A program made the position numbers and the translations under genes. 64,000 nt of DNA. Origin: Pirellulales bacterium. GTDB taxonomy: Bacteria; Planctomycetota; Planctomycetia; Pirellulales; JAICIG01. The stretch is from contig DATKSN010000233.1 of the NCBI GenBank assembly GCA_035531595.1, forward strand, positions 4,414-68,413. The letters run 5' to 3'. The notes beneath the pieces were generated by a model that worked only from the letters and a program-made list of their open reading frames with translations, was not told where the DNA came from and searched no databases. This document shows positions 1 through 64,000 of the stretch, in pieces (positions within the stretch are counted from its first letter, which is position 1; each line of letters begins with the position of its first letter).

Positions 1-980
1 ACGAAGCTGTCCGGCCAACTCCGCACAAACCGCCGGCCCCCAACGCCGAGCGACGCAGCAACTCCTTCGATGTCGACAGCCGGCAGATTTTGAAGGACCG
101 TGCGAAGTCGCTGAAAATGGGCGCGTTGGAACGGTACATCTCGCGCCGCAGACGTCCGTTGCCAATTCGCTGGATTGTCCCCCGTCAACAGGAAGTACGC
201 CAATGAGCTCCAGGCGAACAGGTCGCAGCGCTCGTCGACACGGCCGCCAGCGGCACGCACTTCGGGTGGGAAAAACCCCTCGGCATATCGTTCCGGCGGG
301 AACATCACCCGCCAGGCGCCGTCGCTTCGACCGTTGACGATGTTCTCGGAAGCGACGTAGTGCGGGCCGTCCATTTCGTCAACCCAGATCGCCGCCGGGA
401 AAGGGCCGTTCAACACGAGTCCTTTTCCATGCATCTGTTGCATAAATTGCAGAAGCCGAGCAAGCAATTGCAATACTCGGCGCGGCGACGGCTGCACGAC
501 CCTCTTCCAGGTTGCCAAGTCTTGTCCGTGGATCTTCTCGAACACCAGCACAGGCTCCTTGTCGATGAGCCGGCCGGAGCGGGGGAAGGAAAATTGGTCC
601 TGATCGTTTCGCAGCCTCAAGACGTCGAGGGGCTCCGGCAACAGGTTTGTCTCGCGGATCCCGAGGACACTTTTTGCCTCGAAGCGCGATTGTTCGCGGC
701 GCAGGTTGACGTACTCCCTGTCGTCGCATCGCGTGTAAACGATGGACTTCAACAATACGTCGAGGCATTCGTCTAAATCGGCTTCTTCCGGCCGCCCTTC
801 TTCGAACTTGAAGTTGCGGAAGATCTTCTTGCCAGTGTAAAGGCCGTGCCAGGGCGTTTCGGCGATCGTGCCCGTCACCGTGTAGATCGGCTGATTGCCC
901 GAAACAACCCCGTCAGGACTGTCAGAGATTCCTTCAACGCGCAAATGGTCGTGCAGGCGCGCGCCAGGCGTTAGTTTCAC
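1..980 (-). CDS. Kinase-fold protein with degenerate catalytic motifs (pseudokinase-like); C-terminus lies beyond the left edge
   Basis: It is absent from the ORF track because it runs off the window. My reverse-strand translation starts at GTG 980-978, with GGAGG 5 nt upstream and 2 nt after the TGA of the upstream kinase gene. It stays open to nt 1: VKLTPGARLHDHLRVEG...LLQFMQQMHGKGLVLNGPFPAAIWVDE...FPPEV...RCDLFAWSSLAYFLLTGDNP. The kinase C-lobe pattern is present (APE-like FPPE, subdomain-IX-like DLFAWSSLAYFLLTG). No HRD/DxKxxN loop or DFG aspartate is seen. Confidence 0.6.
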   Translation of the reverse strand, partial: MKLTPGARLHDHLRVEGISDSPDGVVSGNQPIYTVTGTIAETPWHGLYTGKKIFRNFKFEEGRPEEADLDECLDVLLKSIVYTRCDDREYVNLRREQSRFEAKSVLGIRETNLLPEPLDVLRLRNDQDQFSFPRSGRLIDKEPVLVFEKIHGQDLATWKRVVQPSPRRVLQLLARLLQFMQQMHGKGLVLNGPFPAAIWVDEMDGPHYVASENIVNGRSDGAWRVMFPPERYAEGFFPPEVRAAGGRVDERCDLFAWSSLAYFLLTGDNPANWQRTSAARDVPFQRAHFQRLRTVLQNLPAVDIEGVAASLGVGGRRFVRSWPDSF

Positions 981-982
981 GG

Positions 983-2077
983 TCACCTCCGCAATCGCTC
1001 GATTTCGTCATACAGTGCCTGCCCGTCACGCGGCCGCGCAGCAGGCGACCCCTCGAGGCAACGTTGGACGAAGTCATAGGTGCTTTGGCCGCATTTTCCT
1101 TTGAGCAGGTCCCAATTCCATCGGTCGGGCGGAACAGCTTTTGGCCCCGCGTCTCCGAGCCTTGACTGCATGAACTCCGCCGGCTCAACGCCCGTCAGCA
1201 TGTGGTACACGGTGCTGCCAAAAGCGTAGGAGTCGACTGCCGCGGTCCAGCGGAGTCCATCCTTGTCGGTGTCGCATTCCGGCGCGCCGTACCCCGACGT
1301 TCTGGCGCCGAGGGCCCTCGGGTTGCCATTGATTCGTAGAAAGCAACCGCCCATGTCGACAACGACCGCTTGGTCGTGTGGCCCGACAAGAATGTTCTCT
1401 GGTTTCAAATCCTGGTATATTATCTGCCAACGGGCAGCGTTGCGCATTGTGAATGGCCTGTGCAACACACGCAAGACATTGCTGACTTGTTGCATTATGA
1501 GCAATGCCCTTTCCTCGGAGACGCCATGCGAGCATTCTTTCTTAAGGAGATCAGCGACCGTTCTGCCGGTAATGTGCTCCATCACGAGGTACGGCTCGGA
1601 GGAAAGCATCGACTCGTCGTCGTACTTCCAGGCAGACCCACCTACGTCAATATGAGGTCCCTCAAGACTCGGGTTCCAATCGAAGACGTAATCATTGGGG
1701 TTGGGCACCGCATTGCAACCTTCGTTCTTGAGCAGCACAAGGATACGTCGCTCGATCTGAAGCTGCTGTCGTGGCCCCTTGAGTTTCCGCGCGACATTCT
1801 CGCGGTCGCGCCCTTTCATTTCAAACGCGACGTCGTAACGAAGCGTTGTCTTGATCAAAACCTCGGCCCCGGTTTGGAGATCGAGCCCGTTCAGCAATAG
1901 ACCACAGCCTCCCGACTTAAAAAACGATTTGACCTCGTATCGCTCTGCGACGCGCTTAGCCACGGTATATTTTTGGCCCTCGTTCGCGCCGCGCGGAACC
2001 TTGGCTTCAACAAACCGGCGGTTTCGGTAGTCGAATTCCCGCCAATCGCTCAACTCTTGGCTTGAACGTCGTGCCAT
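983..2077 (-). CDS. Hanks-type Ser/Thr protein kinase, catalytic residues retained
   Basis: The track ORF 983..2083 starts at TTG; I prefer the ATG at 2077. Motifs: G-loop SGGCGLL, AEVLIK lysine, catalytic loop IYQDLKPENIL, DMG (DFG equivalent), GYGAPE, DSYAFGSTVYHMLTG. Confidence 0.85.
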   Translation of the reverse strand: MARRSSQELSDWREFDYRNRRFVEAKVPRGANEGQKYTVAKRVAERYEVKSFFKSGGCGLLLNGLDLQTGAEVLIKTTLRYDVAFEMKGRDRENVARKLKGPRQQLQIERRILVLLKNEGCNAVPNPNDYVFDWNPSLEGPHIDVGGSAWKYDDESMLSSEPYLVMEHITGRTVADLLKKECSHGVSEERALLIMQQVSNVLRVLHRPFTMRNAARWQIIYQDLKPENILVGPHDQAVVVDMGGCFLRINGNPRALGARTSGYGAPECDTDKDGLRWTAAVDSYAFGSTVYHMLTGVEPAEFMQSRLGDAGPKAVPPDRWNWDLLKGKCGQSTYDFVQRCLEGSPAARPRDGQALYDEIERLRR

Positions 2078-2128
2078 ACGCAAGCGTCGTTCTAAATCGA
2101 AGGAGGAGCGGAGAATTCTCTGAACGAC

Positions 2129-2923
2129 TTATTTCATAATTTCAAATTTGATCCGCACGATTCCTCCAAGGACGAGTCGGCTCCCATCGATCAAAGGATA
2201 ATCAACAAGGTCAGCGGCCAGTACGCGTTCGAACTGAGTACCCGTATTCTTGGCCAACGGCCGAAGGACGAAGCTTTGGGATTCCCTTGATCGCAATACA
2301 ATGGCGTGCTTTCGGGAGATCCGACGGGCCTCCTCCGGCGCAACGAGTTCTGCGAGGTCAAGATCCGGGAAATCGCCGCGTACCGGATCACTGCGCCCGA
2401 TCATCACTACATCCTTGTTCAAGACGTGGTAGCAAAGTGGTTGCCGATCCTTGGAATACACAACGAGGCACGGGCTGCCAGCCGGAGGCCGCTGCGCTAG
2501 AGCTGGCGCGACGGCCGGCGGATTAGCCGGAATTGGCGGATTGCTCGACGCGAGATCCCGCGCCTGCAGTTCAGCGCCACAAACGCAGAAGCTGTCGGCG
2601 TATTCCGACCCATAAGTCATGTCGCAGTCAGGGCACACACGGCTCCCGCTCGCAGCACCGGCCCGCGGCCCCTCTTCCGCTGACACCGACTGCGGCGAAA
2701 CAGCACTTGACGAATCAGCCGGATCCAACGCGGCGTCAAAGGGGCCTTCCGCAGGGCTTGCCGGAACGGTTGTGCTGTTGGCTTCGTTGGAGATTGACGT
2801 GCCGCACAACGAACAGGATTTCGATTCCGCGGCATGAGGCTCGCCGCAGACTACGCACGCCAGAGCTGCCATGGGGATCACTTTGGGTTGAAAGTTCGCG
2901 TTCGACGAGGTGTCGAGCTTCAA
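2129..2923 (-). CDS. FHA-domain protein with two N-terminal Cys4 zinc ribbons
   Basis: CVVCG..CSLCG and CPDCD..CVCG ribbons are followed by a Pro/Ala linker and a C-terminal FHA domain (VVMIGRS...ISRKHAIVLRS...NTGTQF). The TTG start at 2923 overlaps the vWA stop (TTGA). ATG 2872 is an alternative start. Confidence 0.8.
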   Translation of the reverse strand: MKLDTSSNANFQPKVIPMAALACVVCGEPHAAESKSCSLCGTSISNEANSTTVPASPAEGPFDAALDPADSSSAVSPQSVSAEEGPRAGAASGSRVCPDCDMTYGSEYADSFCVCGAELQARDLASSNPPIPANPPAVAPALAQRPPAGSPCLVVYSKDRQPLCYHVLNKDVVMIGRSDPVRGDFPDLDLAELVAPEEARRISRKHAIVLRSRESQSFVLRPLAKNTGTQFERVLAADLVDYPLIDGSRLVLGGIVRIKFEIMK

Positions 2924-4335
2924 AAATCATCGATGTCAACGACGCCGACGGCTTCTTCCACCTTGGACGACGCGGCCAACGACCGATTGAGCATTTCTTG
3001 CGAGATCGTTCCCTTTGCCAGGAACTCGTCGCGCATTTTGCGATAGGAATTGGCATTCGCCTGGTCAGAGAAGTCTTCGTATTTCCCGATCAGGAGGTCA
3101 ATCAACTTGGCCACCGCCGTCCTGTCCTTCTCGGTCCCTCGCCCGGCATTGAGTGCATCTATTTTACTCTGCAGGAACAAGACCTGGCGTTGGACTTCCG
3201 CTTGGGCGATGACGCGACGAACTTCACCGATTCGCAGCATCGCGCGCTCAGCGTCAACGGTATATTCCACCGCAATGTTCGCTTCGGACTTCTGTTGAGT
3301 GACATCCAACGCGGGGATATCGTAAGTCAACGTCGCCTTTGCAATCCGGAAACGGCGGCCCGCCTCCCGCGCCGGCAACGTTGTCTGAAATAGAAACTCG
3401 TATGAAGAACCTTTCTCCATGTATTCGATAGGCAGCACGATGCAGTTGCTGGCGTCAGGGCTCATGGAGCCAACGTAAAGCACCTCGGGCTTCGTGCGAT
3501 ATAGTTCGCGCACGAAGAGTTCAGGGGAGAGCCAGAGGGAAAGAGTCACGTTCGTCGCAAGAATGTTCTTCTGGGCTTGAAGCACGGCGCCGAGATCCCG
3601 CTCGGCGTCCGTGTCGTCCTTGATATGGCTGAACTTTCCCCCCATCGTGGTTTTGCAGATCTCGGTCAGAAATTCGCCGCGACAATCGCCCGTTCCGAAC
3701 GCATGGATCGGGACATGATGTTCCTCTGCCAGAACACGCGCCTGTGCGACAGCAAACTCGGGCTCTTGATCCTCTCCGTCGGTGAGCACAACAACTTTTG
3801 ACGTTCCGTTCGCGATCGGCGCCGCGCCGAGGGCGTTGATTGCCGCTTGAAACCCACGCCCCATCGATGTTCCTCCGCCCCCCGCATTCGAGAGCTCAGC
3901 CACCGCAGTTTTGAGGTCGCGCGCGTCGGCGCCCGAGACGCAACTCGCCAATGGGTAAGCAAGATGGTCGAATGCGATGAGCGTCATGCGGTCGCTCGCA
4001 TTGATCTGCGCCGCCAATCGCTCGACCACTTGTTGGGCTACTTCGCGACGGGTGGGCACCGACGACTCAACGAATGTGACGTCTCGCCCGTCCGAGGTTC
4101 CCCGCGAAACCACGCGCGCGTTCGGGTCGTCGCGAATGAGCGAATTCATTGAACCGCTCACGTCGACGACCACGACGAGATGCGCCGGTAACGGGGTGGC
4201 TGTCGTCGTTTCCAGCAACGGGCCAAGCTTGGCGATGTTCGGCCTGATCGTGACAAGGGCGTACAAGTCCTCGGACTTGCCGGCGAGCACGTGCGGTTGG
4301 TCGACCTTGCAGTCGAGAATGAATTCTTCAGCCAT
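2920..4335 (-). CDS. von Willebrand factor A (vWA) domain protein with intact MIDAS, long helical C-terminal extension
   Basis: MIDAS motifs: VVVVDVSGSMN (DxSxS), GGGTSMG, VVVLTDGEDQ. The start was moved to ATG 4335 (MAEEFILDC), 2 nt after the PP2C gene stop. The track ORF begins at 4392, inside the upstream gene. Confidence 0.85.
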   Translation of the reverse strand: MAEEFILDCKVDQPHVLAGKSEDLYALVTIRPNIAKLGPLLETTTATPLPAHLVVVVDVSGSMNSLIRDDPNARVVSRGTSDGRDVTFVESSVPTRREVAQQVVERLAAQINASDRMTLIAFDHLAYPLASCVSGADARDLKTAVAELSNAGGGGTSMGRGFQAAINALGAAPIANGTSKVVVLTDGEDQEPEFAVAQARVLAEEHHVPIHAFGTGDCRGEFLTEICKTTMGGKFSHIKDDTDAERDLGAVLQAQKNILATNVTLSLWLSPELFVRELYRTKPEVLYVGSMSPDASNCIVLPIEYMEKGSSYEFLFQTTLPAREAGRRFRIAKATLTYDIPALDVTQQKSEANIAVEYTVDAERAMLRIGEVRRVIAQAEVQRQVLFLQSKIDALNAGRGTEKDRTAVAKLIDLLIGKYEDFSDQANANSYRKMRDEFLAKGTISQEMLNRSLAASSKVEEAVGVVDIDDF

Positions 4336-4337
4336 AA

Positions 4338-6311
4338 TCAGCCGTTCTCCTTCGTTGGTGGCGGATCGCCAATGACCTTGATGACCGCGCACGTGATATT
4401 GTCGCCGAAGCCATTCGGCTCCGCAACCGATGGCAATCGCTGAAGCGCATCCGCGGCGTCGACAAGCCGTTCAGCGATCGCTTGAGCAGAAAGGCACCTG
4501 CAGTCGCGGACGATCGCCGCGACCTCGTCCGGTCCGAGGAATACGCCCTCTTCGACCAGACCGTCCGTGCAAAGCACGAGCACATCACCTGGGCGAAGAG
4601 GCCAATGGGCAATCTGCGGCGTCGATCTCTCAACGTCGGTCGCCGTGGCTCCGTTCGGGTCGCGGCGGCAGGCCCCCAGGCAGCAGCGCAATGATTTCGC
4701 CTCAACACCCATGTCTCGGACGTGTTCAGGGGGCGTTGGCGCCGCCAGAGTCGTCGAGCGAACATCGCCGTCCACCGTGAGTTGTTCCGCCAGAGGCCCT
4801 TCGATCAGGTATGCCCGACTGTCTCCGGCGTTTGCAATGTGCAGGACGTTGCCATGTAGCAAACCGACAACGGCTGTAGTGCTCATTACGTCGGACTCGC
4901 GAAAGTCCGGGGGTAGTTGGCCTTGGTCGATGGCCGTTCGGACGATTTCCGTCCCTGCTTCAACAAAGCACCGCGAAAGCGACGCGGCGATGGTGGCTCG
5001 CGTAGATAGGTCCAACTCAGAACTCGCGGTTTTTGCCAGTGCGTCGCAGGCAATGCGGCTGGCCCTCTCGCCGCTCCCGATACGAGCAGTGCTGACGCCG
5101 TCGAGCACACATACAAGCGCCGCCGGCGCCTCGAATGGACGTTCGATCGCTTCGGAGGGCAAAGCACGCCGTACTGTTCTCGAAATCAGCCTGAACCCGT
5201 CGGCGCATCGGTTGAGGGCCGTGACGATACGCCGCGCAATGCCTTGAGTCGCGACCGCATGGGGGCGCCCACTTACCGGGACCGTGAAGACGGCGAATTG
5301 GTCTTGGTTCGCAGACCCCATTGCCGTCTTCGCGCGGCCGGCGCGCGTCAAGCCACCGATTTCGTGCCGAACCTTTGCACTTACGACGTACCGGACCCCA
5401 GCGCGCCAGACTGCCGCCTCGAGGTCGGCCAAAAAATCCTGCGTTGACGGAAATCGTGACTTCGGATCTACCCGAAGTCCGCGTTCCACCACCGGAGCGA
5501 TGCCGGGTGGCAAATTGGGCTTATAAATCCTGAGCGGCGGAAACTCGAAATCGAACGCTTCCAGGCCTCGACCTGGAAAACCACTCGGCAGCAGGCCCGC
5601 CAGCCAATAGTAGGCATACATGCTCATGTGGAATACATCGGTCGCCGACGTGATTTGATCGCCGCGAAATCGGCATACCTCAGGTGGAGAATAGCGCGGG
5701 GATATGCGGATCGACGCCGGGCATTCGTATGCCTTGTAAACCGCCAAATCGAGGTTGGTGACTCGAATGCAATCGCCTGCATCCTCGAGCTGCTCCGGGT
5801 CGAAGTTCAGCCAAACGAGGTCGCGGTCGTGCAACGGCTTCAACACCGAGTGCAGTGTTCGACAGGCATCGACGAGGGCGGCCACGCTCGAAACCCATTC
5901 GCGCCAAGCGGGGTCGCTCCCGTGGCCGTTCAACGTAAATGGCCCTCCCTGCCCCGCCTCGGCAAGCACGATCGCCCCTGCGTTGACGGGAACGACTTTG
6001 ATTCGTGGCAAGATGGGAAGTTCGACTTGTGACCGTTGCTCGACCATCGGCTGGAACTCGGCCCAACGCTTCGAGTTCAAACCGTGAGCGCGGTGCGTTC
6101 GGCCATCCGAGGAAGTCACCACGAGACCTTGAAATGGGTCAGAGGGCCAAGAGCCGCCCCAGCCGGCACAATCGACGGATTCGCCGCCTTCCAATTCAAG
6201 CGAGTTTGGCGGCGCGTCGTTGGCCGCGAAAATCTCGTCTAGCTCCGAGTTGCAGTGATCGCAAAACTCGGAGTCCAACGATTCGAGGTCGCAGGCTGGG
6301 CACTTGACCAT
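4338..6311 (-). CDS. Zinc ribbon + degenerate kinase-like domain + PP2C Ser/Thr phosphatase fusion
   Basis: Start chosen at ATG 6311 (MVKCPACDLESLDSEFCDHC, a zinc ribbon). The middle region is kinase-like: LHDRDLVWLNFDPEQL, VTNLDLAV, YSPPEV, ATDVFHMSMYAYYWLAG. The C-terminal PP2C motifs are VLDGVSTARIGSGERAS, NAGDSRAYL, LVLCTDGLVE and DNITCAVIKV. Confidence 0.8.
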   Translation of the reverse strand: MVKCPACDLESLDSEFCDHCNSELDEIFAANDAPPNSLELEGGESVDCAGWGGSWPSDPFQGLVVTSSDGRTHRAHGLNSKRWAEFQPMVEQRSQVELPILPRIKVVPVNAGAIVLAEAGQGGPFTLNGHGSDPAWREWVSSVAALVDACRTLHSVLKPLHDRDLVWLNFDPEQLEDAGDCIRVTNLDLAVYKAYECPASIRISPRYSPPEVCRFRGDQITSATDVFHMSMYAYYWLAGLLPSGFPGRGLEAFDFEFPPLRIYKPNLPPGIAPVVERGLRVDPKSRFPSTQDFLADLEAAVWRAGVRYVVSAKVRHEIGGLTRAGRAKTAMGSANQDQFAVFTVPVSGRPHAVATQGIARRIVTALNRCADGFRLISRTVRRALPSEAIERPFEAPAALVCVLDGVSTARIGSGERASRIACDALAKTASSELDLSTRATIAASLSRCFVEAGTEIVRTAIDQGQLPPDFRESDVMSTTAVVGLLHGNVLHIANAGDSRAYLIEGPLAEQLTVDGDVRSTTLAAPTPPEHVRDMGVEAKSLRCCLGACRRDPNGATATDVERSTPQIAHWPLRPGDVLVLCTDGLVEEGVFLGPDEVAAIVRDCRCLSAQAIAERLVDAADALQRLPSVAEPNGFGDNITCAVIKVIGDPPPTKENG

Positions 6312-6760
6312 ATGTATAACGCTGAAAACTGGCGGCGTTGAGTCGTCCTGATTAGTCCACGATGCCACGTCCGAAGTCAATGTAGCAAAGAAAAAACGCA
6401 CACGCAAAAGAGAAACCAGATTCCGTTTTGGCCCAGGGCGCCCTATCCACCGCTGCGCAGCCGTTTCGAGCCGACGACCCAACGGATTTCAATCGCCGCC
6501 GCATCGCGCTATTCCGAGGCCGCGAAATACGCTCAACGGGGCGGCGCGTTTCATCGATCGAAACAGCGGGGGCGTCGGACCCGGGCATAAGTATATATGC
6601 CCCGTACCCGGAAGCTAGTGGGCGAGTGAAAAAGAATGGCTGAGCGCGGTGTCGGCCAACACGCCGCCCCCACGCCGGATTAAGACACCCAGGCATTTGC
6701 CGCAAACGCCGTGGACCGCAAGGCTCGTCTGGGAAATGGGTTAGCTGAATCCAGCGTGTC

Positions 6761-6784
6761 TTGAATTCGACGTTGAATTCGACG
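6761..6784. repeat. 12-bp tandem direct repeat ttgaattcgacg x2
   Basis: Read directly from the sequence. It lies about 20 bp beyond the stop of the truncated HTH ORF. Function unknown; it could be an operator or iteron. Confidence 0.5.
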
Positions 6785-6804
6785 TATTGACTTGGCGGTG
6801 CGGA

Positions 6805-6975
6805 TCAGCCCGTCCGCCTGCGTTTCGCGGCGGGGTCGTCGACCAGCTTGACCACGACCCGCTTGCCGAGACCATTGGCCAGCGAGAGCAACGTCAACAG
6901 CGTCGGGTTCGAGGCAACGCCGTTTTCGAGACGACTGATCGCGGCCTTGTCCGTTCCGGCACGTGGCGCCGGCAT
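6805..6975 (-). pseudogene. 5'-truncated XRE/Cro-type helix-turn-helix gene remnant (56 codons)
   Basis: Below the ORF-track size cutoff. My translation: MPAPRAGTDKAAISRLENGVASNPTLLTLLSLANGLGKRVVVKLVDDPAAKRRRTG. This matches the recognition-helix half of XRE HTH domains (..ISRLENG..P.L.TL..LA.aLG). The first helices are missing. Confidence 0.4.
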
Positions 6976-6987
6976 CACGATTGTTGA

Positions 6988-7001
6988 TTATTGTACAATA
7001 A
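6988..7001. promoter_or_regulatory. Perfect 14-bp palindrome TTATTGTACAATAA upstream of the HTH remnant (possible operator)
   Basis: AT-rich perfect palindrome in GC-rich surroundings, 13 nt upstream of the remnant's ATG on the minus strand. Confidence 0.35.
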
Positions 7002-7102
7002 CCGCCGAGAAAATCCATATTGGCGCCGGCCTCCCCGCACGGCGACGCAGGTGAGGAGCTGACGGTTGATCCGATGCCCTGAAACCGGTGCGGCCTGGCA
7101 AT

Positions 7103-7255
7103 GTAGTAGGCACACTCCGTGTGCCGTAACCTCCGGCGAGTCGACGTCGCGACCGCATCAATCACGGCCTTCGCCGCGCTCCTGCGTGTGCCGCAACCTC
7201 CGGCGAGTCGACGTCGGCGGGCGGAAAGCTACGGCACACGGAGTGTGCCTGCTAC
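7103..7255. repeat. Long-range inverted repeat (26 nt arms, 1 mismatch) enclosing about 100 bp
   Basis: Arm 7103-7128 (gtagtaggcacactccgtgtgccgta) is complementary to arm 7230-7255 (tacggcacacggagtgtgcctgctac). Each arm also contains a 7-bp mini-hairpin (ggcacac/gtgtgcc). Confidence 0.8.
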
Positions 7256-7274
7256 TTTGGGCTACTGCCCGACG
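7146..7274 (+). repeat. Direct repeat X (left copy) flanking the vapBC block
   Basis: About 129 bp. It is near-identical to 8856-8983 apart from a short divergent patch (ccgcgctcctgcgtgtgccgcaacc versus ccgcacctcccctgtgccgtaacc). Confidence 0.85.
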
Positions 7275-7318
7275 CCGCGATTCGCGCGGCGGGCCACGTT
7301 TCGGCCAGCGCAGCCCTA

Positions 7319-7524
7319 CCTTGCGATTCGTCGGACCCAATCCTGTGAATCCCGTCAATCCTGTCGAAGAAAAGCATTCGAGGTGAGTTTCAGGATGGAG
7401 CGCAGCCGCGAGGTCGACCGCGATGAGCGCATCGAATTCAAAAAGCGGCTAGGAAGGCGGGCACATCGGCGGACGCCATCAACTCCGGGTTAACGGTCAT
7501 CAGGCCTTCCGCCTGGGCGGCACG
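7319..7524 (+). repeat. Direct repeat Y (copy 1): vapC 3' end plus about 120 bp downstream
   Basis: About 206 bp, matched at high identity by 8647-8853. It includes the atcctgtgaatcccgtcaatcctgtc motif and the last 28 codons of vapC. Confidence 0.85.
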
Positions 7525-7935
7525 GAGCAGCCGCTGATCAGCGGCGACCAAGATAAAGGTAGTCGTAACAGGTTGCGATCGAGCGAAACCCATGAACGAC
7601 ATGAGGATCGAGGCATCCGCGGAGTTGAGGTTGTGACGATCGATCAAGTCGATTCCGTCAAGCATGTCGCCGAACTCAATGGCCAAGACGCCGAAATCCG
7701 CGTCGTCAATGACTTCGGCGCGTAACGCTGAGCGAGCCACCGAGAAGGTAGCTGCGTCGAGCGCGCCTCCGTTGCGCTTGCGGACCAGGGCGCCACAAGT
7801 CTCCGAATAACTCAGGACGGTCGTGATCATCTGCGCGCGAGAAGCGGCCGCGAAAAGTGCGTTGACGGTCTGGTGCCCGATCTCGGGTGCATAACGTTGC
7901 GCCAGCGCACTCGCATCCCAGAGAAGGAAAACCAC
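7438..7935 (-). CDS. vapC: PIN-domain ribonuclease toxin (VapC-like)
   Basis: GTG start. The acidic residues are in PIN-like spacing: LLWDASAL, SYSET, NSADASIL, VAADQRL. A small upstream partner gene lies 6 nt away. Confidence 0.75.
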   Translation of the reverse strand: MVFLLWDASALAQRYAPEIGHQTVNALFAAASRAQMITTVLSYSETCGALVRKRNGGALDAATFSVARSALRAEVIDDADFGVLAIEFGDMLDGIDLIDRHNLNSADASILMSFMGFARSQPVTTTFILVAADQRLLRAAQAEGLMTVNPELMASADVPAFLAAF

Positions 7936-7941
7936 GGGCTG

Positions 7942-8160
7942 CTACTCCTCGCCATGCTCGCGGCGCATGCGGATGATATCAGCCGAAAGGAAGCGATCCG
8001 CCGGCCGGATGCCTCGCGCCAGCATCATGGCTTGGGCCTTTTCCGCCGTTGCCGTGGGATCGATGACAAAACCCATGCGGTCGTCCAAATCCGCAACGGC
8101 TTTTTGAAGCGCGCGTTTGTCTAGCAGTTTGCTTGCCGGTTGAACCGGGGAGATGGCCAT
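7942..8160 (-). CDS. vapB: Putative VapB-type antitoxin
   Basis: Small ORF immediately upstream of the PIN gene. I prefer the start at ATG 8160 (MAISPVQPASKLLDKRALQ) over the track start at 8184. Assigned by position only. Confidence 0.55.
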   Translation of the reverse strand: MAISPVQPASKLLDKRALQKAVADLDDRMGFVIDPTATAEKAQAMMLARGIRPADRFLSADIIRMRREHGEE

Positions 8161-8229
8161 AGACGTACTCCTGTGCGCGATCAACGTCCCACTTACCCTA
8201 TTGCAATTCTGGCCAAGACCATCGATCAG

Positions 8230-8523
8230 GTCAATGGCGAAGCCGTCGCCACAACTCCCCTACCGGTTTTCGGATTGTTCGTGGCGACGGGCATCGCATT
8301 CCTGGCGTTTTTCATCCGGCCCACCGACCTCGACCTGCGGTTCGGCCTGGGGGTGGGGGCGATTTTCGCCGCTGTGGCGAGCCAGTACGTCGTCAGTTCG
8401 TCGTTGGCCGCCACCCATGTGCTGACGATGGCCGACTTCCTGCATATCCTGGCGTTCGTGTTCATTTTCCTCTCGCTCGTCGAATCGACCGTTTCGCCGC
8501 ACCTCTACACCACCGGTGGGTGA
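8230..8523 (+). pseudogene. Fragment resembling the M1-M3 transmembrane region of a pentameric ligand-gated ion channel
   Basis: LPVFGLFVATGIAFLAFFIRPTDLDLRFGLGVGAIFAAVASQYVVSSSLAATHVLTMADFLHILAFVFIFLSLVESTV fits the pLGIC pattern (R..lg.t......P....T..D.f.......f..l.e..v). There is no extracellular domain, no M4 and no credible start. The upstream part would overlap vapB. Confidence 0.35.
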
Positions 8524-8646
8524 GTCGGGCATGCCCGCAAGACGGGCGATAGGGGGTAAGGTCAGGCGCGTGAAGCTCCTTCAGGCGCTTCGGCCAGCCA
8601 GCGAAGGCGAGACACGATGACCAGGAGGAACAGGATGGAAAGCAAT

Positions 8647-8853
8647 CCTTTGCGATTTGTCGGACCATATCCTGTGAATCCGGTCAATCCTGTCCAAAAA
8701 AAGCGTTCGAGCGGAGTTTCAGGATGGAGCGCAGCCGCGAGGTCGACCGCGATGAGCGCATCGAATTCAAAAAGCGGCTAGGAACGCGGGCACATCGGCG
8801 GACGCCATCAACTCCGGGTTAACGGTCATCAGGCCCTCCGCCTGGGCGGCACG
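8647..8853 (+). repeat. Direct repeat Y' (copy 2)
   Basis: Matches 7319-7524. It is joined directly to X' at 8853/8856. Confidence 0.85.
8767..8853 (-). pseudogene. vapC 3' remnant (last 28 codons plus stop)
   Basis: Translates to RAAQAEGLMTVNPELMASADVPAFLAAF*, identical to the C-terminus of the intact PIN protein. It is truncated where repeat X' begins. Confidence 0.7.
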
Positions 8854-8855
8854 AC

Positions 8856-8983
8856 GTCGCGACCGCATCAATCACGGCCTTCGCCGCACCTCCCCTGTGC
8901 CGTAACCTCCGGCGAGTCGACGTCGGCGGGCGGAAAGCTACGGCACACGGAGTGTGCCTGCTACTTTGGGCTACTGCCCGACG
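8856..8983 (+). repeat. Direct repeat X' (right copy)
   Basis: See 7146-7274. It carries only the 3' arm of the inverted repeat. Confidence 0.85.
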
Positions 8984-9108
8984 GATCGTGACCGGCAAGC
9001 TGCTCTTGGCAAGAAAGCGGACTTGGGATTATCTTGACCCTGGCGGTGGTCGTTTGGTTGCGCGCTGCGCGGCGCGGCCGCCGGAGTCTCGAACGAAAGG
9101 AGTCGACC

Positions 9109-10053
9109 ATGTACTGGGGGGAATGGAAACCGTATGTTCCCGTGGCTAAGCGGCGCGCCCAGGCCGCCCAGTTCGCGGCGAAGCAGGCGAAGAAAGAGGG
9201 TCGCGACCTGCGGCCGGTGAATATCGAAGGCCGCAAGATCGCACGCACGTTCTGGGGCGGAGCCTGGTGCGACAATCTGGAACGCTACAGCGACTTTGAA
9301 AACCGGCTTCCGCGCGGCCGCACCTACGTTCGCAACGGGTCGGTGATCGACCTGCACATCCAGCCCGGACGCGTGAAAGCCTTCGTCAGCGGCTCGGAGG
9401 TCTACACCGTCAAGATCGAGATCGACCGGCTCAAGCCGGCCGACTGGAAGCGGATCAAGGCCGAGTGCTCGGAAGCGATCGATTCGCTGCTCGACCTGTT
9501 GGCCGGTCGCTTTTCCGACGGCGTCATGCGGCGGCTGACGCGCGAGCGGGACGGCCTTTTTCCGCACCCCAAGGAAATCCATATGTCGTGCAGTTGCCCC
9601 GACTGGGCCGGACTGTGCAAACATATCGCCGCCGTACTCTACGGCGTCGCGGCGCGACTCGACGAGGAACCCCAACTCCTGTTTCTGCTCCGCGACGTCG
9701 ACCACGGCGAGCTGGTCAGCCAGGCGGTCTCGGGCGACAACCTCGCCGGCGCCCTGGGCTCGCGAGGCGACGCCCTGGCCGGAGAAGACCTGGGCGCCAT
9801 GTTCGGGATCGATCTCGATTCATCCGCAGTCGGCCAGGCCGCCACGAAAAGCGGGCGCCGGCGCCGCTCGCCGAGCCGCGCCGCCGAGCCGGCCGTGGCG
9901 ACAATCGTCGCGCCCAAGGTGAAGCGTAAGGCGCATGCCACCGCCGCAGCCCTCCCGCCGGCGGCCGCCGAGGAAACGAAAGCCGCCGCGCGCACGCGGG
10001 CCGCCAGGAAGAAACCGCTTGCCGCGGCCAAGCGAAAGCGCGGCGGCGTTTAG
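9109..10053 (+). CDS. SWIM zinc-finger protein with Lys/Arg/Ala-rich basic tail
   Basis: AAGGAG RBS sits before ATG 9109 (MYWGEWKPYVP). The SWIM motif is CSCPDWAGLCKHIAAVLYGV. The C-terminus is a basic low-complexity tail (..AARKKPLAAAKRKRGGV). No SNF2 helicase partner is adjacent. Confidence 0.8.
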   Translation: MYWGEWKPYVPVAKRRAQAAQFAAKQAKKEGRDLRPVNIEGRKIARTFWGGAWCDNLERYSDFENRLPRGRTYVRNGSVIDLHIQPGRVKAFVSGSEVYTVKIEIDRLKPADWKRIKAECSEAIDSLLDLLAGRFSDGVMRRLTRERDGLFPHPKEIHMSCSCPDWAGLCKHIAAVLYGVAARLDEEPQLLFLLRDVDHGELVSQAVSGDNLAGALGSRGDALAGEDLGAMFGIDLDSSAVGQAATKSGRRRRSPSRAAEPAVATIVAPKVKRKAHATAAALPPAAAEETKAAARTRAARKKPLAAAKRKRGGV

Positions 10054-10075
10054 TTCTTCTTCACCCGCAACCGAG

Positions 10076-10174
10076 AATGAGACGTTCACGGTGGCTGGGG
10101 CGGAGCCTAAGCGATGCCCCGGTCGCTATGTAGCCGGGGCATCGCTTACGCTCTGCCACCAGCCGGCGGGGGCT
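10076..10174 (+). repeat. Palindromic element family PAL, copy a (partial)
   Basis: Core: cacggtggctggggcggagcctaagcgatgccccgg...ccggggcatcgcttacgctctgccaccagcc. It starts about 20 bp after the SWIM gene stop. Confidence 0.8.
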
Positions 10175-10237
10175 TGAACCGGTCTTGCGTCCAGGCGAAG
10201 ATCTGGTTAATCTCCCGTTCCTTTCCCGCAACGTATC

Positions 10238-10684
10238 GTGACTCAAAGCGTCCAAATCGGGCCCGACCGGTTTTCCGTCCGACGGCGGCTTTTGCTGGCC
10301 GTGGCGGGCGTGTGCTGGTTGGCGCCCCTGGTGGTGGCTGGTTGCTTGCGGCCGGACCCGAACGGGCTCGGCACGCACCAGCAACTCGGCCTGCCTCCGT
10401 GTACGTTCGTTTGGCTGTTCGGCATGCGATGTCCCTCGTGCGGCATGACCACCTCGTGGGCCCATGCGGCGCGTGGGAATTGGACCGCGGCGCTGGCGTC
10501 GAATTCGGGCGGGGCCTTGCTGGCCGGCGTGGCGGCGCTGGCGGGGCCCTGGCTGGTGGTTTCGGCCGCCCGCGGGCGCTGGCTGACACGGCCGCCCAGC
10601 GAGCGCGCGTTGGTGGGCGCCTCCCTGGGGGTGGTCGTGGTGACGTTGATCGACTGGATTTGCCGGCTGAGCTTCGGCCGATAG
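10238..10684 (+). CDS. DUF2752-family membrane protein
   Basis: CTFVWLFGMRCPSCGMTTSW motif (CPxCGxT) followed by hydrophobic segments. GTG start. Confidence 0.7.
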   Translation: MTQSVQIGPDRFSVRRRLLLAVAGVCWLAPLVVAGCLRPDPNGLGTHQQLGLPPCTFVWLFGMRCPSCGMTTSWAHAARGNWTAALASNSGGALLAGVAALAGPWLVVSAARGRWLTRPPSERALVGASLGVVVVTLIDWICRLSFGR

Positions 10685-10712
10685 TTTCGTTCAAGAGGAA
10701 CGAGGAAATACC

Positions 10713-11393
10713 ATGCACCGGTCTCATTCGCGGACGTGCTGCTACTTGTTGGCCCTTGTGGCGGCCGGCGGTATCGTGCCGTCGCAAGGCGGTTGTCGGA
10801 CCATGTTGACCACGGCCGTCTATCTGATCAAGGGAACCGACGTGGACCCGGAATACGTCGGGCTCAAGGACAAAACGGTGGCCATCGTCTGCCGTCCCGC
10901 GCAAAGCTTGCAATTCGGTTCCAGCAGCGTGGCGACGGAAATCGCCACGGAGGTCGGCCGATTGCTGAAGTCGCACCTTCGCGGCAGGATCAAGGTCATT
11001 CCCGCCCGCGACGTCGATAACTGGATCGACGAGAACAGCCGCGGCGAGGACGACTTCGCCGACATCGGCAACGCCCTCGAAGCCGACATGGTACTGGGAA
11101 TCGAACTGGAAGCATTCGAGTTGAGCCAAGGACAGACCCTTTGGCAAGGCCAGTCGCAGGTCCGGCTGAAAGTGCTCGACATGACGATCGAGGACGAACG
11201 GGACCGGATCGTTTTCGACAAGATCATGCCGCACGTCGTCTTTCCGCCCAAGGCCGGCATTCCGGTCCAAGACCGTTCCGAGGACGCGTTCCGCCGCCAA
11301 TACGTGAGCGTCTTGTCCGACACGATCGGCCGCTACTTCTACCCGCACGATCCGCGCGACGTCTTCGCCCAGGACTCCGGGCCGTTCAACTGA
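10713..11393 (+). CDS. Hypothetical lipoprotein
   Basis: The N-terminus MHRSHSRTCCYLLALVAAGGIVPSQGGC looks like a signal peptide with a lipobox Cys. Codon bias is consistent with coding. No family recognised. Confidence 0.6.
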   Translation: MHRSHSRTCCYLLALVAAGGIVPSQGGCRTMLTTAVYLIKGTDVDPEYVGLKDKTVAIVCRPAQSLQFGSSSVATEIATEVGRLLKSHLRGRIKVIPARDVDNWIDENSRGEDDFADIGNALEADMVLGIELEAFELSQGQTLWQGQSQVRLKVLDMTIEDERDRIVFDKIMPHVVFPPKAGIPVQDRSEDAFRRQYVSVLSDTIGRYFYPHDPRDVFAQDSGPFN

Positions 11394-11500
11394 GCCGCGC
11401 GCACGACATGCCATCGTGACCTATGCTTGGTATGGACGGAACGCCACGGAGGGCGTTCCCTACAGACCTGACTTGATTCATCCGCGGTGAACCGACCGAC

Positions 11501-12628
11501 ATGACGGCAACCGTCGAAATCCCATTGCCGAACACGACGATTCCGGAGGTCACGCCGGCCCGGCGGCATTGGACGACGTCGCGGACGCTCGACGAGTTCG
11601 ATGCGCTCGAAGCCGCTTGGACGACGTGCCCAGCCGCCGCTTCCAACCCGATGCGGTCGTTTTCCTGGCTGCGCTCGGCGATCGCGAGCCTGGCCCAAGA
11701 GCGGAAAATCCAGGTGATCGCGCTGTGCGACGGCGCGCGACTGTTGGCCGCGGCGCCTTTGATCAGGGCTCAGGCCGGCCGCTGGGAACTCTTGAACCAT
11801 TACAAGCTCTACGAGCCGGCCGATCTGGTGTACGCCGACGCGGCCGCCTTGGCCGAGTTGACAGGCGAGCTGGCTCGCCGTGGATTGCCGCTTTTCCTGG
11901 GGCGTCTGCCGGCCGATTCGCCCACGGTCGCGGCCATCCAAAGGGCTTACGGCCGGCGGGGGCGCGTCGTCGTCCGTCCCCAGGCCGGCTTCCCCTACAT
12001 TCCGCTCGACGCCGCCTGGTCGGCGCCGGAAGGCCGGCTCTCGTCGCGCCGCCGCGGCGACTTTCGCCGTGCTCGGCGGCACGCCGAGGAGCAGGGCGAA
12101 GTGGCCGGCGAGATCGTCGCCCCGTCGTCGCGCGACGTCGATGAACTGCTCGACGTCGTGTTTGAGATCGAGGGTCTTTCCTGGAAGGGCGCGCAGGGGA
12201 CGGCCTTGGCCCGTGACGCCGCCCGCGCCGCCTTCTACCGCCGTTTCGCACGCCGCGCCGCGCGCGACGGCAGCCTGCGATTGGGCTTCCTGCGGATCGG
12301 CGGCAACGTGGCGGCCGTGCAGATCAGCGTGGTCCAGGCCGATGCCCTGTGGGTGCTCAAGATCGGCTACGATCCGCGCTTCCATCGGGCCAGTCCCGGC
12401 ATCCTGCTGATGGTCGAGCAGATCAAGGATGCCGTGGCGGCCGGACTTTCGCGGTACGAGTTGCTTGGGACGGTCGAGCCGTGGATTCAGGTCTGGACCG
12501 AACACCAGCGGGCCTGCGTCTCGTTGCGCGCTTATCCGGCCAACCTGCGGGGCGCGGCCACGCTGGCGCGGGAAGCGGCGGCCATGGGATACCGGCGGCT
12601 TCTGGGGCGCGCGGCATGCGAACGCTGA
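11501..12628 (+). CDS. GNAT/FemAB-related acetyltransferase (CelD-like, Acetyltransf_6 type)
   Basis: C-terminal FLRIGGNVAAVQISVVQADALWVLKIGYDPRFHRASPGILLMVEQIKDAVAAGLSRYELLG is typical of CelD-like GNAT proteins. Confidence 0.6.
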   Translation: MTATVEIPLPNTTIPEVTPARRHWTTSRTLDEFDALEAAWTTCPAAASNPMRSFSWLRSAIASLAQERKIQVIALCDGARLLAAAPLIRAQAGRWELLNHYKLYEPADLVYADAAALAELTGELARRGLPLFLGRLPADSPTVAAIQRAYGRRGRVVVRPQAGFPYIPLDAAWSAPEGRLSSRRRGDFRRARRHAEEQGEVAGEIVAPSSRDVDELLDVVFEIEGLSWKGAQGTALARDAARAAFYRRFARRAARDGSLRLGFLRIGGNVAAVQISVVQADALWVLKIGYDPRFHRASPGILLMVEQIKDAVAAGLSRYELLGTVEPWIQVWTEHQRACVSLRAYPANLRGAATLAREAAAMGYRRLLGRAACER

Positions 12629-13551
12629 CGAGCTACCTGCGGCGAACCGCTTCAGGCTGCCTTTGGCCGCTTGCTCGGCGCGCCGCCCGCGGCTACATCG
12701 CCGGACCCGAACTCGGCGACGCGCTGCGCGTCGCCGATCATCTGGGCGGACGCGGGTTTCGTTCGACGCTGGGCTTTTGGGACGGCGAAGGGGACTCGCC
12801 GCGCGGCGTGGCCGACCAATACCTGGCCGCGCTCGACGCCCTGGCCGCGCGGCGCGCCGAACATGCCGCCGAGGCGGGCGGCGACTCGTATCTCTCGATC
12901 AAGCCGCCCGCCTTGCAATTCTCGCCGGAGTTGCTGGGTGAAGTGGCCCACCGCGCGGCGCGGCGGCAGGTACGGCTGCACTTCGATTCCCATGGGCCGG
13001 AAACGGCCGCCGCCACCTGGCAGGCGATCGCGGCGCTCGCCGGCGCGGGATCGGAGCTGAGTTGTACGTTGCCCGGCCGCTGGCGAAGGAGCCTTGACGA
13101 CGCCGAGTCGGCGATCGCGCGGGGTGTGATCGCCCGCGTGGTCAAGGGGCAATGGAGCGACGTCGAGCAGCCGGAGCTCGGCATGCGCGAGGGCTTCTTG
13201 AACGTCATTGATCGTTTGGCGGGCCGAGCGCGGCATGTGGCGGTGGCCAGCCACGACGCGCCTTTGGCGGCCGAGGCGCTCAAGCGGCTGCGGGCAAGCG
13301 GAACCTCATGCGATCTGGAGCTTCTTTACGGACTGCCGGTGCGCGCCGCGCTCGACGTGGCGGCCGAGCTTGGCGTACCCGTTCGGATTTACGTCCCGTA
13401 CGGCCGAGCTTATCTTCCCTATTGCCTGGCCCAGGCCCGGCGTCAGCCGCGCCTGCTTTGGTGGCTGTTGCGCGATTCCCTCGTTCCCACGCTCCGCGTG
13501 GGAGCGCACCGTCGGCCGCTCCGCGGCCCTGGCGGCTCGCTCAAAGGCTAG
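12616..13551 (+). CDS. Proline dehydrogenase-family protein
   Basis: Start moved to ATG 12616 (MRTLTSYL), which overlaps the GNAT gene end by 13 nt. Motifs: YLSIKPPAL, ARVVKGQW, VASHDA, LELLYGLP, RIYVPYGRAYLPYCLAQARRQP. The last 20 or so codons are encoded by a REP element. Confidence 0.65.
   Translation: MRTLTSYLRRTASGCLWPLARRAARGYIAGPELGDALRVADHLGGRGFRSTLGFWDGEGDSPRGVADQYLAALDALAARRAEHAAEAGGDSYLSIKPPALQFSPELLGEVAHRAARRQVRLHFDSHGPETAAATWQAIAALAGAGSELSCTLPGRWRRSLDDAESAIARGVIARVVKGQWSDVEQPELGMREGFLNVIDRLAGRARHVAVASHDAPLAAEALKRLRASGTSCDLELLYGLPVRAALDVAAELGVPVRIYVPYGRAYLPYCLAQARRQPRLLWWLLRDSLVPTLRVGAHRRPLRGPGGSLKG
13478..13528 (+). repeat. REP-like element (gttcccacgctccgcgtgg family), copy 1
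   Basis: ccctcgttcccacgctccgcgtgggagcgcaccgtcggccgctccgcggcc. Related copies lie at 13631, 20947, 33187 (inverted) and 63399. Confidence 0.8.
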
Positions 13552-13578
13552 GATGGCAACGCGGCCGACCATCGTAGA

Positions 13579-13622
13579 CATCACGCTCCGCGTGATGAAA
13601 CCACATCACGCGGAGCGTGATG
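13579..13622. repeat. Perfect 19-bp-stem hairpin (catcacgctccgcgtgatg / catcacgcggagcgtgatg, 6-nt loop)
   Basis: Read directly from the sequence. It sits between two REP copies. Confidence 0.85.
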
Positions 13623-13630
13623 ACTACGGT

Positions 13631-13681
13631 CCCTCGTTCCCACGCTCCGCGTGGAAGCGCACCGTCGACCGCTCCGCGGCC
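13631..13681 (+). repeat. REP-like element, copy 2
   Basis: ccctcgttcccacgctccgcgtggaagcgcaccgtcgaccgctccgcggcc. Confidence 0.8.
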
Positions 13682-13829
13682 TGGGGCCGGCTCGCTGGGT
13701 TGAAGCTGTCGTGACGGAGCCGATAGAGTAGAGTTGGAGCTCCCCCACCGGAACGCCGGGCCAGGTGCCTTACCGCATTGTCCAAGTGCCATGCCATCCT
13801 AGACCGCGGTCGGGCAACCGTCGAGGAGG

Positions 13830-14327
13830 TCATGGCGCCCGGGCCGGCGCCTGGACGGGCACGACGAAGCTCATGTGCAACTCCGAGTGCCGCAGGTGCA
13901 AACTGTCCCACTCGTCGAGGCTCATCTCCCCCAGCAGCGCATGGGGCGATCGCTCGGTTTCGTCGCGCAGCCGTTGGATCGCCACCCGCAGCATGGCCAA
14001 GCCCTCGTCGGTGTTGATGGGGCCGGGTACGAGGAAATCGGCCGCTCGGCCCGGCAGCGTGAAGCCGGCCGACATGGGACGAGTGATGATCCGCCGACGC
14101 ATGAAAAGCCGCACGACCGTTCGTATCGGCCAGGGAGCCTTGTACGGAATGCCGTCGATGGCAAATTCCATCCCCCGCGACAAGTGAGCCAGGATTTGCC
14201 CCAGCGACCAATTGCCCAGCAGGCGGACCTCCCCGCCGGCCAGCCGCTCGGCGTCGTTCAAAAGATCCTGGTAACTGTCGTAGTGTACCTCTCTACGACC
14301 GGTTACTTTGCCCGTCTTGACGGCCAT
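13830..14327 (-). CDS. DinB-like / DUF1569-family protein
   Basis: Start moved to ATG 14327 (MAVKTGKVTGRREVHYDSYQDLL). Motifs: NWSLGQILAHLSRGMEFAIDG ... LDEWDSLHLRHSELHMSF. Confidence 0.65.
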   Translation of the reverse strand: MAVKTGKVTGRREVHYDSYQDLLNDAERLAGGEVRLLGNWSLGQILAHLSRGMEFAIDGIPYKAPWPIRTVVRLFMRRRIITRPMSAGFTLPGRAADFLVPGPINTDEGLAMLRVAIQRLRDETERSPHALLGEMSLDEWDSLHLRHSELHMSFVVPVQAPARAP

Positions 14328-14475
14328 GCCAATTGCCTCAAAGAGAGATAATGAATGGGATACCCCCCGATGGCATGTTAGTGTAATCGGTTGCCGGCGG
14401 CGTGCCAAGCGGTTGGTGGAGTGGTGAGTAGTGAGTCGCGGCCTGTCGCGAAACACGCGCCGACCGCTATAATCC

Positions 14476-15231
14476 GTGGCCCTTTCCAAGCGGGCGGCAA
14501 GGATGACGCGGATGACTGAAACGGTGCGGGTCGTCATACAGGCGAGAATGAATTCGTCGCGGCTGCCCGGCAAGATCATGGCGCCCTTGGCGGGCCGGCC
14601 GCTACTGGCCCAAGTCGTCGCACGGCTGGAAGCGGCGGGTCATGCCGCCTTCAAAACCGGCGCCCCCATGTGGGAAGTGCTGGTCGCGACCTCGACCGCG
14701 CCGGCGGATGACGCGACGGAATATTTTTGCCGCGAGTTGGGCGCGGCTTGCTTCCGTGGCCCGGAAGACGACGTGCTCGCGAGGTACGTGGCCGCCGGCG
14801 AGAGTCTGGCCGACGACGACCTCGTGGTGCGCGCGACGGCCGACAACCCGCTTTATTGTCCGCTGCGAACGGCGGCGATCGTCGCCGAGCATCTACGGAT
14901 CGGGGCCGACTATACGTGCATCGAAAGCCTCTCCTATGTCGTGCCGGAGGTGATACGGGCCGGAGCGCTGCGAACGATGGCCCGGCTTGCCATCGACGCC
15001 CAGCACCGCGAACACGTCACGCCCTACTTCCGTCAAACGCCCGGCCGCTTTCGCGTCGCGCCGTTGCCGCAAACCTGGCAAGGTCTGCGGCCCGACATTC
15101 GCCTCACGGTCGATACGCGGGCTGAACTTGAGCGAATGGCCTGGATCTTCGAGCGCTTGGGCGCCGACGGCCCGCTGTTCCCGCTCGAAGACGTCTATGA
15201 GCTGTGCGACAAAGCGCTCGGAAAGGTTTAA
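14476..15231 (+). CDS. Cytidylyltransferase-fold protein (SpsF/NeuA-like, COG1861 type)
   Basis: VRVVIQARMNSSRLPGKIMAPLAGRPLL motif. The start is uncertain, with in-frame ATGs at 14503 and 14512. Confidence 0.7.
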   Translation: MALSKRAARMTRMTETVRVVIQARMNSSRLPGKIMAPLAGRPLLAQVVARLEAAGHAAFKTGAPMWEVLVATSTAPADDATEYFCRELGAACFRGPEDDVLARYVAAGESLADDDLVVRATADNPLYCPLRTAAIVAEHLRIGADYTCIESLSYVVPEVIRAGALRTMARLAIDAQHREHVTPYFRQTPGRFRVAPLPQTWQGLRPDIRLTVDTRAELERMAWIFERLGADGPLFPLEDVYELCDKALGKV

Positions 15232-15336
15232 TCCGCTTCCCGCGGACGGCCGAAAACAACCATACGGGATGGACCGGCTCTCGCTGAGCGGCGAACTCCC
15301 GTCCCTTGGACACGGGAACCGGACGGGAAATCGCCG

Positions 15337-16764
15337 ATGAACGCATTCCGCATGCCTGCCGCCGTCGCGGTGCTCATGCTCGCGTGCGCGTCGGCACTCT
15401 CCGCCCAAACGCCCGAACTTACGGACGACGACCGATTGACACCGGCGTACCTCGCGGCCTATCGACCACGCAAGGCGTGCGACGCTTGCCGCCGTTGCGG
15501 CGATCCTTGCCGCTGCCGCCGCCCCAAGGCCAGGCCCGCGCCCAGCACGAACGATACGCCGTCCGCGCCCGGTATCGGGCCTTCCACCGAACAGGAACCC
15601 GGTGAAACCCCCGCCCCCGCGGGCGGAATACGAAACGACGCGGCGCCCGATCTCGGCTCGATTGCCGGCGCGTACGGAGGCGCGTCGGGACCGCAATCGG
15701 CCGGCACGTTCATGATCGGCGACTACCTGGCCGGCGGCGCCTTCGGAGGCACGCTGTTCTTGAACAACACCGTCACGACACCCAACGTCACCCTGCCCAA
15801 CGGTGAGATCATTCCGGGGAAGGTCGTCAGCGTCACCGTTCCGTACGGCGGGCACCTGGCGGCGCCCTTCAACCTGCGGACGTTCAATATCGCCGACAAC
15901 GAAAGCCCGTGGCCCCGCAACCGCGTCTTCTTCACCTCGAACTACTTCGCCCAGGTGGGCGACTCGACCGGCCTCACGCAGGAGATGGGAGGCTTCGAAC
16001 GCACGTTCGGCGAGGGACGGTCGTCGTTCGGGATGCGGATCCCGTTCTGGACGGTCGATCCGGGCGTGGCCCCAGACCCCTTCGCGCCGGGCGGGCAGAT
16101 CGGCACGTTCGGCGCCGGGACCGGCACCAGCGCCTACATCGGCGACCTGACGTTCCTTTACAAGCGGGCCTTGATCTTTCAACCGAACAGCGGCAATGTG
16201 CTTTCGGTCGGCGCAGCCGTGACCACGCCCACCGGTCCGGCCACGTTCGCGGGCGTCACGCCGCTCTACACCATCAACGGCGTCGATCACCGCGGCAGCA
16301 TCCAACCCTGGATGGGGTTCTATCGCTCGATCGGGCGTGCCTTCGACGGCCTGTTCGTACACGGCTTTTCCTCGATCGATGCCCCGTTTTCGGCCCACGA
16401 CGCGACCTTCTGGTACAACGACTATGGGTTGGGGTACTACTACAAGCGGAACACCAATCGCGGGCTGACGGGTATTGTGCCCACCGTCGAGTGCCATGTG
16501 AACACGCCCTTGGGCAATCGCACCCACGGCGTGACCGCCACGCAGTCCCTGGCCGCGATGACCGGTTTCTCCAACATGCTGGGCAGCGTGCAGTATACCA
16601 ATACGGTCGACCTCACGTCGGGCGCGACCTTGGTCTTCAACCGCCGCACGACCTTGACCGTCGCCGCCGTGGCGCCCGTCAGTTCGCCGCAACCCTTCAA
16701 CTACGAGCTCGTGATGCAACTCAACGTGCTGCGCACCCCTTGGCGAGTCGGCCCGCCCCCGTGA
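15337..16764 (+). CDS. Secreted protein, putative outer-membrane beta-barrel
   Basis: Signal peptide MNAFRMPAAVAVLMLACASALSAQ. The N-terminal stretch is Cys/Arg-rich. The IADNESPWPRNRVFFTSNYF motif and Gly/Thr/aromatic-rich alternating segments are typical of planctomycete porin-like proteins. Confidence 0.6.
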   Translation: MNAFRMPAAVAVLMLACASALSAQTPELTDDDRLTPAYLAAYRPRKACDACRRCGDPCRCRRPKARPAPSTNDTPSAPGIGPSTEQEPGETPAPAGGIRNDAAPDLGSIAGAYGGASGPQSAGTFMIGDYLAGGAFGGTLFLNNTVTTPNVTLPNGEIIPGKVVSVTVPYGGHLAAPFNLRTFNIADNESPWPRNRVFFTSNYFAQVGDSTGLTQEMGGFERTFGEGRSSFGMRIPFWTVDPGVAPDPFAPGGQIGTFGAGTGTSAYIGDLTFLYKRALIFQPNSGNVLSVGAAVTTPTGPATFAGVTPLYTINGVDHRGSIQPWMGFYRSIGRAFDGLFVHGFSSIDAPFSAHDATFWYNDYGLGYYYKRNTNRGLTGIVPTVECHVNTPLGNRTHGVTATQSLAAMTGFSNMLGSVQYTNTVDLTSGATLVFNRRTTLTVAAVAPVSSPQPFNYELVMQLNVLRTPWRVGPPP

Positions 16765-16777
16765 TCGCGAAAATGTG

Positions 16778-16806
16778 TTGGTCCGTCGCAATCGACGGGG
16801 TATAAT
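16778..16806 (+). promoter_or_regulatory. Sigma70-like promoter (TTGGTC - 17 nt - TATAAT) for the antitoxin/parE pair
   Basis: -35 at 16778-16783 and -10 at 16801-16806, about 55 nt upstream of ATG 16863. Confidence 0.45.
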
Positions 16807-16862
16807 AGCGGTGACGTTGGAACCGACTCGCAAGCCGCTCATTCATGCCACAGGAAACTAGC

Positions 16863-17096
16863 ATGACTCAAGTCATCGTCGATGCGACCCTGAAACGCAA
16901 GCTCTTGAACCTCACGCGGAAATTGGAATTCCGCTCAGCATCGGGAGAAGTGCTCGGCACCTTCGTACCGACGGTAGATTACGAGCAGGTCGAGCGCGCC
17001 ATGCCCAAGCTCTCGGAAGAAGAGATGCGTCGCCGTGAAAAGGAAACCGGGGGGTATACGACGGCGGAAGTTCTCGCCTATCTGGAAAAGCTGTGA
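16863..17096 (+). CDS. Antitoxin partner of the ParE-like toxin
   Basis: MTQVIVDATLKRKLL...YTTAEVLAYLEKL. It overlaps the toxin start by 4 nt (ATGA). A paralogue lies at 26771-27001. Confidence 0.65.
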   Translation: MTQVIVDATLKRKLLNLTRKLEFRSASGEVLGTFVPTVDYEQVERAMPKLSEEEMRRREKETGGYTTAEVLAYLEKL

Positions 17097-17350
17097 CTTT
17101 CCGCGTCATCTGGCAACCCTCCGCGCTTGACGACTTGGCAGCCGTATGGATGGCAGCCGATTCCGACCGGCGGCGTGCGATCACAGAGGCGACAGAAGGG
17201 ATCCACGAGATCCTGCGGAATGATCCCTTACATGCGGGCGAATCACGCGACGGCGGCCGACGGATTCTATTTGGCGGACCACTTGTTGTCGTGTTTCGAG
17301 TCCTGCGCTCGCAAAACGTCGTTCATGTTTTGCGCGCGTGTCGGAGTTGA
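17093..17350 (+). CDS. parE: ParE/RelE-superfamily toxin
   Basis: MTFRVIWQPSALDDLAAVW...DPLHAGESRDGGRRILFGGPLVVVFRV...VVHVLRA fits the ParE-type pattern. Confidence 0.7.
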   Translation: MTFRVIWQPSALDDLAAVWMAADSDRRRAITEATEGIHEILRNDPLHAGESRDGGRRILFGGPLVVVFRVLRSQNVVHVLRACRS

Positions 17351-17455
17351 AGCTTCGCCAGCGCGACCTTCGACCTCAGACGTGTACGGCTTTCTCCTTT
17401 CGCCAAACACCCTTAGAATGGCAGGAAGGAAACCCTTCCCACCAGGGCCGACGGC

Positions 17456-19294
17456 GTGGCTGCGAAATTGACGTTCATGGTCTATCACAAGGGCCGGTTG
17501 CTCCACAGCGGCGAGTTCGACGCCGCCATGGAACTCGGCCGGCAGCACGACTCCGACGAGCGTCTCTTCGAAAACGCGCCCGACGAAACGGTCCGCCGAG
17601 TGCCGATCGCCGGGATCGATGAGATGAGCGTCTCGCGGCGGCACGTGCTCTTGGAACCGCTGGCCGGCGACCGAGTGCGCGTCGGCAACGTCTCGACGAG
17701 AAATGTCATTCGCCTGCGCGAGGGCACGAGCGTGGCCTCCGGCGCCAACCGCGAGCTTTTCGCGCCCTGCCAATTCTCGGTCGGCGAGCGCGAATTGTTC
17801 GAGGTGCGCGTCGAACCCCTGGTTTCCGAGTCGCAGGAGTTGCACACGCTGGCGCAACCGACCATGGCGCCGGGTGTCGCGCCGCGCGTGCCGCGGACCA
17901 TGGCGCCGCCGCTGTCGTCGTTGGCCGACCGGGACTTGGTTCCGCTGGTCGAGTGGCTGCAGACCGTTTCGGGGGTCTTGCAGAGCGCCTCCAGTTCCGA
18001 GGACTTCTTCGAGCGCGCCGCCGGCGCCGTCGTCGATCTGGTCGGGCTCGATTCGGGCCGCGTGCTCCTGCGCGAGGAGAAGGGCTGGATGGTGAAGGCC
18101 GAGCGGCAGGGGCGCGGACTGGCCGCCCGGCAGGGCGAATGGCAACCCAGCCGCCGCATCCTCGATACCGTCTGCCAACGGAAGGCGACCTATTGGCGCG
18201 ATGGGGCCGACGTCGGCGCGATGCGGGACAGCCTGGCCGACGTCGAGGCCGTCGTGGCATCGCCGATCCTCGATCGTCACGGCGACGTGATCGGCGCGCT
18301 CTACGGCGACCGGTACGTGGGTACTCGTTCGTCGGCGGGCATGCGGATCAGCAAGCCCGAGGCGGTGCTGGTCGAAACGCTGGCATGCGGCGTGGCGGCC
18401 GGCTTGGCGCGGATGGAGCAAGAGCGCGAGGCGGTCGCGGCGCGCGTTCGCTTCGAGCAGTTCTTCTCGGCGGAGTTGGCCGAGCAACTCGCGTTGCAGC
18501 CCGACTTGCTGGCGGGGCGCGACACCGAAGTGAGCGTGTTGTTCGCCGACATCCGCGGTTTCAGCCGCATCGCCGAGCAGCTCGGCGCGACGGGCACGAT
18601 GGCCTGGATCAACGACGTGCTCGACGTGCTCTCCGATTGCGTGATCCGCCACGGCGGGGTGCTGGTCGATTACGTCGGCGACGAACTGCTGGCCATGTGG
18701 GGGGCGCCCATCGCCCAGCCAGGCCATGCATTGTGCGCCGCGCGCGCGGCCGTCGAAATGTGGCAATCGTTGCACGACTTCAACGCGCGCTGGGCCAAGC
18801 GCCTGGGTGAAGAGACGCGGCTGGGAATCGGCATCAACAGCGGCGTTGCCCGCGTGGGAAACACCGGCTCGCGCCGCAAGTTCAAGTATGGGCCGCTGGG
18901 GAACACCGTCAACTTGGCAAGCCGCGTGCAAGGGGCGACCAAACACCTGCGGGCCGGCATGTTGGTCACCGCCGCGACGCAGGCGCGGCTCGACGCCTCG
19001 CTGGCCACTCGCCGGCTTTGCCAGGTGCGGGTTGTCAACATCGTCGAACCGGTCACCCTGTACGAGTTGCGGCCCGTCGCCGAGCCCACCTGGCCCGCGC
19101 TATGCGAGCGGTACGAACAGGCCCTCGCGCATTTCGAGGTCGGCGATTTCTCGCAATCGCTGAAAACCCTGCGCGAATCGCCGGCCCATTTTGCCGACGA
19201 TGGTCCTTCGCTCGTGCTCCGCTTGCGCGTCGAAGCGGCTTTGGCGTCGTCCACATCGCCCTTTAGCCCCGTTTGGGAACTGCCGGGGAAATAA
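17456..19294 (+). CDS. FHA - GAF - class III adenylate/guanylate cyclase
   Basis: N-terminal FHA domain (MELGRQ...VSRRHVLLEP), a central GAF-like region, and cyclase motifs VSVLFADIRGFSRIAE, DYVGDELLAMWGAP, GINSGVARVGNTGS, YGPLGNTVNLASRVQG. GTG start at 17456, or ATG at 17477. Confidence 0.85.
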   Translation: MAAKLTFMVYHKGRLLHSGEFDAAMELGRQHDSDERLFENAPDETVRRVPIAGIDEMSVSRRHVLLEPLAGDRVRVGNVSTRNVIRLREGTSVASGANRELFAPCQFSVGERELFEVRVEPLVSESQELHTLAQPTMAPGVAPRVPRTMAPPLSSLADRDLVPLVEWLQTVSGVLQSASSSEDFFERAAGAVVDLVGLDSGRVLLREEKGWMVKAERQGRGLAARQGEWQPSRRILDTVCQRKATYWRDGADVGAMRDSLADVEAVVASPILDRHGDVIGALYGDRYVGTRSSAGMRISKPEAVLVETLACGVAAGLARMEQEREAVAARVRFEQFFSAELAEQLALQPDLLAGRDTEVSVLFADIRGFSRIAEQLGATGTMAWINDVLDVLSDCVIRHGGVLVDYVGDELLAMWGAPIAQPGHALCAARAAVEMWQSLHDFNARWAKRLGEETRLGIGINSGVARVGNTGSRRKFKYGPLGNTVNLASRVQGATKHLRAGMLVTAATQARLDASLATRRLCQVRVVNIVEPVTLYELRPVAEPTWPALCERYEQALAHFEVGDFSQSLKTLRESPAHFADDGPSLVLRLRVEAALASSTSPFSPVWELPGK

Positions 19295-19381
19295 CCAAAC
19301 TGGCCTGGACGCCCGTGCGAAAATCGCTATGCTCCCGCCCCCAGGTTTTAGGTGGCGATCGGTGGAAAAAGGAGTCGTCTG

Positions 19382-19990
19382 ATGAAACGGCCGCTGGTGC
19401 TGTTCTCCGCGGCGCTGCTGGCGGCGGGGTGCCATTCGGCCCAACGGCCGAACGACCCCTTCCTACCGCGCACGACCGTGCCTCCCCCGGCCACCGGCTC
19501 CTATCCCGCCCAGGGTGCGGCGCCTTATTACCCTAGCCCGCCGGGCGCCTACCCAGGACCGACGTCGAGCCAAGGCTTTGTCCCCAACAACTCCGCGCCG
19601 GCCAGCCCCTACACTCCGCCGGGTGGCTTCGCACCCGGCCCATCACCAGGTAACGGCGCGGCGGTTCCCACCGGTGGCCGCGCCTCGCAACGACCCTCAT
19701 CGAGCGGATGGGCGGCGCGCGCCGCCGATCCCGCTCGCAGCCCGCGAACCGCCGCCGCACCCGATGCGGAAGCTATCGAGCCAGCCAACCCGGTTCAGCC
19801 GGCGGGGTACAGTGCGCCGGCGAGCGGCCAGCGAAATCGCGTGACGCGGGCCCAATACGCGCCGCGGGTGCGGATTCGCATGCCCAATACCTCCACGTTG
19901 GCATCCTCGACAAACGACGGATTGCGGCGGTTGATCTCCGACGACAAGCCGATCGACATCATGGATTTGCCGCCCGCCCACGCGCGCTAG
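19382..19990 (+). CDS. Pro-rich lipoprotein
   Basis: MKRPLVLFSAALLAAGC lipobox, followed by Pro/Ala/Gly-rich low-complexity sequence. Confidence 0.6.
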   Translation: MKRPLVLFSAALLAAGCHSAQRPNDPFLPRTTVPPPATGSYPAQGAAPYYPSPPGAYPGPTSSQGFVPNNSAPASPYTPPGGFAPGPSPGNGAAVPTGGRASQRPSSSGWAARAADPARSPRTAAAPDAEAIEPANPVQPAGYSAPASGQRNRVTRAQYAPRVRIRMPNTSTLASSTNDGLRRLISDDKPIDIMDLPPAHAR

Positions 19991-19993
19991 ATA

Positions 19994-20127
19994 GACTTCA
20001 CGGTGGCTGGGGCAGAGCCTTAGCGATGCCCCGGTCGCTATCGAGCCGGGGCATCGCCAAGGCTCTGCCACCAGCCACCGCCGCTTTCTCCCGCAAAATA
20101 TCTCATTGTCGGCCGCGTGAAGTATAA
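19994..20127 (+). repeat. Palindromic element family PAL, copy b
   Basis: Core 19999-20079 plus the right flank ...gctttctcccgcaaaatatctcattgtcggccgcgtgaagtataa. It begins right after the lipoprotein stop. Confidence 0.8.
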
Positions 20128-20146
20128 TGACGAGTGGGCCGGGAAG

Positions 20147-20935
20147 CTAAAACCTTCCCCGCCGCCGTTCCTTGCTCGGCAGGATCTCCAGGCACGTCGT
20201 CCACCAGCCGCTGAGCAGCGTCCGCTGGAATTCAGGTGGCAACCCTTCGGCTTGCATTTCGCGGGCGAGGCGATCATGGTCGTACTCGATCGGCACGAAC
20301 TCAACCGTCAGTCCGGCGGCCGGCGAGTGCTCGAGGAGCGTGTACCAGACGTTCGTGCGACCGTCGTTCTCGGGACGCCCCAGGACGCCGACGTTCACGA
20401 ACCGCCCGCCCCGCTTCAGTTCGCGCAGCCAGTGGATGCCGGTGTGCGTGGCTAGTACCACGTCGGCCGAAACATCGTCGGCCAACTGGTCGAGGAAGTG
20501 CGTGGGGGTCGTCGACTCCCAAAGAAACTCGTTCACCTTCCGCGGGCTGCCGTGGCACAAGTAAACCCGATACGGTCCCAACTCCAAGCGAAGTTGCTTG
20601 GGCAGCGCGCAAAGCCAGCGGCGATTTTCCTGCGACGTGTTGCTCAACGTATAGCCGTAGCTGATCTGAGCGAAGTGGTTGTCGCGCGGGTCGGTATAGC
20701 CGCACTGGCAATCGTCCAGACCATGGCCGACCGAATCATCGTAGTTCCCTTGCAAGCAAACGACACCGTGGTCGAAGAGCAACGGAAACACGCGATCCGG
20801 GTACGGGCCGAAGCCACCCAGGTCGCCGAGGCAATAGATCGCATCGACACCGCGGCCGCGCGCGTGGCGCAGCGCCGCCGCCAGCGCCAGGTAATTGCTG
20901 TAGACGCCGCCGAAGAAGGCGATGCGGGTGGTCAT
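20147..20935 (-). CDS. Metallophosphoesterase (calcineurin-like)
   Basis: Motifs: CLGDLGG, LQGNYDD, LCHGSPR, ATHTG. Confidence 0.8.
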   Translation of the reverse strand: MTTRIAFFGGVYSNYLALAAALRHARGRGVDAIYCLGDLGGFGPYPDRVFPLLFDHGVVCLQGNYDDSVGHGLDDCQCGYTDPRDNHFAQISYGYTLSNTSQENRRWLCALPKQLRLELGPYRVYLCHGSPRKVNEFLWESTTPTHFLDQLADDVSADVVLATHTGIHWLRELKRGGRFVNVGVLGRPENDGRTNVWYTLLEHSPAAGLTVEFVPIEYDHDRLAREMQAEGLPPEFQRTLLSGWWTTCLEILPSKERRRGRF

Positions 20936-20946
20936 GGGTCATTGAT

Positions 20947-20988
20947 CTCGTTCCCACGCTGATCACGTTTCCACGCTCCGCGTGGCAG
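20947..20988 (+). repeat. REP-like element, copy 3 (degenerate)
   Basis: ctcgttcccacgctgatcacgtttccacgctccgcgtggcag. Confidence 0.6.
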
Positions 20989-21112
20989 TCGATTGTAATG
21001 CGCCGGCGCCCCACTTCGCCAGCACGATCGGGAGAATATCTCCCAACATCTCCCAACCTCCCAACCATGACGATTGCACCGCACGCCGCAATCAGGTAGG
21101 CTGTCCATCCAC

Positions 21113-21562
21113 ATGATCCTCGACCGTCTTAGCAACGCGCGGCGTTACTTGTCGCTCCATGCCGGCTTTGCCGCGGCGTTGGAGTTTCTTGCACAGCCGC
21201 TCGACCATTTGCCCTCCGGGCGGCAGCCGATCGACGGCGAGCGGCTGTTCGTGGTGATGAACCGGGAACAGGGACGCGGCCGCGCCGGTGCGAAGCTCGA
21301 ATCGCACCGCAAGTACATCGACATCCAGCTCACGCTCGGCGGGGCCGAAGAAATCGGCTGGAAGCCGAGCGGCGATTGCTCACGCGCCGAAGCGCCGTTT
21401 TCGGACGAGAACGACATTGCCTTCTACGCCGACCCGCCCGAAAGCTGGTTCGCCGTCCCACCGGGCTTTCTGGCGGTGTTCTTTCCCACCGACGCCCACG
21501 CGCCCCTGGGTGGAACGGGGGCCTTGCTGAAGGCGGTCGTCAAGATCGCCGTCGATTGGTGA
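21113..21562 (+). CDS. YhcH/YjgK/YiaL-family (DUF386) protein
   Basis: MILDRLSNARRY...LESHRKYIDIQLTLGG.E.IGW...FFPTDAHAP. Confidence 0.75.
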   Translation: MILDRLSNARRYLSLHAGFAAALEFLAQPLDHLPSGRQPIDGERLFVVMNREQGRGRAGAKLESHRKYIDIQLTLGGAEEIGWKPSGDCSRAEAPFSDENDIAFYADPPESWFAVPPGFLAVFFPTDAHAPLGGTGALLKAVVKIAVDW

Positions 21563-21563
21563 G

Positions 21564-22919
21564 ATGGCCAATCCGTTGGAACCAACGTCGCCGCGCAAAG
21601 TCTGGCCGGGCGCCAGGCCGGACGACGCTCCGACCCGTGTCCGCTATCGCGTACTCTTCGTCACGACGCTCGCCGCGGTGGTGCTTTACCTCGACCGTAA
21701 CTGCCTTGCCGAGGTGCTCAAGTACGACGACGTCAAGCGATCGCTCGGCCTGGACAAGGATTGGCAGGTCGCTTGGAGCTTGAGCGCCTTTTATTGGACC
21801 TACGCCGTCGCTCAGGTTCCGACCGGCTGGCTCGGCGACCGGTTTGGCGCGCGGACGATGATGGTGGTCTATATTGCCGGCTGGTCGGCGTGTACCGCCC
21901 TGATGGGCTGGGCGACCGGGTTCGCGATGTTGTGCGTGTTCCGTTTGAGCACGGGCGCCGCGCAAGCCGGCGCCTATCCCACCAGCGGCGCCCTGTTGAG
22001 CCGCTGGATGCCGTTGGCGGAGCGTGGCCTTGCCAGTAGCGTGGTCGCCTGGGGCGGGCGCGTGGGAGGCGCGATCGCGCCTGACCTGACGACGAGGTTG
22101 ATGCTGTCGTTCGGAAACTGGCAGGGCGTGATGCTCAGCTACGGCGTGCTCGGGTTGGGTGTGTCGGGGCTGTTTTGGCTTGTGTTTCGCGAGCGTCCCG
22201 AGCGGCACCCGCGGTCGAACGCGGCCGAGCGCCGTCTGATCGCGGCGGGGCGGCCGGCGTCCGGCGATTCGCCGCCCCTGCGAACCGGGCTGCCCTTCGC
22301 GCCGTTGATTGCCAGCTCGAGCATGTGGCTGATGTGCGTCTCACAGTTCACGACCAACGTCGGTTGGGTTTTCCTGGTCACCTGGTTGCCCAGCTACCTG
22401 AAGGAAGCCAAGCGGATGCCCGACGCGGCGGGCGGACGGATGACGACCTGGGTGCTGTTCGCGGGAATGGCGGGAATGCTGTTGGGAGGCTATCTCACCG
22501 ACCGGGCGACCCGCGCCCTGGGGCTGCGCTGGGGGCGGAGTCTACCGCTGGTGCTGTCGCGATTCATGGCGGCGGCCGCCTTCATGGTCGTTCCCTGGCT
22601 CGATTCGCCCTTGGCCGTGGCGGCGGCGTTCGCGGTCGTCGCCTTCTCGACCGACCTGGGAGTGGCCGGCACATGGGCCTACATGCAGGACGTCGGCGGC
22701 GGGCATGTGGGGTCGGTTCTCGGCTGGGGCAACATGTGGGGCAACTTCGGCGCCGCCGTCTCGCCGCCGCTCTTGGAGTGGGTCAACCGCGGGCAGGGCC
22801 AAGTGCCGAATTGGAACATCGGCTTCGCCGTCTGCGCCATCTCGTTTGTGATTTCCGGCCTCGCCTCGCTGGGCATCGACGCCACGAAGCCGATCGTGCC
22901 CGACCACGCCAATCTTTGA
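21564..22919 (+). CDS. MFS transporter
   Basis: About 12 hydrophobic segments. Includes the DRFGAR motif (GWLGDRFGARTMM). The start is 1 nt after the yhcH-like stop. Confidence 0.8.
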   Translation: MANPLEPTSPRKVWPGARPDDAPTRVRYRVLFVTTLAAVVLYLDRNCLAEVLKYDDVKRSLGLDKDWQVAWSLSAFYWTYAVAQVPTGWLGDRFGARTMMVVYIAGWSACTALMGWATGFAMLCVFRLSTGAAQAGAYPTSGALLSRWMPLAERGLASSVVAWGGRVGGAIAPDLTTRLMLSFGNWQGVMLSYGVLGLGVSGLFWLVFRERPERHPRSNAAERRLIAAGRPASGDSPPLRTGLPFAPLIASSSMWLMCVSQFTTNVGWVFLVTWLPSYLKEAKRMPDAAGGRMTTWVLFAGMAGMLLGGYLTDRATRALGLRWGRSLPLVLSRFMAAAAFMVVPWLDSPLAVAAAFAVVAFSTDLGVAGTWAYMQDVGGGHVGSVLGWGNMWGNFGAAVSPPLLEWVNRGQGQVPNWNIGFAVCAISFVISGLASLGIDATKPIVPDHANL

Positions 22920-23118
22920 CTGGATAATCCGCGGCGACTTTGCCGATAACCATGTTCGCATCGGTTCTCGTGCGCGTTCCGCGCGCCGGCTTGGGCCGAT
23001 GAGTGGTGTGGCGGCTGCCTTTGCGCCGATAAGAAGGCTGGGGCGCAGGGCACCATGGGAAGTCTCGGTCGGCCCGGATCGCGAGGCGTGGGCCGGCGTC
23101 GGAAGGAGGAAACTGGCC

Positions 23119-23382
23119 GTGCCGCAAGACATCAACGTGTTGGCCCTGGTCAAAGGCGCGGAGCGCTACGTGTTCCTTTATGACGACGCCAGCCGCGCCG
23201 AAACGCTGCGGGTGTTGGGGCGATACGCCTCGAACCCCGAGTTGAGCTTTACCTGGTACGACGCGGCCGTCCTGAGCCAGAAGATCCGCCAGGAAGCGGC
23301 CCATCCGCAACCACCGCCCCCGCACGCCCGGCCCCGCCGCTTCGACCTCCCCCTGCCCACCGACTCGGACGAGATTCTCTAG
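23119..23382 (+). CDS. Hypothetical protein (87 aa)
   Basis: GAAGGAGG RBS sits 9 nt before GTG 23119 (MPQDINVLALVKGAERYVFLYDD). It ends 3 nt before xerC. Confidence 0.5.
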   Translation: MPQDINVLALVKGAERYVFLYDDASRAETLRVLGRYASNPELSFTWYDAAVLSQKIRQEAAHPQPPPPHARPRRFDLPLPTDSDEIL

Positions 23383-23385
23383 GCC

Positions 23386-24285
23386 ATGCAGACGGCCATC
23401 GCACGTTTCTTGCAATACCTTCGGGTGGAGCGCAACGCCTCGGCGCTGACGATCAAGAGCTATCGCGAGGATCTCGACGCGCTGACGGCGCACCTGACCG
23501 AGCGTCACGGCTCCGCGCCGGAACCCGGCGGGCTGACGACACTCGACTTGCGCGGCTACCTCTCGGGTCTGCATGAGCAGGGATACGCCAAGACCACCAT
23601 CGCGCGGCGGCTGGCTTCGCTGCGTAGCTTCTTTCGTTTCGGCCAGCGTGAAGGCTGGACCGAGACGAACCCCGCCAAGCCACTGCGAAACCCTCGCAAG
23701 AGTCGATCGCTGCCCCACTTCCTTTCGTCGGTGGAGCTGGGAACGCTCTTGGAAGCTCCCGTGGGCGACAAGCCGATGGGCCTGCGCGACCGGGCGATCC
23801 TCGAAACGCTTTACTCGGCCGGGCTGCGAGTGAGCGAGCTCGTCGGGCTTAACGACGGCGACCTCGATTTCGCGGCCGGCATCGTTCGGGTGCGCGGCAA
23901 GGGGAAACGCGAGCGACTATCGCCCGTTGGCTCGTTCGCCGCCAAGGCACTGGCTCGCTGGCTCAAGGTCCGCGTCATCAACCCACGCGAGTCCCAGGGC
24001 CCCGAGGCGCCCGTGTTCGTGAACAAATCGGGCCGTCGGCTCACCACTCGCAGTGTCGGCCGTTTGCTGGAGAAGTACCTTGCCGCGACCGGACTTGACC
24101 GCCGCACGACGCCCCACACGCTCCGGCACAGCTTCGCCACGCACCTCCTGGACGGCGGCGCCGACATCCGAAGCGTTCAGGAACTGTTGGGCCACAAGAG
24201 CCTGGTGACGACGCAGATCTACACGCACCTCAGCACGGCCAATCTGAGGGCGGCCTACGAAAAGGCGCACCCGCGCGCCAATTGA
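23386..24285 (+). CDS. xerC: Tyrosine recombinase XerC/XerD family
   Basis: [61 protein letters not shown]. Confidence 0.85.
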
Positions 24286-24337
24286 CGGAGCGACGCGGTG
24301 GCGGTCGTCCGCCTCCTGCCCTTTACGGCCGAGCAGG

Positions 24338-25147
24338 TTACGGTTCCGTGAGCGCGCCGGGAGTCGCTCTTCCCAGCAGTTCATCGACCGCTTCGCCGAT
24401 GTCGGCCCGCGACATGAGGGTCTCGCCGACAAGGATGGCGTCGATGCCTGCGGCCGCGAGACGCTCGACGTCGGCCCGGTCGCGGATGCCGCTCTCGGCG
24501 ACCAACAGGCAGTCGTCGGGGATTCGATCGCGCATGCGCAGCGTGTGTTCCAGATCGGTCGCGAATGTCCTCAGATCGCGATTGTTGACGCCGATCAAGG
24601 TGGCGCCGGCGGCCAGCACGCGCGGCAGGTTTTCCGGCTCGTAAAGCTCGACCAGCGGCGTCATGCCCAGCTCGATCGCCTCGTTGTGCAAGGCTCGCAA
24701 ACGGCAGTCGTCGAGGCACTCGGCGATCAAGAGCACGGCGTCGGCCCCGGCGGCGCGCGCCTCGAGCAGTTGGTAACGATCGAGGATGAAGTCCTTCCGC
24801 AGCACCGGCAGCCCCACCTCGGCGCGGACCCGGCGCAGATCGTCGAGCGATCCTTGAAAAAACGGCTCGTCGGTCAAGACGCTCAGGCAGGTTGCTCCGT
24901 GGCGCTCGTAGGTTTGCGCAATGACGAGCGGATCGAAATCGGCGCGGATGACGCCCTTCGACGGGCTGGCCTTCTTGACTTCCGCGATCAGCTTGATCGG
25001 ACCCGGCGCCGCCAGCGCCGCGAAGAAGTCGCGCACCGGCGGCGCCGAGGCCAATGGCTCGACAAGCGACGACGCGGGCCGCGCGGCCTTGGCCGCCGCG
25101 ATCTCCCGCCGCTTGGTCACAAGAATCTCGTCGAGGATGGTTGGCAT
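24338..25147 (-). CDS. trpC: Indole-3-glycerol-phosphate synthase
   Basis: MPTILDEILVTKRREI...IAEVKKASPSKG...LRKDFI...GVNNRDLRTF. ATG 25147 lies 2 nt after the purH stop. The track start at 25153 is a TTG. Confidence 0.9.
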   Translation of the reverse strand: MPTILDEILVTKRREIAAAKAARPASSLVEPLASAPPVRDFFAALAAPGPIKLIAEVKKASPSKGVIRADFDPLVIAQTYERHGATCLSVLTDEPFFQGSLDDLRRVRAEVGLPVLRKDFILDRYQLLEARAAGADAVLLIAECLDDCRLRALHNEAIELGMTPLVELYEPENLPRVLAAGATLIGVNNRDLRTFATDLEHTLRMRDRIPDDCLLVAESGIRDRADVERLAAAGIDAILVGETLMSRADIGEAVDELLGRATPGALTEP

Positions 25148-25149
25148 GT

Positions 25150-26748
25150 TCAATGTTTGAAATGCCGTCTGCCGGTGAAGACCATCGCCATCGAGTATTC
25201 GTCGCAGGCGGCGATGACTTCGGGGTCGTTGCGTGAACCGCCGGGCTGGATCACGGTGGTGACGCCGGACTTGGCCGCGGCATGCATCGAATCGGCGAAG
25301 GGGAAGAACGCGTCGGAACCGAGCGCCGCGCCCGTGGCGCCCGCGGAGGCCTTGGAAAGCGCGATTTGCACCGAATCGACGCGGCTCATTTGCCCCGCGC
25401 CGGTCCCCAGCAGCGTACGCTCCTTGGCCAACACGACGGCGTTCGACTTGACGTGCCTCACCAGAGCCCAGGCGAAACGCAAGTCAACCCATTCGGCGTC
25501 GGTCGGGGCGCGGCGAGTCACGACTTTCCACTCGGCTTCGGTGTCGGCCTCGATGTCCGCTTGCTGCACCAGCATGCCGCCGGCCAGGCGGCGATAGTCC
25601 CAGCGGGGAGGCTCGACCTCGAGCGGCCCGACGCGCATCAGCCGCACGTTGGCCCTCCATTTGGGGCGGGTCGTGAGGATCGCCAGCGCGTCGGGGGCGA
25701 ACTCGGGGGCCACCATCGCCTCGATGAACCGGCCCGGCTCCGCCAGCACCTCGGCCGTGGCCAGGTCGAGCGAGCGGTTGAACGCCAGCACCGAGCCGAA
25801 GGCGCTTTGCGGGTCGCCGTCGAGCGCGCGCCGCGCGGCGACGGCCAACGTGTCCGCCGAGGCGGCGCCGCACGGGTTGTTGTGCTTGATCACCACCGCG
25901 GCGGCGCCCGGCAACGTGCGCACGATCGCCAAGGCACTGTCGAGATCGAGCAGGTTGTTGTACGAAAGCTCCTTGCCCTGAAGCTGTTTCGCCGTGACCA
26001 GGTTGGCGCCGGAGGCGTTCGGCTCGGCGTACAGCGCGGCACGCTGGTGCGGGTTTTCGCCATAGCGAAGCAGCTCGCGACGAACGAGTTCGAGGCTCCA
26101 GGTTTCGGGCGGCGCGTCGGTCGCTTGGGCTTGGCGTGGACCAGCGGGCGCGCCGGCCTGACGGGCGAAGTAACCGGCGATGGACGCGTCGTAACGCGCC
26201 GTATGGGCGAAGGCGGCGCCGGCGAGTTGAAACCGCTGTTCGAGCGTGGTCGCGCCGGTCGCCGCGATCGCGCTGAGAATGCCGGCGTATTGATCGGGAT
26301 GGGTGGCCACGGTGACGAACGCGTGGTTCTTGGCCGCCGCTCTCACCAGCGATGGCCCGCCAATGTCGATCTGCTCGATGGCCTCCGCCCGCGTGACTTC
26401 GCCGCGCGCCACAGTGGCCTCGAAAGGATACAGGTTGACCACCACCAGGTCGAAGGGGAGTATTCCGTGCGATTCGATCGCGGCGAGGTCGGCCGCCTCG
26501 TCGCGGCGAAAGAGGATGCCGCCGTGAATTTTGGGGTGCAAGGTCTTGATCCGGCCGTCCATCATTTCCGGAAAGCCGGTGTAGTCGGCCACGTCGCGCA
26601 CGGCCAGTCCTTCGCCTTCCAGGTGACGGCGCGTGCCGCCGGTGCTGAACAACTCGACGCCTCGCGCGGCCAATCCGCGCGCCAAGGCCGCCAGTCCGGT
26701 CTTGTCGCTGACGCTGACGATCGCACGCTCGATACGCGGTTGGCTCAT
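25150..26748 (-). CDS. purH: Bifunctional AICAR transformylase / IMP cyclohydrolase
   Basis: RAIVSVSDKTGL, TGGTRRHL, KTLHPKIHGGIL, VVVNLYPF, C-terminal RHFKH. Confidence 0.95.
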   Translation of the reverse strand: MSQPRIERAIVSVSDKTGLAALARGLAARGVELFSTGGTRRHLEGEGLAVRDVADYTGFPEMMDGRIKTLHPKIHGGILFRRDEAADLAAIESHGILPFDLVVVNLYPFEATVARGEVTRAEAIEQIDIGGPSLVRAAAKNHAFVTVATHPDQYAGILSAIAATGATTLEQRFQLAGAAFAHTARYDASIAGYFARQAGAPAGPRQAQATDAPPETWSLELVRRELLRYGENPHQRAALYAEPNASGANLVTAKQLQGKELSYNNLLDLDSALAIVRTLPGAAAVVIKHNNPCGAASADTLAVAARRALDGDPQSAFGSVLAFNRSLDLATAEVLAEPGRFIEAMVAPEFAPDALAILTTRPKWRANVRLMRVGPLEVEPPRWDYRRLAGGMLVQQADIEADTEAEWKVVTRRAPTDAEWVDLRFAWALVRHVKSNAVVLAKERTLLGTGAGQMSRVDSVQIALSKASAGATGAALGSDAFFPFADSMHAAAKSGVTTVIQPGGSRNDPEVIAACDEYSMAMVFTGRRHFKH

Positions 26749-26770
26749 CGGATCCGCCAGACATGGTAGT

Positions 26771-27001
26771 TCACAGTTTCTCCAGGTACGCGAGAACCTC
26801 GGCGGTCGTGTAACTGGGCCCCTGGTTGCGTCGATTCAACTCGTCGTCGCTCAATGGCGGGCATGCGCGCTCGGCCGCCTCATAGTCGATGACCGGCATG
26901 AGCGTGCCCAGCACGGTGCCGGACTCGTCGCACAACTCGAGGGGCTCGGTCAAATCCAACAATTGATCGCGCAGGGTTGCGTCAAGGACAATTCTAGTCA
27001 T
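26771..27001 (-). CDS. Orphan paralogue of the 16863 antitoxin-like protein
   Basis: MTRIVLDATLRDQLLDLTEPLELCDESGTVLGTLMPVIDYEAAERA...YTTAEVLAYLEKL. By eye roughly half the residues match the 16863 protein, and the C-terminal 13 residues are identical. No toxin gene is adjacent. Confidence 0.6.
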   Translation of the reverse strand: MTRIVLDATLRDQLLDLTEPLELCDESGTVLGTLMPVIDYEAAERACPPLSDDELNRRNQGPSYTTAEVLAYLEKL

Positions 27002-27123
27002 GCGCGTCTCCAGGGTCGTTGAACAAAAAGCTGATCGTTCCAACCAACGCCAATTCGATTATACCTTGTCGGATGTGACGAACCAACACCCATGGGAACA
27101 AGGAGAAATTCGGCGAGCGTGCG

Positions 27124-28443
27124 TTACTCGTCGTCCTTCATTTCTTCGCCAGCGGCGGCGGCGGCCTTGTCGGCGAATGGATTGTCGTCGTCGTCCGCGG
27201 GCATGTCGGGCTTGTCTTCCATGTCCGGCTCGGCGGCCGGCTTGTCGCCGTCCTTCTTGTCTCCCGCCTCCTCATCGTCGGTGACCAGCTCGGGAAGCGT
27301 ATGCCGGATCGGCTCGAGTAACTCGCGCTCGCGCAAACATTGGATCATGCCCGACGGCGAGCCGAGGTAGATCCGGTCGGTTTGAGTGTTGATGATCTTC
27401 AACTTGAGATACTCGGTTGGAATCGCCCCAAGACGCGCTCCGGTGCCGATGTCGAGAATGACCAGACGACCGGCCATGTCGACCATGTAGAGCTTGGTTT
27501 GGCTCGCCGCGACGAACCGGCTGATACCACTCACCGACCATTCCTCCAGGCCCGTGTCGAGCGTCAGCTTGAACAGGTCGCCCGTTTCGGAAATCGCGTA
27601 CAGCGCGTCGTCGATCACGACCGGCCGCTCGATCACCGGGTTGCCCGCCGAGAATTGCCAGCGTTTACGGCCTCGTTCGTCGCGCAAACCATAGACGTAG
27701 CCGTCGCGCGAGGCCGCATAGATGAAGGGCGGAAAGTAGGCCAACGGAGCGCTGATCGCCTGGCGAGAGCGGAAGCGGAACTTGCCCAACATCTCGTCGC
27801 CGGTGGCCGCGCAAACGTCGCCTTTGTCCGTGCCCCAAACGACGCAGTGCTCGGTGAAGATCGGTGGCGCGTCGGCCATTCCGTTGCCGCGGAAGTGCAA
27901 TACCCTTTCGAACGTCTCGCGCTCGGCCGGGTGCTCGTCGTCCGGCGGTTCGGGCAGGCGGTAGCCCACGACCATGCCGCTCACCAGCGGCACGTAAACA
28001 CGGCCGGCCCCGATGACCGCTCCGGCGCTAGGCACGCTTTCAAGCTTTTTTTCCCAAATCAATCGGCCGTCGCGGCGATCGAACAGGTAGAGCATGGCGC
28101 CGTTGGTCGCAATCACATGTTCGGCGCCGCATGTGGGGGCCGACGTAGGGCTCCTGCGCCGGCCGACCTGAGCCTTCCAGAGCGTGCGCCGCGTTTCGGC
28201 GTCGAGCACATGCAAGGTGGCCTGATCGGTTTGAATCAGCAACAGGCCGTCGTTCAGCACCGCGTAGTCGACCCGGCCGACGCCGGGATCAACGGCGACC
28301 TGGATCACCCAGGCCCGGTGCAGACCGTGTTGCTGGGCGACGTTCTCCGGGATAATCCCGCCTCTCAAACGCTGGGCCGAAGCGGGACTGGCGATCGCCA
28401 GCACGCTCCCAATACCAAACAACACCACCGCGATTCGCGACAT
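27124..28443 (-). CDS. PQQ-like beta-propeller repeat protein with acidic C-terminal tail
   Basis: Signal peptide MSRIAVVLFGIGSVLAIASPASAQ. Repeated propeller blades (VLNDGLLLIQT, ATNGAMYLFD, GRVYVPL...). The tail is DDEEAGDKKDGDK...EEMKDDE. Confidence 0.75.
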   Translation of the reverse strand: MSRIAVVLFGIGSVLAIASPASAQRLRGGIIPENVAQQHGLHRAWVIQVAVDPGVGRVDYAVLNDGLLLIQTDQATLHVLDAETRRTLWKAQVGRRRSPTSAPTCGAEHVIATNGAMLYLFDRRDGRLIWEKKLESVPSAGAVIGAGRVYVPLVSGMVVGYRLPEPPDDEHPAERETFERVLHFRGNGMADAPPIFTEHCVVWGTDKGDVCAATGDEMLGKFRFRSRQAISAPLAYFPPFIYAASRDGYVYGLRDERGRKRWQFSAGNPVIERPVVIDDALYAISETGDLFKLTLDTGLEEWSVSGISRFVAASQTKLYMVDMAGRLVILDIGTGARLGAIPTEYLKLKIINTQTDRIYLGSPSGMIQCLRERELLEPIRHTLPELVTDDEEAGDKKDGDKPAAEPDMEDKPDMPADDDDNPFADKAAAAAGEEMKDDE

Positions 28444-28555
28444 GATTCCTCCCGCGGCCAATGGCGGACCCGAACGAACCTTTCTATCATATCATAACCG
28501 GAAGCCGCCTTGGAATCAGCATAAAAATCGAACGAACCGCCAAAAGGGCAATCTT

Positions 28556-28610
28556 GTGGTGCAGGCGTCCCGCCTGCCTGCCGGATACGCAGGCGGGACG
28601 CCCGCACCAC
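28556..28610. repeat. REP-type hairpin, 22-bp stem (1 mismatch), 11-nt loop
   Basis: gtggtgcaggcgtcccgcctgc / gcaggcgggacgcccgcaccac, in the divergent intergenic region. Confidence 0.8.
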
Positions 28611-28656
28611 AACCCCGCACTGATGTTCCAGATCGGTATGACGAGAGGCTCCCTCG

Positions 28657-31600
28657 ATGGATCCACGCAGTTCCAACCCACAATCCGAAGCGGCCGCGCA
28701 AGAAATGCTCGGCTATTTGAACTTCTCGTCCGGGACGGCCGACCCCAAGTTTCAACGCAACGCGAATTTCCTTTTCCGCTCGATTCTTGACGAATCGGCC
28801 CAGGGCCAAGGGGTCTGGCAACAAGTTGGCTGCCGCCTGCGAGACCAGCTCGCCCGGCTGCGTGGCACGTCGGCCGCGTTCGATGAAGTCGAGCAAGCCC
28901 AAGCGGTGATTGGACTTGTGTTCGATCATTTGTCGCCCCACTACCGCGAGTTTCATCACGATTTATTGAGCCACCAAAGCTCCGACGCGCTATTCGGCCC
29001 TTTCTTCCTGGTTCGAGCGTGCGAAGCGGTGCTCCAACAGGGGCCCCCCTTGGATGAGTCGGAGCGAATCGTCCCGGCCGCGCTGGCGCAATTGAATGAC
29101 TTCCTGGGACATCGCCCTGTCGCCGTGCTCCAGACCCCCCAACGGATCGAGCCCTACGCGCATGAATGGGTATGCCCCATCCCCCTCTACTTGAGGGGAG
29201 TTGGCGTCGCCTGCGGATCGTACCACGATCTGGTCGAGCAGGCCCTGGCGATTCTCGAAGCAACCGATTCCGAAATCTTGGAGCAGGCATGCTTCGACCC
29301 GGCTTTGCTCGACGAACTGGCGCTCGACCCGCGGGCTTACGACTTCGATCATCCGGTCAACAAGCGGCCCAACTACCAGTTCGGCCAATGGGATCCGCAC
29401 CGCATCGACAATCAAGGGCGCTACCGCCGCTTCGTGTTGCAGGAAGTGACGCTCGAGGCCCTTGGCAAGCGTCTGGCTGGACAGGTTTCGCTACCGGCCG
29501 ACGAGTTGCTGTTCGAGGCCGGCGCGGTCTTGGCGGGAACGATGCTGATGGCCTCGGCCGTCAGCGGCCGCGGTCCCGACACGCACGATTCGGGCACGAC
29601 CTTGGCGACTCTGGTTCCGCGGATCGCCGCCTTCCGCGACTCTTTCTATCCGCGATTGCTCGCCGGAGTCGCGGGGCCGCACGGCGAGAGACTGCGGGCC
29701 GAAGCGGCGACGCTTCGTCAACCGTTCGGCGGCGCGCGGCAACACTTGAACCAGTGCCTGGCCCGTTTGCGGGCCGTGCAGCTTCAACATGTTCACCTGG
29801 CCCAGTTGTTCGCGCGGATGGGTTTTCCCGAAGCCAGCAGCCGGCAAGCCCAGGTCGTGCCGGTGGCTTCGGCGCGCTTACTGTGCGAGATCAACGGCCG
29901 GCTGACCGCCGGGCATCACGCCATCGACCGCGGGCAGCTTGCCCACGCCGCGCGGCTGCTCGCGGAAATCGAAGACCTGCTCCAGCGGGCGATCGAGTGC
30001 GGTGCGCTGGTCGATCCGTGGAACGTGCTGGGGTTTCAGGGCCAGTTCAGCTTGTTTCCGGCCATGGAAAACAGCGTGCGCGACCACCGCGTCGACGTGT
30101 TGATCCATCTGATTGAGCATGTGTTCGGACTTTACGCGAGGCTCGAAGGCGAGGCGGCCGCCCGAGGCGACGGCCCGCTCGCCACGAAACTCGCGGCCGA
30201 CATGAAGATACGAGCGCGCTGGTGGGACCAGTTCGCGACGCTCGAAGTGGCGAGTGTGGCCCACGTATCGGGACGCGAGGCGGCCGAATCGGCGTCGCAT
30301 GTGGCCGACGCCTTGGGCGCCTGGCAACGCGCCGGCGCCGCGGCCGGCGACGTGGCCTTCTGGCGCCAGCACGTCGATCGCTTCACCTCGCCCAAGTCGT
30401 ACGCGTTGGTCGTCGATGCGCTCCTGGAGCAGCGCGATTTCGTCGCCGCGCTGGCGCTCTTGATCCAGTGGCTGGGACAGGCCGCCGAAGTGCCGCTGGT
30501 CGAAGGAGAATACTCGTTCCACGAGTTGGCCGATCGATGGTTGCGCGGCCTCGGGCCGGCCGTCACACGTTGGCCCCTGACCGTGAAGTTCTTCGATTAT
30601 CTCGAAGCCAACGCCGAGGAATACTGGGAGGTGCCGCGGTTCGAGTTCGACGCCGGACGCGCGCCGGGCGGCCGGCGCGACCGCGACGACGAAGCCGAGC
30701 CGGACGCGGAGCACGACCCGGATTTGTTCAGCGCCGCTTACGACGACGTCGTCTACCGCGACAGCACCGGCGACGGCCATGATGCCGACATGCTCGAAGG
30801 GCCCAGCGCGGCGAACGATTTCGAGTTGGAATTCGAAGCGACACGGCTCGAACAGCGATTGGCGTTTCTTTCGACGTTGGCCCGGCTTTGGAAACTGGCC
30901 TCCGGCATGTCGGCGTCGGCCACCGACACGCGCGCGCGCGACGCGATGCTTCGCGGATGGTTTTCACGCGCCGTGTCGAACCGGCGCGAACTGTTCAAGC
31001 TGCTGCGCGCGATACACCGTTTCCGCGTGCCCGCCCCCCGCGGAACGCACGAATCGCTGGTCGAATACGACCGCCGGCGGTTGCTCAAAGAGTCGCTGCT
31101 GGCGCGGATCGTGGCGGCCTGCGTCGAAACCTCGTCAGCCGCGCGCTGGCTCCTGGCCGCCTGCCATGTCGCCGACGGCGACGGTGGCGACGGTGGCGAG
31201 AGTGGCGAGAGTGGCGATGGCGGCGAGAGTGGCGACGGCGGCGACAGCGGCGACGGCGGCGACGGCGGCGAGAGCAAGGATCTGGCCGATTGGGAACGAC
31301 GATCCGTCGGCGTGCTGCGGGCCATGTTTCGCGGCGACGCCGATCAAGTGCGCGCTCGGTTTCCCCAATTGCGCCTCATGCTTGAGCGCGAACCCATCTT
31401 GTACGTGCCCTTGTCGCGGCACGGCGCGCCCGGTCAAATCGTGGGCGCCCAGACGCTGCAACACCTGCTGTTGGCCCTCCTGCGCGGGCTGCCGCGGCTG
31501 GGACTCTTGACGGAGACCTGCCAGGTGATCGCCACGGCGCAGGCCATGGAGCAACATCGCCCCGACCGGGAAGGAGCGGTCACCGAGTTCGACCGATTGT

Positions 31601-32679
31601 TCGAGGTCGGATATCGGGCGATCGTCGAAGCGCTGGTCAGGTCCGCCGGCGACACCCGCGCCGCCGGCGCCACATCGGCCGGAGGCCAAAGTCACGAGCT
31701 CATCGCGGCGACCGACTCCGAGCTGATCGATTCACTGCAAATGGTGACCGAGCGGCTGCTCAAAGGCTGGCTCGGGCATAGCCGCTCGTTGCGGTTGAGC
31801 GTGCTTGAAAAAGTCGCCGAGCACGACCGCTGGCAGGCCCTGGTCGGCTTCATCGAGCGTTATGGCCACGACCTGTTCACACCGCGCTTCTTCAACCTGG
31901 GCAACCTGCGGGCCATCCTTCATCAGGGAGTCGACGCCTATCTCGACGGCCTGGAGGCGAGCGACGCGGCCGACGAGATCGGGCTCTTGTCGGAACTCGA
32001 CGCTCAGGTTCCCCGTGCCACGGTGGTCGAACAGTTGAGCCTGGTGATTGAGGCGATCGTGGAGAACTTCGGCGAATTCAAGGACTACAACAGCACCACG
32101 ACCCAATCGGACCAGGGCGAGTTGCTTTACGTGCTGTTGGATTTCCTGCGGCTCAAGGCGGGTTACGACCGTTTCGCCTGGAACATCAAGCCGGTCGTGC
32201 TGGCCCATGAGATTCTGGTGCGGCACGGCCGCATGGCGGCGGCCGAACTCTGGCGGCGAGCGGTCGCCGATCGCACGAGCCGGGCCGCCGATTGGCACCT
32301 GCGGCGGTTGGGTGAACTGGTCGAACAGTACAGCGTCAGGCTGCCGACGATCGCCGACCGCTTGGGCGAGCGGTTCGTCCGGCCGCTGGCCATCGACCGC
32401 GTCCGCGCGTTGATTCGGCCGGCCATCGAGGAAGCACGCCGCGGCGATCCGCCGACCGCCTTCGACCTCTTGGAGCAGGAACTCGCCGAATTCACCGAGC
32501 ACCCCTCCGGAGCGGGACTCGACGTACCCGCCTGGTTGACCGCGCTGGAGAACGAAGTGGCCGAGGTCGGCCCCACGCGCCGCCGCGGACTGGATGCCGA
32601 TGACGTGCCGCCGCCGGTGCCCCTGCTGCCGCTCGCGTGGGACGCGGTGCAACAGCAGCTTCAGACGGGAGAATGGTGA
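28657..32679 (+). CDS. Very large hypothetical protein (1340 aa), predicted mostly helical, no recognised domain
   Basis: Single long ORF with consistent GC3 codon bias. I see no P-loop, catalytic motif or TM segment. It contains an internal (D/E)(G/S)G low-complexity tract. Confidence 0.75.
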   Translation: MDPRSSNPQSEAAAQEMLGYLNFSSGTADPKFQRNANFLFRSILDESAQGQGVWQQVGCRLRDQLARLRGTSAAFDEVEQAQAVIGLVFDHLSPHYREFHHDLLSHQSSDALFGPFFLVRACEAVLQQGPPLDESERIVPAALAQLNDFLGHRPVAVLQTPQRIEPYAHEWVCPIPLYLRGVGVACGSYHDLVEQALAILEATDSEILEQACFDPALLDELALDPRAYDFDHPVNKRPNYQFGQWDPHRIDNQGRYRRFVLQEVTLEALGKRLAGQVSLPADELLFEAGAVLAGTMLMASAVSGRGPDTHDSGTTLATLVPRIAAFRDSFYPRLLAGVAGPHGERLRAEAATLRQPFGGARQHLNQCLARLRAVQLQHVHLAQLFARMGFPEASSRQAQVVPVASARLLCEINGRLTAGHHAIDRGQLAHAARLLAEIEDLLQRAIECGALVDPWNVLGFQGQFSLFPAMENSVRDHRVDVLIHLIEHVFGLYARLEGEAAARGDGPLATKLAADMKIRARWWDQFATLEVASVAHVSGREAAESASHVADALGAWQRAGAAAGDVAFWRQHVDRFTSPKSYALVVDALLEQRDFVAALALLIQWLGQAAEVPLVEGEYSFHELADRWLRGLGPAVTRWPLTVKFFDYLEANAEEYWEVPRFEFDAGRAPGGRRDRDDEAEPDAEHDPDLFSAAYDDVVYRDSTGDGHDADMLEGPSAANDFELEFEATRLEQRLAFLSTLARLWKLASGMSASATDTRARDAMLRGWFSRAVSNRRELFKLLRAIHRFRVPAPRGTHESLVEYDRRRLLKESLLARIVAACVETSSAARWLLAACHVADGDGGDGGESGESGDGGESGDGGDSGDGGDGGESKDLADWERRSVGVLRAMFRGDADQVRARFPQLRLMLEREPILYVPLSRHGAPGQIVGAQTLQHLLLALLRGLPRLGLLTETCQVIATAQAMEQHRPDREGAVTEFDRLFEVGYRAIVEALVRSAGDTRAAGATSAGGQSHELIAATDSELIDSLQMVTERLLKGWLGHSRSLRLSVLEKVAEHDRWQALVGFIERYGHDLFTPRFFNLGNLRAILHQGVDAYLDGLEASDAADEIGLLSELDAQVPRATVVEQLSLVIEAIVENFGEFKDYNSTTTQSDQGELLYVLLDFLRLKAGYDRFAWNIKPVVLAHEILVRHGRMAAAELWRRAVADRTSRAADWHLRRLGELVEQYSVRLPTIADRLGERFVRPLAIDRVRALIRPAIEEARRGDPPTAFDLLEQELAEFTEHPSGAGLDVPAWLTALENEVAEVGPTRRRGLDADDVPPPVPLLPLAWDAVQQQLQTGEW

Positions 32680-32862
32680 CAGTCGGCGTTCAAGACTCGC
32701 TCCCCAGTCGTTGATCCGCAGTGACTACGAGGCATGATTCACGCTGCGAAAGCGCGATGTACACGCAGTCGTAGACGCCCAAACGTAATGTTGAAGAGAG
32801 GAGAAATGCCGTGGGCATCAGATCGGTGGACTTGAAGGCAAGCGACGAGTCGAGCGCGAGTT

Positions 32863-33081
32863 TCATTGGCGATCACGGAACTCGCGGATCGCGGGAATGC
32901 CGATTTCCAGGATCCCGTGTTTTCGCTGGATTTCCTCGGTGATCCGCGCGGCCCGCCGATGCACCCGGCGAGCGATCTCCGGATCAAGCGGCTCCTTGCG
33001 CAAGACGTGCCGAAGAACCGCCTCGCAATCCGCGAGCGACTGTGGGTCAATTACGATCGTCTCCTTCGTTTCGGTGCTCAT
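32863..33081 (-). CDS. Small hypothetical protein (72 aa)
   Basis: MSTETKETIVIDPQSLADCEAVLRHVL... It lies downstream of the response-regulator gene on the same strand. Confidence 0.45.
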   Translation of the reverse strand: MSTETKETIVIDPQSLADCEAVLRHVLRKEPLDPEIARRVHRRAARITEEIQRKHGILEIGIPAIREFRDRQ

Positions 33082-33186
33082 GATCCAATTCTGTATCAAA
33101 TCACCACGGTAGTCAATCGACATCCGTAGGAGCGGGAAGCCATCGAAGGAAGCTGTCGAAAACGCCCATGCGCTCGCTCATCGCGG

Positions 33187-33254
33187 GGCCGCGGAGCGGC
33201 CGAAGAGGTGTTCGGGTTATCCGCGCAATGGGTCGGCGGAGCGTGGGAACAAGG
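33187..33254 (-). repeat. REP-like element, copy 4 (inverted orientation)
   Basis: The reverse complement reads ccttgttcccacgctccgccgacccattgcgcggataacccgaacacctcttcggccgctccgcggcc, closely matching 63399-63466. Confidence 0.8.
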
Positions 33255-33275
33255 TCACGGATCCAGCCGATCGGT

Positions 33276-34751
33276 TCAGCGATCGGAGCCCCGACGGAAT
33301 GGAAAATCGCCGTCGGGTAAGAGCCATTTCTCGACCGCCAGCCCCAGCGAGCGGAGCTTGGCGCGGAGCGTGGTCCGCGAGATGCCCAGCAACTCCGCGG
33401 CCTGCAATTGGTTGCCGCGCACATGCCTGAGCACCTCGTCCAACACGACGCGATCAACGGCCGCATATACCTGGCGGTAGATCTCCGGCTCCCCGTCCTT
33501 CAGGAACTGGCGGACCAACTGCGCGACCTCCAGGGCGCCGGCCACCGAGGCCGCCACCGCCGGGGCGGGCGGCGAATGTCCGGGACGCAGGTTTTCGGGG
33601 AGGCAGTCGGCCGTGAGGATCTCGCCCGTGGCGTGGAGCATGGCGTATTTCAGCGCGCTTTGCAGCTCGCGCACGTTGCCGGGCCAGCCGTGGGTTTCAA
33701 GCAACTGCCGCGCCTCGGGCGTGACCGCGCGGACGTTCCTGTCCAGCTCGCGGTTGAACTGCCGCAGGAAGTGGTCGATCAACAGCGGCAGGTCGTCGCG
33801 GCGGTCGCGCAGCGCCGGCAGTTGGATCGTAAAACCGTTCAAACGGTAGTACAGATCCTGGCGGAACTTCCCCTCATCAACCAGCGTCTGCAGGTTCTTG
33901 TTCGTGGCGGTGATCACCCGCGCGTCGGTCTGGATCGTCTCGTTGGCGCCCACGCGCTCGAAGCGCTGCTCTTGCAGGAGCCGCAGCACTTTGGCCTGCG
34001 TCGAGGCGCTCATGTCGGCGATTTCGTCGAGAAAGATCGTGCCGCCGCTGACTTGCTCGAACTTGCCGATCCTGCGGTGGTCGGCGCCGGTGAACGCCCC
34101 CCGCTCGTGCCCGAACAGCTCGCTTTCGAGCAAGGCCTCTGGAATCGCGGCGCAGTTGATCGCCAGAAACGGTCCCTCGCCGCGGCGGCTGTAATGATAG
34201 ATCGAACGGGCGACCAGTTCCTTGCCCGTCCCACTCTCGCCCAGAATCAACACCGTGACGTCCTGCGGGGCGACGCGCCCGATCGCCTTGTAAACCTCCT
34301 GCATCAAAGCGGCGCGGCCCACGATGCGGTCGGTCGGCTTGTCGCTCTCTTCCGCTTCGACGTCGAACACCGCCGGCACATGGTTCAATCGGCTGACTTC
34401 CAGCGCCTTTCGCACCACTTCGCGGAGACGGTGAAAATCGACCGGCTTGAGCAGGTACTCGAAAGCGCCGCGGCGGATCGCCTCGATCGCCGTCTCCGTC
34501 TTGGCGAAGGCGGTCATCACGATCACCGGCAAGCGCGGGTCGATCTGGCGAATGCGGTCGTAGGCGTCCAGTCCCGACATGTCGGGGAGCCGGACATCGA
34601 GGATCACGGCGTCGGGCTTTCGCGTCTCGACCAGTTGCAGCCCTTCCTTGGCCGTGCTCGCCGAGATCACCTCGAGCGCGTTTGAACTCAAGCACTTCTC
34701 CAGCGAATAGAGCACGTTCGGTTCGTCATCGACCACCAACAGGCGCGCCAT
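33276..34751 (-). CDS. Sigma54-dependent response regulator (NtrC family)
   Basis: Start moved to ATG 34751 (MARLLVVDDEPNV). Receiver domain, then an AAA+ domain with GESGTGKE and the GAFTGA loop (ERGAFTGA), then a C-terminal Fis-type HTH (AAELLGISRTTLRAKL). Confidence 0.9.
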   Translation of the reverse strand: MARLLVVDDEPNVLYSLEKCLSSNALEVISASTAKEGLQLVETRKPDAVILDVRLPDMSGLDAYDRIRQIDPRLPVIVMTAFAKTETAIEAIRRGAFEYLLKPVDFHRLREVVRKALEVSRLNHVPAVFDVEAEESDKPTDRIVGRAALMQEVYKAIGRVAPQDVTVLILGESGTGKELVARSIYHYSRRGEGPFLAINCAAIPEALLESELFGHERGAFTGADHRRIGKFEQVSGGTIFLDEIADMSASTQAKVLRLLQEQRFERVGANETIQTDARVITATNKNLQTLVDEGKFRQDLYYRLNGFTIQLPALRDRRDDLPLLIDHFLRQFNRELDRNVRAVTPEARQLLETHGWPGNVRELQSALKYAMLHATGEILTADCLPENLRPGHSPPAPAVAASVAGALEVAQLVRQFLKDGEPEIYRQVYAAVDRVVLDEVLRHVRGNQLQAAELLGISRTTLRAKLRSLGLAVEKWLLPDGDFPFRRGSDR

Positions 34752-36325
34752 TACGGGGCCTCCACGCGCGATGCCGCCGTGACGGCCGTGATACGAGGCG
34801 GCTTGGCGCCGCCCACGACGGGCGACGCGGCGCGCGGGAGCCATACGATGAACTCGGCGCCTCCTTGCGGCCGGTTGACCGCCGTGATGCGGCCGCCGTG
34901 CGCCTCGACGATCCGCCGGCAGATCGGCAGCCCCAGGCCGGTGCCGGTTTCCTTGGTGCTCACGAACGGATCGAAGATGCGGTCGCCCAATTTGACCGAC
35001 AGGCCCTCGCCCGTATCGGCGACGTGAATCGAGCACCAATCATCGGCGACCGCCCAGACCTCGATCGCGCCTCCCACATGCAGGGAATCGAGCGCGTTGA
35101 AGAACAGGTTGAGCAGCACCTGCCGGATTTGCCCGCTGTCGGCTTCCACCTTGATCGCTTGCGCCGGCAACTCGCAGCGGACGACCACCCGTTGTCGCTC
35201 GGCGCGGGCGGAAACCAACTCCAATGTCTGCGAGACCAGGCCACGCACATCGATGGTGGCCTTGGCGAGCTGCGGTGGCCGGGCAAAATCGAGCAGCGAC
35301 TGAATCGACTCCTCGAGCCGCGTGATTTCCTCATCGACCACCATCAAGTCGCGGCCGCGCAGTCCTGCGCCGTCGTCCCGCGCGGCCGCCGCCTGGACGA
35401 GGATCTTCATCGCCATCAGCGGATTCCGCACCTCGTGGGCGATACCGGCCGCCAACTGGCCGACCGCCGCCAGTTGCTCGCCGCGAATCACTTCCAATTC
35501 GCGCTGTTCGAGCCGTTCCACCACGATCGCCACATGCTCGGCCATGTTGCGCAGCGCCGATTCCAGTTCCTCGAAACCTTCACCGGCCGAAAGTGTGATC
35601 GGTCCGATCACCTCGTTCAGCTTGCCGGCCACTCCGCGCACCGGCACGCTGAGTTGCACGATCGAACGGCTGACGCCGCGGGCGATGCCGAAGCCCGCCA
35701 GCAGCCCTCCCACCGAACCGCACACGCCCAGCAGCAACAGCGCCAGCCCCATCCGGTCGGCCGACCGTTGGCTTTCGTCGCTGGAGTGCGCGACGACCTG
35801 CCGGTGGTACTCGATGTACTCCCGGGCCGGAGTGAAGATTTCGGCTTGCATCAGGTCGTCGATCATGGTGCCCACCGCCAAGGCCGAATCGCCGCGCTGC
35901 AACCGCTCGGTCAATTGATCGACGTCGCTGAAAAATCGCTGGCAGCCGCGGTCGACCTTGGCCACCAACTCGTGTTCCTTGGGGTTGCGCGCCAACCGGT
36001 TGGATTGCTCGAGAAGTTTCAGGGTGTGCGCGCGTAACGCGGGAATCTCGTCGAGGTTTTTTCGCTCGCCCAAACGCAAATACCGGTTCAGCCGGCTACG
36101 CACCTCACGCATGGCGATTTCAACGTCCTCGGCCGTCAGCATGCTCGAAACGTCGCGGGCCAGCAACTCGGAATTGTCTTTCTGTTGATTGTGGACGTAC
36201 CAAGCCGCCACGACGCCAACCGCCAACAGCAACATGCTCAGGCCGATCATGGGAGCGGCCATCCTGAGAATGAACCGTGTGCTCATTGAAATTGACCTCG
36301 ACGCGGCTGACCAAACCATGACCAT
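34751..36325 (-). CDS. Sensor histidine kinase (TM-HAMP-HisKA-HATPase)
   Basis: H-box AGIAHEVRNPL, N-box LLNLFFNALDS, G-boxes DTGEGL and GTGLGL. The TAATG overlaps the regulator start. The start may instead be ATG 36286. Confidence 0.85.
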   Translation of the reverse strand: MVMVWSAASRSISMSTRFILRMAAPMIGLSMLLLAVGVVAAWYVHNQQKDNSELLARDVSSMLTAEDVEIAMREVRSRLNRYLRLGERKNLDEIPALRAHTLKLLEQSNRLARNPKEHELVAKVDRGCQRFFSDVDQLTERLQRGDSALAVGTMIDDLMQAEIFTPAREYIEYHRQVVAHSSDESQRSADRMGLALLLLGVCGSVGGLLAGFGIARGVSRSIVQLSVPVRGVAGKLNEVIGPITLSAGEGFEELESALRNMAEHVAIVVERLEQRELEVIRGEQLAAVGQLAAGIAHEVRNPLMAMKILVQAAAARDDGAGLRGRDLMVVDEEITRLEESIQSLLDFARPPQLAKATIDVRGLVSQTLELVSARAERQRVVVRCELPAQAIKVEADSGQIRQVLLNLFFNALDSLHVGGAIEVWAVADDWCSIHVADTGEGLSVKLGDRIFDPFVSTKETGTGLGLPICRRIVEAHGGRITAVNRPQGGAEFIVWLPRAASPVVGGAKPPRITAVTAASRVEAP

Positions 36326-36396
36326 CGCGGACAGGCACTGTCCAGTTTGTTCGTTGATCCTGGTACGGTCGTCGTCTTACAACGTACCACAAAACT

Positions 36397-36411
36397 TGGC
36401 ACATTTCACGC
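36397..36411 (+). promoter_or_regulatory. Sigma54-type -24/-12 candidate (TGGCAC-N7-CGC)
   Basis: TGGCACatttcacGC places GG and GC at the canonical spacing, but the TTGC consensus is replaced by ACGC. It faces the 36722 gene about 310 nt away. Confidence 0.25.
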
Positions 36412-36608
36412 TTCATCGCGGACGTGGCGCCGTCAAACGGCGCGTCGCGCGGCGTTTTTCCGACCCGAGATCGTCGATCTCCGCCCCAGCTTCAGCAAAG
36501 ATGGGGCCAGAACCGCTTTGAGCCTGGCATGGGCCGCGAAAAACGCAATCGCCCCGGCTTCGGATCGAACGGCACAAGCCTTGCTTCTCATTTCATTTCA
36601 GCGGCGAA

Positions 36609-36700
36609 CGCCCACCAACCCCACGCGCGCAAGAAAACGCCGGGTTCGGGCGATGTAGGGTGGGCACCGCCCACCAACCCGCCCGACGCGCGCAAGAAAA
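36609..36700 (+). repeat. About 30-bp direct repeat cgcccaccaacc..cgcgcgcaagaaaa x2
   Basis: Copies at 36609-36637 and 36669-36700, upstream of the 36722 gene. Confidence 0.7.
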
Positions 36701-36721
36701 GAGAAGAAAGGAAGATCAGCC

Positions 36722-37450
36722 ATGCTGGAAACCCTCAACTTGGAAACGGCTCAGCCTGTTCCGACGCTTACGGTCAGCGGATTGCCGTGGTATGTCCTGC
36801 GGCAGATCGCCCGGGAGCGCGATCAAAGTTCGGCGCGGCAAGGACCGCGGTTGGGTCCGTACATCGTGGTCTCACGTCACATGGGCGCCGGCGGGGACGA
36901 AATGGCCGAGCTGTTGGGAGGCCAGTTCGGCTGGCCGGTGTTGGACAAGCAACTGGTCGACCTGATGGCCGAGCGGTTTCACGTCGATCACGACGTCGTG
37001 GAAATGCTCGACGAAAACAAGAGCAGCACGCTCTACGAGGCGCTGGGGCACTTCGTCAACCATCGTCTGATCAGCCAACAGACCTACGTGTGCTACCTGC
37101 GGCGAATCGTCGCCTCGGTGGTGGCCGCCGGCCCGGCGGTGTTCGTCGGTCGCGGGGTGCAGTTCTTCCTGCCGCGGCGGCATGGGCTTGCGGTGCGCGT
37201 CGTGGCGGACGAACGCGACCGGATCGACCGGATCTCGCGGCGATATGGCCTGTCGAAAACCGAAGCCAAGCGGATCATGATCGAGACGCACGACCGCTGG
37301 TCCGCTTTCGTCCGCTGTTATTTCCACAAGGATCTCGACGACCCGGCGAACTACGACCTGGTGGTGAATACCTCGCGGCTGGGTGTCGAGGCCGCCGCCG
37401 AGTTGGTCGTGGCGACCTTCCGCTCGCGCCACATTGACGCGCCGGGCTAG
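36722..37450 (+). CDS. Cytidylate-kinase-like family protein
   Basis: IVVSRHMGAGGDEMAELLGGQFGWPVLDKQLV resembles the PF13189-type N-terminus. Confidence 0.7.
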   Translation: MLETLNLETAQPVPTLTVSGLPWYVLRQIARERDQSSARQGPRLGPYIVVSRHMGAGGDEMAELLGGQFGWPVLDKQLVDLMAERFHVDHDVVEMLDENKSSTLYEALGHFVNHRLISQQTYVCYLRRIVASVVAAGPAVFVGRGVQFFLPRRHGLAVRVVADERDRIDRISRRYGLSKTEAKRIMIETHDRWSAFVRCYFHKDLDDPANYDLVVNTSRLGVEAAAELVVATFRSRHIDAPG

Positions 37451-38286
37451 CCCGGTCCCTGCAAACTTTCGGCCAGTTTGGCGAGCGCTTCGGTTTCGAT
37501 CTGGCGCACGCGCTCGCGCGTGAGTCCGAGTTGTTCGCCGATTTCCTTGAGCGTGCGCGGTTCGTTGTCGGACAAGCCGAAGCGCAGACGCAGGATCGTG
37601 GCCTCGCGCGGGTCCATCGTCTCCAGCATCCGCATCACATGGCTCATGTCGTCCCCCTCGAGCATTTCGTCTTCGGGGCTTTTGGCGCGGTCGTCCATGA
37701 TCATTTCGCCCAGCGACCAGCCCGCCTCGGCCTGGTCGGTTTGCGGCGCCGAGTTGTAGATCCGAATCGCCTTCTTGATGATCGGCAGCTTCTTCCGCGG
37801 CAGACCGAGCACGCGCGCGATTTCCTCGGGCGTGGGCGTGCGGCCCAATTCCTCCGTCAGACGCACGGTCGCCCGCCGCCATTTGCTGAGCAGCTCCACC
37901 ATGTAGGCCGGAATGCGGATCGTTTTGGCCGTGTTGATCAGCGCCCGCTTGATCGACTGCTTGATCCAGTAGCTGGCATAGGTGGAAAATCGCGTCCCCA
38001 TCGCCGGGTCGAAGCCCTCGACCGCGCGCAGCAGGCCGAGGTTTCCCTCCTCGATCAGGTCTTGCAGGGCCAGCCCCTTGCCGGTGTAGCCGCGGGCGAT
38101 GTTGACCACCAGCCGCAGATTGGCGCGGACCATGCGGTCGCGGGCTTCGATGTTTCCCTGGCCGATCGCAACGGCCAGGTCTTGCTCGTCACGGGCCGAG
38201 AGCAGCGAGGTTTCGTTGATTTCCCGCAGATAGGTTTCCAAGGGCGATTGGACCGCGGATCTCGTTCGGCGTCGTGTTTTCGGCAT
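37447..38286 (-). CDS. RNA polymerase sigma-70 family factor (RpoD/SigA-like, regions 1.2-4)
   Basis: Start at ATG 38286. Motifs: YLREI, NLRLVVNIARGY, DLIEEGNLGLLRAVEGFD, FSTYASYWIKQSI, TLKEIGEQLGLTRERVRQIE. Confidence 0.9.
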   Translation of the reverse strand: MPKTRRRTRSAVQSPLETYLREINETSLLSARDEQDLAVAIGQGNIEARDRMVRANLRLVVNIARGYTGKGLALQDLIEEGNLGLLRAVEGFDPAMGTRFSTYASYWIKQSIKRALINTAKTIRIPAYMVELLSKWRRATVRLTEELGRTPTPEEIARVLGLPRKKLPIIKKAIRIYNSAPQTDQAEAGWSLGEMIMDDRAKSPEDEMLEGDDMSHVMRMLETMDPREATILRLRFGLSDNEPRTLKEIGEQLGLTRERVRQIETEALAKLAESLQGPG

Positions 38287-38716
38287 CGGGCTAACCAACC
38301 GCTGGAGCGTGAGGGCGGGGATGAACCACGACAACTATCGTCGCCCGCCGCGGCCTTTCTACAACCAACGGACCCGGCGACAAGCTGGGCCGGATGTAAG
38401 CCGCCTTCGGGGGTTGCCGGTAACAACGGCCGGCCGTTGTGGCGCGGGCGGCCCACCATTGTCTAAGCCGCGGGCGGCGCCGATCCTGCCAGCTTTGTGG
38501 CGCAGGCGTCGAAAACAACGATTGAGCGGGTCGTTGATGGTAAAAAATCCCCCCGGAGACCGCCGCGCGTCGCAAGAGTGACGAGGTGGGACAAAAACGC
38601 GAAAGGAGGGTTGATGTGGGGAGAACGCGGGGTGGGTGGTCGTGCCGCGGGATGGCCGTACCGCCCGTTCTTCTTCTACCTTTCCCTTGATTCGCACGGG
38701 GTCTCCGGAGGTGTTT

Positions 38717-39610
38717 TCAACAACTCAATTCAATCGCCACGATGGCGAGCTTGTGTTCGTCGGCGAAACGGATCATTTCGTCGGAGTCGACGATGATCGT
38801 CCGCCCGGCCTCGACGGCCAGGCACGCGGCGCCCGCCTCGACCATCGTTTCGAGCGTGCCCAGGCCAATGGTTGGTACGTCGAACCGCATGTCCTGCCGC
38901 GGCTTGGCCACCTTGACCACGGTGAAGCCACCCGCGCGGCAAAGCTGGCCTGCCCGCCGGATGCACTGGTCGGTGCCTTCGATCGCCTCGACCGCCAACG
39001 CCGTGCCGCCCATCACGGCCACGCTTTGGCCCACGTCGAGCCGGCCCAGTTCCTTGGCCAACTGCCAACCGAATTCGATGTCGTCGCGTTGCGCCGCGGA
39101 TGGGCCGCGCCGCGTGAGCGGTCCTCGTCGCACCAGCAACTCCGGGGCGAAATCGGTGGCCGGGACCATCTCGATGCCGTTGACGGCGAACGCCTCGACC
39201 ACGGCCAGAAGCAACGTATCGTCGCGGCGGTCGCGGCGGTTGAGCACGAAGTGCTTGAAAAACCGTCGCGCCGTCGGCCAATCGGGAAAGTGCTTGATCC
39301 AGAACCACGACTCGAACAACCTCAGCTTATGGATCTTGCCGGCCATCGTGGCCCGCCGCACGCCGTGCCGCTTGAAGAAGCGAATCGCGCGGTTCAGCTT
39401 GCCCAACCCCATCCACTCGAACTCGTCGCAAACGGCGGCCAACGCCGGGTCGGCATGCCCCTTGACCCCCATGCAATACGTCTGGCCTCCCTGACGACGC
39501 AGCGCCTCGGCGACGACGAAAGGGTATCGGCCCCAACCGGCCACTAGGCCAATCCGCGTCGGGGCCGACTTGGCGTCGTGGTTTCGAGTTGTCAGCACGT
39601 CGCTCGCCAT
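38717..39610 (-). CDS. lpxI: UDP-2,3-diacylglucosamine diphosphatase LpxI (DUF1009)
   Basis: IGLVAGWGRYP, DVGQSVAV, AVEAIEGTDQCIRRAG, VVKVAKPRQDMRFDVPTIG. Confidence 0.8.
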   Translation of the reverse strand: MASDVLTTRNHDAKSAPTRIGLVAGWGRYPFVVAEALRRQGGQTYCMGVKGHADPALAAVCDEFEWMGLGKLNRAIRFFKRHGVRRATMAGKIHKLRLFESWFWIKHFPDWPTARRFFKHFVLNRRDRRDDTLLLAVVEAFAVNGIEMVPATDFAPELLVRRGPLTRRGPSAAQRDDIEFGWQLAKELGRLDVGQSVAVMGGTALAVEAIEGTDQCIRRAGQLCRAGGFTVVKVAKPRQDMRFDVPTIGLGTLETMVEAGAACLAVEAGRTIIVDSDEMIRFADEHKLAIVAIELSC

Positions 39611-39611
39611 C

Positions 39612-39688
39612 GAGGTTAGAGGTTAGAGGTTAGAGGTTAGAGGTTAGAGGTTAGAGGTTAGAGGTTAGAGGTTAGAGGTTAGAGGTTA
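39612..39688 (+). repeat. Heptamer tandem repeat (gaggtta) x11
   Basis: Eleven perfect units counted from 39612. The array ends 1 nt from the lpxI start codon. Confidence 0.95.
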
Positions 39689-39721
39689 GGTTTTGAATCC
39701 TAACCTCTAACCTCTAACCTC
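39668..39721. repeat. Perfect 23-bp-stem hairpin formed by the last 3 heptamers and 3 inverted units
   Basis: gaggttagaggttagaggttagg - ttttgaat - cctaacctctaacctctaacctc. It is followed on the plus strand by tgctgttttt. Confidence 0.9.
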
Positions 39722-39763
39722 TGCTGTTTTTCTTCGCGCCGTTTGATTGCCCCGCTCAACTCA

Positions 39764-40819
39764 TCATGCCGCCGCATTGCGTCCACTCTTGCCGGCCTGC
39801 GCTTCGAGCCGCGCCACGGCGGCGCGCAGGGCCTTGAATTCCCGCCGCATGTCGGGCAGTTTGGCGACCGCGGCGAAGATCCGCTTCTGCTCTCGCTCGG
39901 GACGGGCGGGGGTGCCAAGCACGAAGCTGTCGGCGGCCACGTCGTTGGGCACGCCCGCCTGCCCTCCCAACACGGCGCGGTCGCCGATGTGAACGTGGTC
40001 ACGCACACCCACCTGGCCGGCCATCGTCACGTAGTCGCCCGTCGTGGTGCTGCCCGCGATGGCGACTTGCGAGCAGATCAGGTTGTGCCGCCCCAGACGA
40101 CAGTTGTGGGCGATCATCACCAGGTTGTCGATTTTGGTTCCCTCGCCGATCACCGTGGCACCGTAGGTGCCGCGGTCGACCGTGGTGCCGGCGCCGATCT
40201 CGACGTCGGCGCCGATCTCGACGTGGCCAAGTTGGGCCGAGAGTTGGTGCCGGCCCGCGACCAGCGTGTAGCCGAAGCCGAAGCCGCCCAGTACCACGTT
40301 GGCGTGGATCGTCGAGCGCGGGCCGACAACCGTGTTCTCGTAAAGCACCGCGTTCGAGAAAATCGTCACCTGTTCGCCCAGCTTACACCCCGCCATCACA
40401 TGCGCGCCGGCGTGGATCGTCGAACCGGCGCCGATTTCGACGTCGTCGCCGATCGTCGCGCCGGGGTACACGTCGACGTCGACGCCGAGCCGGGCCGACG
40501 GGCGGAGCACCGCCCGCGGACTGACACCAACGCGGCGGACCTCGCGGGGCGGGCGAAAATGGCGCACGATCGCGGCGAACGCCGCCGCGACGTCATCGAC
40601 CTGAATCGCCGCAAGTCCGTCGGGCGCCAGGCTACGGGGCACGACCACGGCCGAAGCGGCTGTTTGGCCCAGCCGCTGGGCCTTGTCGGCCGAATTGATG
40701 AAGGTGATCTCGCCCGGCCGCGCGTCCGACAAGGTGGCCGCGCCGGTAATCGCCAGGCCGCCGTCGCCCAGCGCGGCGCCGCCCACCCATTTCGCCAGTT
40801 CGGCCAGACTGACTGCCAT
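39764..40819 (-). CDS. lpxD: UDP-3-O-acylglucosamine N-acyltransferase
   Basis: Left-handed beta-helix hexapeptide repeats (IGDDVEIGAGSTIHAGAHV...). The N-terminus MAVSLAELAKWVGGA is typical of LpxD. Confidence 0.9.
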   Translation of the reverse strand: MAVSLAELAKWVGGAALGDGGLAITGAATLSDARPGEITFINSADKAQRLGQTAASAVVVPRSLAPDGLAAIQVDDVAAAFAAIVRHFRPPREVRRVGVSPRAVLRPSARLGVDVDVYPGATIGDDVEIGAGSTIHAGAHVMAGCKLGEQVTIFSNAVLYENTVVGPRSTIHANVVLGGFGFGYTLVAGRHQLSAQLGHVEIGADVEIGAGTTVDRGTYGATVIGEGTKIDNLVMIAHNCRLGRHNLICSQVAIAGSTTTGDYVTMAGQVGVRDHVHIGDRAVLGGQAGVPNDVAADSFVLGTPARPEREQKRIFAAVAKLPDMRREFKALRAAVARLEAQAGKSGRNAAA

Positions 40820-40904
40820 TTCCAGGAATCCTTTCCGTTACGCGCCGCGATTCAGGCGACCGCTTTTGACGGTTCCGCCCGGCGATGTCTCAAGTGGTGA
40901 ATGC

Positions 40905-41060
40905 TATACTTCACGCGGCCATCAATGTGACATTTTGCCTCGAGAAAGTGGTGGCTGGTGGCAGAGCGTAAGCGATGCCCCGGCTAGATAGCGACCGAGG
41001 CATCGCTTACGCTCTGCCCCAGCCACCGTGAATGTCTCATTCCCGGCCGCGTGGAGTATA
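40905..41060 (-). repeat. Palindromic element family PAL, copy c (full length, about 156 bp)
   Basis: Outer inverted repeat tatacttcacgcggcc / ggccgcgtggagtata, and inner core gtggctggtggcagagcgtaagcgatgccccgg / ccgaggcatcgcttacgctctgccccagccac. Confidence 0.85.
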
Positions 41061-41315
41061 ACCATTCCGGGAGATGACGGCAAGATCAAGCTGGGGTGCC
41101 GCCGCTTACGCGGCTTGCTCAGACGTCGTGGGGATGTCGAAGATCGCGTTTCTCCGCGCCTCCGCCGCCCGTTCGCTTACGCGCATACCCGCGGATGACC
41201 CTTGATCGCATTGGCGATCGTCGATCAATCGGGTAGAATAACTGATGAGATTCCGTGCCAAGGGCTTTCGGCGGGTAAGGTCTGAATCGCTATCGAACCT
41301 GCCGCCGGCGAGGAG

Positions 41316-42689
41316 ATGACCGTGTTCAATACCGCCAGGGGTCTGTCGCGCCGCAAGATGCTGGCAACTGCGGCGGGCATGTACGGTATCTCCCTGCCCA
41401 ACTTCCTGCAGTTGCAATCGTTGGCGGCGACGCGAAACGCGACACTTGCCGGCAAAGCGAAATCCTGCATCATTCTTTATTGCTGGGGCGGGATGAGCCA
41501 TCTCGAAACATGGGATCCGAAACCGGAGGCGCCGGCCGAGGTGCGCGGCGAGTTTTCCCCGATTCAAACGGCGACCCCAGGCATCCACATCAGCGAACAC
41601 ATGCCGCTGTTGGCCCGGCAAACGGAAAAACTGGCCATTATCCGTTCCATCCATCACGACGATTCGGCGCACGGCCGGGGCATGTATTGGAACATCACCG
41701 GGCACAAACCGCCGCGTGCCGGAAACATTCCCCCCGAGTCGAGCGATTGGCCTTCGCTGGCCGCGATGGTTTCCAAATTCCGCTCGGCGCCGCGCGGCGT
41801 GCCGACCGCCGTTCGTTTGCCGTACCCGATGGTCGATAACGGCACGCTGCAAGCGGGTGAATACGGCGGATGGCTGGGGGTCAAATATGACCCGATCGTC
41901 CTGCGCACCCCCAGCGGCGAACCCTACGGCGGCGTTTCCAGAACGCTCGGCTCGGAAGTCCTCAAGCTGGGCGACGTCGACGGCCAGCGCGTCATGTCAC
42001 GAAGCCGTCTGCTGGCTTCGTTGGAAAAACCGATCGGCCAGTCCGGCGATTTCGAGAACTACAGCCACTTCCGCGACCTGGCGCAAGGAATTCTGTTCGG
42101 TTCGGCGATCAAAGACGCCTACGACCTGGACAAGGAAGATGCGAAAGTCCGCGATTCGTACGGGAACCACCTCGGGGGTCAAAGTATGCTCCTGGCGCGT
42201 CGCCTGACGGAGGCCGGCGTGCCGGTCGTTCAAGTCTTGTGCTCGGCGGGCGATCTCAACGGCGGCGCGGGCGACATGTGGGACACGCACAGCGACAACT
42301 TCAATCGGCTCAAGACGCGACTGCTGCCCGTTTTCGACCGCGGAACTTCCGCCTTGCTGCAAGACCTGGCCGATCGCGGAACACTGGACGAAACGCTGGT
42401 CGTCGTGCTTACCGATTTCGGCCGTACTCCGCGTATCAACGGCGCCGCGGGGCGCGACCATTATCCGAACGTCTACTCGGTCGCGCTCGCCGGAGGCGGC
42501 ATTCGGGGCGGACAAGTCCACGGCGGCAGCGACGGCCACGGGGCCTTTCCCAGAACTCAGCCCTGCGGCCCTCCCGACATCCATGCCACGATTTTCCATT
42601 CGTTGGGCATTGATCCCAGAGCCCAGATTCGCGACATGCTCGGTCGACCATTCCCCGTCAGCGACGGCGAAGTCCTGCCGCTCATGTGA
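41316..42689 (+). CDS. DUF1501-family (sulfatase-fold) protein with Tat-type signal
   Basis: N-terminus LSRRKMLATAAG. Motifs: CIILYCWGGMSHLETWDPKP and VVVLTDFGRTPRIN...GRDHYP. Confidence 0.85.
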   Translation: MTVFNTARGLSRRKMLATAAGMYGISLPNFLQLQSLAATRNATLAGKAKSCIILYCWGGMSHLETWDPKPEAPAEVRGEFSPIQTATPGIHISEHMPLLARQTEKLAIIRSIHHDDSAHGRGMYWNITGHKPPRAGNIPPESSDWPSLAAMVSKFRSAPRGVPTAVRLPYPMVDNGTLQAGEYGGWLGVKYDPIVLRTPSGEPYGGVSRTLGSEVLKLGDVDGQRVMSRSRLLASLEKPIGQSGDFENYSHFRDLAQGILFGSAIKDAYDLDKEDAKVRDSYGNHLGGQSMLLARRLTEAGVPVVQVLCSAGDLNGGAGDMWDTHSDNFNRLKTRLLPVFDRGTSALLQDLADRGTLDETLVVVLTDFGRTPRINGAAGRDHYPNVYSVALAGGGIRGGQVHGGSDGHGAFPRTQPCGPPDIHATIFHSLGIDPRAQIRDMLGRPFPVSDGEVLPLM

Positions 42690-42881
42690 CGCGACTGGGG
42701 AGTGAGCAACGGCGCCGCATCATCGAGTGATCTGCCACGCGGGTCCGCGCCAATACGCCACGTACCATTCGAGCGGCCCATCGAGCGGCGTCGCGCGGTA
42801 GAGCCAGTCTGGCTTGCCCGGTGGAGCCTCGTCTCGATTGCCGCCCTTGACGCCGCGGGCGAACCAGCCCTAGGATGCACC

Positions 42882-43277
42882 ATGAATGGTCGATCCACCC
42901 CTTCTCTGACTGAGCTTGGCATGTCCACTGACGCAGGATCATCACCCAGCGCCGCCGCCGACGTCCCGCCGGTTGCCGTCCCGCAAACCATGAGCATCGA
43001 CGATTCAAACATGATCGCGTCGTACTCGAATTTCTGCCGCGTGACGGGCACGCCGGAGGAATTGATCGTCGACTTCGGCACGAATCCCAGCCCGTTCGAG
43101 TACACGCCCGAGCCGGTCGTGGTCACCCAGCGGATCGTCACGAACTTTTTTACCGCCAAGCGGATGCTTCATGCCTTGCAGTTGACGCTCGACCGGCATG
43201 AAGCCGCCTTCGGCGTGATCGAGCCCGACGTGCAACGCCGGGCGATGGACGCGCAGCACCCGCAGGCGCACCGCTGA
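42882..43277 (+). CDS. DUF3467-family protein
   Basis: Start at ATG 42882. YSNFCRVTGTPEELIVDFG...VVVTQRIVTNFFTAKRMLHALQLTLDRHEAAFGVI. Confidence 0.6.
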   Translation: MNGRSTPSLTELGMSTDAGSSPSAAADVPPVAVPQTMSIDDSNMIASYSNFCRVTGTPEELIVDFGTNPSPFEYTPEPVVVTQRIVTNFFTAKRMLHALQLTLDRHEAAFGVIEPDVQRRAMDAQHPQAHR

Positions 43278-43329
43278 TTGCCGAGCGGGTCGGTAACTCT
43301 AGATCTAGACCCAGATATCCGACGTGCCG

Positions 43330-44802
43330 TCATCCGAGCTTGACCGTGACCGTTTTCAATTCCGTGTAGTGCTGCAGGGCGGCCTCGCCGTTTTCGCGGC
43401 CCTGGCCCGACATCTTGAAGCCACCAAACGGCGTCGTGGTGTCGACGACATGATAACAGTTCACCCAAACCGTCCCGGCTTTGACGCGCTGCGCGAAAAG
43501 GTGCGCTTTGTCGATATTCTTGGTCCAGATCGCGGCCGCCAGGCCATATTGAGTCCGGTTGGCGCGATCGACGACCTCGTCCACCCCCTCAAATGGCAAG
43601 ACGCTGACCACCGGCCCGAAGATCTCGTCCTTGGCGATCGCCATCTCGTCACGCACGTCGTCGAAGATCGTCGGCTCGATGAAGAAGCCACGCCCGCCGA
43701 CGCGGTGGCCGCCGGTCAGCAGCTTGGCCCCCTGTTTCCGGCCCAGGTCGACGTAGCCGAGAATCTTGTCCATCTGTTCCTGCGACACCTGCGGACCCTG
43801 TTCGGTGTTCGGGTCGAGCGGGTCGCCGATACGGCGATCTTTCGCCTTGGCGGCCAGGCGCTCGACGAACTCGCGGTGAATCGGAGCCTCGACGAACAGC
43901 CGGCTTCCGGCGGTGCAGCACTGGCCGCCGTGAAAGTAGATCGCGTGGAACGCTCCGGCCACGGCCTCGTCCAGGTCGGCGTCGGCGAAGACCACGTTGG
44001 GACTCTTGCCGCCCAACTCGAACGTAGTCCGCTTGAGCGTTTCGGCCGCGGCCTTCTGAATGATCTTGGCCGTATCGACGTGCCCGGTGAAAGCGATCTT
44101 GTCCACGTCCGGATGCGCGACCAGCGCCGCGCCGGCCGTTTCGCCGAAACCGTTGACGATGTTGATCACGCCCGGCGGGAAACCGGCCTCGATCGCCAAC
44201 TCGGCCAATCGCAGCGCGGTCAGCGGGCTTTGCTCTGCGGGCTTCATGACGACCGTGTTGCCGCATGCCAAGGCCGGACCCCATTTCCAGGCCAGCATCA
44301 ACAGCGGGAAGTTCCAAGGAATGATCTGGCCGACGACGCCGACCGGCTGGCGCAGCGTGTACGATAGAAAGCTTCCGCGGACGGGCACGGTGCGGCCTTC
44401 GATCTTGTCGGCCCAGCCGGCGTAATAGCGGAGCGTGTTCACGACCCCTTGCAGGTCGCCACGCGCATCGCGAATCGTCTTGCCGCAATTCAGCGATTCC
44501 AGCGCGGCCAACTCGTCGGAGTTCTGCTGTGCGAGGTCCGCCAACTGGTACAGCAGCCGTCCCCGCTCGGCCGCGTCGCACTTCGACCAGGGGCCCGATT
44601 CCAGCGCCGCCCGCGCGGCCTTCACCGCGCGGTCGATATCCGGGGCCGTGCCCAAAGCCATTTGGGCGATGTTCTCGCCGGTGGCCGGGTTGATCGCGTC
44701 GAAATGCCCTCCCTCGACGGGGTCAACCCACTGGTTGTCGATCAGAAGCTTCGTCTGGCGGATCTTGGGGACGGTCGTACGTTGGACGAGAGTTTCGTGC
44801 AT
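43330..44802 (-). CDS. NAD(P)-dependent aldehyde dehydrogenase
   Basis: [24 protein letters not shown]-type ([10 protein letters not shown]), PFGGFKMSG. Confidence 0.9.
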
Positions 44803-44937
44803 GGTCGTCGTTCCTGGCGTAGTGTGATCGGATGTTTTCGTCCGGCGATCCTACCGAAGGCCCCCCACCGGTCGTCATTTCCATCGGACGATAGCGATAG
44901 TCTCGACTTAAGCATTGAGCATGTCAAGGAGCCGCCG

Positions 44938-47544
44938 CTACGCGACGAAGCGTCCCGGCACCGGATCGGCGGTGCGTTGACCGCCCTGGTGCTGGCCCAG
45001 CGTGGTCTTCGCCACGACACCGTCGAACAGCCGCTGCACGAATTCGCTTTCGTCGCAAATCTGCCGCACGGCGCGCAGGAACGAGGCGATCTCCTCGGCG
45101 CTGACCGTCAAGGGAGGCTGAATCCGCAGTACGCGCGGATTGGAACGCGTGACCTGGGTGTAGATGCCGTGCTCGTTCAAGAGCGTTTGCATCGCGTACA
45201 TGGCCGGCATGCCGTCGACGATCTGGTCGAGGTTGGCCACCAGGTAGGAGTTCAGGCCGCTGGCGTCGAGCGCTTTCCAGTGCGCGGCGATCGCGGCCGG
45301 CAAGGGCTTGAATTCGAGCCCGACCAGAAGACCTTGGCCGCGGACCTCGGCGAGCAAGTTGCTCTCGCGGCACAACTCGGCCAGCCCGTCGCGCAGTTGC
45401 TCGCCGCGCCGGTCGGCGCGCTGCGAAAGCCGTTCGTCTTCGATCACTCGCATCGCGGCAAGTCCCGCGGCGCAGGCCAGGCTGCCGCCGCCGAACGTGC
45501 TGGTGTGCAAGGCGAATGTTTGCACGGTGCCGTAGGCCTTGAGCCACAAGTCGCGGCGACAGAGCATGGCCCCGATCGGCAGCATGCCGCCGCCCAGCGA
45601 CTTGGCCAGTGTCATCGCATCAGGTTCAACCCCTTCATGGTCGCAGGCGAACAGTCGGCCGGTGCGGCCCAGTCCGGTTTGCACCTCGTCGACGATCAAG
45701 AGCGTGCCGGCGGCGCGGCACAAGTCCTGCGCTTCGCGCAGGTAGCCCGGCGGCGGCAGGTACATGCCCCCTTCCGCTTGCAACGGCTCGACGATGAAGG
45801 CGGCAAAATGGCGTGAAGCCAAAGCCCGCTCGAGGGCTCCGGCGTCGCCATAGGTGATCGACTGGCATTCGGGCACGAGCGGCCCGAAGGCCCGCTGATA
45901 ATTCGCATTGCCGGTCACCGAAAGCGAGCCGAACGACTTGCCGTGGAACGAGCGTGTGCAATGGAGCAGACCGGCGCGGCCCGTCGCCGCGCGGGCGAGC
46001 TTGAGCGCCGCCTCGACCGCTTCCGTGCCGCTGTTGGCGAAGAACGCCATCTCCAGGCTGGGCGGGGCGAGCGAAACGAGTTTCTCGGCGAGCGCCGCGG
46101 CGTAGGGGTTCACCGCCGATTGAGCGAAACCGGGCGCCTGCTTTTGGATCGCCTCGGTCAATGCGGCGGCGACGGCCGGGTGGTTGTGGCCTAGATTCAT
46201 CGAGCCGAAACCGGCCACGAAATCGAGGTACTCCTTTCCGTCTGCATCCCAGAGCCGCGTGCCCGCCCCGCGCACGAAGGTCTTGGCGAACTGGCTCTTG
46301 GATGAGATCGCCATCAGCACGGGGTTCAGATAGCGCGCGTGTAGTTTGGCGGATCGGCTTGCGTCGGGCGCGACCGGCGCCGCGGCCGACACGCTCGGAT
46401 CGGCAAAGGGTAACGTGGCCCGACGTTCGGCCGACCGTTCGCGCACCAGCGCCTTGCGGAAACGGACCAGGGCCAGATCGTCCAAAGGCAAGCCGAACGA
46501 TATCAGCCGCGAGAAGTCGAAACCGTGCGCGCCGGCCCGGGCGCCGATCGCGAGGATGCCGTTGGTGTCGAGTTGGCGCCCCAGCGAGAAACACTCGGCG
46601 CGGCCGTCGAGCGCAAGGACCATGGTCTCGGCCAGGCAACTCGGAACCATACCCTGGTGGAACCAGAGGTAGTTTGAATCGAGCGGCACGGTGGGCGGCA
46701 CCTTGGCCAGTCCGCCGGAGAGAATCAGCACGTCGTCGCGTATCGCCCGGTTGCCGTTGACGTCGGTGGGCACGGCCACGTCGACGATGATGCTGCCCGC
46801 TTGCAGCTTGTCCTGGTCGATGCAATTGCCCGAGGAGGTGGCCGAAAGCACGACGCGGGCCTGGGCCAGCGCGGCGGGGATGTCCAACAACAGTTCGGCG
46901 TCGAGTTGTTCGGCGAGTTGCACGGCGCGGGACGAAGCGTTCCTCGCGACCAACAGCAGCCGGCCGCAACGCGGCGCCAGCAGCCTCGCCGCGGCCACGG
47001 CTATGCTACCCGGAATTCCGATCACCGCCACGGTTTCGTCGGCCAGGTCGATTTCGGTTTCAAGGCACAGTTGCGCCAGGTTTTCCAAGGCGGCGAACAC
47101 GGTCAGGCTGTTTCCGGTCGTCACGTGGATGGGCCCGCGCGCGGCCAAGTGCGTGCCGTGCCCGCCCACCACGCCCGTCATGGAACCGAGTCCCACGAGC
47201 CGCGCGCCCCAGGCGGCGGCCTCGTCCACCGCTTTCTCCATGTAGTCCACCGCGCGCCCCGGGTCGTCCAGAATCTCCCAGGCGTCCATGGGGATTTCGT
47301 AGAACCGTCCGTGAGCTCGGGCGCCTGTGGCCGAGACCAGCCCGCACAACTCATCCACCACGCGAACACGCGGCTCGCCGACGGTTGCCTGACGTCGCCG
47401 CGCCGGTGCCAGCATTTTGTGCAGACTGGCGCAGAAGCTCAACAAATCGCCGCCGTGATCGCGGTGCAGGTGCCCATTGGGATCAAGCTCCAACAGGGTC
47501 TTCGTCTCATCACTGAGGGGATGAATCAAGAACGCGAACTTCAT
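44938..47544 (-). CDS. Fusion: acyl-ACP-reductase-like (COG5322) domain + class-III (omega) aminotransferase
   Basis: Start at ATG 47544 (MKFAFLIHPL). The N-terminal half parallels cyanobacterial acyl-ACP reductase as I recall it: FAFLIHPL / FGLIGHL, GLGSMTGVV / LGGFTSII, VTTGNS / FTTGNT, VAVIGIPGSIA / VAVVGATGDIG. The catalytic-Cys region also matches, PSCLAETMVLAL / FACFAEAMLLEF. The C-terminal half has LDFVAGFGSMNLGHNHP, ANSGTEAVEAALKLAR, DEVQTGLGRTG and TLAKSLGGG. Confidence 0.75.
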   Translation of the reverse strand: MKFAFLIHPLSDETKTLLELDPNGHLHRDHGGDLLSFCASLHKMLAPARRRQATVGEPRVRVVDELCGLVSATGARAHGRFYEIPMDAWEILDDPGRAVDYMEKAVDEAAAWGARLVGLGSMTGVVGGHGTHLAARGPIHVTTGNSLTVFAALENLAQLCLETEIDLADETVAVIGIPGSIAVAAARLLAPRCGRLLLVARNASSRAVQLAEQLDAELLLDIPAALAQARVVLSATSSGNCIDQDKLQAGSIIVDVAVPTDVNGNRAIRDDVLILSGGLAKVPPTVPLDSNYLWFHQGMVPSCLAETMVLALDGRAECFSLGRQLDTNGILAIGARAGAHGFDFSRLISFGLPLDDLALVRFRKALVRERSAERRATLPFADPSVSAAAPVAPDASRSAKLHARYLNPVLMAISSKSQFAKTFVRGAGTRLWDADGKEYLDFVAGFGSMNLGHNHPAVAAALTEAIQKQAPGFAQSAVNPYAAALAEKLVSLAPPSLEMAFFANSGTEAVEAALKLARAATGRAGLLHCTRSFHGKSFGSLSVTGNANYQRAFGPLVPECQSITYGDAGALERALASRHFAAFIVEPLQAEGGMYLPPPGYLREAQDLCRAAGTLLIVDEVQTGLGRTGRLFACDHEGVEPDAMTLAKSLGGGMLPIGAMLCRRDLWLKAYGTVQTFALHTSTFGGGSLACAAGLAAMRVIEDERLSQRADRRGEQLRDGLAELCRESNLLAEVRGQGLLVGLEFKPLPAAIAAHWKALDASGLNSYLVANLDQIVDGMPAMYAMQTLLNEHGIYTQVTRSNPRVLRIQPPLTVSAEEIASFLRAVRQICDESEFVQRLFDGVVAKTTLGQHQGGQRTADPVPGRFVA

Positions 47545-47838
47545 CTCCCCGGAGTCAGCCGGCGAGGCGGACGCCCAAGGAGGTCGCGACGGGCAGCCGA
47601 GGTTGTCCTGGATCGCCATAAGTTGTTCGATCTTGGCCTTACAGAAGCAGGGAACAAGGGTCAATGCGATGGAGTATCGACCACGGCGGGCGGCAATCTT
47701 TGACGGTTCACGCGATTTTAACGATCCGAGCCTCTGTTAGGAGCTTGGCGATGAGGTGGAAGCAAGGGGATTTTGGACGGCTGCGCGGCATAGGATACCG
47801 TGCGAGCGTGCTGGAACAAAGGCGTCTTTGTTCGCAAA

Positions 47839-48111
47839 CCCTCGTTGTTCTACACATCTTCAGGGAGGCCACGGGCTTGCCCCGTGGAGTTTCACGCTCG
47901 TATCTACACACGCAGGATGCCCGGATTACCTGCCTTTCCCCGTGTCGCCCCTCGGGCCGCCTCCGCCTCCGGCGGCCTGCGGTGCCCGCGACACCGCCCC
48001 TTCGGGGCGGACGACATTCTTCGCGGGACATTCCTCTGACGAAGAAGCCCCTGATTGCCCAACATTCCCATTTCACCACCTGCGATCAAAAGATGCGTAG
48101 AACAACGAGGG
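47839..48111 (-). other. Candidate structured RNA / cis-regulatory leader (family unassigned)
   Basis: A 15-bp perfect closing stem (47839-47853 / 48097-48111) extends to about 19 bp. Nested inside are the helices cgcagg/cctgcg (47911-16 / 48079-84), gtgtcgc/gcgacac (47942-48 / 47987-93), ggccgcc/ggcggcc, ccacggg/cccgtgg and ccgcccc-ttc-ggggcgg. It is non-coding and lies between the OMP stop and the fusion-gene start. Confidence 0.35.
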
Positions 48112-48131
48112 CTTACGCCCCAGGCTAGTAC

Positions 48132-49562
48132 TTACCAGCGGAATTCGGCCCTGGTGGTCAAGCCGTCGAACGTGACCGTGTCGCTTCGGCTCGAGGTGTT
48201 GTTGGCATAACTGTTGTTTTGCACGGCGGCCATGAAGTTGTTGGGCGACACCGTGTTGAACCAGGCGGCGAAATAATAACCGCCGCTGATGCGAATCCGG
48301 CCGGTTCGGTTTTGCCAGCCTAGGCCGAGTTCGTATTCCAAAATCGGCACGGCGCGGCTGTCGTTCCAAGCGGCCATGGCCTGGAGCGCCTGGAAATTGT
48401 TGGTCTGGGAGTAGCCCGAGCGGAACGTGCCCACCAACAGGCTGGCAAAGCCCTTACTGTAGGCCATCAAGCCGCAGTTCCTGGCTTTGCGTTCGCCTTG
48501 CAAGCCGATGCGGGTGCCGAGACCGTCGAAGTTCACGTTGCTGGCAACATTGGTGACGCCAGGACCCAGCGGCTGGGCCTCGCGGAACGCCTCGTGCAGG
48601 TTGGCGTATCGCGTGCCGACGGTGTAGTTCAGGGCCCAGTTGTCACCGCCGCTCAGCAGGCGCATATAGTCGACGTCGGCGAACTGAAAGCGAACGTTGT
48701 AGCGGCCCAACGCGCCAAGGCTGTCGGAGACCGCGTTGTACGTCTGGGGCAGCGTGACCAGTGAGTGAACCGACAGAGGCGGGTTCGCAAACAGAGAACT
48801 GTTGGTTTCCGATTGGAAATAAGTATAGGTCGCGACGATGCTCGTACAGCGGTTCAATGCCTTGGTGAATCCGGCGCGGTAGCCGATCGAGTAATTTGGA
48901 CTGACCGTCGCGACTTGTCCGAAGGGCACGGCGGTCGCCGGGTCGGTGCCGTTGCGGACTTCGGCGTAGGCGACGTCGGCGCCGCGCGGACGCAGGTACA
49001 GCATTTCGGCGAAAACACTGTTCCTGTGTGCCCAGAAGGGGGAGCAACACGGCTTGCGGCAGCCGTCGCCACAACACGCCGGGTTGCCGCCTTGGGCCGT
49101 GTTGTCGGCGTCGTCGCCGGACCCATAGGCGGCGAACGGCTCGGCGCCGGTCGTGTACGGGGCATCGGAGTCGTCGGCGGGGTCGGCCAAAACGTCGCCG
49201 GGCATCTGGCCACTGCCGAGCATCTGGCCACTGCCCTGCCCCCACGGGTCGTACTTCCCTGGATGGCTAGCGTAGCGGTATCCATGCACGTTGCGCGAAA
49301 TGTCCGGCGACGCGGTGCTGGGGTTTTCGTCGTCGGCTGGATCATCGTCGCCGGTTGACTCATCGTCGGCGATTGAATCGTCGTCGCCGGTTGACTCATC
49401 GTCGGCGGCCGTTTGGGACGACTTGCCGGCCAGGGTGGCGCCCATCCATTGTCGGACGGGCGGGCTTTGCTGTTGCGCCCGTAACGGATGGCCTACGCAC
49501 AGCAGCGCCGCCACCGTCGTGGCAGTGAAAATGACGGTTTTCACGTCTGTACCCTTTCGCAT
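48132..49562 (-). CDS. Putative outer-membrane beta-barrel protein
   Basis: Start at ATG 49562 (MRKGTDVKTVIFTATTVAALLCVGHPLRAQQ signal). An acidic repeat (DDESTGDDD) and a Cys cluster (CCGDGCRKPCCSPFW) are present. Alternating beta-strand-like sequence ends in a C-terminal aromatic ...TRAEFRW. Confidence 0.65.
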   Translation of the reverse strand: MRKGTDVKTVIFTATTVAALLCVGHPLRAQQQSPPVRQWMGATLAGKSSQTAADDESTGDDDSIADDESTGDDDPADDENPSTASPDISRNVHGYRYASHPGKYDPWGQGSGQMLGSGQMPGDVLADPADDSDAPYTTGAEPFAAYGSGDDADNTAQGGNPACCGDGCRKPCCSPFWAHRNSVFAEMLYLRPRGADVAYAEVRNGTDPATAVPFGQVATVSPNYSIGYRAGFTKALNRCTSIVATYTYFQSETNSSLFANPPLSVHSLVTLPQTYNAVSDSLGALGRYNVRFQFADVDYMRLLSGGDNWALNYTVGTRYANLHEAFREAQPLGPGVTNVASNVNFDGLGTRIGLQGERKARNCGLMAYSKGFASLLVGTFRSGYSQTNNFQALQAMAAWNDSRAVPILEYELGLGWQNRTGRIRISGGYYFAAWFNTVSPNNFMAAVQNNSYANNTSSRSDTVTFDGLTTRAEFRW

Positions 49563-49893
49563 GGATTTGTCGGTCGTAAGGAATGACGGGGTTGCATGTT
49601 TTCCGCCGATTCGTCTGGTGAATCTCATTCGGCGGTTTGTAACGGTTGCTCCAAGGTTGCCGATTGTTCCGACAAAAGCGGCGCAAACCGCCCATTTTCA
49701 TGCCGTGGTTTCTCGCCATGAATCCGGCATAACCCAAAGGTTGCGACGATGTGGCAGTTCCCGTCCGGCTGGTAGTTTCGGAAAGCGGCTTGCCTAACTC
49801 ACGCGGTCGGAAAAGTTCGACGATAGCTCACCATAGCTGCAGCCTAGAACCCCTAGTTTTTCAACCTTACTGCTCCCACGTAGGAGACCTCCC

Positions 49894-50334
49894 ATGAAAG
49901 CGAAGCTGTTTTTTTCGTTACTGGCCGTTGCCGGTTTCGTGCTGGCCAGCGCCAATAGCGCCAACGCCGGCCTGTTCCACCACAGGCGCGGTTGCTGCGA
50001 GCCGACCTGTTGCGAGCCGACCTGCGGCGCGCCGGCCGCTTGCGAACCCACCTGCGGCGCGCCGGCCGCTTGCGAACCCGCCTGCTGCGAGCCGACCTGC
50101 TGCGAGCCCGCCGGCTGCAATACGTGCGGCAACACCTGCTGCGGCAAGAAGCACCGGCTGCGGGGCTTGTTCCGCAAGCTGTGCAGCCGGAACAAGTGCT
50201 GCCAGCCGACGTGCTGCCAGCCGACGTGCTGCGAGCCAACGTGCGGCCAGCCGTCGTGCGCCGCGCCGTCGTGCGCCGAGCCGACTTGCGGCCAGCCGTC
50301 GTGCGCCGAGCCCACCTGCGGCGGCAACTACTAA
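49894..50334 (+). CDS. Secreted cysteine-rich repeat protein (C-[EQ]-P-[TS]-C pentapeptides)
   Basis: GGAGA RBS and signal peptide MKAKLFFSLLAVAGFVLASANSANA. The mature 121 aa contain 29 Cys by my count: CCEPTCCEPTCGAPAACEPTC...CCQPTCCQPTCCEPTCGQPSC... The underlying DNA is a 15-nt repeat, so all frames are open. A strong terminator follows. Confidence 0.75.
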   Translation: MKAKLFFSLLAVAGFVLASANSANAGLFHHRRGCCEPTCCEPTCGAPAACEPTCGAPAACEPACCEPTCCEPAGCNTCGNTCCGKKHRLRGLFRKLCSRNKCCQPTCCQPTCCEPTCGQPSCAAPSCAEPTCGQPSCAEPTCGGNY

Positions 50335-50395
50335 GCGCCGCGGGAGCCTCCACGGCGGCTCACCCCCACTCCGACGGATCGATCCGTCGTCCGAA

Positions 50396-50432
50396 ACGGC
50401 CCCTTGCGGCAGCAAGCGGGCCGTTTTTTTTT
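50396..50432 (+). terminator. Rho-independent terminator of the Cys-rich protein gene
   Basis: acggccccttgc-ggca-gcaagcgggccgt stem-loop followed by a run of nine T. Confidence 0.85.
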
Positions 50433-50442
50433 CGCATCCAGG

Positions 50443-50560
50443 CTATAGCCCGTATTATTCATGGTCCGGGGAGGAACTCGCGCTCTGTGCCGTAGCGAAA
50501 TTCGCAAGAATTCTGGCGTAACTCGCGTCCACGGCCTGACTTCTTGCGAAGCCAGCTACG
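50443..50560 (+). mobile_element. CTAG-TIR MITE-like element, copy 1 (left end degenerate, no right TIR)
   Basis: ctatagcccgtattattcatggtccggggaggaactcgcgc...cttcttgcgaagccagctac. Confidence 0.75.
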
Positions 50561-50741
50561 GTCGCCGCGGCAAGACTAACCGTGACGCGGATCGTTGGAT
50601 TTTTGTCCTGATTTTTCTTGCTTCCGGACGGCACTTGTGCGAGTCTATAGGCTGATCCTGGGTGGGGCGGCGCCTGGGTGCGTTGGAATGCCCGTTTGTC
50701 GGACAACCCGTTTGTCGGAGAAGAAGAAGGGGAACGTCATC

Positions 50742-52568
50742 ATGGCCTCGCTTTGGTTTCGCTGTCAGCGCCGCGGCAACTTTCCGTGGCGGCCGGTTTG
50801 CTTCGTGGGACTCGTTGGTTGTTGTTGGGCGGCCGTGGCGGTCGCGGGCGCCCCGTCCGGCGCACCGTCCGGCGCCGACGCACTGTTGGAGGAACGACTG
50901 GATTGCGGAGAATTCGCTCCCGCCTTCGAGCAGGCGCGCCTCTTAGCCGATCCGGTCGAGCGCGACGGTCTACTCAAGCGGGTCGCCCAGGCGCAGGCCG
51001 GCGCCGGAGAACGTGCCGCGTCGTTGGCGACGATCGGTTCGATGCGCGACGACCTGGCGCGCGGCGCGGCCCTCGACGACATCGCCACGCGAACGCCCTC
51101 CGGCGGGCGGCCCGAGGGGGCGCCTGGCGGCGGAGGGATGAACAATTTTGGAGAACTCATCGAGCTGATCACGTCGACGATCAAACCCGAAAGTTGGGAC
51201 GAGACCGGCGGTCCGGGTACGATCAAGTCGTACCAGAACGGCGTTTACGTCGATCCCACAGGCGTCGTTCGACCGGTGACCGACCGCGACGGCGGCAGCC
51301 GGCTCGCTGAGTTCCGCCGCGCGGCTCGCCGCGCCGTTCACTCCAGCGACGCCCGGCGGACGTCGCCGTCGCGGAAGGTGTCGCTCAACCGTCTGGAACG
51401 CGCCGCGCAGTTGCGGCTGGCGGCGGGCCGCGCCCTGGACGAGGACATGTTCGTGCTCGCCGGCTTGCAGCGAGTCGAGTACGTGCTCGCCTACCCCGAG
51501 ACGGGCGACATCGTGCTGGCGGGTCCGGCCGCCGATTGGAAGTACGACCGCGAAAACCGCATCGTCGGCGCCGACACCGGCCGCCCCGTGTTGCAACTCG
51601 ACGACCTGGTGGTGCTGGCGCGGCACTTCAACGCCGCAGGGGGCGGTGCTTCCCGGGGAGGCGAATTGGCGGGCGGCGAATTGGCAGGCGGCGAATTCGG
51701 CTGTTCGATCGATCCCACCGAGAAAGGCCTGGCCAAGGCTCGCGCGTTTGCCGAAGCATCGAGCGCCAAGCCGCTCAAGCCGGGCCAACGCGGCAAGTGG
51801 CTGGAACAGCTTCGTAGTCAAATCGGCATGCAAGACGTGCGTGTCTTCGGCATCGACGGGCACTCGCGCGTCGCCCAGGTGATCGTCGAGGCCGACTACC
51901 GCATGAAGCTGATCGGGATCGGATTGGAAGAGGGAACGGCCGACGTGCCCAGCTACCTGCGCATGATCCAGATGGCCGCCGGCGAATCGCCGCGGCCCAT
52001 GGATGTGCTCCGCTGGTGGTTCACCGTCAATTACGACGCCGTGCTCACCAGCCCCGACCGCGACGTGTTCGAGATCCGCGGACAGGGGGTCAAAGTGCTC
52101 GGCGAGAACGAGATGCTCACCGCGGCGGGCAAGCAAATCCACACGGACAACGCCGACCCGCTGAACGCGGAATTCGCCCACAACTTCACCAGGCATTTCA
52201 CGGACCTGGCGGCCAAGTACCCGATTTACGCCGAGCTTCAGAACGTCTTCGACCTGGCCCTGGTCGCTTCGCTGTTGAAGTCCGAAGGGCTGGCCGACCA
52301 GGTTGGCTGGCACATGCGGTGCTTCGGCGACCCCAACCAGTACACGGTGGCCCGTTTTCCGGTGCCCAAGGCGGTCGACACGGTGATCAACCATCGCGTC
52401 GTACACGGCAAGCAGATCCTGGCGGCCGTCAGCGGCGGTGTCACAGCCGATTTCCGCGAGTTGGTCACGCCCGATGCGATTGCGATCGACCGCAAGGGGG
52501 CGTTGGGCAGCCGGCGCTCCCGTTCCGCGCCCGACGACGCGCCCCATGCGGCCTGGTGGTGGGACTAA
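50742..52568 (+). CDS. Secreted hypothetical protein (608 aa)
   Basis: Start at ATG 50742 with an N-terminal hydrophobic segment. It carries the planctomycete-typical motif FGELIELITSTIKPESWDETGGPGTI and the in-frame tandem repeats APSGAPSG and GELAGGELAGGEF. Confidence 0.7.
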   Translation: MASLWFRCQRRGNFPWRPVCFVGLVGCCWAAVAVAGAPSGAPSGADALLEERLDCGEFAPAFEQARLLADPVERDGLLKRVAQAQAGAGERAASLATIGSMRDDLARGAALDDIATRTPSGGRPEGAPGGGGMNNFGELIELITSTIKPESWDETGGPGTIKSYQNGVYVDPTGVVRPVTDRDGGSRLAEFRRAARRAVHSSDARRTSPSRKVSLNRLERAAQLRLAAGRALDEDMFVLAGLQRVEYVLAYPETGDIVLAGPAADWKYDRENRIVGADTGRPVLQLDDLVVLARHFNAAGGGASRGGELAGGELAGGEFGCSIDPTEKGLAKARAFAEASSAKPLKPGQRGKWLEQLRSQIGMQDVRVFGIDGHSRVAQVIVEADYRMKLIGIGLEEGTADVPSYLRMIQMAAGESPRPMDVLRWWFTVNYDAVLTSPDRDVFEIRGQGVKVLGENEMLTAAGKQIHTDNADPLNAEFAHNFTRHFTDLAAKYPIYAELQNVFDLALVASLLKSEGLADQVGWHMRCFGDPNQYTVARFPVPKAVDTVINHRVVHGKQILAAVSGGVTADFRELVTPDAIAIDRKGALGSRRSRSAPDDAPHAAWWWD

Positions 52569-52707
52569 CTAGCCCGGATTATTCATGGTCCAGTAGCTGG
52601 CTTCGCAAGAAGTCAGGCCGTGGACGCGAGTTACGCCAGAATTCTTGCGAATTCTGCTACAGCACAGTGCGCGAGTTCCTCCCCGGACCATGAATAATCC
52701 GGGCTAG
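52569..52707 (-). mobile_element. CTAG-TIR MITE-like element, copy 2 (complete, 139 bp, perfect 23-bp terminal inverted repeats)
   Basis: ctagcccggattattcatggtcc ... ggaccatgaataatccgggctag. The core is the reverse complement of copies 1 and 3. No ORF. Confidence 0.85.
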
Positions 52708-53318
52708 GCGTCGGGAGTGTCGAGGATTCCTTGCAACCGTTGGGTGAGCAACGGCGGCAGCTTGGCAAGCCAACTCCGGTCGATGAGGCCAACACCGATG
52801 AGGTCACGCACATGCGTCCGATCCTTGTCGCGGTTCGACAGCAACTTCATGGACACAAGCGCCTCAAGTGTGGCGACGCGAAAGCCGGCCGGGTCGTCGA
52901 TGGCGACGAGCTCCGGTGAAGGCAACAGGTGGTCGGCGCGGACCTTTTCCCCGGCGAAAAGGAGATGGATCGACTCGCTGGGTTTGGCGTCGGGACCATC
53001 CAGGAACATAATCACGTCGAGAACTTCCGCCCGCACGAACCCCGCCTCTTCAAGCGCCGTGGTGACGTCGGGTAAGTCCTCGCGCCGGATGAGCAGGTCG
53101 ATGTCGCGGGTATTGCGCACCGCTCCTTCATCGATGGTGGCCACCCACGAGGCGACGGCGTTGCCACCGACGACGGCGTAGGGAACATGGGCATGGTTAA
53201 GGACCGCGGTCGCCCGCAACAAACGTTCGCGTACCTTCGCCACGGCTCGCTCCATACGGTCCACGATTTCCCAGGCCATCGTGACCGTCGCGCTTGTCTT
53301 TCTTGGTTCAAGACCCAT
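52704..53318 (-). CDS. Nucleotidyltransferase-fold protein (MNT/AbiEii-like)
   Basis: YAVVGGNAVASWV...RNTRDIDLLIRREDL fits the hGG..(n)..D.D NTase pattern. ATG 53279 is an alternative start. Its stop codon lies inside the MITE TIR. Confidence 0.55.
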   Translation of the reverse strand: MGLEPRKTSATVTMAWEIVDRMERAVAKVRERLLRATAVLNHAHVPYAVVGGNAVASWVATIDEGAVRNTRDIDLLIRREDLPDVTTALEEAGFVRAEVLDVIMFLDGPDAKPSESIHLLFAGEKVRADHLLPSPELVAIDDPAGFRVATLEALVSMKLLSNRDKDRTHVRDLIGVGLIDRSWLAKLPPLLTQRLQGILDTPDA

Positions 53319-53411
53319 CGTAAAGCCAACGGCGCCGGACTTTCCCCGCCCACACCATGTTAACCTCTTTTTCGTCGAAGGCGATGCAAATGGGAGGTGG
53401 ATGGGCGAATT

Positions 53412-54638
53412 TTAATCGCATGCGAGTTGATCCCAGTCGATCGGTCGGTCCTTGTCGATTCGCGGCAGGTCAACGGCCATCGCCTCGGGGTACTTCTGCG
53501 CGGCGCCGGTGTTGAACACGACGACACGCTCGTTGGCAGCGATCCAGCCCTCGGCGGCGAGCCGTTCCAGCGCGCCGATGCAGGCGGCCGTTTCGGGACA
53601 GACGGAGATGCCTTCCAGACCGGCGCCCAAGTCCATCCACTGGCGGATGCGGCCCTCCTCGACGGCCACCGCCCGGCCGCCGCTGGCACGCACGGCGTCA
53701 AGGATCATGAAGTCGCCCACGGCGGCCGGCACGCGAATGCCGCTGGCAATGGTCTCCGCGCCGGGGAATGGTTCGGCGAAGCGCTGGCCGGAGTCGAACG
53801 CGCGCACAATCGGCGCGCATCCGGTTGACTGCACGGCCACCATTCTCGGCCGCCGCTCGTCGGCGAGCCAACCGAGCCGCGCCAGTTCGTCGAAGGCCTT
53901 CCACATGCCGATCAGGCCGGTGCCGCCGCCGGTGGGATAAAGGATCACGTCGGGCAAGCGCCAGTCGAACTGCTCGGCCAGTTCCAGGCCCATCGTTTTC
54001 TTCCCCTCGATGCGGTAAGGCTCCTTGAGCGTCGACATGTCGAACCAGCCGAGCCGCTCTTTTCCCTCGCGGACGATCCGGCCGCAGTCGGTGATCAGGC
54101 CGTTGACCAGAAAGGTTTTGGCGCCCGCCAGGCGGCACTCATACTGATTGATCGCCGGCGTGTCGGCGGGCATGAAGACGTAAGCCTCCATCTCGGCGCG
54201 CGCGGCGTAGGCGGCCATCGCCCCGCCCGCGTTTCCCGCCGTGGGGATCGCCACGCGCCGCGTGCCGAACCCTCGGGCCATCGTGATCGCCATCGCCAGG
54301 CCGCGGCTCTTGAAGCTGCCGGTGGGCAACCGCGATTCATCCTTGATCCACACGTCGTCGAGATTGAATCGCCGGCCCAGGCGCGGACAGGGAATCAAAG
54401 GAGTCATTGTCTCGCCCAGCGAAACGACCGCCTGATCTTGAGCCGGCGGCAGAAGCTCGCGGTAGCGCCACATTGTCGGCGGCCGGCGGGCCAGTTGCTC
54501 CTTGGTCAACGCTCGGCCCACGGCTTCGAGATCGTAGCGCACCCAGAGCGGCCGATCGCGGTGCAGGGTTTGCACCTGCCCAGCCGGCAGACGCGTACCG
54601 TCGAGCGCGCTTTCAAGGTGGGTGACGAAGGAAGTCAT
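53412..54638 (-). CDS. thrC: Threonine synthase
   Basis: PLP-lysine motif PTGSFKSRG, glycine-rich IPTAGNAGGA, YPTGGGTGLIG. Confidence 0.85.
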   Translation of the reverse strand: MTSFVTHLESALDGTRLPAGQVQTLHRDRPLWVRYDLEAVGRALTKEQLARRPPTMWRYRELLPPAQDQAVVSLGETMTPLIPCPRLGRRFNLDDVWIKDESRLPTGSFKSRGLAMAITMARGFGTRRVAIPTAGNAGGAMAAYAARAEMEAYVFMPADTPAINQYECRLAGAKTFLVNGLITDCGRIVREGKERLGWFDMSTLKEPYRIEGKKTMGLELAEQFDWRLPDVILYPTGGGTGLIGMWKAFDELARLGWLADERRPRMVAVQSTGCAPIVRAFDSGQRFAEPFPGAETIASGIRVPAAVGDFMILDAVRASGGRAVAVEEGRIRQWMDLGAGLEGISVCPETAACIGALERLAAEGWIAANERVVVFNTGAAQKYPEAMAVDLPRIDKDRPIDWDQLACD

Positions 54639-54663
54639 TGGTCATTGGTGAGTGGTCATTACT

Positions 54664-55779
54664 TCACAACCCCTCGTTCAATCCATGCAAGTCGTCCGGC
54701 AGGAAATATCCGTTCTCGCGGATCAAGACGTCATCGAACCAGATTTCGCCGCCGCCCCAGTCGGGCGTTTGGATCAGCACCAGATCCCAGTGGACGCGGC
54801 TGCGGTTTCCGTTGTCGCACTCGTCGTAGGCGTTGCCGGGCGTGAGGTGGATCGAGCCGCCGATCTTTTCGTCGAACAACGTATCGAGCATGGGCTTGCG
54901 GACGCGGTTGTTGCAGCCGATCGACCACTCGCCGATGTACCGCGCCCCCTCGTCGGCATCGAGCACCTGGTTCAGTTTTCGCTCCTCGCCGGCGCAGGTC
55001 GCACGCACGATCTTCCCCTGGCGGAACTCGAACTCGATGTCCTGAAAAACCGTACCCTGGTAGCGCGACGGGGTGTTGTAGCGGATCGTGCCGTTGACGC
55101 TGTCGCGCACGGGGGCCGTGAAGACTTCGCCGTCGGGAATGTTCCGCTGCCCGTGGCAAGGCCGAACCGGCATGCCGCGAATCGAGAACGAAACGTCGCT
55201 GCCCGGCGCGACGATCCGCACGCGGTCGGCCGCCTCCATGCGGCGCACCAGCGGTTCTTGGTCGCGGCCCATTTGCGCGTAATCGGCCGTGCAGACCGAA
55301 AAGTAGAAATCAGCGAACCCCGCGCCGCTCATGTTGGCCGCCTGGGCCATCGAGTCGGTCGGGTAGCGGAGCACCACCCAGCGGGTCAGCGGCACGCGCA
55401 CCTGGCTATGCACCGGGTGCCACCAAAGCCGCTGGTAGATGTCCATCTGCTCGATCGGCACGTCGGCGAACTCGCTGGAGTTGGCCGCCCCGCGGATGCC
55501 GATGTAGCAATCCATCTCCTCCATCCGCGCCTTTTCGAAATCGCCCGCCAGGCCGATCGCCGTCTCGCTCCCGGTGCGGTAGATCGCCCGCAGCACCGTG
55601 TTGCTTTTCCAGGTCACCAGCGGATGGGCGCCGCGCTCGGCCGCCAACTCGACCAGCCGGCAGACCAACGCCGGGTCGGGTAGATCGTAGGCCTCGATCA
55701 GCAGCTTTTCGCCCGCCTTGAGCTGGCAACTGTGGTCGATCAGGATCTCCGCGAGACGGTTCAAACGAGGGTCGGACAT
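54664..55779 (-). CDS. M29-family aminopeptidase (AmpS/PepS-like)
   Basis: Start at ATG 55779 (MSDPRLNRLAEILIDHSCQLKAGEKLLI). The C-terminal part has GGSIHLTPGNAY...VHWDLV. Confidence 0.8.
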   Translation of the reverse strand: MSDPRLNRLAEILIDHSCQLKAGEKLLIEAYDLPDPALVCRLVELAAERGAHPLVTWKSNTVLRAIYRTGSETAIGLAGDFEKARMEEMDCYIGIRGAANSSEFADVPIEQMDIYQRLWWHPVHSQVRVPLTRWVVLRYPTDSMAQAANMSGAGFADFYFSVCTADYAQMGRDQEPLVRRMEAADRVRIVAPGSDVSFSIRGMPVRPCHGQRNIPDGEVFTAPVRDSVNGTIRYNTPSRYQGTVFQDIEFEFRQGKIVRATCAGEERKLNQVLDADEGARYIGEWSIGCNNRVRKPMLDTLFDEKIGGSIHLTPGNAYDECDNGNRSRVHWDLVLIQTPDWGGGEIWFDDVLIRENGYFLPDDLHGLNEGL

Positions 55780-55939
55780 GGAGGCTCCGTCGAGTTGGCG
55801 GTGGCGAGGCAATCAGGCCATGATAGGGTATGGGCCGCGTTTGAAGAAGACCTTCATCCCTCACAACCCCTACCGCCGTCAATCTTCTTTGACCGGACGC
55901 CAGTCGTATCCTATAGAACTGCATAGGAATCGACTCCCC

Positions 55940-57385
55940 ATGGAAGACGTGTCTCCCACGACCGACGCCGACAGCCAACCGCGCGACGAGGTGCTTCGCA
56001 CCCTTGCGGCGCAACGCGCTCGGGCGCGGGATTTCGTCGCCGCGCAAGAGCGGCGGCTACGGCAGGCCGAGGCCGAACTGGCCAGGCAATTGGCGCTGAT
56101 CGGCGAGGAGTTGGCCTGCGACCAGCGTCACACCGCGCAAGGACAAACGCAGTTGGCGCAGGGGCGGAGCGAGGTTGCCGAAGGGCAAGCCGAACTCGCG
56201 CAGGGGCGGCGGCAGCTCGATTCCGCGCTGGCCAAGCTGCGCCAAGAAGAGCGCGAGCTGAGCCGGCTGCGGCGAGAACACGAAGCGGACGCCGGAGAAC
56301 TCGCGCGCCAGCGGCAAAGGTTGCAAGAGAAATCGGCGCAGGTCGAGCGCGCGGACGAGGCGCTCGCCGCCGAACGGCAAGCGACGAAAATCCAACGCCG
56401 GCGTATCGCGCAAGAATTCAAGGCGCAACGCGCGGCGCGCCTCAAGGATCTGGATCGCCGTCGCGACGAATGGAAAGCGGAACTCGACGGCCGGCGGCGG
56501 CAGTGCGAGGCGCTGGAACAGCAGCTTGCGGAGCGGGCGGCGGAGTTCGCCGTCGCCGAGCGCCGCCTGCAAGCGGCGGCCGACCAAGGCGAGTCGCTCC
56601 AACGGCGCCTGACGGAAGCCCTGGACGCGGCGGCCGCCGAACGCCGATCGTTCGAATCGAGGTTGACCGAAGCTCTCGAAGCGGCAAGCCGCGCGGCGGC
56701 GGCCGAGGGCGCGGCGGCCGAGGGCGCGGCGGTGGAAGCCGACGATCTGGCCGATATGAAGCGGCGCTACGAGATAGCCTTGGACGACCTTCGCGAACTG
56801 CGCCGGCGCTGCGCCGAGTTGGAACTGAAGCTGTCCGAAGTACCCAGGGCTTCGACCGCCGTCTTGGCGGGCGACGGCATGGACTGGGAAGCTCAGAAGC
56901 GGCGCATGCTGGCCGCCTGGGAGGCCAACGCGGAAGACGACGGCGACGAGCCCGTGCGAGAAGAACGCCTCAAGCTGCGCGCGGTGATCGCCGAGACCGA
57001 CGCCGCGATGGTCAAAAAAGAGCAAGAGCTGGAGGATCTGCGGCGGCTCTTGGCGGCCGCGTCGCCCAACGGCGGCCCAACGCCCGAGGCCGTCGCCGCG
57101 GTCGACGAACTGCTTTCCCACGACGAGACCGTCCGCACCGAACGCGAGCGACTCCAACTTTTGCAACTCGAATGGGAAGAAAAGCTTCGTCGGGCCGAGA
57201 TTGATCTTTCGGTCGAGCGCGCCAAGATGGCGCGCCAACGCGCCGACATTGAAGAACGCCACCGGCAGTTGCAAGAGCTTCAGGCCCAACGCGGCAACGA
57301 GCCGCCCGCCGCCGGCAAGGAAAAGAAACCACAGCGCGGCCGGTGGCTGGCCCGGCTGGGGCTGAAGGAAGAGGATTCGGGGTGA
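55940..57385 (+). CDS. Long coiled-coil protein (Ala/Glu/Arg/Leu/Gln-rich)
   Basis: Start at ATG 55940 (MEDVSPTTDAD). Heptad-like AELARQ/QAELAQGR repeats run throughout, with the basic tail KEKKPQRGRWLARLGL. Confidence 0.6.
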   Translation: MEDVSPTTDADSQPRDEVLRTLAAQRARARDFVAAQERRLRQAEAELARQLALIGEELACDQRHTAQGQTQLAQGRSEVAEGQAELAQGRRQLDSALAKLRQEERELSRLRREHEADAGELARQRQRLQEKSAQVERADEALAAERQATKIQRRRIAQEFKAQRAARLKDLDRRRDEWKAELDGRRRQCEALEQQLAERAAEFAVAERRLQAAADQGESLQRRLTEALDAAAAERRSFESRLTEALEAASRAAAAEGAAAEGAAVEADDLADMKRRYEIALDDLRELRRRCAELELKLSEVPRASTAVLAGDGMDWEAQKRRMLAAWEANAEDDGDEPVREERLKLRAVIAETDAAMVKKEQELEDLRRLLAAASPNGGPTPEAVAAVDELLSHDETVRTERERLQLLQLEWEEKLRRAEIDLSVERAKMARQRADIEERHRQLQELQAQRGNEPPAAGKEKKPQRGRWLARLGLKEEDSG

Positions 57386-57388
57386 CGA

Positions 57389-57847
57389 TCAGCCCGATCC
57401 CCCTTCATCCTGGAAATAAGCTTCCTGGATGACGGCCGTCTCGGTGGCGCTGTGCTCGTCGAGTTTTTCGAGCAAATCACGCAGCGTGTCGCAGGTCTTG
57501 GTGAAGGCGGTCAGATCGGTCGGCGCCAGGCGATCGAGTCGCGACACGATCTGGCGGACGGCCCGCCGGAAGCGCTCGTGGTCTTGCTTGAGGGCTTCGA
57601 CCCTCTCCGCCAGGCGCGGGCATGTTTCGACGACCTCATCCATGTACCCTTCGCATTCTTCGAGCGCCATCATGCGGTCCAGGTGCCGCTGTAACGATTG
57701 CGCGACGAACCGCAAGCTCGACAGGTGTCGCGAGAAATCTCCGCCGTCGACTTTCCAATCGAGCGTGACCCGCAATGCGTTGCAAATATGCTTCAGCATC
57801 GCGTGCTCGACCATCGCCTGCTGTTCCACATAATGTGTTGGCATCAT
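57389..57847 (-). CDS. Hemerythrin-like (HHE) four-helix protein, tentative
   Basis: GGAGGTG RBS before ATGATG 57847. His/Glu pairs occur in helical spacing: VEHAMLKH, LQRHLDRMMALEE, LKQDHERF, LDEHSATETAV. Confidence 0.4.
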   Translation of the reverse strand: MMPTHYVEQQAMVEHAMLKHICNALRVTLDWKVDGGDFSRHLSSLRFVAQSLQRHLDRMMALEECEGYMDEVVETCPRLAERVEALKQDHERFRRAVRQIVSRLDRLAPTDLTAFTKTCDTLRDLLEKLDEHSATETAVIQEAYFQDEGGSG

Positions 57848-58067
57848 TGCACCTCCTAGCCCGGTAGGTATTCTACCGCCGGATCGCGCGGTTAGCACCC
57901 ATCGCCTCGCTCGTCGAAGATGAGAAAGGCTCGACAAGAACAGGACTTACGACGACGCGACGACCGTCGTTCGCTTCGCCGGACACTTGGTGAAATGACC
58001 CAACGAGGGCGCTCCCTACCTACAGATGCCGTTGCGCCGGCAATCTTCGCCGTGCCGCGCAGCGACG

Positions 58068-58096
58068 TTGAAAAAAAGCCGGGACCAACGCATAAT
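58068..58096 (+). promoter_or_regulatory. Sigma70-like promoter (TTGAAA - 17 nt - CATAAT) upstream of tgt
   Basis: -35 at 58068-58073 and -10 at 58091-58096, about 50 nt before the tgt start. Confidence 0.4.
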
Positions 58097-58147
58097 GGCA
58101 AGGCTGACGAGAGGGCAACGGTTGGACCTTGAACGACTCTTGATCCG

Positions 58148-59269
58148 GTGTCATTTACCTTCACGCTCCACCACCACGACCCGGCCAGCCAGGCGCGGCG
58201 AGGCACGTTCCACACGCCTCATGGGCCGGTGGAGACTCCGGCGTTCATGCCCGTCGGCACGCAGGGCGCCGTCAAAGGCGTGACCTTCGACCAAATCCGC
58301 GCGACGGGCGCGGCGATGGTGCTGGCCAATACCTATCACTTGACGTTGCGGCCGGGCGAGAAAATCGTCGAAGCCTTGGGTGGCCTGCACGCCTTCATGC
58401 ACTGGGACGGGCCCATCTTGACCGACAGCGGCGGCTTTCAACTCTACAGCCTGGCCCAACTGACCCAGATCGGTGACGATGCGGCCGTGTTCTGCTCGCA
58501 TATCGACGGCCGTGCCTTGAGCTTGTCGCCCGAACGGGCCATCGCCATTCAGGAGTCGTTGGGTAGCGACGTGGCGATGGTTTTGGATCATGTCGTACCC
58601 TTGCCCAGCCCCGCGGACGTGGTGCGCGACGCGGTCGAACGTACCGTCCGCTGGGCCGAACGAAGCAAGAACGCCGCTCGGCGGAGCGACCAAACCCTCT
58701 TTGGCATCGTCCAAGGGGGGCTGGACGAAGCGCTGCGCGTTTCGTGTGGCCGGCGACTGGTGGCCCTCGACTTCGCGGGCTACGCGGTGGGCGGGCTGAG
58801 CGTCGGCGAAACGCCCGAGCAGATGTACCGCGCGCTCGAATTCACCGTGCCCGTACTGCCCGCCGACAAGCCCCGCTACCTGATGGGCGTCGGGAGGCCG
58901 CAAGACCTGCTGGAGGCCGTCCACAGAGGTATCGACCTGTTCGACTGCGTCATGCCGACTCGCAACGGACGCAACGCTTTGGCCTTTACCGACCACGGCC
59001 GGCTACGTTTGCGAAATCAGCAGTTCGAGCGCGACGAGCGGCCGCTCGAAGCCGATTGTCCCTGCCTGGCCTGCCGCCACAGCCGCGGCTACCTGCGGCA
59101 CCTGTTCATGGCCCGCGAAATGCTGGGGCCGATCCTGCTCTCGATTCACAACCTGACCTTCTACCAGCGGCTGCTCGCAGCCACCCGGCAAGCGATTGCC
59201 GCGGGCCGTTTCGGAGAATTCAAAATGGGTAAACTGGCGGCGTGGGAGGGGGAAATGTACAACGGCTAG
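58148..59269 (+). CDS. tgt: tRNA-guanine transglycosylase
   Basis: [29 protein letters not shown] and the zinc site CxCxxC ([16 protein letters not shown]). The TAG stop lies inside the MITE TIR. Confidence 0.95.
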
Positions 59270-59380
59270 CCCGGATTATTCATGGTCCGGGGAGGAACTC
59301 ACACACTGTGCTGTAGCAGAATTCGCAAGAATTCTGGCGTAGCTCGCGTCCACGGCCTGACTTCTTGCGAAGCCAGCTAC
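59266..59380 (+). mobile_element. CTAG-TIR MITE-like element, copy 3 (no right TIR)
   Basis: ctagcccggattattcatggtccggggaggaactcacacactgtgctgtagcagaattcgcaagaattctggcgtagctcgcgtccacggcctgacttcttgcgaagccagctac. Confidence 0.8.
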
Positions 59381-59553
59381 GGGACTTGCCCGTTACGCCG
59401 CTTCATCTTATGATACGCGGCGACACGCGTTGGCCGCTCGGCTCGAGGCGCGCGAGCGCCGTCGGGCCGTTTATGTTCGCACCGGTCGCGAGGTTGCGGC
59501 CGGTGTGGAAATCCGCCTTCGGGGCGGTTCAGGGGGGATTCGTCGTGGATTTC

Positions 59554-59925
59554 ATGCTGACAACGAGCTGTTGCCTGTTGGCGCAGGCGGCGGACGGGCC
59601 GCCCAACCCGTGGCAAGGGCTGCAGTTGCCCATGATGGCGCTGATGGTCTTCGCGATGTACATCTTCATCGTGCAACAACCCAGGGCCAAGCGCGAGCAA
59701 CAGACGCGGCAGCAGATGCTGAAGAACCTGAAGAAGAACGACCATGTGCTGACGACCGGAGGCATTTACGGCGTGGTGACCCAAGTGCAGTTCGACGCCG
59801 ACGAAGTGACCATTCGGGTCGACGATGCGTCGAACACGCGGCTGCGAATGACGTTAAGTTCCATCGCCCGCGTGTTGGGCGACGACCCGGCGGGCGACAA
59901 AGAACCTAAGAAAGAAACGAAATGA
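59554..59925 (+). CDS. yajC: Preprotein translocase subunit YajC
   Basis: One TM segment (PMMALMVFAMYIFIV), then QQPRAKREQQ...LKKNDHVLTTGGIYGVV. Confidence 0.8.
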   Translation: MLTTSCCLLAQAADGPPNPWQGLQLPMMALMVFAMYIFIVQQPRAKREQQTRQQMLKNLKKNDHVLTTGGIYGVVTQVQFDADEVTIRVDDASNTRLRMTLSSIARVLGDDPAGDKEPKKETK

Positions 59926-62900
59926 CCAAGTCGGCATCGCAAAGCGGATGGCGCTCGGGGTTCGTCACGGCGGCAACATGGTTGGCGCTGTCGGCCCTTG
60001 TATGGACCTGGACGGGGCCGGCCGCCGCATGGGCGCCGGGCGACGATACACCCGCCACCGCGGAACGCGCGGCTGAGCAAGATAACCCAACCGATGCGTC
60101 GGCCCCGACGAACGGGTCGGCCTCAACCGATGGGACGGCGCCAACGAACGGGTCGGACCCAACCGATGGGTCGGCAAACGCCGCGACCGGTTCCCAAGGC
60201 GCGTCAAAGCCGAAGGGCAACAGCGGCCGCGTGTTGTCGATCGTGGCGCTGGTGGCGGCGATCTTCATCATCCCGATGTTGCTGGGCAACTTCCTGAGCA
60301 AGAAGTTGAGGATGCCCGATCACGGCACGCGGATTTCCATCGTGTTGTTCGCGATCATCGCTTCGGTCGCGGCGACCCTGGGCGGTTGGCCACCCAAGCT
60401 CGGCATCGACTTGGGGGGCGGCGCGATCCTGGTCTACGAGGTGAAGGACAAAAGCTTCAAGGAAATGGACAAGCTGGTCGGCGCCGTCCTCAAACGCGTC
60501 AACCCCGACGGCCTCAAGGAGGTGAATGTTCGCCCTTATGGCGAGCACGAAATCGAAATCATCATTCCCATGGCCGACGAGGCCGAACTGGCGCGGATGC
60601 AGAACATCATCAGCCAGCAGGGAACGCTCGAGTTTCGCATCGTGGCCGACGCCCAGTTCCGTGAGGATGAAGAGATCATCAACCTGGCCAAGGACGACCA
60701 GTTCAAGGACGAAAAAGACGTCATCGACGCCGACAAGGACGGCGCGACGACCGTGGTCGCTCGCTGGGTGCCGGTCGTGCCCGACGAGGTCGGCTCGATC
60801 GTGTCGCAGCGCGGCCATCCGGTTCGCGAGAACAAAAAGGGCGAGACGGAAGTGCTGGTGCTGATCGACAAGCAGAATGTGACCGGCGAATTCTTGACCA
60901 GCGCCACGGCCGGCAACGACGAAAACGCCCAGCCCTGCGTGCATTTCCGCTTCAACCCGGCGGGGGCCAAGCGGTTCGGCCGGCTGACCTCGAACAACCT
61001 GCCTAACCCGATCGACGAAAAGCAGGCCCATAAGCTGGCCATCATTCTCGACGGCCGCTTGCACTCGGCCCCCTTCATTCGCAGCCGCATCGACGAGTTG
61101 GGGCAGATCACCGGCCGCTTCACCGCCGAAGAGGTCGGGCGGTTGGCCGACGTGCTCACCGCCGGCAGCCTGCCGACCACGCTCCGCGAGGAGCCGACCA
61201 GCAGCATGCACATCGGGGCGACGCTGGGCGAGGACACGAAAACCAAGGGCGTCTGGTCGATGATCTGGTCGACCGTGGCCGTCGTGATCTTCATGGTGTT
61301 CTATTATCGCTTCGCCGGCATCGTGGCCAACCTGGCCTTGCTGTTGAACGTGTTGTTGATCGTGGCCTTCATGATCCTGTTCAACGCGGCCTTCACCTTG
61401 TCGGGCCTGGCCGGCCTGGCCCTGACCGTGGGCATGGCCGTCGACGCCAACGTGCTCATTTACGAACGGATGCGCGAGGAGATCTCGCGCGGCGCCACGT
61501 TGCGGATGGCCATCCGCAACGGCTTCGAACGCGCGACGACGACGATCGTCGACGCCAACGTGACGACCCTGATTTCGGCCGTCGTGCTCTGGTTCATCGG
61601 CACCGATCAGGTCAAGGGTTTCGCCGTGACCTTGATTCTGGGGATCGTCATGAACCTGTTCACCGCGATCACCTTCACGCGGCTGATCTTCGACATCGCC
61701 GAAAAACACCGCTGGATCAAGCAGCTCAAGATGTTGAGGGTCATGGAGAAACCCAACTTCGACTTCATCGGCAAGCGCAAGCTGGCCATCAGTTTTTCGC
61801 TGCTTCTGATCGGCGCCGGGCTGGTGGGCGTATTCCTGCGCGGCCGCGGCTTATTGGACATCGACTTTACCGGCGGCGTTTCGGTGCAAGTGCTGTTCGA
61901 GAAGAAACAGGAAATCGGGTACATCCGCGACCGGGTGAACGACTTGCCGGACGTGACCGTGCAATCGGTCGACTTGGGCGACGAGGAGAAAGGGCATCGT
62001 TTCCTGATCGTGACGTCGATGTCGGAAATCGACGAGTCGAATCCACCGCCGAGCGGCCCGAAAACGAACATCACCCTGGTGGAGCGGACGCTCAAGGATG
62101 TTTTCAACGACGCCGACCATCGGCTGGCGTTCAATCACTTGACGTGGAGCGGCCTGGCGCCGCACGGTGGGTTGAAACCGGCGACCGAAGCCAAGCCCCC
62201 CGACGATGCCAACCCTCCGGAAGCCGACGGCGCCGACGCGGGGCGAGCGGGGGGCGTTAGCCCCCTGTTGGCGGCGGCGTTGGACCCAGATGCCGACGCG
62301 GGGCGAGCGGGGGACGTTAGCCCCCTGTTGGTGGCGGCTGGATCCAACCAGGACGACGCCGCGACCATCGACGAATCGCCTTTGGAAAAAACCAAGCCTG
62401 CGAATCAGGCGGGCAGTCCGGCGACCAAGAAGGCCGGCGCGAAGCGAGATCTCTACGCCGGCGGCACGGTGGTGACGCTCACGTTTGCCGACGGCGACCC
62501 TGATGACGCGACAACCAAGCCCACGCAAGTCAATCACGACACTTTGAGCGGAGAGATCAAGCGAGCGCTCGTCGCCGGCGGCTTTTCGGAAAACGTCGCG
62601 TTCAAGTTGGACAACCCCGAGTATGAAGCTGGCAGCGACAAGCGTTTCGCCCAGTGGACGTTGACGATCGGGCTGACGGGCGAGCCGACCGAGTCGTTGC
62701 TCAAAGAGATCAAGCGGAAGCTGGCTCAGGAGCCGTTCTTCCCCTCGTCGAACCGAGTGGGCGCGAGCGTGGCGTTCAACACCCAGGCCCAGGCCACCTT
62801 CGCGCTCCTGGCCAGCCTGGTGATGATCGTGCTCTACGTCTGGATCCGCTTTCAGCAGGTGAGCTTCGGCTTCGCCGCGGTGTTGGCCTTGGTGCATGAC

Positions 62901-63386
62901 GTGCTGGTGGCCCTGGGCGCGTTGGCGCTGAGTTACTGGCTGGCCAACTTGCCGTTCATGGACAAATTGCTGATCGAGCCGTTCAAGATCAACCTGCCGA
63001 TCATCGCCGCTTTCCTGACGATCATCGGCTACTCGATCAACGACACGATCGTGATTTTCGACCGCATCCGCGAGATTCGCGGCAAGAGCCCCGAGTTGGG
63101 TCCCGACCTGGTCAACCGCTGCGTGAACGAGACCTTGAGCCGGACCTTGCTCACTTCGTTGACGGTGTTCATCGTGGTCTTGATTCTGTACATCTTCGGC
63201 GGGCTGGGCATCCACGGCTTCGCCTTCACTTTGGTCATCGGCACGATCAGCGGCACCTACAGCACGGTCTACATCGCCACGCCGGTGTTGATCTGGATGA
63301 ACAAGTCGAAGGTGCGCGGCGGCGGCGCCGCCGGCGGTTCGATGGCAAAGCCCAAGCCGCCCGTCCCCTCGGCCACTGGAAGCTGA
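59922..63386 (+). CDS. secDF: Fused protein-export membrane protein SecD/SecF
   Basis: ATGA overlap with yajC. SecD signatures: LGIDLGGG and GLALTVGMAVDANVLIYERMREE. SecF signatures: IGYSINDTIVIFDRIRE and LSRTLLTSLT. It has a Pro/Thr/Asp-rich N-terminus and an expanded periplasmic insert. Confidence 0.9.
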   Translation: MTKSASQSGWRSGFVTAATWLALSALVWTWTGPAAAWAPGDDTPATAERAAEQDNPTDASAPTNGSASTDGTAPTNGSDPTDGSANAATGSQGASKPKGNSGRVLSIVALVAAIFIIPMLLGNFLSKKLRMPDHGTRISIVLFAIIASVAATLGGWPPKLGIDLGGGAILVYEVKDKSFKEMDKLVGAVLKRVNPDGLKEVNVRPYGEHEIEIIIPMADEAELARMQNIISQQGTLEFRIVADAQFREDEEIINLAKDDQFKDEKDVIDADKDGATTVVARWVPVVPDEVGSIVSQRGHPVRENKKGETEVLVLIDKQNVTGEFLTSATAGNDENAQPCVHFRFNPAGAKRFGRLTSNNLPNPIDEKQAHKLAIILDGRLHSAPFIRSRIDELGQITGRFTAEEVGRLADVLTAGSLPTTLREEPTSSMHIGATLGEDTKTKGVWSMIWSTVAVVIFMVFYYRFAGIVANLALLLNVLLIVAFMILFNAAFTLSGLAGLALTVGMAVDANVLIYERMREEISRGATLRMAIRNGFERATTTIVDANVTTLISAVVLWFIGTDQVKGFAVTLILGIVMNLFTAITFTRLIFDIAEKHRWIKQLKMLRVMEKPNFDFIGKRKLAISFSLLLIGAGLVGVFLRGRGLLDIDFTGGVSVQVLFEKKQEIGYIRDRVNDLPDVTVQSVDLGDEEKGHRFLIVTSMSEIDESNPPPSGPKTNITLVERTLKDVFNDADHRLAFNHLTWSGLAPHGGLKPATEAKPPDDANPPEADGADAGRAGGVSPLLAAALDPDADAGRAGDVSPLLVAAGSNQDDAATIDESPLEKTKPANQAGSPATKKAGAKRDLYAGGTVVTLTFADGDPDDATTKPTQVNHDTLSGEIKRALVAGGFSENVAFKLDNPEYEAGSDKRFAQWTLTIGLTGEPTESLLKEIKRKLAQEPFFPSSNRVGASVAFNTQAQATFALLASLVMIVLYVWIRFQQVSFGFAAVLALVHDVLVALGALALSYWLANLPFMDKLLIEPFKINLPIIAAFLTIIGYSINDTIVIFDRIREIRGKSPELGPDLVNRCVNETLSRTLLTSLTVFIVVLILYIFGGLGIHGFAFTLVIGTISGTYSTVYIATPVLIWMNKSKVRGGGAAGGSMAKPKPPVPSATGS
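62232..62351 (+). repeat. 60-bp tandem duplication inside secDF (in frame)
   Basis: gccgacgcggggcgagcgggg(g/a)(g/c)gttagccccctgttgg... occurs twice, encoding DADAGRAGGVSPLLAAAL / DADAGRAGDVSPLLVAAG. Each unit contains a small hairpin (ggggc-gtta-gcccc). Confidence 0.85.
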
Positions 63387-63398
63387 TCGGATTCCTTT

Positions 63399-63466
63399 CC
63401 TTGTTCCCACGCTCCGCCGACCCACTGCGCGGGTATCCCGAACACATCTTCGGCCGCGCCGCGGCC
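63399..63466 (+). repeat. REP-like element, copy 5
   Basis: ccttgttcccacgctccgccgacccactgcgcgggtatcccgaacacatcttcggccgcgccgcggcc. Confidence 0.8.
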
Positions 63467-63662
63467 CGCGACGATCGTCGCGTGAACTGGCGCGGCAAGG
63501 CACCGGCGACGAATGCTTGAGCGTTGGCGAAGCGATAGGCGTTCTCAGAGTGATAGGGTGCCCGCTTCTGACGCAACCATAGCTTTTCCTGGGCGTGAAG
63601 ATGCGAAAGAATTGTGAAAAATATGAAAGGACGGAACGCGCGCCGGCCAGCATCGCTGGTTT

Positions 63663-63755
63663 GCCTTTGGCACCGCAGTCGGGATGAAAGCATTGGAACA
63701 CATTCTTCTCGAAGTTCACCGAGAACGAACGGTGATGGTCGCCGTGTTCGCCATG
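63663..63755 (-). pseudogene. CHC2 (primase-type) zinc-finger remnant
   Basis: The reverse-strand frame reads HGEHGDHHRSFSVNFEKNVFQCFHPDCGAKG, matching the CHC2 core (..H.e..pSFsVn.ek..f.CF..CGa.G). There is no start codon and no first Cys. The frame is otherwise part of a spurious antisense ORF. Confidence 0.4.
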
Positions 63756-63802
63756 GGCCAGGGCAAGCCGCGTACGAAACAGGGGTCGTGGTCCGCCCGA
63801 TC

Positions 63803-64000
63803 CTACCCCACCGGCTGGCTCTTGGGGTACGACCCCAGCACTTCCAGCCGCAGGGCCTTGCGTTCCAGCGCGGCCAGCGCCTTGCGCACGCGGCTTTCCT
63901 GTTCGTGACCGTCCAGTTCGACGAAGAACAAGTAGCAACCGTCCGATTGGGGAATGGGAAACGACTCGATCCAGGTCAGGTTCAGCCGGTTGCGTTTGAA
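63803..64000 (-). CDS. pheA: Prephenate dehydratase, C-terminal ACT domain only (N-terminus beyond right edge)
   Basis: Not in the ORF track because it is partial. My translation from nt 64000: FKRNRLNLTWIESFPIPQSDGCYLFFVELDGHEQESRVRKALAALERKALRLEVLGSYPKSQPVG*. This matches the ..INLT.IESRP.....W.Y.FFvD.eGH......AL..L......lkvLGSYP signature. Confidence 0.75.
   Translation of the reverse strand, partial: FKRNRLNLTWIESFPIPQSDGCYLFFVELDGHEQESRVRKALAALERKALRLEVLGSYPKSQPVG

Follow-up and report, generated by a model that had tools for sequence, protein, structure and literature searches.

A five-gene operon of a Pirellulales bacterium that may encode an ArnA/ArnB-type phospho-threonine switch

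Introduction

ArnA and ArnB of Sulfolobus acidocaldarius (PDB 8S05, 5A8J, 5A8I) form a motility-repression module with roles in motility and the DNA-damage response. The zinc finger of ArnA binds the β-sandwich and helical bundle of ArnB; ArnC phosphorylates threonines of this bundle, which are then bound by the FHA domain, and PP2A undoes the phosphorylation (PMC12852372, PMC6509490, PMC7472852). In Deinococcus radiodurans, the genes DRA0331-DRA0334 (vWA, STPK, FHA and PP2C) act under radiation or oxidative stress, and the Deinococcus authors annotate the extension of the PP2C protein as KI-FHA. FraH of Anabaena functions in filament integrity and in heterocyst membranes. The TerY-P triad (vWA protein TerY, PP2C and Ser/Thr kinase) is a proposed phosphorylation switch associated with conflict systems (Anantharaman 2012), for which defence activity (Gao 2020) is summarised in PMC11090510.

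Results and discussion

Organisation of the operon

The window, i.e., the whole stretch of 64,000 nucleotides that was analysed, begins with five co-directional minus-strand genes, named here G1 to G5, at the coordinates given by an earlier sequence-only reading:

4338-6311, minus strand: G1, 657 aa
2920-4335, minus strand: G2, 471 aa
2129-2923, minus strand: G3, 264 aa from TTG, or 247 aa from the ATG at 2872
983-2083, minus strand: G4, 366 aa, or 364 aa from the ATG at 2077
1-980, minus strand: G5, GTG start at 980, leaving the window at base 1 (first 326 codons)

The junction sequences are TGAttATG for G1-G2 and TGAccGTG for G4-G5; G2 and G3 share a TTGA overlap. Open reading frames and junctions both agree with the tightly coupled five-gene operon proposed previously, and G1-G5 are translationally coupled. 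The G3-G4 spacing of 51 nt given in that proposal corresponds to the ATG start of G4, while the TTG start leaves 45 nt. Within the operon, no promoter- or terminator-like site was found above chance. The lower GC content that had been noted was also recovered: the operon (0.593, against 0.648 in the rest of the window) is the lowest 6-kb stretch, with a PIN toxin-like gene as well as a repeat patch next to it.

G2 and G3 resemble ArnB and ArnA

G2 is divided as follows:

G2, N-terminal: β-strands before the vWA domain
G2, aa 51-256: vWA domain (Pfam VWA, E 8e-13)
G2, aa 258-359: β-sandwich
G2, aa 362-457: helical bundle
G2, C-terminal: conserved acidic tail ending ..DIDDF

The MIDAS site described for this protein is intact (D58-x-S60-x-S62, T156 and D186), D58, S60, T156 and D186 being invariant in 33 homologues and S62 present in 32 of them. 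Based on its AF2 model (pLDDT 88.1), G2 is predicted to have the ArnB fold, in which a vWA domain is combined with a β-sandwich and a helical bundle. Whole-length Foldseek matches were obtained to 4FX5 (Caci_2163, E 1e-25), to ArnAB 8S05 (E 2e-22, TM 0.62/0.74, the latter normalised to the target) and to the ArnB paralogue 5A8J (E 2e-18), followed by Sec23/24 (E about 1e-13, TMq about 0.46). Only the generic vWA part resembles ArnB in sequence (profile against 5A8J, E 0.005) and Pfam ArnB_C has no match in G2, so a common ancestry of the two helical bundles is at most tentative. Among the Ser/Thr positions of the bundle and tail, T401 (27/33, with an invariant D404 at +3), S445, S452, S456 and S457 are conserved. 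The T401 loop is missing in a distant homologue (locus L015), and most invariant hydroxyls of the tail belong to Ser, whereas FHA domains bind pThr.

G3 comprises three elements:

G3, aa 23-40 and 97-115: Cys4 zinc ribbons (Pfam zinc-ribbon matches)
G3, between ribbons and FHA domain: Pro/Ala/Ser-rich linker
G3, about aa 150-264: C-terminal FHA domain (Pfam, E 9e-5)

The first ribbon has the spacing CxxC-x10-CxxC, identical to that of ArnA C21/C24/C35/C38 (PMC12852372). GR177, S203RKH206 and N226TGT are shared with 7 homologues, and the FHA domain has the pThr-binding residues. By its domain order, G3 is an ArnA/FraH-type ribbon-linker-FHA protein.

The kinase, the phosphatase and two pseudokinases

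G4 matches Pfam Pkinase (E 1e-17), and VLIK78, E111, YQD225LKPEN230, D243MG and APE269 are shared with 6 homologues. No TM segment (no window at Kyte-Doolittle >= 1.6) and no sensor domain were found in it; G4 is a soluble non-RD Ser/Thr kinase with all catalytic residues present, predicted to be competent.

G1 carries three domains on the minus strand:

G1, aa 4-20 (6252-6302): N-terminal Cys4 zinc ribbon, conserved in the family alignment
G1, about aa 60-315 (5367-6134): pseudokinase, from kinase HMMs
G1, about aa 320-650 (4362-5354): PP2C phosphatase, from Pfam and NCBIfam

The phosphatase matches PP2C, PP2C_2 and SpoIIE in Pfam and the NCBIfam Stp1 PP2C model (E 4.5e-16). Its motifs are intact (NQD, DGV, GDSR, TDGL, GDN), and the metal-binding ones are conserved in the family alignment (NQD335-337, D404G, GD497SR, TD583G, GD637N). 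Residues 144-305 are matched by PADLOC/NCBIfam kinase models (E 6.5e-9). Across the family, the HRD Asp position varies (D/S/G) and TNLD stands in place of DFG, so we consider this domain a pseudokinase.

The operon thus encodes a phospho-Thr writer (G4), eraser (G1 PP2C) and reader (G3 FHA), all with intact motifs, and three Cys4 ribbons, one in G1 and two in G3, as read from the sequence earlier. The two pseudokinases of that reading were likewise retained, with the G1 catalytic loop degenerate family-wide and G5 devoid of one.

G5 is a giant membrane pseudokinase

As had been anticipated, the operon runs beyond the left edge of the window. On the extended contig (L001, 13356-18296), G5 is a 1646-aa protein composed of:

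G5, N-terminal: pseudokinase, the only part inside the window
G5, beyond window base 1: β-rich domain
G5, beyond window base 1: helical repeats with three CxxC...Hx4H (C2H2-like) fingers
G5, beyond window base 1, about aa 1214-1267: TM hairpin of two helices
G5, beyond window base 1: helical plus β C-terminal region, then a terminal CxxC

The previous statement that the operon lacks TM segments and a visible output domain was therefore an artefact of the window edge, since full-length G5 is membrane-anchored. Its kinase-like region is recognised by PADLOC/NCBIfam kinase models (E 2.5e-6), and alignment with G4 shows that the catalytic loop is deleted. The finger residues C625/C628/H640/H645, C826/C829/H841/H846 and C1052/H1064/H1069 are invariant in 12-13 aligned homologues, and C1049 is kept in at least 90% of them. 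Kyte-Doolittle maxima reach 2.27 and 2.47, and a helical hairpin in the AF2 model of aa 1075-1646 (pLDDT 86.7) coincides with the predicted TM hairpin; this modelled region gave no Foldseek match better than E 0.3 in PDB or BFVD.

Distribution of the cassette

This gene order is preserved at 10 or more independent loci, from which we conclude that the operon is more than a chance arrangement. Far from being confined to one strain, the neighbourhood is conserved across Planctomycetota and beyond: it occurs in Gemmataceae, Planctomycetaceae, Planctomycetales and other Pirellulales contigs with differing flanks, in Clostridium sp. (as a seven-gene version) and two further metagenomic lineages, and in Deinococcus (DRA0331-0334) and Trichormus/Nostoc plasmids. 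G1-G4 are conserved as a block across phyla. G5 is co-linear with the cassette in L004, L009 and L013 and linked to it in L010, is absent from most close relatives and stands alone in L011; it is a fifth, variable partner limited to one Pirellulales-centred clade. The kinase is missing in some close relatives (L007). Given these losses, the operon is not an obligate five-gene unit. The N-terminal module of G5 shares an LLPEPLD motif with pseudokinase-CSD (cold-shock domain) proteins of Firmicute-type cassettes.

Proposed mechanism

Because G2 has the predicted ArnB fold and G3 the ArnA/FraH architecture, we propose that the core is a switch of the ArnA/ArnB type that comes with its own kinase and PP2C. 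With a probability of roughly 55%, the best explanation is that the operon is a self-contained cytoplasmic phospho-threonine switch of this type. The individual steps are transferred by analogy from ArnAB, whose structure has been solved and whose biochemistry has been studied. A G3 zinc ribbon would dock weakly on G2 at the junction of β-sandwich and helical bundle; G4 would phosphorylate Thr/Ser in the C-terminal bundle or in the tail of this protein, most likely at T401-x-x-D404, and the G3 FHA domain would then clamp the phosphorylated bundle, so that a loosely held complex becomes tight or oligomeric. The G1 PP2C would reset the switch, its zinc ribbon and pseudokinase possibly targeting it to the same complex. 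Output may proceed through protein-protein contacts (the MIDAS face, released ribbons) and not through an enzyme in G1-G4. For G5 we favour a role as scaffold or sensor: by pairing with the kinase module it would anchor the switch at the membrane, and its three C2H2-like fingers might link it to nucleic acid.

Biochemistry on the Deinococcus system to date concerns cross-talk in which the FHA protein and the PP2C are reported to act on other kinases and not on the vWA protein, an observation that counts against this mechanism.

Biological role

An endogenous switch like ArnAB or DRA0331-0334, tuning expression or a Planctomycetota-specific envelope or membrane process with G5 as membrane sensor, is a possible reading, though somewhat less likely than not. 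Those relatives that have been studied experimentally function in regulation or stress signalling (PMC12852372, PMC10470591, bioRxiv 10.64898/2026.01.23.701218), and across Planctomycetota the G2 family keeps a length of 465-472 aa and many invariant surface motifs. The PP2C gene has an HTH_3 gene or remnant upstream of it both here and in one distant relative, and an Rrf2 regulator follows the cassette in L007. Nevertheless, no client or regulator gene is conserved across the neighbourhoods, G1-G4 contain no DNA-binding domain, and the named vWA matches include no cultured model planctomycete. A different role on the same core mechanism, which we regard as slightly less likely still, is that of a conflict (anti-phage or abortive-infection) system. 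Here the vWA/FHA/kinase/PP2C core would license a variable effector once a threat is sensed, this effector being G5 in the present clade and a NYN or PIN RNase in Firmicute-type cassettes. The conflict or threat-sensing role suggested previously gains some support from distant cassettes, which carry NYN (weak FHA match), FHA-PIN fusion or pseudokinase-CSD proteins, with dynamin-like GTPase, YARHG and Macro neighbours, and one of which directly adjoins a type III CRISPR-Cas locus. Copies on cyanobacterial plasmids and a Deinococcus secondary replicon, the modular gain and loss of the kinase and G5, the adjoining PIN toxin-like gene and repeat patch, and the validated TerY-P defence triad, as described in PMC11090510, point the same way. 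Against it, PADLOC returned only generic kinase models and one weak G2 match (HEC-01B, E 0.034) with no system model, no phage homologues were found, no nuclease or toxin domain is present in the planctomycete operon, and our literature search gave no paper tying the gene set to anti-phage activity. The accessory status once suggested for the operon fits its low GC and variable flanks, which also favour the conflict role; however, vWA identity (51-66% across Pirellulales, Planctomycetaceae and Gemmataceae) declines in step with taxonomy, more like vertical inheritance than defence-island turnover.

It is very improbable that the cassette regulates a known machine, for instance the threonine-phosphorylation pathway of the T6SS or, as in Actinobacteria, the divisome or cell wall. 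Its kinase, PP2C, FHA and vWA set overlaps the PpkA/PppA/Fha1 and FhaA/FhaB-PstP-PknAB clusters, but T6SS, divisome and transporter genes were absent from about 15 neighbourhoods, as were T6SS, FtsW/PBP and transporter genes beside the cassette in the window, L001 and any related locus. Moreover, the vWA protein is separate and cytoplasmic, not a periplasmic domain of a TM kinase, and G4 is soluble. For the ArnA/ArnB-type switch, a stress- or threat-responsive role is favoured over housekeeping control of a fixed client pathway, this being the least certain of our conclusions.

Comparison with known systems

The analogies drawn earlier with T6SS and actinobacterial envelope control are not the closest ones, as ArnA/ArnB (Foldseek E 2e-22 to 8S05) and Deinococcus DRA0331-0334 stand nearer. 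The earlier remark that no characterised example is known in Planctomycetota stands, and the architecture has experimentally studied relatives in these two systems.

The Sec23/Sec24 COPII inner-coat core has the same basic arrangement of zinc finger, vWA-like trunk, β-barrel and helical domain, a likeness also remarked for ArnAB (PMC12852372). Here, in contrast, both a gelsolin domain and a Sar1-type GTPase partner are lacking, and the zinc finger is on a separate protein. As this fold is found in numerous bacteria (4FX5, YfbK), it says nothing specific on planctomycete membranes. FraH, with its double zinc ribbon, Pro-rich linker and FHA domain, has the domain order of G3.

TerY-P likewise unites vWA, PP2C and an active kinase in one mobile cassette, but its kinase has a C-terminal zinc ribbon or OB fold that G4 lacks, it has no FHA protein, and G2 is a 471-aa ArnB-type protein in an operon that no PADLOC system model matched. 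DRA0331-DRA0334 is a homologous gene set: its vWA protein matches G2 residues 53-359 (25.6% identity, E 1e-10), its FHA protein is described as a FraH orthologue, and the long N-terminal extension of its PP2C (about 616 aa) aligns weakly with the C-lobe of the G1 pseudokinase. It differs in gene order (vWA-kinase-FHA-PP2C), in the C-terminal TM helices of its kinase and in having no G5-like gene.

Compared with ArnA/ArnB, sequence similarity is marginal, the host is bacterial and has no archaellum, and the kinase and a PP2C (not PP2A) are within the same operon; a ribbon and a pseudokinase are part of the phosphatase, there are two ribbons in the FHA protein, and a giant membrane pseudokinase is attached. 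Nevertheless, both systems have adjacent genes for a vWA protein and a Cys4-ribbon-linker-FHA protein, the former being tripartite, with a vWA domain bearing a MIDAS site inserted in a β-sandwich that is followed by a C-terminal helical bundle, and they have in common a whole-length fold match, identical Cys spacing and control by a Ser/Thr kinase and a phosphatase.

Organization of the operon

Five minus-strand ORFs are arranged head to tail at the left edge of the window:

4338-6311, minus strand: G1, zinc ribbon (ZnR)-pseudokinase-PP2C protein, 657 aa
2920-4335, minus strand: G2, vWA protein, 471 aa
2129-2923, minus strand: G3, ZnR-FHA protein, 264 aa from TTG, or 247 aa from the ATG at 2872 chosen by the gene callers
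983-2083, minus strand: G4, kinase, 366 aa, or 364 aa from the ATG at 2077
1-980, minus strand: G5, pseudokinase, with a GTG start at 980, leaving the window at base 1

The junctions described in the sequence-only reading, i.e., TGAttATG, the TTGA overlap shared by the G2 and G3 genes, and TGAccGTG, are present as claimed, while its 51-nt gap between G3 and G4 applies to the ATG start and is reduced to 45 nt if TTG is used. Within window positions 1-7500, promoter-like and terminator-like sites occur at or below shuffled expectation; thus, nothing speaks against a single operon transcript. The low GC content previously noted was also recovered (0.593 vs. 0.648, the lowest in the window), and an Rfam search of the whole 64 kb gave no match. 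The five genes are tightly coupled, and G1-G4 are kept as a block.

About 490 nt upstream of G1, a 56-aa ORF (window 6805-6975, minus strand) is probably a remnant, since it matches only the C-terminal half of HTH_3 (E 4e-6). In GCA_016648615.1, an intact 99-aa HTH_3 gene is located at the equivalent place, directly upstream of the PP2C gene, and the remnant may be what is left of a cognate regulator that has decayed or been lost. Near-identical direct repeats (window 7099-7524 and 8641-8983; one pair of 213 nt with 93% identity and another of 88 nt with 99%) flank a PIN-domain gene (7438-7935, minus strand) together with its upstream small ORF (7942-8184). These repeats contain the palindrome GGCACACGGAGTGTGCC, differ between the two copies in the order of their sub-blocks, and give the impression of a repeat element that was duplicated or rearranged on either side of a toxin-antitoxin-like pair. 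Additionally, a 339-aa protein that combines a SWIM zinc finger (E 1e-4) with a long tail rich in Ala, Arg and Lys, encoded at window 9034-10053 (plus strand), appears to be unrelated to the operon.

The kinase, phosphatase and FHA proteins

Domain scans with Pfam, NCBIfam and PADLOC assigned PP2C to the C-terminal half of G1, VWA to G2, FHA plus a zinc ribbon to G3, and Pkinase to G4. Similarity to kinases, below the Pfam threshold, was also seen for the central part of G1 (E 6.5e-9) and the beginning of G5 (E 2.5e-6). The catalytic motifs attributed to G4 are indeed present (glycine loop, VLIK78, αC Glu, Y-Q-D225-L-K-P-E-N230, D243-M-G and APE) and are kept in six homologues. G4 is a non-RD kinase, a type usually independent of activation-loop phosphorylation. 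The other two kinase folds proved to be degenerate, as had been proposed: the catalytic Asp position of G1 is D, S or G among its homologues, with T-N-L-D in place of DFG, and alignment with G4 revealed that the catalytic loop of G5 is wholly missing.

The PP2C metal motifs of G1 (NQD, DGV, GDSR, TDGL and GDN) and its N-terminal ribbon (CxxC…CxxC) are conserved, also in a homologue from Clostridium. Between motifs 1 (NQD) and 2 (DGV), this PP2C has an insertion of about 45 residues (window 5127-5267, aa ~349-395) that none of the six aligned homologues shares. G3 carries two Cys4 ribbons, of which the one at aa 23-40 has the form CxxC-x10-CxxC and is followed by a Pro/Ala/Ser linker and a C-terminal FHA domain with residues GR177, S203-x-x-H206 and N226. 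Based on these motifs, the kinase, the PP2C and the FHA domain of the operon are predicted to be competent. The earlier statement that the operon has no TM segments is true of G1-G4, in which no hydrophobic segment was detected, and fails for G5, whose hydrophobic helices are encoded beyond the window edge.

Similarity of G2 to ArnB

The G2 family is tight, with lengths of 465-472 aa and identities of 51-66% in contigs labelled Pirellulales, Planctomycetaceae, Planctomycetales, Schlesneria and Gemmataceae. Its MIDAS had been read as intact, and D58, S60, T156 and D186 were found in 33 of 33 homologues and S62 in 32. The AF2 model of G2 (pLDDT 88.1, pTM 0.85) comprises the following parts:

N-terminal strands
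51-256: vWA domain
258-359: β-sandwich
362-457: helical bundle
C-terminal acidic tail (…QDIDF), conserved though disordered in the model

This model predicts a tripartite fold in which the vWA domain is inserted in the β-sandwich and followed by the C-terminal helical bundle. A Foldseek search of the PDB retrieved 4FX5, a Catenulispora vWA protein, as the top match (E 1e-25), followed by 8S05, the ArnAB complex of the Sulfolobus acidocaldarius motility-repression module (E 2e-22, TM 0.62/0.74), 5A8J, an ArnB paralogue (E 2e-18), and then Sec23/Sec24; the alignments of the first three each span about 460-474 columns. Source annotations that present G2 as secreted or CLCA-like were rejected, as the protein contains neither a signal nor a TM segment and works with partners that reside in the cytoplasm.

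ArnB has the same tripartite fold as the G2 model, and ArnA consists of a Cys4 ribbon, a linker and an FHA domain; the ArnA ribbon binds the junction between the β-sandwich and the helical bundle of ArnB, and phosphorylation of threonines in this bundle by ArnC leads to binding of the ArnA FHA domain, which is reversed by PP2A (PMC12852372, PMC6509490, PMC7472852). G3 shares with ArnA both the ribbon-linker-FHA architecture and the CxxC-x10-CxxC spacing, and adds a second ribbon as in FraH-type proteins. In sequence, a G2 profile matched 5A8J only at vWA positions 162-255 (E 0.005), with no homology detected past the generic vWA, and a Pfam scan at E <= 0.1 gave no ArnB_C match in G2. Since it is only in the vWA core that the sequence resembles ArnB, we classified the operon as one that works like ArnAB and has its fold, rather than as a proven orthologue. 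G2 is an ArnB-fold vWA protein with a MIDAS, G3 is its ArnA-type partner, and two pseudokinases are encoded in the same operon.

Hydroxyl residues are conserved in the G2 bundle and tail at T401 (27 of 33 homologues), S445, S452, S456 and S457. T401 is a candidate phosphosite, with an invariant D404 at +3 that would give a pT-x-x-D pattern.

The fifth protein

A look-up by exact protein match led to a version of this contig that reaches further left (ENA ERZ27256814); the first 6.5 kb of the window are identical to it. As anticipated, the operon continues past the left edge: G5 runs on to 1646 aa, so its interpretation as a small stand-alone pseudokinase was discarded. G5 is the last gene of the operon and is followed only by a 44-aa ORF and a convergent gene. 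Based on the alignment of 12-13 family members, the order of its parts is:

N-terminal, about 350 aa: pseudokinase
β-rich domain
Long helical repeats with three CxxC…Hx4H fingers (C625, C826 and C1049)
1150: CxxC
About 1214-1267: two strongly hydrophobic helices (Kyte-Doolittle maxima 2.27 and 2.47)
C-terminal: helical plus β region
1615: terminal CxxC

For residues 1075-1646, AF2 gave a confident model (pLDDT 86.7) with a helical hairpin that coincides with the hydrophobic segments; Foldseek searches of this model against PDB and BFVD gave nothing better than E 0.3. A two-helix hairpin would put both ends of the protein on one side of the membrane. Considering this topology, the zinc sites built from Cys residues and the cytoplasmic location of the partner proteins, we infer that G5 is membrane-anchored with its bulk in the cytoplasm.

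The G5 family is small (about 16 clusters), and neither G5 itself nor a profile of 13 sequences, used as queries, matched anything beyond it. Nevertheless, the N-terminal module of G5 and those of pseudokinase proteins fused to a cold-shock domain (pseudokinase-CSD) have an LLPEPLD…EPVLV motif in common (E 3e-6). Given this common motif, the recurrent fifth component is a degenerate kinase that carries a variable module at its C-terminus.

Distribution of related loci

A scan of genome contigs with the single vWA protein found only two loci, as the peptide patterns were too specific. The core (G1+G2+G3+G4) and G5 occur in related loci as follows:

Gene content of related loci
L003 and L006 (Gemmataceae): order G1-G2-G3-G4
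L004 (Planctomycetaceae): core plus G5
L005: order G1-G2-G3-G4
L007: core without the kinase
L009: five of five genes
L010: linked, rearranged
L011: G5 homologue alone
L013, 8001-10775: tandem vWA paralogues between the PP2C and FHA genes, then a 1369-aa G5 homologue
L014, 2866-3702 and 9915-17182: FHA-PIN ahead of a kinase-PP2C-FHA-vWA cassette, with a type III CRISPR-Cas locus directly after
L015: layout as in Clostridium sp.; its kinase-like protein has a cold-shock domain fused to it, and its NYN protein gives a weak FHA match
Clostridium sp. contig: PP2C(559)-vWA-FHA-kinase-NYN-kinase-like(531)-459 aa-dynamin-like
GCA_016648615.1: HTH_3-PP2C-vWA-FHA…

The neighbourhood therefore recurs beyond one strain, with the core order in L003, L005 and L006 and all five genes in L009; the flanking genes are different at every L003-L011 locus in the table. 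In L005, located on a 1.6-Mb planctomycete contig, the G1 homologue (8103-9961) consists of two ORFs (519 and 116 aa) that overlap, reflecting either a frameshift or an assembly error, and a small HNH gene is convergent to the kinase gene.

Among 1.84 billion representatives, a full HMM search identified 871 relatives at E ≤ 1e-10, many of them 400-500 aa long and collinear with G2; the gene contexts of five of these were read (the Clostridium sp. contig, L013, L014, L015 and GCA_016648615.1). One of the L013 vWA paralogues is of the planctomycete type (469 aa) and the other is divergent (450 aa). The L014 cassette is metagenomic and distantly related to that of the window, and the CRISPR-Cas genes next to it are Cas6, Cas10 and RAMPs. 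Using tblastn against plasmids, we identified Deinococcus radiodurans DRA0331-0334 (vWA-kinase-FHA-PP2C), whose vWA protein has 25.6% identity over G2 residues 53-359 (E 1e-10), as well as vWA-FHA-PP2C clusters on Trichormus and Nostoc plasmids; the same search against phages gave no match. The 36-kb plasmid B of Trichormus variabilis (L017, 1-11934) carries a vWA-FHA-PP2C trio homologous to the window core, and also three vWA proteins, an ARC6/PARC6-family protein and a serine hydrolase.

Proposed mechanism and biological role

By analogy with ArnAB, G2 would tether G3 through a G3 ribbon. G4 would then phosphorylate the bundle or tail of G2, with T401 as a candidate site, and the phosphorylated G2 would be clamped by the FHA domain of G3, altering its oligomeric state. 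The PP2C of G1 would reset the switch, with the G1 ribbon and pseudokinase serving as targeting modules. More speculatively, the MIDAS ligand could be the invariant acidic C-terminus of G2, giving autoinhibition or head-to-tail assembly, and G5 could associate with G4 as its pseudokinase regulator, holding the system at the membrane and using the fingers for sensing.

Two readings of the biological role share this core mechanism: the operon may be an endogenous switch in regulation or stress, like those of Sulfolobus and Deinococcus, or it may be a conflict or defence system. Several features of the loci point to conflict: RNases occur in distant versions, CRISPR-Cas adjoins one cassette, some copies are plasmid-borne, the flanks are variable, and the operon of the window has a low GC content and lies next to a stretch with a PIN gene and repeats. 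However, conservation tracks taxonomy, the window operon encodes no recognisable toxin, and PADLOC gave no system-level match (for G2, only HEC-01B, a weak match with E 0.034). In its most explicit form, the conflict reading holds that the core plus an 'LPEPLD'-type pseudokinase is an undescribed, phylum-spanning, pThr-gated system in which an ArnAB-like clamp would license variable effectors, namely FHA-linked NYN/PIN RNases in the Firmicute type and, in Pirellulales, the 1646-aa membrane-hairpin protein with C2H2-like fingers sensing invader nucleic acid; we consider this form unlikely, at about one chance in four. A Sec23/24-like pair acting in planctomycete membrane remodelling is still more remote and has no supporting evidence.

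ArnA/ArnB has so far been confined to archaea, and the study of the Deinococcus operon has only just begun. The vWA/FHA clamp with in-operon kinase and phosphatase is conserved across Planctomycetota, and homologous vWA/FHA/PP2C(/kinase) clusters are also found in Firmicutes, Deinococcota and cyanobacterial plasmids. Scattered observations are thus brought into one family of bacterial systems with a candidate writer, eraser, reader and substrate. The recurring fifth component, in which a nucleic-acid-binding or membrane module is joined to a degenerate kinase, and the variants that carry RNases provide a concrete, testable hypothesis for an output that has long been missing. Should the defence reading hold, this would be a new family of immune systems; otherwise, it is a stress switch widespread in bacteria, on a eukaryote-like (Sec23/24-type) scaffold.

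Comparison with known systems

Searches of the accessible literature found no paper that describes these genes together in Planctomycetota or assigns them to defence, and those on Planctomycetes and "anti-phage" gave nothing specific, in agreement with the earlier view that no experimentally characterised example is known in this phylum. The ribbon-pseudokinase-PP2C fusion, the clade spanning Planctomycetota, the recurrent fifth pseudokinase component and the 1646-aa membrane protein, for whose C-terminal region no structural relative was found in PDB and BFVD with Foldseek, are new.

The sequence-only reading had drawn a parallel with T6SS and actinobacterial envelope switches. In T6SS PpkA/PppA/Fha1, the vWA domain is the periplasmic part of a TM kinase, whereas that of G2 is a separate soluble protein, and no T6SS genes were found in any neighbourhood examined (the window, its leftward extension and the related loci). 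The parallel was not upheld, and a T6SS or divisome regulatory cassette was rejected because such client genes adjoin none of these loci. The TerY-P system also combines a vWA protein, PP2C and a Ser/Thr kinase in one cassette. According to PMC11090510, its kinase is defined by a C-terminal fusion to a zinc ribbon or OB fold. G4, by contrast, has no Cys cluster and ends 15 residues past the subdomain XI Arg (ARP349-351 of 366 aa); additionally, TerY-P has no FHA protein, whereas the operon described here has one. Membership in TerY-P was rejected because the kinase fusion is missing and an FHA protein is present. With Sec23/24 of COPII, G2 has the core fold in common, but the gelsolin domain and the Sar1-type GTPase partner are absent, as G2 stops after the helical bundle and the operon encodes no small GTPase.

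In DRA0331-0334, a homologous vWA gene is co-directional with those of an STPK, an FHA protein and PP2C. The kinase has C-terminal TM helices, whereas G4 has no hydrophobic segment and the TM hairpin is found in G5 instead. The PP2C of this operon was reported to have Mn-dependent activity, and its FHA and PP2C proteins to act antagonistically on kinases (2026 preprint). The same preprint assigns a kinase-interacting FHA domain to aa 210-368 of the DRA0334 homologue (L016, 10997-12847). This region aligns weakly (E 0.09) with the C-lobe motifs of the G1 pseudokinase, pairing LTDLDPQQL with WLNFDPEQL, TAPEV with SPPEV, and GVYLLGALLYRWLTG with DVFHMSMYAYYWLAG, and may therefore be a degenerate kinase domain, not FHA. 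Overall, the closest known systems are ArnA/ArnB in fold and logic, DRA0331-0334 as a homologous operon, TerY-P as a related triad, and FraH in the architecture of G3.

Follow-up and report, generated by a model that had tools for sequence, protein, structure and literature searches.

A predicted pseudokinase fused to a PP2C phosphatase in a TerY-P-like operon of Planctomycetota

The window analyzed here is a stretch of 64,000 nucleotides from a Pirellulales bacterium. On its minus strand, a gene running from an ATG at position 6311 to a stop codon at 4338–4340 encodes a protein of 657 amino acids. An earlier description made from the sequence alone (the sequence-only reading) had placed the gene correctly at 4338–6311 and had seen in it a PP2C phosphatase fused to a degenerate kinase fold and a zinc ribbon; the open reading frame and its translation put it on the minus strand. 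The frame is open back to a TTG at 6482, but homologs begin with MVxCPxC, and we therefore reject the longer start in favor of the ATG at 6311. All motifs that had been quoted are found in the translation: CPAC..CDHC (residues 4–20), LHDRDLVWLNFDPEQL (160–175), NLD (186–188), SPPEV (208–212) and DVFHMSMYAYYWLAG (225–239). The full-length AlphaFold2 model has a pLDDT of 89.8 and a pTM of 0.90. Translation and model confirm the predicted layout of the protein, with a zinc ribbon, a catalytically dead kinase fold and an intact PP2C domain in one chain (Table 1).

Table 1. Features of the pseudokinase-PP2C gene and of the genes downstream of it in the window
Feature	Position	Strand	Basis
Whole gene: zinc ribbon, pseudokinase and PP2C in one protein	4338..6311	-	ORF, homologs, AlphaFold2
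N-terminal four-cysteine zinc ribbon, residues 1–24 (C4, C7, C17, C20)	6240..6311	-	Alignment
Pseudokinase N-lobe, residues about 35–120	5952..6209	-	AlphaFold2 secondary structure, Foldseek, residue table
Pseudokinase C-lobe, residues about 139–310	5382..5897	-	Profile against PDB kinases, hhalign, phmmer
Degenerate catalytic loop LHDRDLVWLNFDPEQ, residues 160–174	5790..5834	-	HMM alignments to STK17A, twitchin, CDPK
NLD replacing DFG, residues 186–188	5748..5756	-	39-sequence alignment
PP2C phosphatase domain, residues about 311–650	4362..5381	-	Pfam, Foldseek, alignment
Insertion of about 50 aa within PP2C, residues about 345–396	5124..5279	-	Gap in the other 38 aligned homologs
Operon gene 2: vWA protein, 471 aa, intact MIDAS	2920..4335	-	Pfam VWA, E 9e-13
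Operon gene 3: two zinc ribbons followed by FHA, 247 aa	2129..2872	-	Pfam FHA and zinc-ribbon
Operon gene 4: active-looking non-RD Ser/Thr kinase, 364 aa	983..2077	-	Pfam Pkinase, E 1e-17
Operon gene 5: N-terminal pseudokinase of a 1646-aa membrane protein, cut by the window edge	1..980	-	Sequence

The pseudokinase-PP2C gene is the first of an operon with intergenic gaps of 2–51 nt; the start codon of the vWA gene lies 2 nt past its stop codon. The MIDAS residues of the vWA protein (D58xS60xS62, T156 and D186) are invariant in 10 orthologs. The phospho-threonine-binding residues of the FHA domain are invariant as well (G159-R160, S186-R187-x-H189 and N209-T210-G211). In the kinase, SGGxG, K76, YQDLKPxN, D(L/M)G and PE are invariant in six orthologs, and the protein ends with its kinase domain, with no C-terminal zinc ribbon or OB fold. 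The last protein, whose full gene lies at L001:15332–20272, has three CxxC..HxxxH motifs and two predicted transmembrane helices; its orthologs come after the kinase gene in loci L008 and L067. In its kinase fold HRD is replaced by LNG, the loop Lys by Phe and DFG by SEN, which bears out the suggestion of the sequence-only reading that the partial gene at 1–980 is a second pseudokinase. The motif tables of the three kinase folds also agree with its count of only one that looks active. The active kinase had been placed two genes downstream of the phosphatase; it is in fact the third, after the vWA and FHA genes. These two intervening genes had been overlooked, and they place the fusion gene in the TerY-P-like class of kinase/phosphatase/vWA operons.

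A vWA gene lies directly downstream of the fusion gene in 16 of the 22 loci that could be assessed, and the vWA, zinc-ribbon-FHA and active non-RD kinase genes are all present in seven loci. No vWA, FHA or kinase genes adjoin the fusion gene in 6 of the 22. Wider gene neighborhoods vary between genomes: a PIN toxin gene lies nearby, the neighbors include HTH, PIN, SWIM and acetyltransferase genes, and in one locus (L003) they include the genes for ribosomal protein L17, RNA polymerase alpha and a tRNA synthetase.

When the whole 657-aa protein was compared with Pfam, only PP2C was seen; there was no Pkinase match and the kinase fold was missed. NCBIfam and PADLOC kinase models do match residues 144–305 (E values from 2e-6 to 6.5e-9, the latter with PADLOC), and a profile of the pseudokinase-PP2C family matched solved kinases in the PDB in canonical register (E 2.8e-6). 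A phmmer search with residues 1–320 against 1.84 billion proteins returned 2194 matches, of which the distant ones are genuine Pkinase proteins (E 1e-16 to 1e-8). Aligning the family with six operon-kinase sequences by hhalign gave a probability of 93.6% (E 2e-7) for the C-lobe only, at about 21% identity, and the comparison with a single operon-kinase sequence was not significant (probability 0.4%). Since hhalign reaches only the C-lobe, the N-lobe is assigned from an AlphaFold2 model of residues 1–327 (pLDDT 89.7), in which the N-lobe elements are strands at 63–67, 72–78, 104–109 and 112–118 and a helix C at 80–94. Foldseek searches with this model matched PknG, PknI, PknA, PknB and CaMKII (E about 1e-9); nearly all of the best 50 matches are protein-kinase entries (E 1.6e-9 to 3e-8, 252–330 aligned columns), with target TM-scores against kinases mostly between 0.51 and 0.68; where whole kinase domains are aligned, the alignments cover 260–330 columns. 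The two-lobed Hanks-type fold spans residues about 35–310. By predicted fold and by sequence homology, the middle region belongs to the Hanks-type protein kinase superfamily: profile and fold searches converge on the kinase fold proposed earlier, and structure prediction, named at that time as a check, sets the model among kinases, PknB included. The domain is not a recent duplicate of the operon kinase; there is no tblastn cross-match between them at E 1e-4, and their profile identity is 21%.

The active site of this fold is degenerate throughout the family. In the catalytic loop, HRD is replaced by W167-L168-N169, the loop Lys by D171 and the Mg-binding Asn by Q174. Among 39 aligned sequences, position 169 is N in 26, T in 9, E in 2 and S in 2, position 171 is D in 31 and never Lys, and position 174 varies but is never Asn. 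The NLD that had been noticed in place of DFG is a family trait, with N186 in 36 sequences (never Asp), L187 in 37 and D188 in all 39. The HRD Asp, the loop Lys, the Mg-binding Asn, the DFG Asp and the beta3 Lys are thus found in 0 of 39. The absence of a glycine loop and of a VAIK lysine, also noted earlier, holds family-wide: there is no conserved GxGxxG, and the beta3 strand carries an invariant Arg74 and His or Tyr at position 76. For the counterparts of the beta3 Lys and the helix-C Glu, HMM alignments and helix spacing leave the N-lobe register uncertain by about one helical turn, and our claim for this lobe is limited to the absence of Lys and the invariance of Arg74 and Arg93 (39/39 each). 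Scaffold residues are kept (E211 and R286 in 39/39, D225 in 36/39), and the replacement residues W167, L168, F170, N186, L187, D188, R74 and R93 are conserved too. Mean conservation is 0.59 in the pseudokinase C-lobe and 0.69 in the alphaF–alphaH segment, against 0.49 in PP2C. Because the catalytic residues are all lost in 39 of 39 sequences, the domain is a pseudokinase by the standard sequence definition; an ATP-site check had been suggested earlier, and the alignment shows that the middle region does not retain them. The alignment and the model show the ribbon and the predicted kinase fold to have lost every residue needed for phosphotransfer and, as judged from conservation, to be under purifying selection at least as strong as that on PP2C.

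The four ribbon cysteines are present in every aligned sequence that covers the region (37–38 of 39), which together with the translation bears out the CxxC..CxxC ribbon of the sequence-only reading. The complete C-terminal PP2C domain that it had described is likewise recovered: Pfam scores exceed the gathering cut-offs for PP2C (31.4 against 20.3), PP2C_2 (31.9 against 24) and SpoIIE (32.6 against 25), and Foldseek matched the region with 2pk0, tPphA and PstP at E about 1e-13 (to 7e-14) and target TM-scores of 0.76–0.85. Its motifs are NQD (335–337), DGVS (404–407), GDSR (496–499), TVDGD (512–516), TDGL (582–585) and GDN (636–638). With the register of the metal ligands (motifs 1, 2, 8 and 11) taken from an alignment to tPphA, all of them are present, and N335, D337, D404, G405, D497, D583 and D637 are invariant (39/39). 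Since every metal-binding residue is kept, the PP2C domain should be catalytically competent.

A homolog search with the pseudokinase-PP2C protein gave 92 matches (sequence clusters), about 89 of them with the same architecture. All homologs with the ribbon-pseudokinase-PP2C architecture come from Planctomycetota and are annotated only as PP2C. Orthologs in Pirellulales, Gemmatales/Gemmataceae and Schlesneria genomes are 34–44% identical to the window protein.

As judged from its gene products, the operon amounts to a kinase/phosphatase/vWA triad like TerY-P, to which an FHA reader has been added. The TerY-P triad comprises a TerY-like vWA protein, a PP2C and a Ser/Thr kinase (Anantharaman et al. 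2012, as cited in PMC10542128 and PMC4978471), anti-phage or restriction-linked modules of this type are cited in the same sources (Gao et al. 2020; Anantharaman et al. 2012), and a kinase-zinc ribbon with PP2C and vWA is a precedent for the theme (PMC7159879). As in TerY-P, vWA, PP2C and Ser/Thr kinase genes share one operon here, which is kept in seven loci, and zinc ribbons decorate the components. The vWA MIDAS is intact, as in TerY-P, and a metal-dependent phospho-switch is therefore plausible. Whereas the TerY-P kinase, as described in PMC10542128, has a C-terminal zinc ribbon/OB fold, the ribbons here are on the PP2C and FHA proteins; the operon also differs in adding the FHA reader, the phosphatase-fused pseudokinase and, in some genomes, the 1646-aa pseudokinase membrane protein. 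Ter, McrBC and nuclease genes were all missing from the operon neighborhood. Significant PADLOC matches were to generic kinase models only, and no match, weak ones included, had a TerY-P name.

Other known systems share some of these parts. The genes DRA0331–DRA0334 of Deinococcus radiodurans (vWA, kinase, FHA and KI-FHA-PP2C) supply the same four functional parts, and the PP2C there has an N-terminal non-catalytic domain that is reported to give substrate specificity and kinase docking (doi 10.64898/2026.01.23.701218). That docking domain is FHA, in contrast to the zinc ribbon and dead kinase found here, and gene order and phylum differ. The PP2C-kinase fusions of Pseudomonas and Deinococcus (Krupa and Srinivasan 2005, PMC1262709) also join PP2C to a Hanks-type fold in one polypeptide, but there the PP2C comes first in the chain and HRD, Lys and Asn are still present in the kinase (HRDIKPGN in the example P0092), whereas here the kinase fold is N-terminal and dead. 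Mycobacterium tuberculosis PknG, one of the best Foldseek matches and the one aligned over the most columns (329–330), likewise carries a four-cysteine, rubredoxin-like metal-binding module directly N-terminal of its kinase fold; unlike the window protein it is catalytically active as a kinase, and it bears a TPR domain at its C-terminus but no phosphatase. Kinase, PP2C, FHA and vWA domains also occur together in the threonine-phosphorylation pathway of type VI secretion (PpkA with vWA, the PP2C PppA, and Fha1), although the vWA is fused to the kinase there. A link to type VI secretion was ruled out, as there are no such genes around the operon, in the window or in related loci.

Seven families of bacterial Ser/Thr pseudokinases have been annotated, namely ActPs1, ActPs2, ActPs3/MviN, GLW, CP1, DYD and DLHK (2025 review, PMC12599244). 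According to this review, ActPs1–3, GLW and CP1 have likewise lost all three canonical motifs and are probably non-catalytic, and MviN offers a precedent for a pseudokinase linked to recruitment of an FHA protein. Searches of its text turned up neither a fused phosphatase nor planctomycetes for any of the seven families, the word phosphatase occurring only in a reference title. The pseudokinase-PP2C family is set apart from the seven by these descriptions and, as far as they go, does not appear in current lists of bacterial pseudokinases.

We propose, with a probability of roughly 0.6, that the pseudokinase is a non-catalytic docking or regulatory module on the eraser of a planctomycete Ser/Thr phospho-signaling operon. 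The four core parts of the operon would be a writer (the non-RD kinase), a reader (zinc-ribbon-FHA), an eraser (PP2C) and a vWA/MIDAS adaptor. Through surfaces of the kinase type, the pseudokinase would bind either the operon kinase or the targets that this kinase phosphorylates. Candidate surfaces are the highly conserved alphaF-alphaG-alphaH face and the remodeled catalytic cleft, and the binding would position or gate the fused phosphatase. A dead kinase that recruits substrate or pairs with the operon kinase, as had been suggested from the sequence, would fit the conserved gene order. Because six of the 22 loci lack the vWA, FHA and kinase genes beside the fusion, the partner need not be the operon kinase. 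Non-RD kinases are often independent of activation-loop phosphorylation. Since the operon kinase belongs to this class (YQD), the phosphatase may act elsewhere, on a target other than that kinase. The pTM of 0.90, taken by itself, suggests that pseudokinase and PP2C are packed in a fixed arrangement; the linker between them, however, has a length of anywhere between 0 and about 60 aa in the homologs, which fits poorly with a rigid interface.

The cleft might instead make the pseudokinase a sensor acting within its own chain, a reading that we regard as unlikely. The remodeled site (Arg74, Arg93, Asn186 and Asp188) would take up a negatively charged ligand, for instance a metabolite, a phospho-amino acid or a metal-free nucleotide, and so switch PP2C allosterically, as the N-terminal regulatory domains of RsbU and RsbP do or as the JAK pseudokinase controls its neighboring kinase domain. 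The substituted active-site residues are indeed fixed rather than decayed (R74, R93 and D188 in 39/39, N186 in 36/39), the pTM suggests one rigid body of two domains, and some loci carry the fusion without an adjoining kinase. However, no search pointed to a ligand, and a glycine loop is missing. The beta3 face normally lines the adenine pocket; Arg74 lies on this face and may itself fill the pocket. The two invariant Arg and the one Asp could equally well have a purely structural role, as a network of salt bridges. That vWA, FHA and kinase genes are so tightly linked to the fusion favors protein partners. It is quite doubtful that the cleft has become a receptor that recognizes either a phosphorylated residue or a small anionic molecule, making the protein a single-chain reader-eraser in an unrecognized planctomycete signaling or anti-phage system; if so, the phosphatase would be switched by the ligand of the pseudokinase, and the system would pair one live kinase with two pseudokinases.

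An anti-phage or conflict role of the TerY-P type seems improbable for the operon. The dead kinase would then serve as bait for a phage factor that targets host kinases; once engaged, it would free or block the phosphatase, shifting the balance between kinase and phosphatase toward an abortive response, with the membrane protein as a possible effector. PMC10542128 and PMC4978471 cite reports of TerY-P-like modules as stand-alone anti-phage systems or within restriction systems. For both kinase folds the library models that match best are the defense kinase models PD-T4-6 and MADS mad6, a PIN toxin gene lies nearby and neighborhoods differ between genomes. The PADLOC matches to the kinase folds are nonetheless to kinase models only, which are generic, and the others are weak (PDC-M21C to the PP2C region and HEC-01B to vWA, E above 0.01). 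The core four genes include no nuclease or other obvious effector, the neighbors in L003 are housekeeping genes, and we read the presence of orthologs at 34–44% identity across groups of Planctomycetota as long residence rather than a mobile island.

Migrated catalytic residues and unconventional chemistry are known from WNK kinases, the AMPylating SelO and the glutamylase SidJ. That the kinase-like domain here is still such an enzyme is very improbable: polar residues of the cleft are conserved (N169/T169, N186, D188, R74 and R93) and the degenerate motifs are as highly conserved as true catalytic motifs, but all five canonical positions are lost together, there is no glycine-rich loop, positions 169 (N, T, E or S) and 174 vary, and bacterial pseudokinases degraded in all three motifs are nearly always without ATP binding, according to PMC12599244.

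Bacterial pseudokinases have barely been studied, and here a family of about 90 sequence clusters carries only a PP2C annotation. In it a dead writer is hard-wired to what should be a live eraser, and the neighboring genes supply a writer that looks active, an adaptor of the vWA type and a reader of phospho-threonine. The whole is a compact and separable system for studying how pseudokinases target or gate phosphatases, and among the kinase/phosphatase/vWA modules of the TerY-P class it is a distinct variant. Because the kinase-like domain is invisible to Pfam, pseudokinase-PP2C genes are under-annotated in every planctomycete genome. In the window protein, the insertion within PP2C is modeled with low confidence (pLDDT 53–63).

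The middle region of the 657-aa fusion protein had been read from its sequence as a kinase fold, and all the motifs that this reading quoted for the protein were found in the translation where it had placed them. Five independent lines of evidence (family models, a profile, phmmer, profile-profile comparison, and AlphaFold2 with Foldseek) confirm the fold. Kinase models of NCBIfam and PADLOC match residues 144-305 (E 2e-6 to 6.5e-9), and a ten-sequence profile of the N-terminal domains matches solved kinases such as STK17A, twitchin, PknI, PknE and PknA in canonical register (best E 2.8e-6). When residues 1-320 were searched with phmmer in a set of 1.84 billion representative proteins, 2194 matches were obtained. 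The strong ones (43 at E <=1e-30) share the architecture of the fusion in ~600 aa or are fragments; the distant matches, at E 1e-16 to 1e-8, are true Pkinase proteins by Pfam. Profile-profile comparison relates the fusion family to the operon kinase family over the C-lobe (93.6% probability). The AlphaFold2 model of residues 1-327 (pLDDT 89.7) retrieved protein kinases such as LIMK2, PknG, CaMKII, PknI, PknA and PknB in Foldseek (E ~1e-9, 260-330 aligned columns); PknG is comparable in structure, as its kinase fold too is preceded by a four-cysteine module. Pfam gives no kinase match in the fusion protein and recognises the C-terminal PP2C alone.

The profile against solved kinases aligns LH..G.VWLNFDP with LH...(I/V)VHRDLKP, ITNLDL with I.DFGL, and SPPEV with.APE.. 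In this register the canonical catalytic residues are replaced throughout 39 aligned fusion homologs, as expected of the kinase fold without catalytic residues that had been claimed.

Replacement of canonical kinase residues in the 39-sequence alignment of fusion homologs
Kinase residue	Fusion protein	Homologs
HRD His, Arg	W167, L168	W 38/39, L 38/39
HRD Asp (catalytic base)	N169	N26, T9, E2, S2; never Asp
Catalytic-loop Lys	D171	D 31/39; never Lys
Mg-binding Asn	Q174	never Asn
DFG Asp	N186	N 36/39; never Asp
DFG Phe	L187	L 37/39
DFG Gly	D188	D 39/39

Across the same homologs, strand beta3 (residues 72-78) has no Lys, carrying an invariant Arg74 and His/Tyr at position 76; Arg93 of helix C is invariant, and no glycine-rich loop is conserved. 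Residues that hold the fold are kept: APE Glu211 (39/39), helix-F Asp225 (36/39) and Arg286 (39/39). Mean column conservation is higher in the pseudokinase C-lobe (0.59) than in PP2C (0.49) and reaches 0.69 in the alphaF-alphaG-alphaH segment. Retention of these scaffold residues, with a C-lobe more conserved than PP2C, argues that the pseudokinase fold was remodelled and maintained under selection and did not simply decay.

The C-terminal PP2C domain is complete: Pfam PP2C, PP2C_2 and SpoIIE all exceed their gathering cut-offs, the full-length model matches bacterial PP2C phosphatases in Foldseek (E ~1e-13), and N335, D337, D404, G405, D497, D583 and D637, assigned to metal binding by alignment to tPphA, are invariant. 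To judge by these residues, the protein joins a predicted dead kinase to a predicted live phosphatase. The high pTM of the full-length AlphaFold2 model (0.90; pLDDT 89.8) suggests that the two form one body. An insertion of ~50 aa between PP2C motifs 1 and 2 is missing in the other 38 aligned homologs; the model gives it two helices, with low confidence (pLDDT 53-63).

Features of the window and of compared loci
Feature	Position	Strand	Content
Fusion gene (operon gene 1)	6311..4338	-	zinc ribbon, pseudokinase, PP2C
PP2C insertion	5124-5279	-	residues ~345-396
vWA protein gene (operon gene 2)	4335..2920	-	
FHA protein gene (operon gene 3)	2872..2129	-	two zinc ribbons
Ser/Thr kinase gene (operon gene 4)	2077..983	-	364 aa
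Operon gene 5	from 980, past window edge; full gene L001:15332-20272	-	1646 aa
XRE-type ORF	6805-6975	-	56 aa
PIN-domain ORF and preceding ORF	7438-8184	-	165 aa, 80 aa
SWIM zinc finger protein	9034-10053	+	339 aa
Metagenomic locus	L136:1195-8740		
Sericytochromatia locus	L013:7122-10281		
Gemmataceae-like locus	L003:8185-9021		

The fusion gene is a single ORF by ORF call and translation, and the first gene of an operon with intergenic gaps of 2-51 nt. The ORF extends back to a TTG at 6482, which we rejected in favour of the ATG at 6311 because ~90 homologs begin at MVxCPxC. The full length of operon gene 5 was obtained from the parent contig (L001), located via an identical protein.

In six orthologs the operon kinase retains SGGxG, Lys76, YQDLKPxN and D(L/M)G, and all six are of the non-RD type (YQD in place of HRD). 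A long insert between the hinge and the strand bearing Lys76, NPNDYVFDWNP..EGP..W.Y, is highly conserved. The kinase fold of operon gene 5 has LNG for HRD, Phe for the loop Lys and SEN for DFG; the sequence-only reading was right to call it a pseudokinase and, by these motifs, right that one of three folds looks live. The vWA orthologs retain the MIDAS residues (DxSxS, Thr, Asp), and the FHA orthologs the phospho-threonine-binding Gly-Arg, Ser-Arg-x-His and Asn-Thr-Gly. Read from sequence, the operon encodes an active kinase as writer, FHA as reader, PP2C as eraser and vWA as metal-dependent adaptor.

Beyond its N-terminal pseudokinase, the 1646-aa protein has three motifs that resemble zinc fingers (CxxC..HxxxH, at residues 625, 826 and 1049). 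Two transmembrane helices are predicted at ~1215-1267, and a further CxxC lies at the C-terminus; no Pfam domain is above threshold. In L008 and L067 an ortholog comes after the kinase gene, and in L065 and L070 there are fragments close to the fusion gene.

Full-length fusion relatives are all from Planctomycetota (including Pirellulales, Schlesneria, Gemmatales and Gemmataceae), nearly all in metagenome-assembled genomes, and are currently annotated as PP2C or PrpC only. The vWA gene lies directly downstream in 16 of the 22 loci with enough downstream sequence; in six of the 22 the vWA, FHA and kinase neighbours are missing. Seven loci have vWA, FHA and kinase in identical order, followed in three by the 1646-aa ortholog.

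Parallels to this operon occur in two more distant lineages. The metagenomic L136 has, in order, an FHA gene, the fusion P0090 (zinc ribbon-degenerate kinase-PP2C), a possible PP2C fragment, a zinc-ribbon protein, a second PP2C, vWA and a double-zinc-ribbon-FHA gene; no active kinase was identified among its called genes. In the Sericytochromatia locus, an active kinase bearing two zinc ribbons at its N-terminus directly precedes a 549-aa degenerate kinase-PP2C fusion (HLD for HRD, Asn for the loop Lys, TGF for DFG), with neither vWA nor FHA gene nearby.

We consider it plausible (probability about 0.6) that the pseudokinase serves the fused phosphatase as a docking or regulatory domain without catalysis of its own, its conserved kinase-type surfaces binding the operon kinase or phosphorylated targets of that kinase. 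Against this reading count the varying length of the linker to PP2C among homologs and the fusion loci without partner genes. It also counts against it that the operon kinase is non-RD; such kinases often need no activation-loop phosphorylation, so the target of the phosphatase may be a different one. An unlikely alternative is an intramolecular switch that senses a ligand through the invariant Arg74, Arg93, Asn186 and Asp188. That the pseudokinase serves as bait in an anti-phage system is more doubtful still, and unconventional catalysis is very improbable. These readings are not mutually exclusive.

Of known classes the TerY-P triad (vWA, PP2C, kinase; PMC10542128, PMC4978471) comes closest. 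The planctomycete operon has the gene content of the triad; it differs in zinc-ribbon placement, the added FHA reader and the pseudokinase on the phosphatase, and lacks Ter or DNA-processing neighbours. A kinase-zinc ribbon with PP2C and a vWA protein is a related theme (PMC7159879). The Deinococcus radiodurans vWA-kinase-FHA-PP2C operon, whose phosphatase has an FHA docking domain (2026 preprint, doi 10.64898/2026.01.23.701218), follows the same logic with another docking fold. Proteins that fuse PP2C to an active kinase at the C-terminus were already described in 2005 (PMC1262709). A 2025 review annotates seven bacterial pseudokinase families (PMC12599244); searches of its text returned neither planctomycetes nor a phosphatase fusion. 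Zinc ribbon, dead kinase fold and PP2C are all supported in the fusion protein, which represents a bacterial pseudokinase family that is conserved, un-annotated and hard-wired to PP2C within a TerY-P-like operon.

In the Gemmataceae-like genome, the fusion ortholog adjoins a divergently transcribed STAS protein and a HATPase_c_2 (RsbW-like) gene, a partner-switching pair of the kind often served by PP2C phosphatases; this pair is missing from the window. The XRE-type helix-turn-helix ORF (Pfam HTH_3, E 4e-6), ~500 nt upstream of the operon, might be a regulator. The PIN-domain ORF (E 1.7e-4, slightly under the Pfam cut-off) and the ORF before it resemble a VapBC toxin-antitoxin pair in layout. 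The SWIM zinc finger protein has a basic Ala/Arg-rich tail.

Follow-up and report, generated by a model that had tools for sequence, protein, structure and literature searches.

Although bacterial heptanucleotide repeats have been known since 1990, to our knowledge no function or origin has become accepted for them. Tandem heptanucleotide repeats of cyanobacteria, termed STRR, were reportedly described by Mazel in 1990. Hairpins located between cistrons are also familiar as RNase III or stability elements, and include the RNase III sites of phage T7 early mRNA, the intervening sequences (IVS) of 23S rRNA, and REP elements.

According to the summary of Mrazek (2007) given in PMC4679880, heptamers are the most abundant unit of long repeats and occur mainly in large genomes of non-pathogens. 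By the same summary, long repeats with units of 5–11 nt typify non-pathogens, whereas classic contingency loci use units of 1–4 nt (Mrazek, 2007). Repeats of the heptamer TAACTGA in marine Beggiatoaceae, Cyanobacteria, and Bacteroidetes lie in forward orientation a few nucleotides from start codons and overlap the ribosome-binding site, and S1, Csp, or CsrA have been proposed as binders (MacGregor, 2015, PMC4679880). In Haemophilus influenzae, the (AUCUUUC)n repeat of the hmw 5′-UTR pairs with a G-rich arm, and the resulting hairpin is cut by RNase III (Rapun-Araiz, 2025, PMC12721329). Expression of hmw is inversely proportional to repeat length, and changes in repeat number require transcription, folding, and RNase III (PMC12721329).

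Here we analysed a heptamer array located between lpxD and lpxI in a window of planctomycete DNA (the window being the whole stretch analysed, 64 kb). The array very likely belongs to the class of bacterial heptanucleotide simple-sequence repeats, and the heptamer hairpin in the hmw 5′-UTR is, by analogy, its best mechanistic precedent. Judged by sequence, what appears to be new relative to the TAACTGA and hmw systems are the unit, the arm order, the perfect stem, the intercistronic site, the array touching the AUG, and the host. A literature search for a tandem TAACCTC string in a bacterial context found none.

Organization of the lpxD–lpxI Spacer

The spacer separates two genes on the minus strand. 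The upstream cistron (39764–40819, TGA stop at 39766–39764) matches lpxD, encoding UDP-3-O-acylglucosamine N-acyltransferase, with 318 bits to TIGR01853. The downstream cistron (38717–39610) matches lpxI, of the UDP-2,3-diacylglucosamine diphosphatase family, with 147 bits to NF047836, which is below the cut-off of that model; the Pfam domains LpxI_N and LpxI_C are recorded for a protein identical to the LpxI of the window. The identical protein is entered under a Pirellulales bacterium, and both the gene assignments and the planctomycete origin proposed in the initial annotation are thereby supported.

Of the 153 nt of the spacer, 111 nt are taken up by the repeat and hairpin and 41 nt by a non-repeat segment (39723–39763, minus strand), which directly follows the lpxD stop and begins with TGCTGTTTTTCTT on the plus strand. 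Read along the plus strand, the start codon of lpxI (CAT, 39608–39610) is followed by a single c at 39611, eleven perfect GAGGTTA units (39612–39688), GG (39689–39690), the loop TTTTGAAT (39691–39698), CC (39699–39700), and an inverted arm of three perfect TAACCTC units (39701–39721). The lpx transcript, which corresponds to the minus strand, reads in order the UGA of lpxD, the 41 nt of non-repeat sequence, (GAGGUUA)3-GG as the 5′ (G) arm, the loop AUUCAAAA, CC-(UAACCUC)11, a G, and the AUG of lpxI, so that the array ends 1 nt before the start codon. TRF reported a period-7 array of 11.1 copies with 100% match together with a 3.3-copy array, and the sequence and this result bear out the make-up of the spacer described in the initial annotation.

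The array is non-coding, located after the end of lpxD and before the start of lpxI, and contains stops in all six frames (TAA or TAG, depending on the strand). The 14-mer GAGGTTAGAGGTTA was matched 12 times in the window with up to two mismatches, against 0.03 matches expected, and all matches fall within the lpxD–lpxI feature; this head-to-tail iteration of a heptamer far beyond chance marks a long simple-sequence repeat. GC content is 46% in the spacer and 42% in its repeat-and-hairpin part, against 64% in the window. Like STRR and other long repeats with units of 5–11 nt, the array consists of tandem heptanucleotides in non-coding DNA, although STRR are defined in heterocystous cyanobacteria and have units other than TAACCTC.

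The array is a real 11-copy heptamer repeat with a short inverted arm. An identical 11+3 arrangement was found in three separately assembled contigs (JGI 3300031670, ENA ERZ27256814, and ERZ27256801), and an assembly artefact, raised as an alternative in the initial annotation, is unlikely because these assemblies agree. Over 7 kb all three match the window at 100% identity and are hence clonal, so they are uninformative about copy-number variation; six contigs on record encode an identical LpxI, and the three of them compared as DNA are the clonal ones. A junction-pattern search of the metagenome collection for copy-number variants of the lpxD–lpxI junction returned no matches.

Recent Gain of the Spacer

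No repeat is present at the lpxD–lpxI junction of four related Pirellulales (one of them, the P0005 locus, assessed by gene coordinates), and the 41-nt non-repeat segment is absent from relatives as well. The two closest, with LpxI identities of 87% (L126) and 86% (L128), have 4-nt junctions reading TAAcgaaATG and TGAcgatATG, respectively. The P0005 locus (80% identity) has a gap of approximately 25 nt by gene coordinates, and in L129 (73% identity) the two genes overlap at ATGA. Because the junctions of relatives are 0–25 nt long or overlapping, the ancestral lpxD–lpxI junction was probably a tightly coupled stop and start.

In alignments with the relatives, lpxD of the window stops and lpxI begins at the matching codons, and LpxI has an equally long N-terminal segment ahead of the conserved RIG motif. 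These alignments indicate a recent, lineage-specific gain of approximately 149 nt in this Pirellulales lineage, by insertion or expansion. That the whole spacer is a recent insertion into a junction normally 0–25 nt long had been missed in the initial annotation.

The interest of the locus comes mainly from this repeat-free ancestral junction in relatives and from the cross-phylum regularities described below. The repeat appears to have been caught soon after its gain, with an ancestral junction known in which stop and start lie 4 nt apart; effects on coupling, processing, and translation could therefore be measured against repeat-free relatives.

Predicted Hairpin and Leader of the lpx mRNA

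Folding with RNAfold predicts a perfect 24-bp stem with an 8-nt loop (−59.4 kcal/mol, z = −5.1) at 39667–39722 on the minus strand, formed by arms 39699–39722 and 39667–39690. A perfect hairpin had been proposed before with 23 bp; the fold gives 24 bp, including the GG/CC closing pairs. The idea that the inverted arm can pair with any three units is correct on paper, where nine perfect registers exist, but the hairpin does not meaningfully slide between them: in the partition function, the proximal register accounts for 99.5% of the equilibrium ensemble and its neighbour for 0.3%, and sliding is ruled out on thermodynamic grounds. Only in the proximal register do GG and CC close the stem around a loop of 8 nt.

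Of the eleven array units, the three next to the loop make up the 3′ arm of the stem, and the remaining eight form a free leader with a mean predicted unpaired probability of 0.73. This leader extends over 56 nt from the hairpin to the lpxI AUG (39611–39666, minus strand) and consists of eight G-free UAACCUC units and one G.

A perfect duplex of 24 bp is long enough for RNase III to cut both strands, and the stem is accordingly long enough to be a predicted RNase III substrate. Like the RNase III and stability hairpins known between genes, it is a long stem between co-transcribed cistrons; unlike them, it has microsatellite arms and no conserved dispersed sequence, and its cleavage is predicted only. 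Rfam returned only sub-threshold generic miRNA-precursor hairpins for the feature (36 bits or less, where the gathering scores are 73–100), and a known RNA family was therefore rejected, there being no match at gathering score. Scans called no promoter-like site in or around the array and no terminator at the feature, which also disposes of an internal promoter or terminator as called elements.

In several respects the predicted structure resembles the leaders of hmw1A and hmw2A. Both have a G-free, pyrimidine-rich heptamer in the leader of the regulated gene (AUCUUUC in hmw, UAACCUC here), a long hairpin results from pairing of the repeats with a G-rich arm while surplus units stay outside the stem, and copy numbers are comparable, at least eleven hmw repeats being found in nature. 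The arm order is reversed: in hmw the repeats supply the 5′ arm and the 3′ arm is a G-rich sequence without repeats, whereas in the window the G arm is 5′ and is itself a complementary heptamer array. The hmw stem is imperfect and cut on one strand, whereas the stem of the window is perfect over 24 bp, with predicted cleavage. The hmw hairpin belongs to a promoter-proximal 5′-UTR and ends 54 nt before the ATG, whereas the hairpin of the window is intercistronic and its array touches the ATG. Host and gene differ as well, hmw encoding an adhesin of a host-adapted pathogen and lpxI being a lipid A gene of an environmental planctomycete. If the RNase III- and repeat-length-dependent mechanism of hmw were true here, it would represent a general way of tuning operon genes in phyla poor in Shine–Dalgarno (SD) sequences rather than a pathogen speciality.

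No SD sequence was found upstream of the lpxI ATG, and there is no room for one. As with TAACTGA repeats, a heptamer that begins with TAAC lies in forward orientation at the ribosome-binding region beside the start codon, in place of the SD region. Both repeats are predicted to be unstructured, are favoured over related or scrambled heptamers, and occur in scattered taxa. The two units have only TAAC in common, however, and TAACCTC is not a TAACTGA-type unit. The window has 11 copies against mostly 2–6 for TAACTGA, and it has an inverted arm and hairpin, whereas in the TAACTGA genome 169 sets are direct and only one is indirect; the host also belongs to a different phylum. As mere ideas, the C-rich array is a candidate Rho loading site, the GGA at the loop a candidate site for CsrA binding, and UAACC a candidate for pairing with helix 45 of 16S rRNA.

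Occurrence of the Unit in Other Genomes and Viral Contigs

An exact scan for (GAGGTTA)3 in one genome per species gave at least 120 loci, a listing rather than a census, against approximately 0.3 by chance (an estimate based on the 21-base pattern and the collection size). By hand count of record titles, at least ~55 loci belong to Bacteroidota, at least 24 to Acidobacteriota, at least 13 to Cyanobacteria, and at least 8 to Planctomycetota. Among the matches listed, Proteobacteria are very few and Actinobacteria are not represented, and several other genomes carry 2–6 arrays each of the GAGGTTA unit. Because the unit recurs across phyla, the array is less "unusual", as it had been called, than a pathogen-style contingency locus.

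Planctomycetes, Bacteroidetes, and Cyanobacteria have small fractions of SD genes (PMC5397173). Three of the four main array phyla (Bacteroidota, Cyanobacteria, and Planctomycetota) are thus named as low-SD in that study.

In 854 kb around the matches listed, perfect arrays of at least three copies numbered 233 for period 7, of which 101 had units other than GAGGTTA, and at most 10 for each of the other periods from 4 to 12. Since period 7 far exceeds all others, heptamer arrays seem to be a general property of these genomes; period 7 is commonest in the loci fetched here, just as the heptamer is the most abundant length among long repeats. In the viral collection, the TAACCTC/GAGGTTA unit occurred at 25 loci, against 4, 4, 3, and 4 loci for four composition-matched shuffles, and is about six times commoner than shuffles in these contigs. 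TAACTGA was found at 107 loci of the same collection. The counts of 25, 3–4, and 107 suggest that TAACCTC is a favoured heptamer, less so than TAACTGA.

The initial annotation had described the repeat as prone to copy-number change, and arrays of the same unit elsewhere agree with this. In eight related prophage-like contigs (GC 41–44%, 81–99% identical), (TAACCTC)n lies between the stop of a presumed tape-measure gene, whose product looks like a tape-measure protein by sequence, and the ATG of a 79-aa ORF, with 0–3 nt separating the array from the ATG where the layout is cleanest. Unit numbers at this one orthologous stop–array–ATG junction are 5.4, 10.3, 11.0, 9.4+4.9, and ~94+7.7, and the downstream gene is intact whether n is 5 or ~100. 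Because the units run from 5 to ~100 in related contigs, the repeat class is hypervariable in a stop–array–ATG layout.

Inverted Arrays and Their Arm Order

An inverted partner within 150 nt was found at 26 genome loci (among the matches listed) and at three viral loci. In all of these the G arm precedes the C arm (29:0, or 40:0 with tolerant matching). An inverted pair reads G arm first on both strands, so the order belongs to the element itself and does not depend on which way it is transcribed. An ORF start adjoins the C arm in only about half of the inverted pairs, and a rule by which the C arm faces the start does not fully explain the order for this reason.

Hairpins occur above all in Acidobacteriota, at 15 of the 24 loci of that phylum among the matches listed, and are also present in Planctomycetota. 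In two Acidobacteriota (L115 and L030) it occupies the atpA–atpG junction, where four G units are kept at 76% nucleotide identity while the loop has diverged. Another hairpin (L107) lies upstream of a uvrD-like gene, identified by eye from its N-terminus, and at L105 a stem of approximately 34 bp fills a tRNA-Tyr/tRNA-Gly spacer. A GC-rich viral contig (L131/L149) has four to five hairpins at consecutive gene junctions, which they punctuate in the manner of intercistronic RNase III hairpins. At L041, inverted arrays bracket a PF05635 gene for a 23S-rRNA-intervening-sequence protein and resemble the stem of an rRNA intervening sequence in architecture; at L052 and L096, pairs of inverted arrays enclose 200–600 nt.

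The hairpin core of the window, GGTTAGGTTTTGAATCCTAACC, had no matches in the metagenome contigs and occurred among 276 loci only in copies of the window contig. A discrete mobile hairpin was rejected on this basis, and the hairpin, which does not recur elsewhere in these contigs and loci, is not a dispersed palindromic element of the REP or MITE kind. An element carrying a four-helix-bundle (23S-IVS-protein) gene was likewise rejected, such a gene lying near an array in only 2 of the 120 listed loci (L041 and L091).

Placement Before Start Codons

Among the matches listed, 25 of 117 arrays in the TAACCTC reading have an ORF of at least 100 aa beginning within 30 nt downstream, in 15 cases with ATG; in the GAGGTTA reading, this is the case for 8 of 114 arrays, with two ATG starts (Fisher p = 0.002). 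A second implementation gave 32 of 118 against 10 of 113 (p = 3e-4), and in both the adjacency to start codons rests on crude ORF calls. The bias was not reproduced in viral contigs, either for TAACCTC (5 of 26 against 8 of 28) or for TAACTGA (23 of 135 against 34 of 141).

For about 15 of the 25 start-adjacent TAACCTC arrays, an ORF on the same strand ends 0–90 nt upstream, and these arrays thus represent operon junctions like lpxD–lpxI. Roughly three in four arrays at other loci are not directly next to a start codon, and many of them may therefore be neutral. The regularities added here for TAACCTC are that it is favoured over shuffles, that its pyrimidine strand faces the start, and that the purine arm comes first in inverted pairs.

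Interpretation

The following account, taken as a whole, is the one we consider moderately probable. The heptamer repeat and its inverted arm arose recently by insertion and expansion at a coupled lpxD-stop/lpxI-start junction, as one of the cross-phylum heptamer arrays that lie between cistrons and before start codons with the pyrimidine strand in sense, and that often have an upstream G arm closing a long hairpin. The insertion would abolish the stop/start coupling of lpxI to lpxD on the co-transcript, and the 24-bp stem might serve as a double-strand target of RNase III or as a stability element, separating the two cistrons. Ribosomes may then initiate on lpxI independently of an SD sequence, as they usually do in low-SD phyla, using the (UAACCUC)8 leader, which is G-free and predicted to be unpaired, and slippage would alter the unit number and tune lpxI output without switching it on and off; an on/off switch is probably not what the array represents. 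The functional steps of this account, which draw on sequence features and on analogy, are held more tentatively, as quite possible rather than probable.

The array might instead be a neutral or selfish microsatellite that is tolerated, its hairpin and leader having no effect visible to selection. This would agree with its gain in one lineage only, with the perfect homogeneity of its units, which suggests a young array, with the finding that most arrays of the unit elsewhere are not beside start codons, with the intact downstream gene of the prophage-like contigs at n = 5 or 100, and with the presence of hairpins between two tRNA genes, where translation plays no part. We nevertheless consider neutrality rather unlikely: 153 nt with a 24-bp stem in place of a 4-nt junction should necessarily alter coupling and mRNA structure, the unit is about six times favoured over shuffles, its orientation at genome loci is biased, the arm order is strict (29:0), and the atpA–atpG hairpins have retained their arms at 76% nucleotide identity while their loop diverged. 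A contingency locus, as suggested in the initial annotation, would use slipped-strand changes in unit number to switch or strongly modulate lpxI, leading to heterogeneity of lipid A. The perfect 11-unit array is a good substrate for slippage, TAACCTC varies from 5 to ~100 copies between related genomes, and the hmw heptamer repeat in the 5′-UTR is a proven graded system of phase variation. What makes a phase-variable lpxI improbable is that the array is not part of an ORF and is not flanked by promoter hexamers, and that a step of 7 nt cannot shift a reading frame. All three (clonal) assemblies have 11+3 units, and lpxI is a gene of the core Raetz pathway, not of surface decoration. The length of the unit also argues against this idea, in that repeats of 5–11 nt typify large-genome non-pathogens and classic loci have units of 1–4 nt (Mrazek, 2007, as summarized in PMC4679880).

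Two other readings of the hairpin are less credible still. It could be the footprint or miniature of an element that ends in inverted heptamer arrays with GAGGTTA reading inward and that has lost its cargo here, and the fixed arm order (29:0, 40:0 with tolerant matching), the pairs that do bracket cargo (the PF05635 gene of L041; 200–600 nt at L052 and L096), and the foreign GC content of the spacer could be read in this way. Such a footprint is highly unlikely, however, given a core found nowhere else in the metagenome collection or the 276 loci save in copies of the window contig, loops that differ between loci, an IVS-protein gene near only 2 of 120 listed loci, and no transposase or target duplication seen. 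The hairpin has also been read as a terminator, which with the plus-strand T-run would stop antisense transcription into lpxD, as the initial annotation proposed, or would itself terminate lpxD transcription. A stable GC-containing stem is indeed followed by TGCTGTTTTTCTT on the plus strand, but the T-run begins 5 nt past the stem, the minus (lpx) strand has no U-run after it, and the arrangement of an intrinsic terminator, a GC-rich stem with a U-tract directly behind it, is lacking. No plus-strand gene ends at the feature, similar hairpins elsewhere lie inside operons without T-runs, and the scan made no call, all of which leaves a terminator with almost no plausibility.

Beyond the proposed young repeat in a formerly coupled junction, GAGGTTA/TAACCTC hairpins in general might form a selected, cross-phylum "operon punctuation" RNA element, with a purine-first stem cut by RNase III, a landing pad for SD-independent initiation, and a leader tuned by expansion. 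Its hosts would be low-SD bacteria (Acidobacteriota, Planctomycetota, and Bacteroidota) and their phages, the length of the leader would be tuned by RNA-dependent repeat change, that is, by the hmw mechanism operating in environmental bacteria, and the 29:0 order would stem either from this function or from the laying down of repeats by a dedicated end-addition mechanism. We regard this generalization, in each of these parts, as speculative and unlikely.

Other Heptamers Adjoining Start Codons

In 16 arrays of other heptamer units adjoining start codons, the sense strand contains 35 C against 19 G, a depletion of G that is suggestive only. The initial annotation had proposed that further GAGGTTA arrays be sought; besides the lpxD–lpxI array, the 64-kb window holds no other match and one degenerate three-unit mini-array. 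This lies on the minus strand at 54639–54663, where it fills the 25-nt spacer of a peptidase M29–PALP junction with the units TGACCAC, TCACCAA, and TGACCAA up to the ATG.

Gene Order and Hairpins of the lpx Operon

The lpxD–lpxI pair in the window is flanked by rearrangement points, as synteny with relatives is lost directly after lpxI, where a sigma-70 gene is found in the window and a HEAT-repeat gene in the relatives, and the DUF1501 gene upstream is inverted compared with the loci of two such relatives (L126 and L128). The C-terminus of LpxI (window 38717–38740) ends in IVAIELSC, whereas its relatives run on for approximately 20 residues and end in ETPCESRER. At the other end of the gene (window 39598–39610), the identical protein in the NCBI annotation is 293 aa long, four residues shorter than the window lpxI ORF, a length that fits initiation at the GTG located four codons past the lpxI ATG. 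Alignment with the relatives favors the ATG at 39610 over this GTG as the lpxI start.

A palindromic repeat of ~94 nt is present in two copies in the window (40953–41046 and 10071–10164) that are 94% identical. With a predicted energy of -82.9 kcal/mol (z = -10.6), this repeat folds into a hairpin of ~33 bp. The lpxD start is separated by one of the copies from a promoter-like site on the minus strand (41083..41055), and long hairpins thus occupy two positions in the lpx operon, one ahead of lpxD and the other in the lpxD–lpxI spacer.

Heptamer Hairpins and Arrays at Other Loci

Inverted heptamer arrays (GTGGTTA/GAGGTTA ... TAACCTC/TAACCAC) on a Pirellulaceae chromosome (L041, 5783–6225) enclose a gene for a PF05635 23S-rRNA-intervening-sequence protein (132 bits), a stem-and-ORF layout that is IVS-like but located outside rRNA. 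The tRNA-Tyr/tRNA-Gly spacer within a Thr-Tyr-Gly-Thr tRNA cluster of a Pyrinomonadaceae MAG (L105, 2695–2781) is taken up by a heptamer hairpin of ~34 bp with a predicted energy of -62.3 kcal/mol (z = -9.5). Four to five GAGGTKA/TMACCTC hairpins are located at consecutive co-directional gene junctions of a viral contig with 67% GC (L131, 10613–13831, the same as L149, 4897–8111); three of them share the loop form GAAAGYCGTTC, and at least three precede an SD-like sequence with an ATG after it.

The heptamer TAACCTC/GAGGTTA forms very long arrays in a prophage-like contig (~94+8 units; L143, 4143–4853), in Mucilaginibacter sp. SMC90 (36 units; L037, 6371–6622), and in an Acidobacteriaceae MAG (30.6 units; L111, 3040–3253). 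Compound arrays occur at three loci in Planctomycetes (L026, 7472–7640; L011, 1101–1323; L071, 300–450), with units TAGCCCC, TAGTCCC, TAATCCC, and TAACCTC, as well as TGACCTC, TAGCCAC, and the 8-mer TAACCTCC. The unit in these arrays shifts by single-base steps, a sequence pattern that suggests stepwise mutation plus expansion. Those of L026 and L071 directly reach a start codon.

Other Repeats in the Window

Between the genes encoding a peptidase M29 (54664–55812) and a PALP enzyme (53412–54638), both on the minus strand, the 25-nt spacer (54639–54663) comprises three degenerate heptamers, TGACCAC, TCACCAA, and TGACCAA, which lead directly up to the ATG on the minus strand. The cyanobacterial STRR2 has the unit TTGGTCA, of which theirs is a rotation. 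Additional tandem repeats detected by TRF have periods of 67 (7118–7252), 60 (62234–62359), 18/36 (49327–49408 and 60085–60175), and 15/30/45 (49993–50322).
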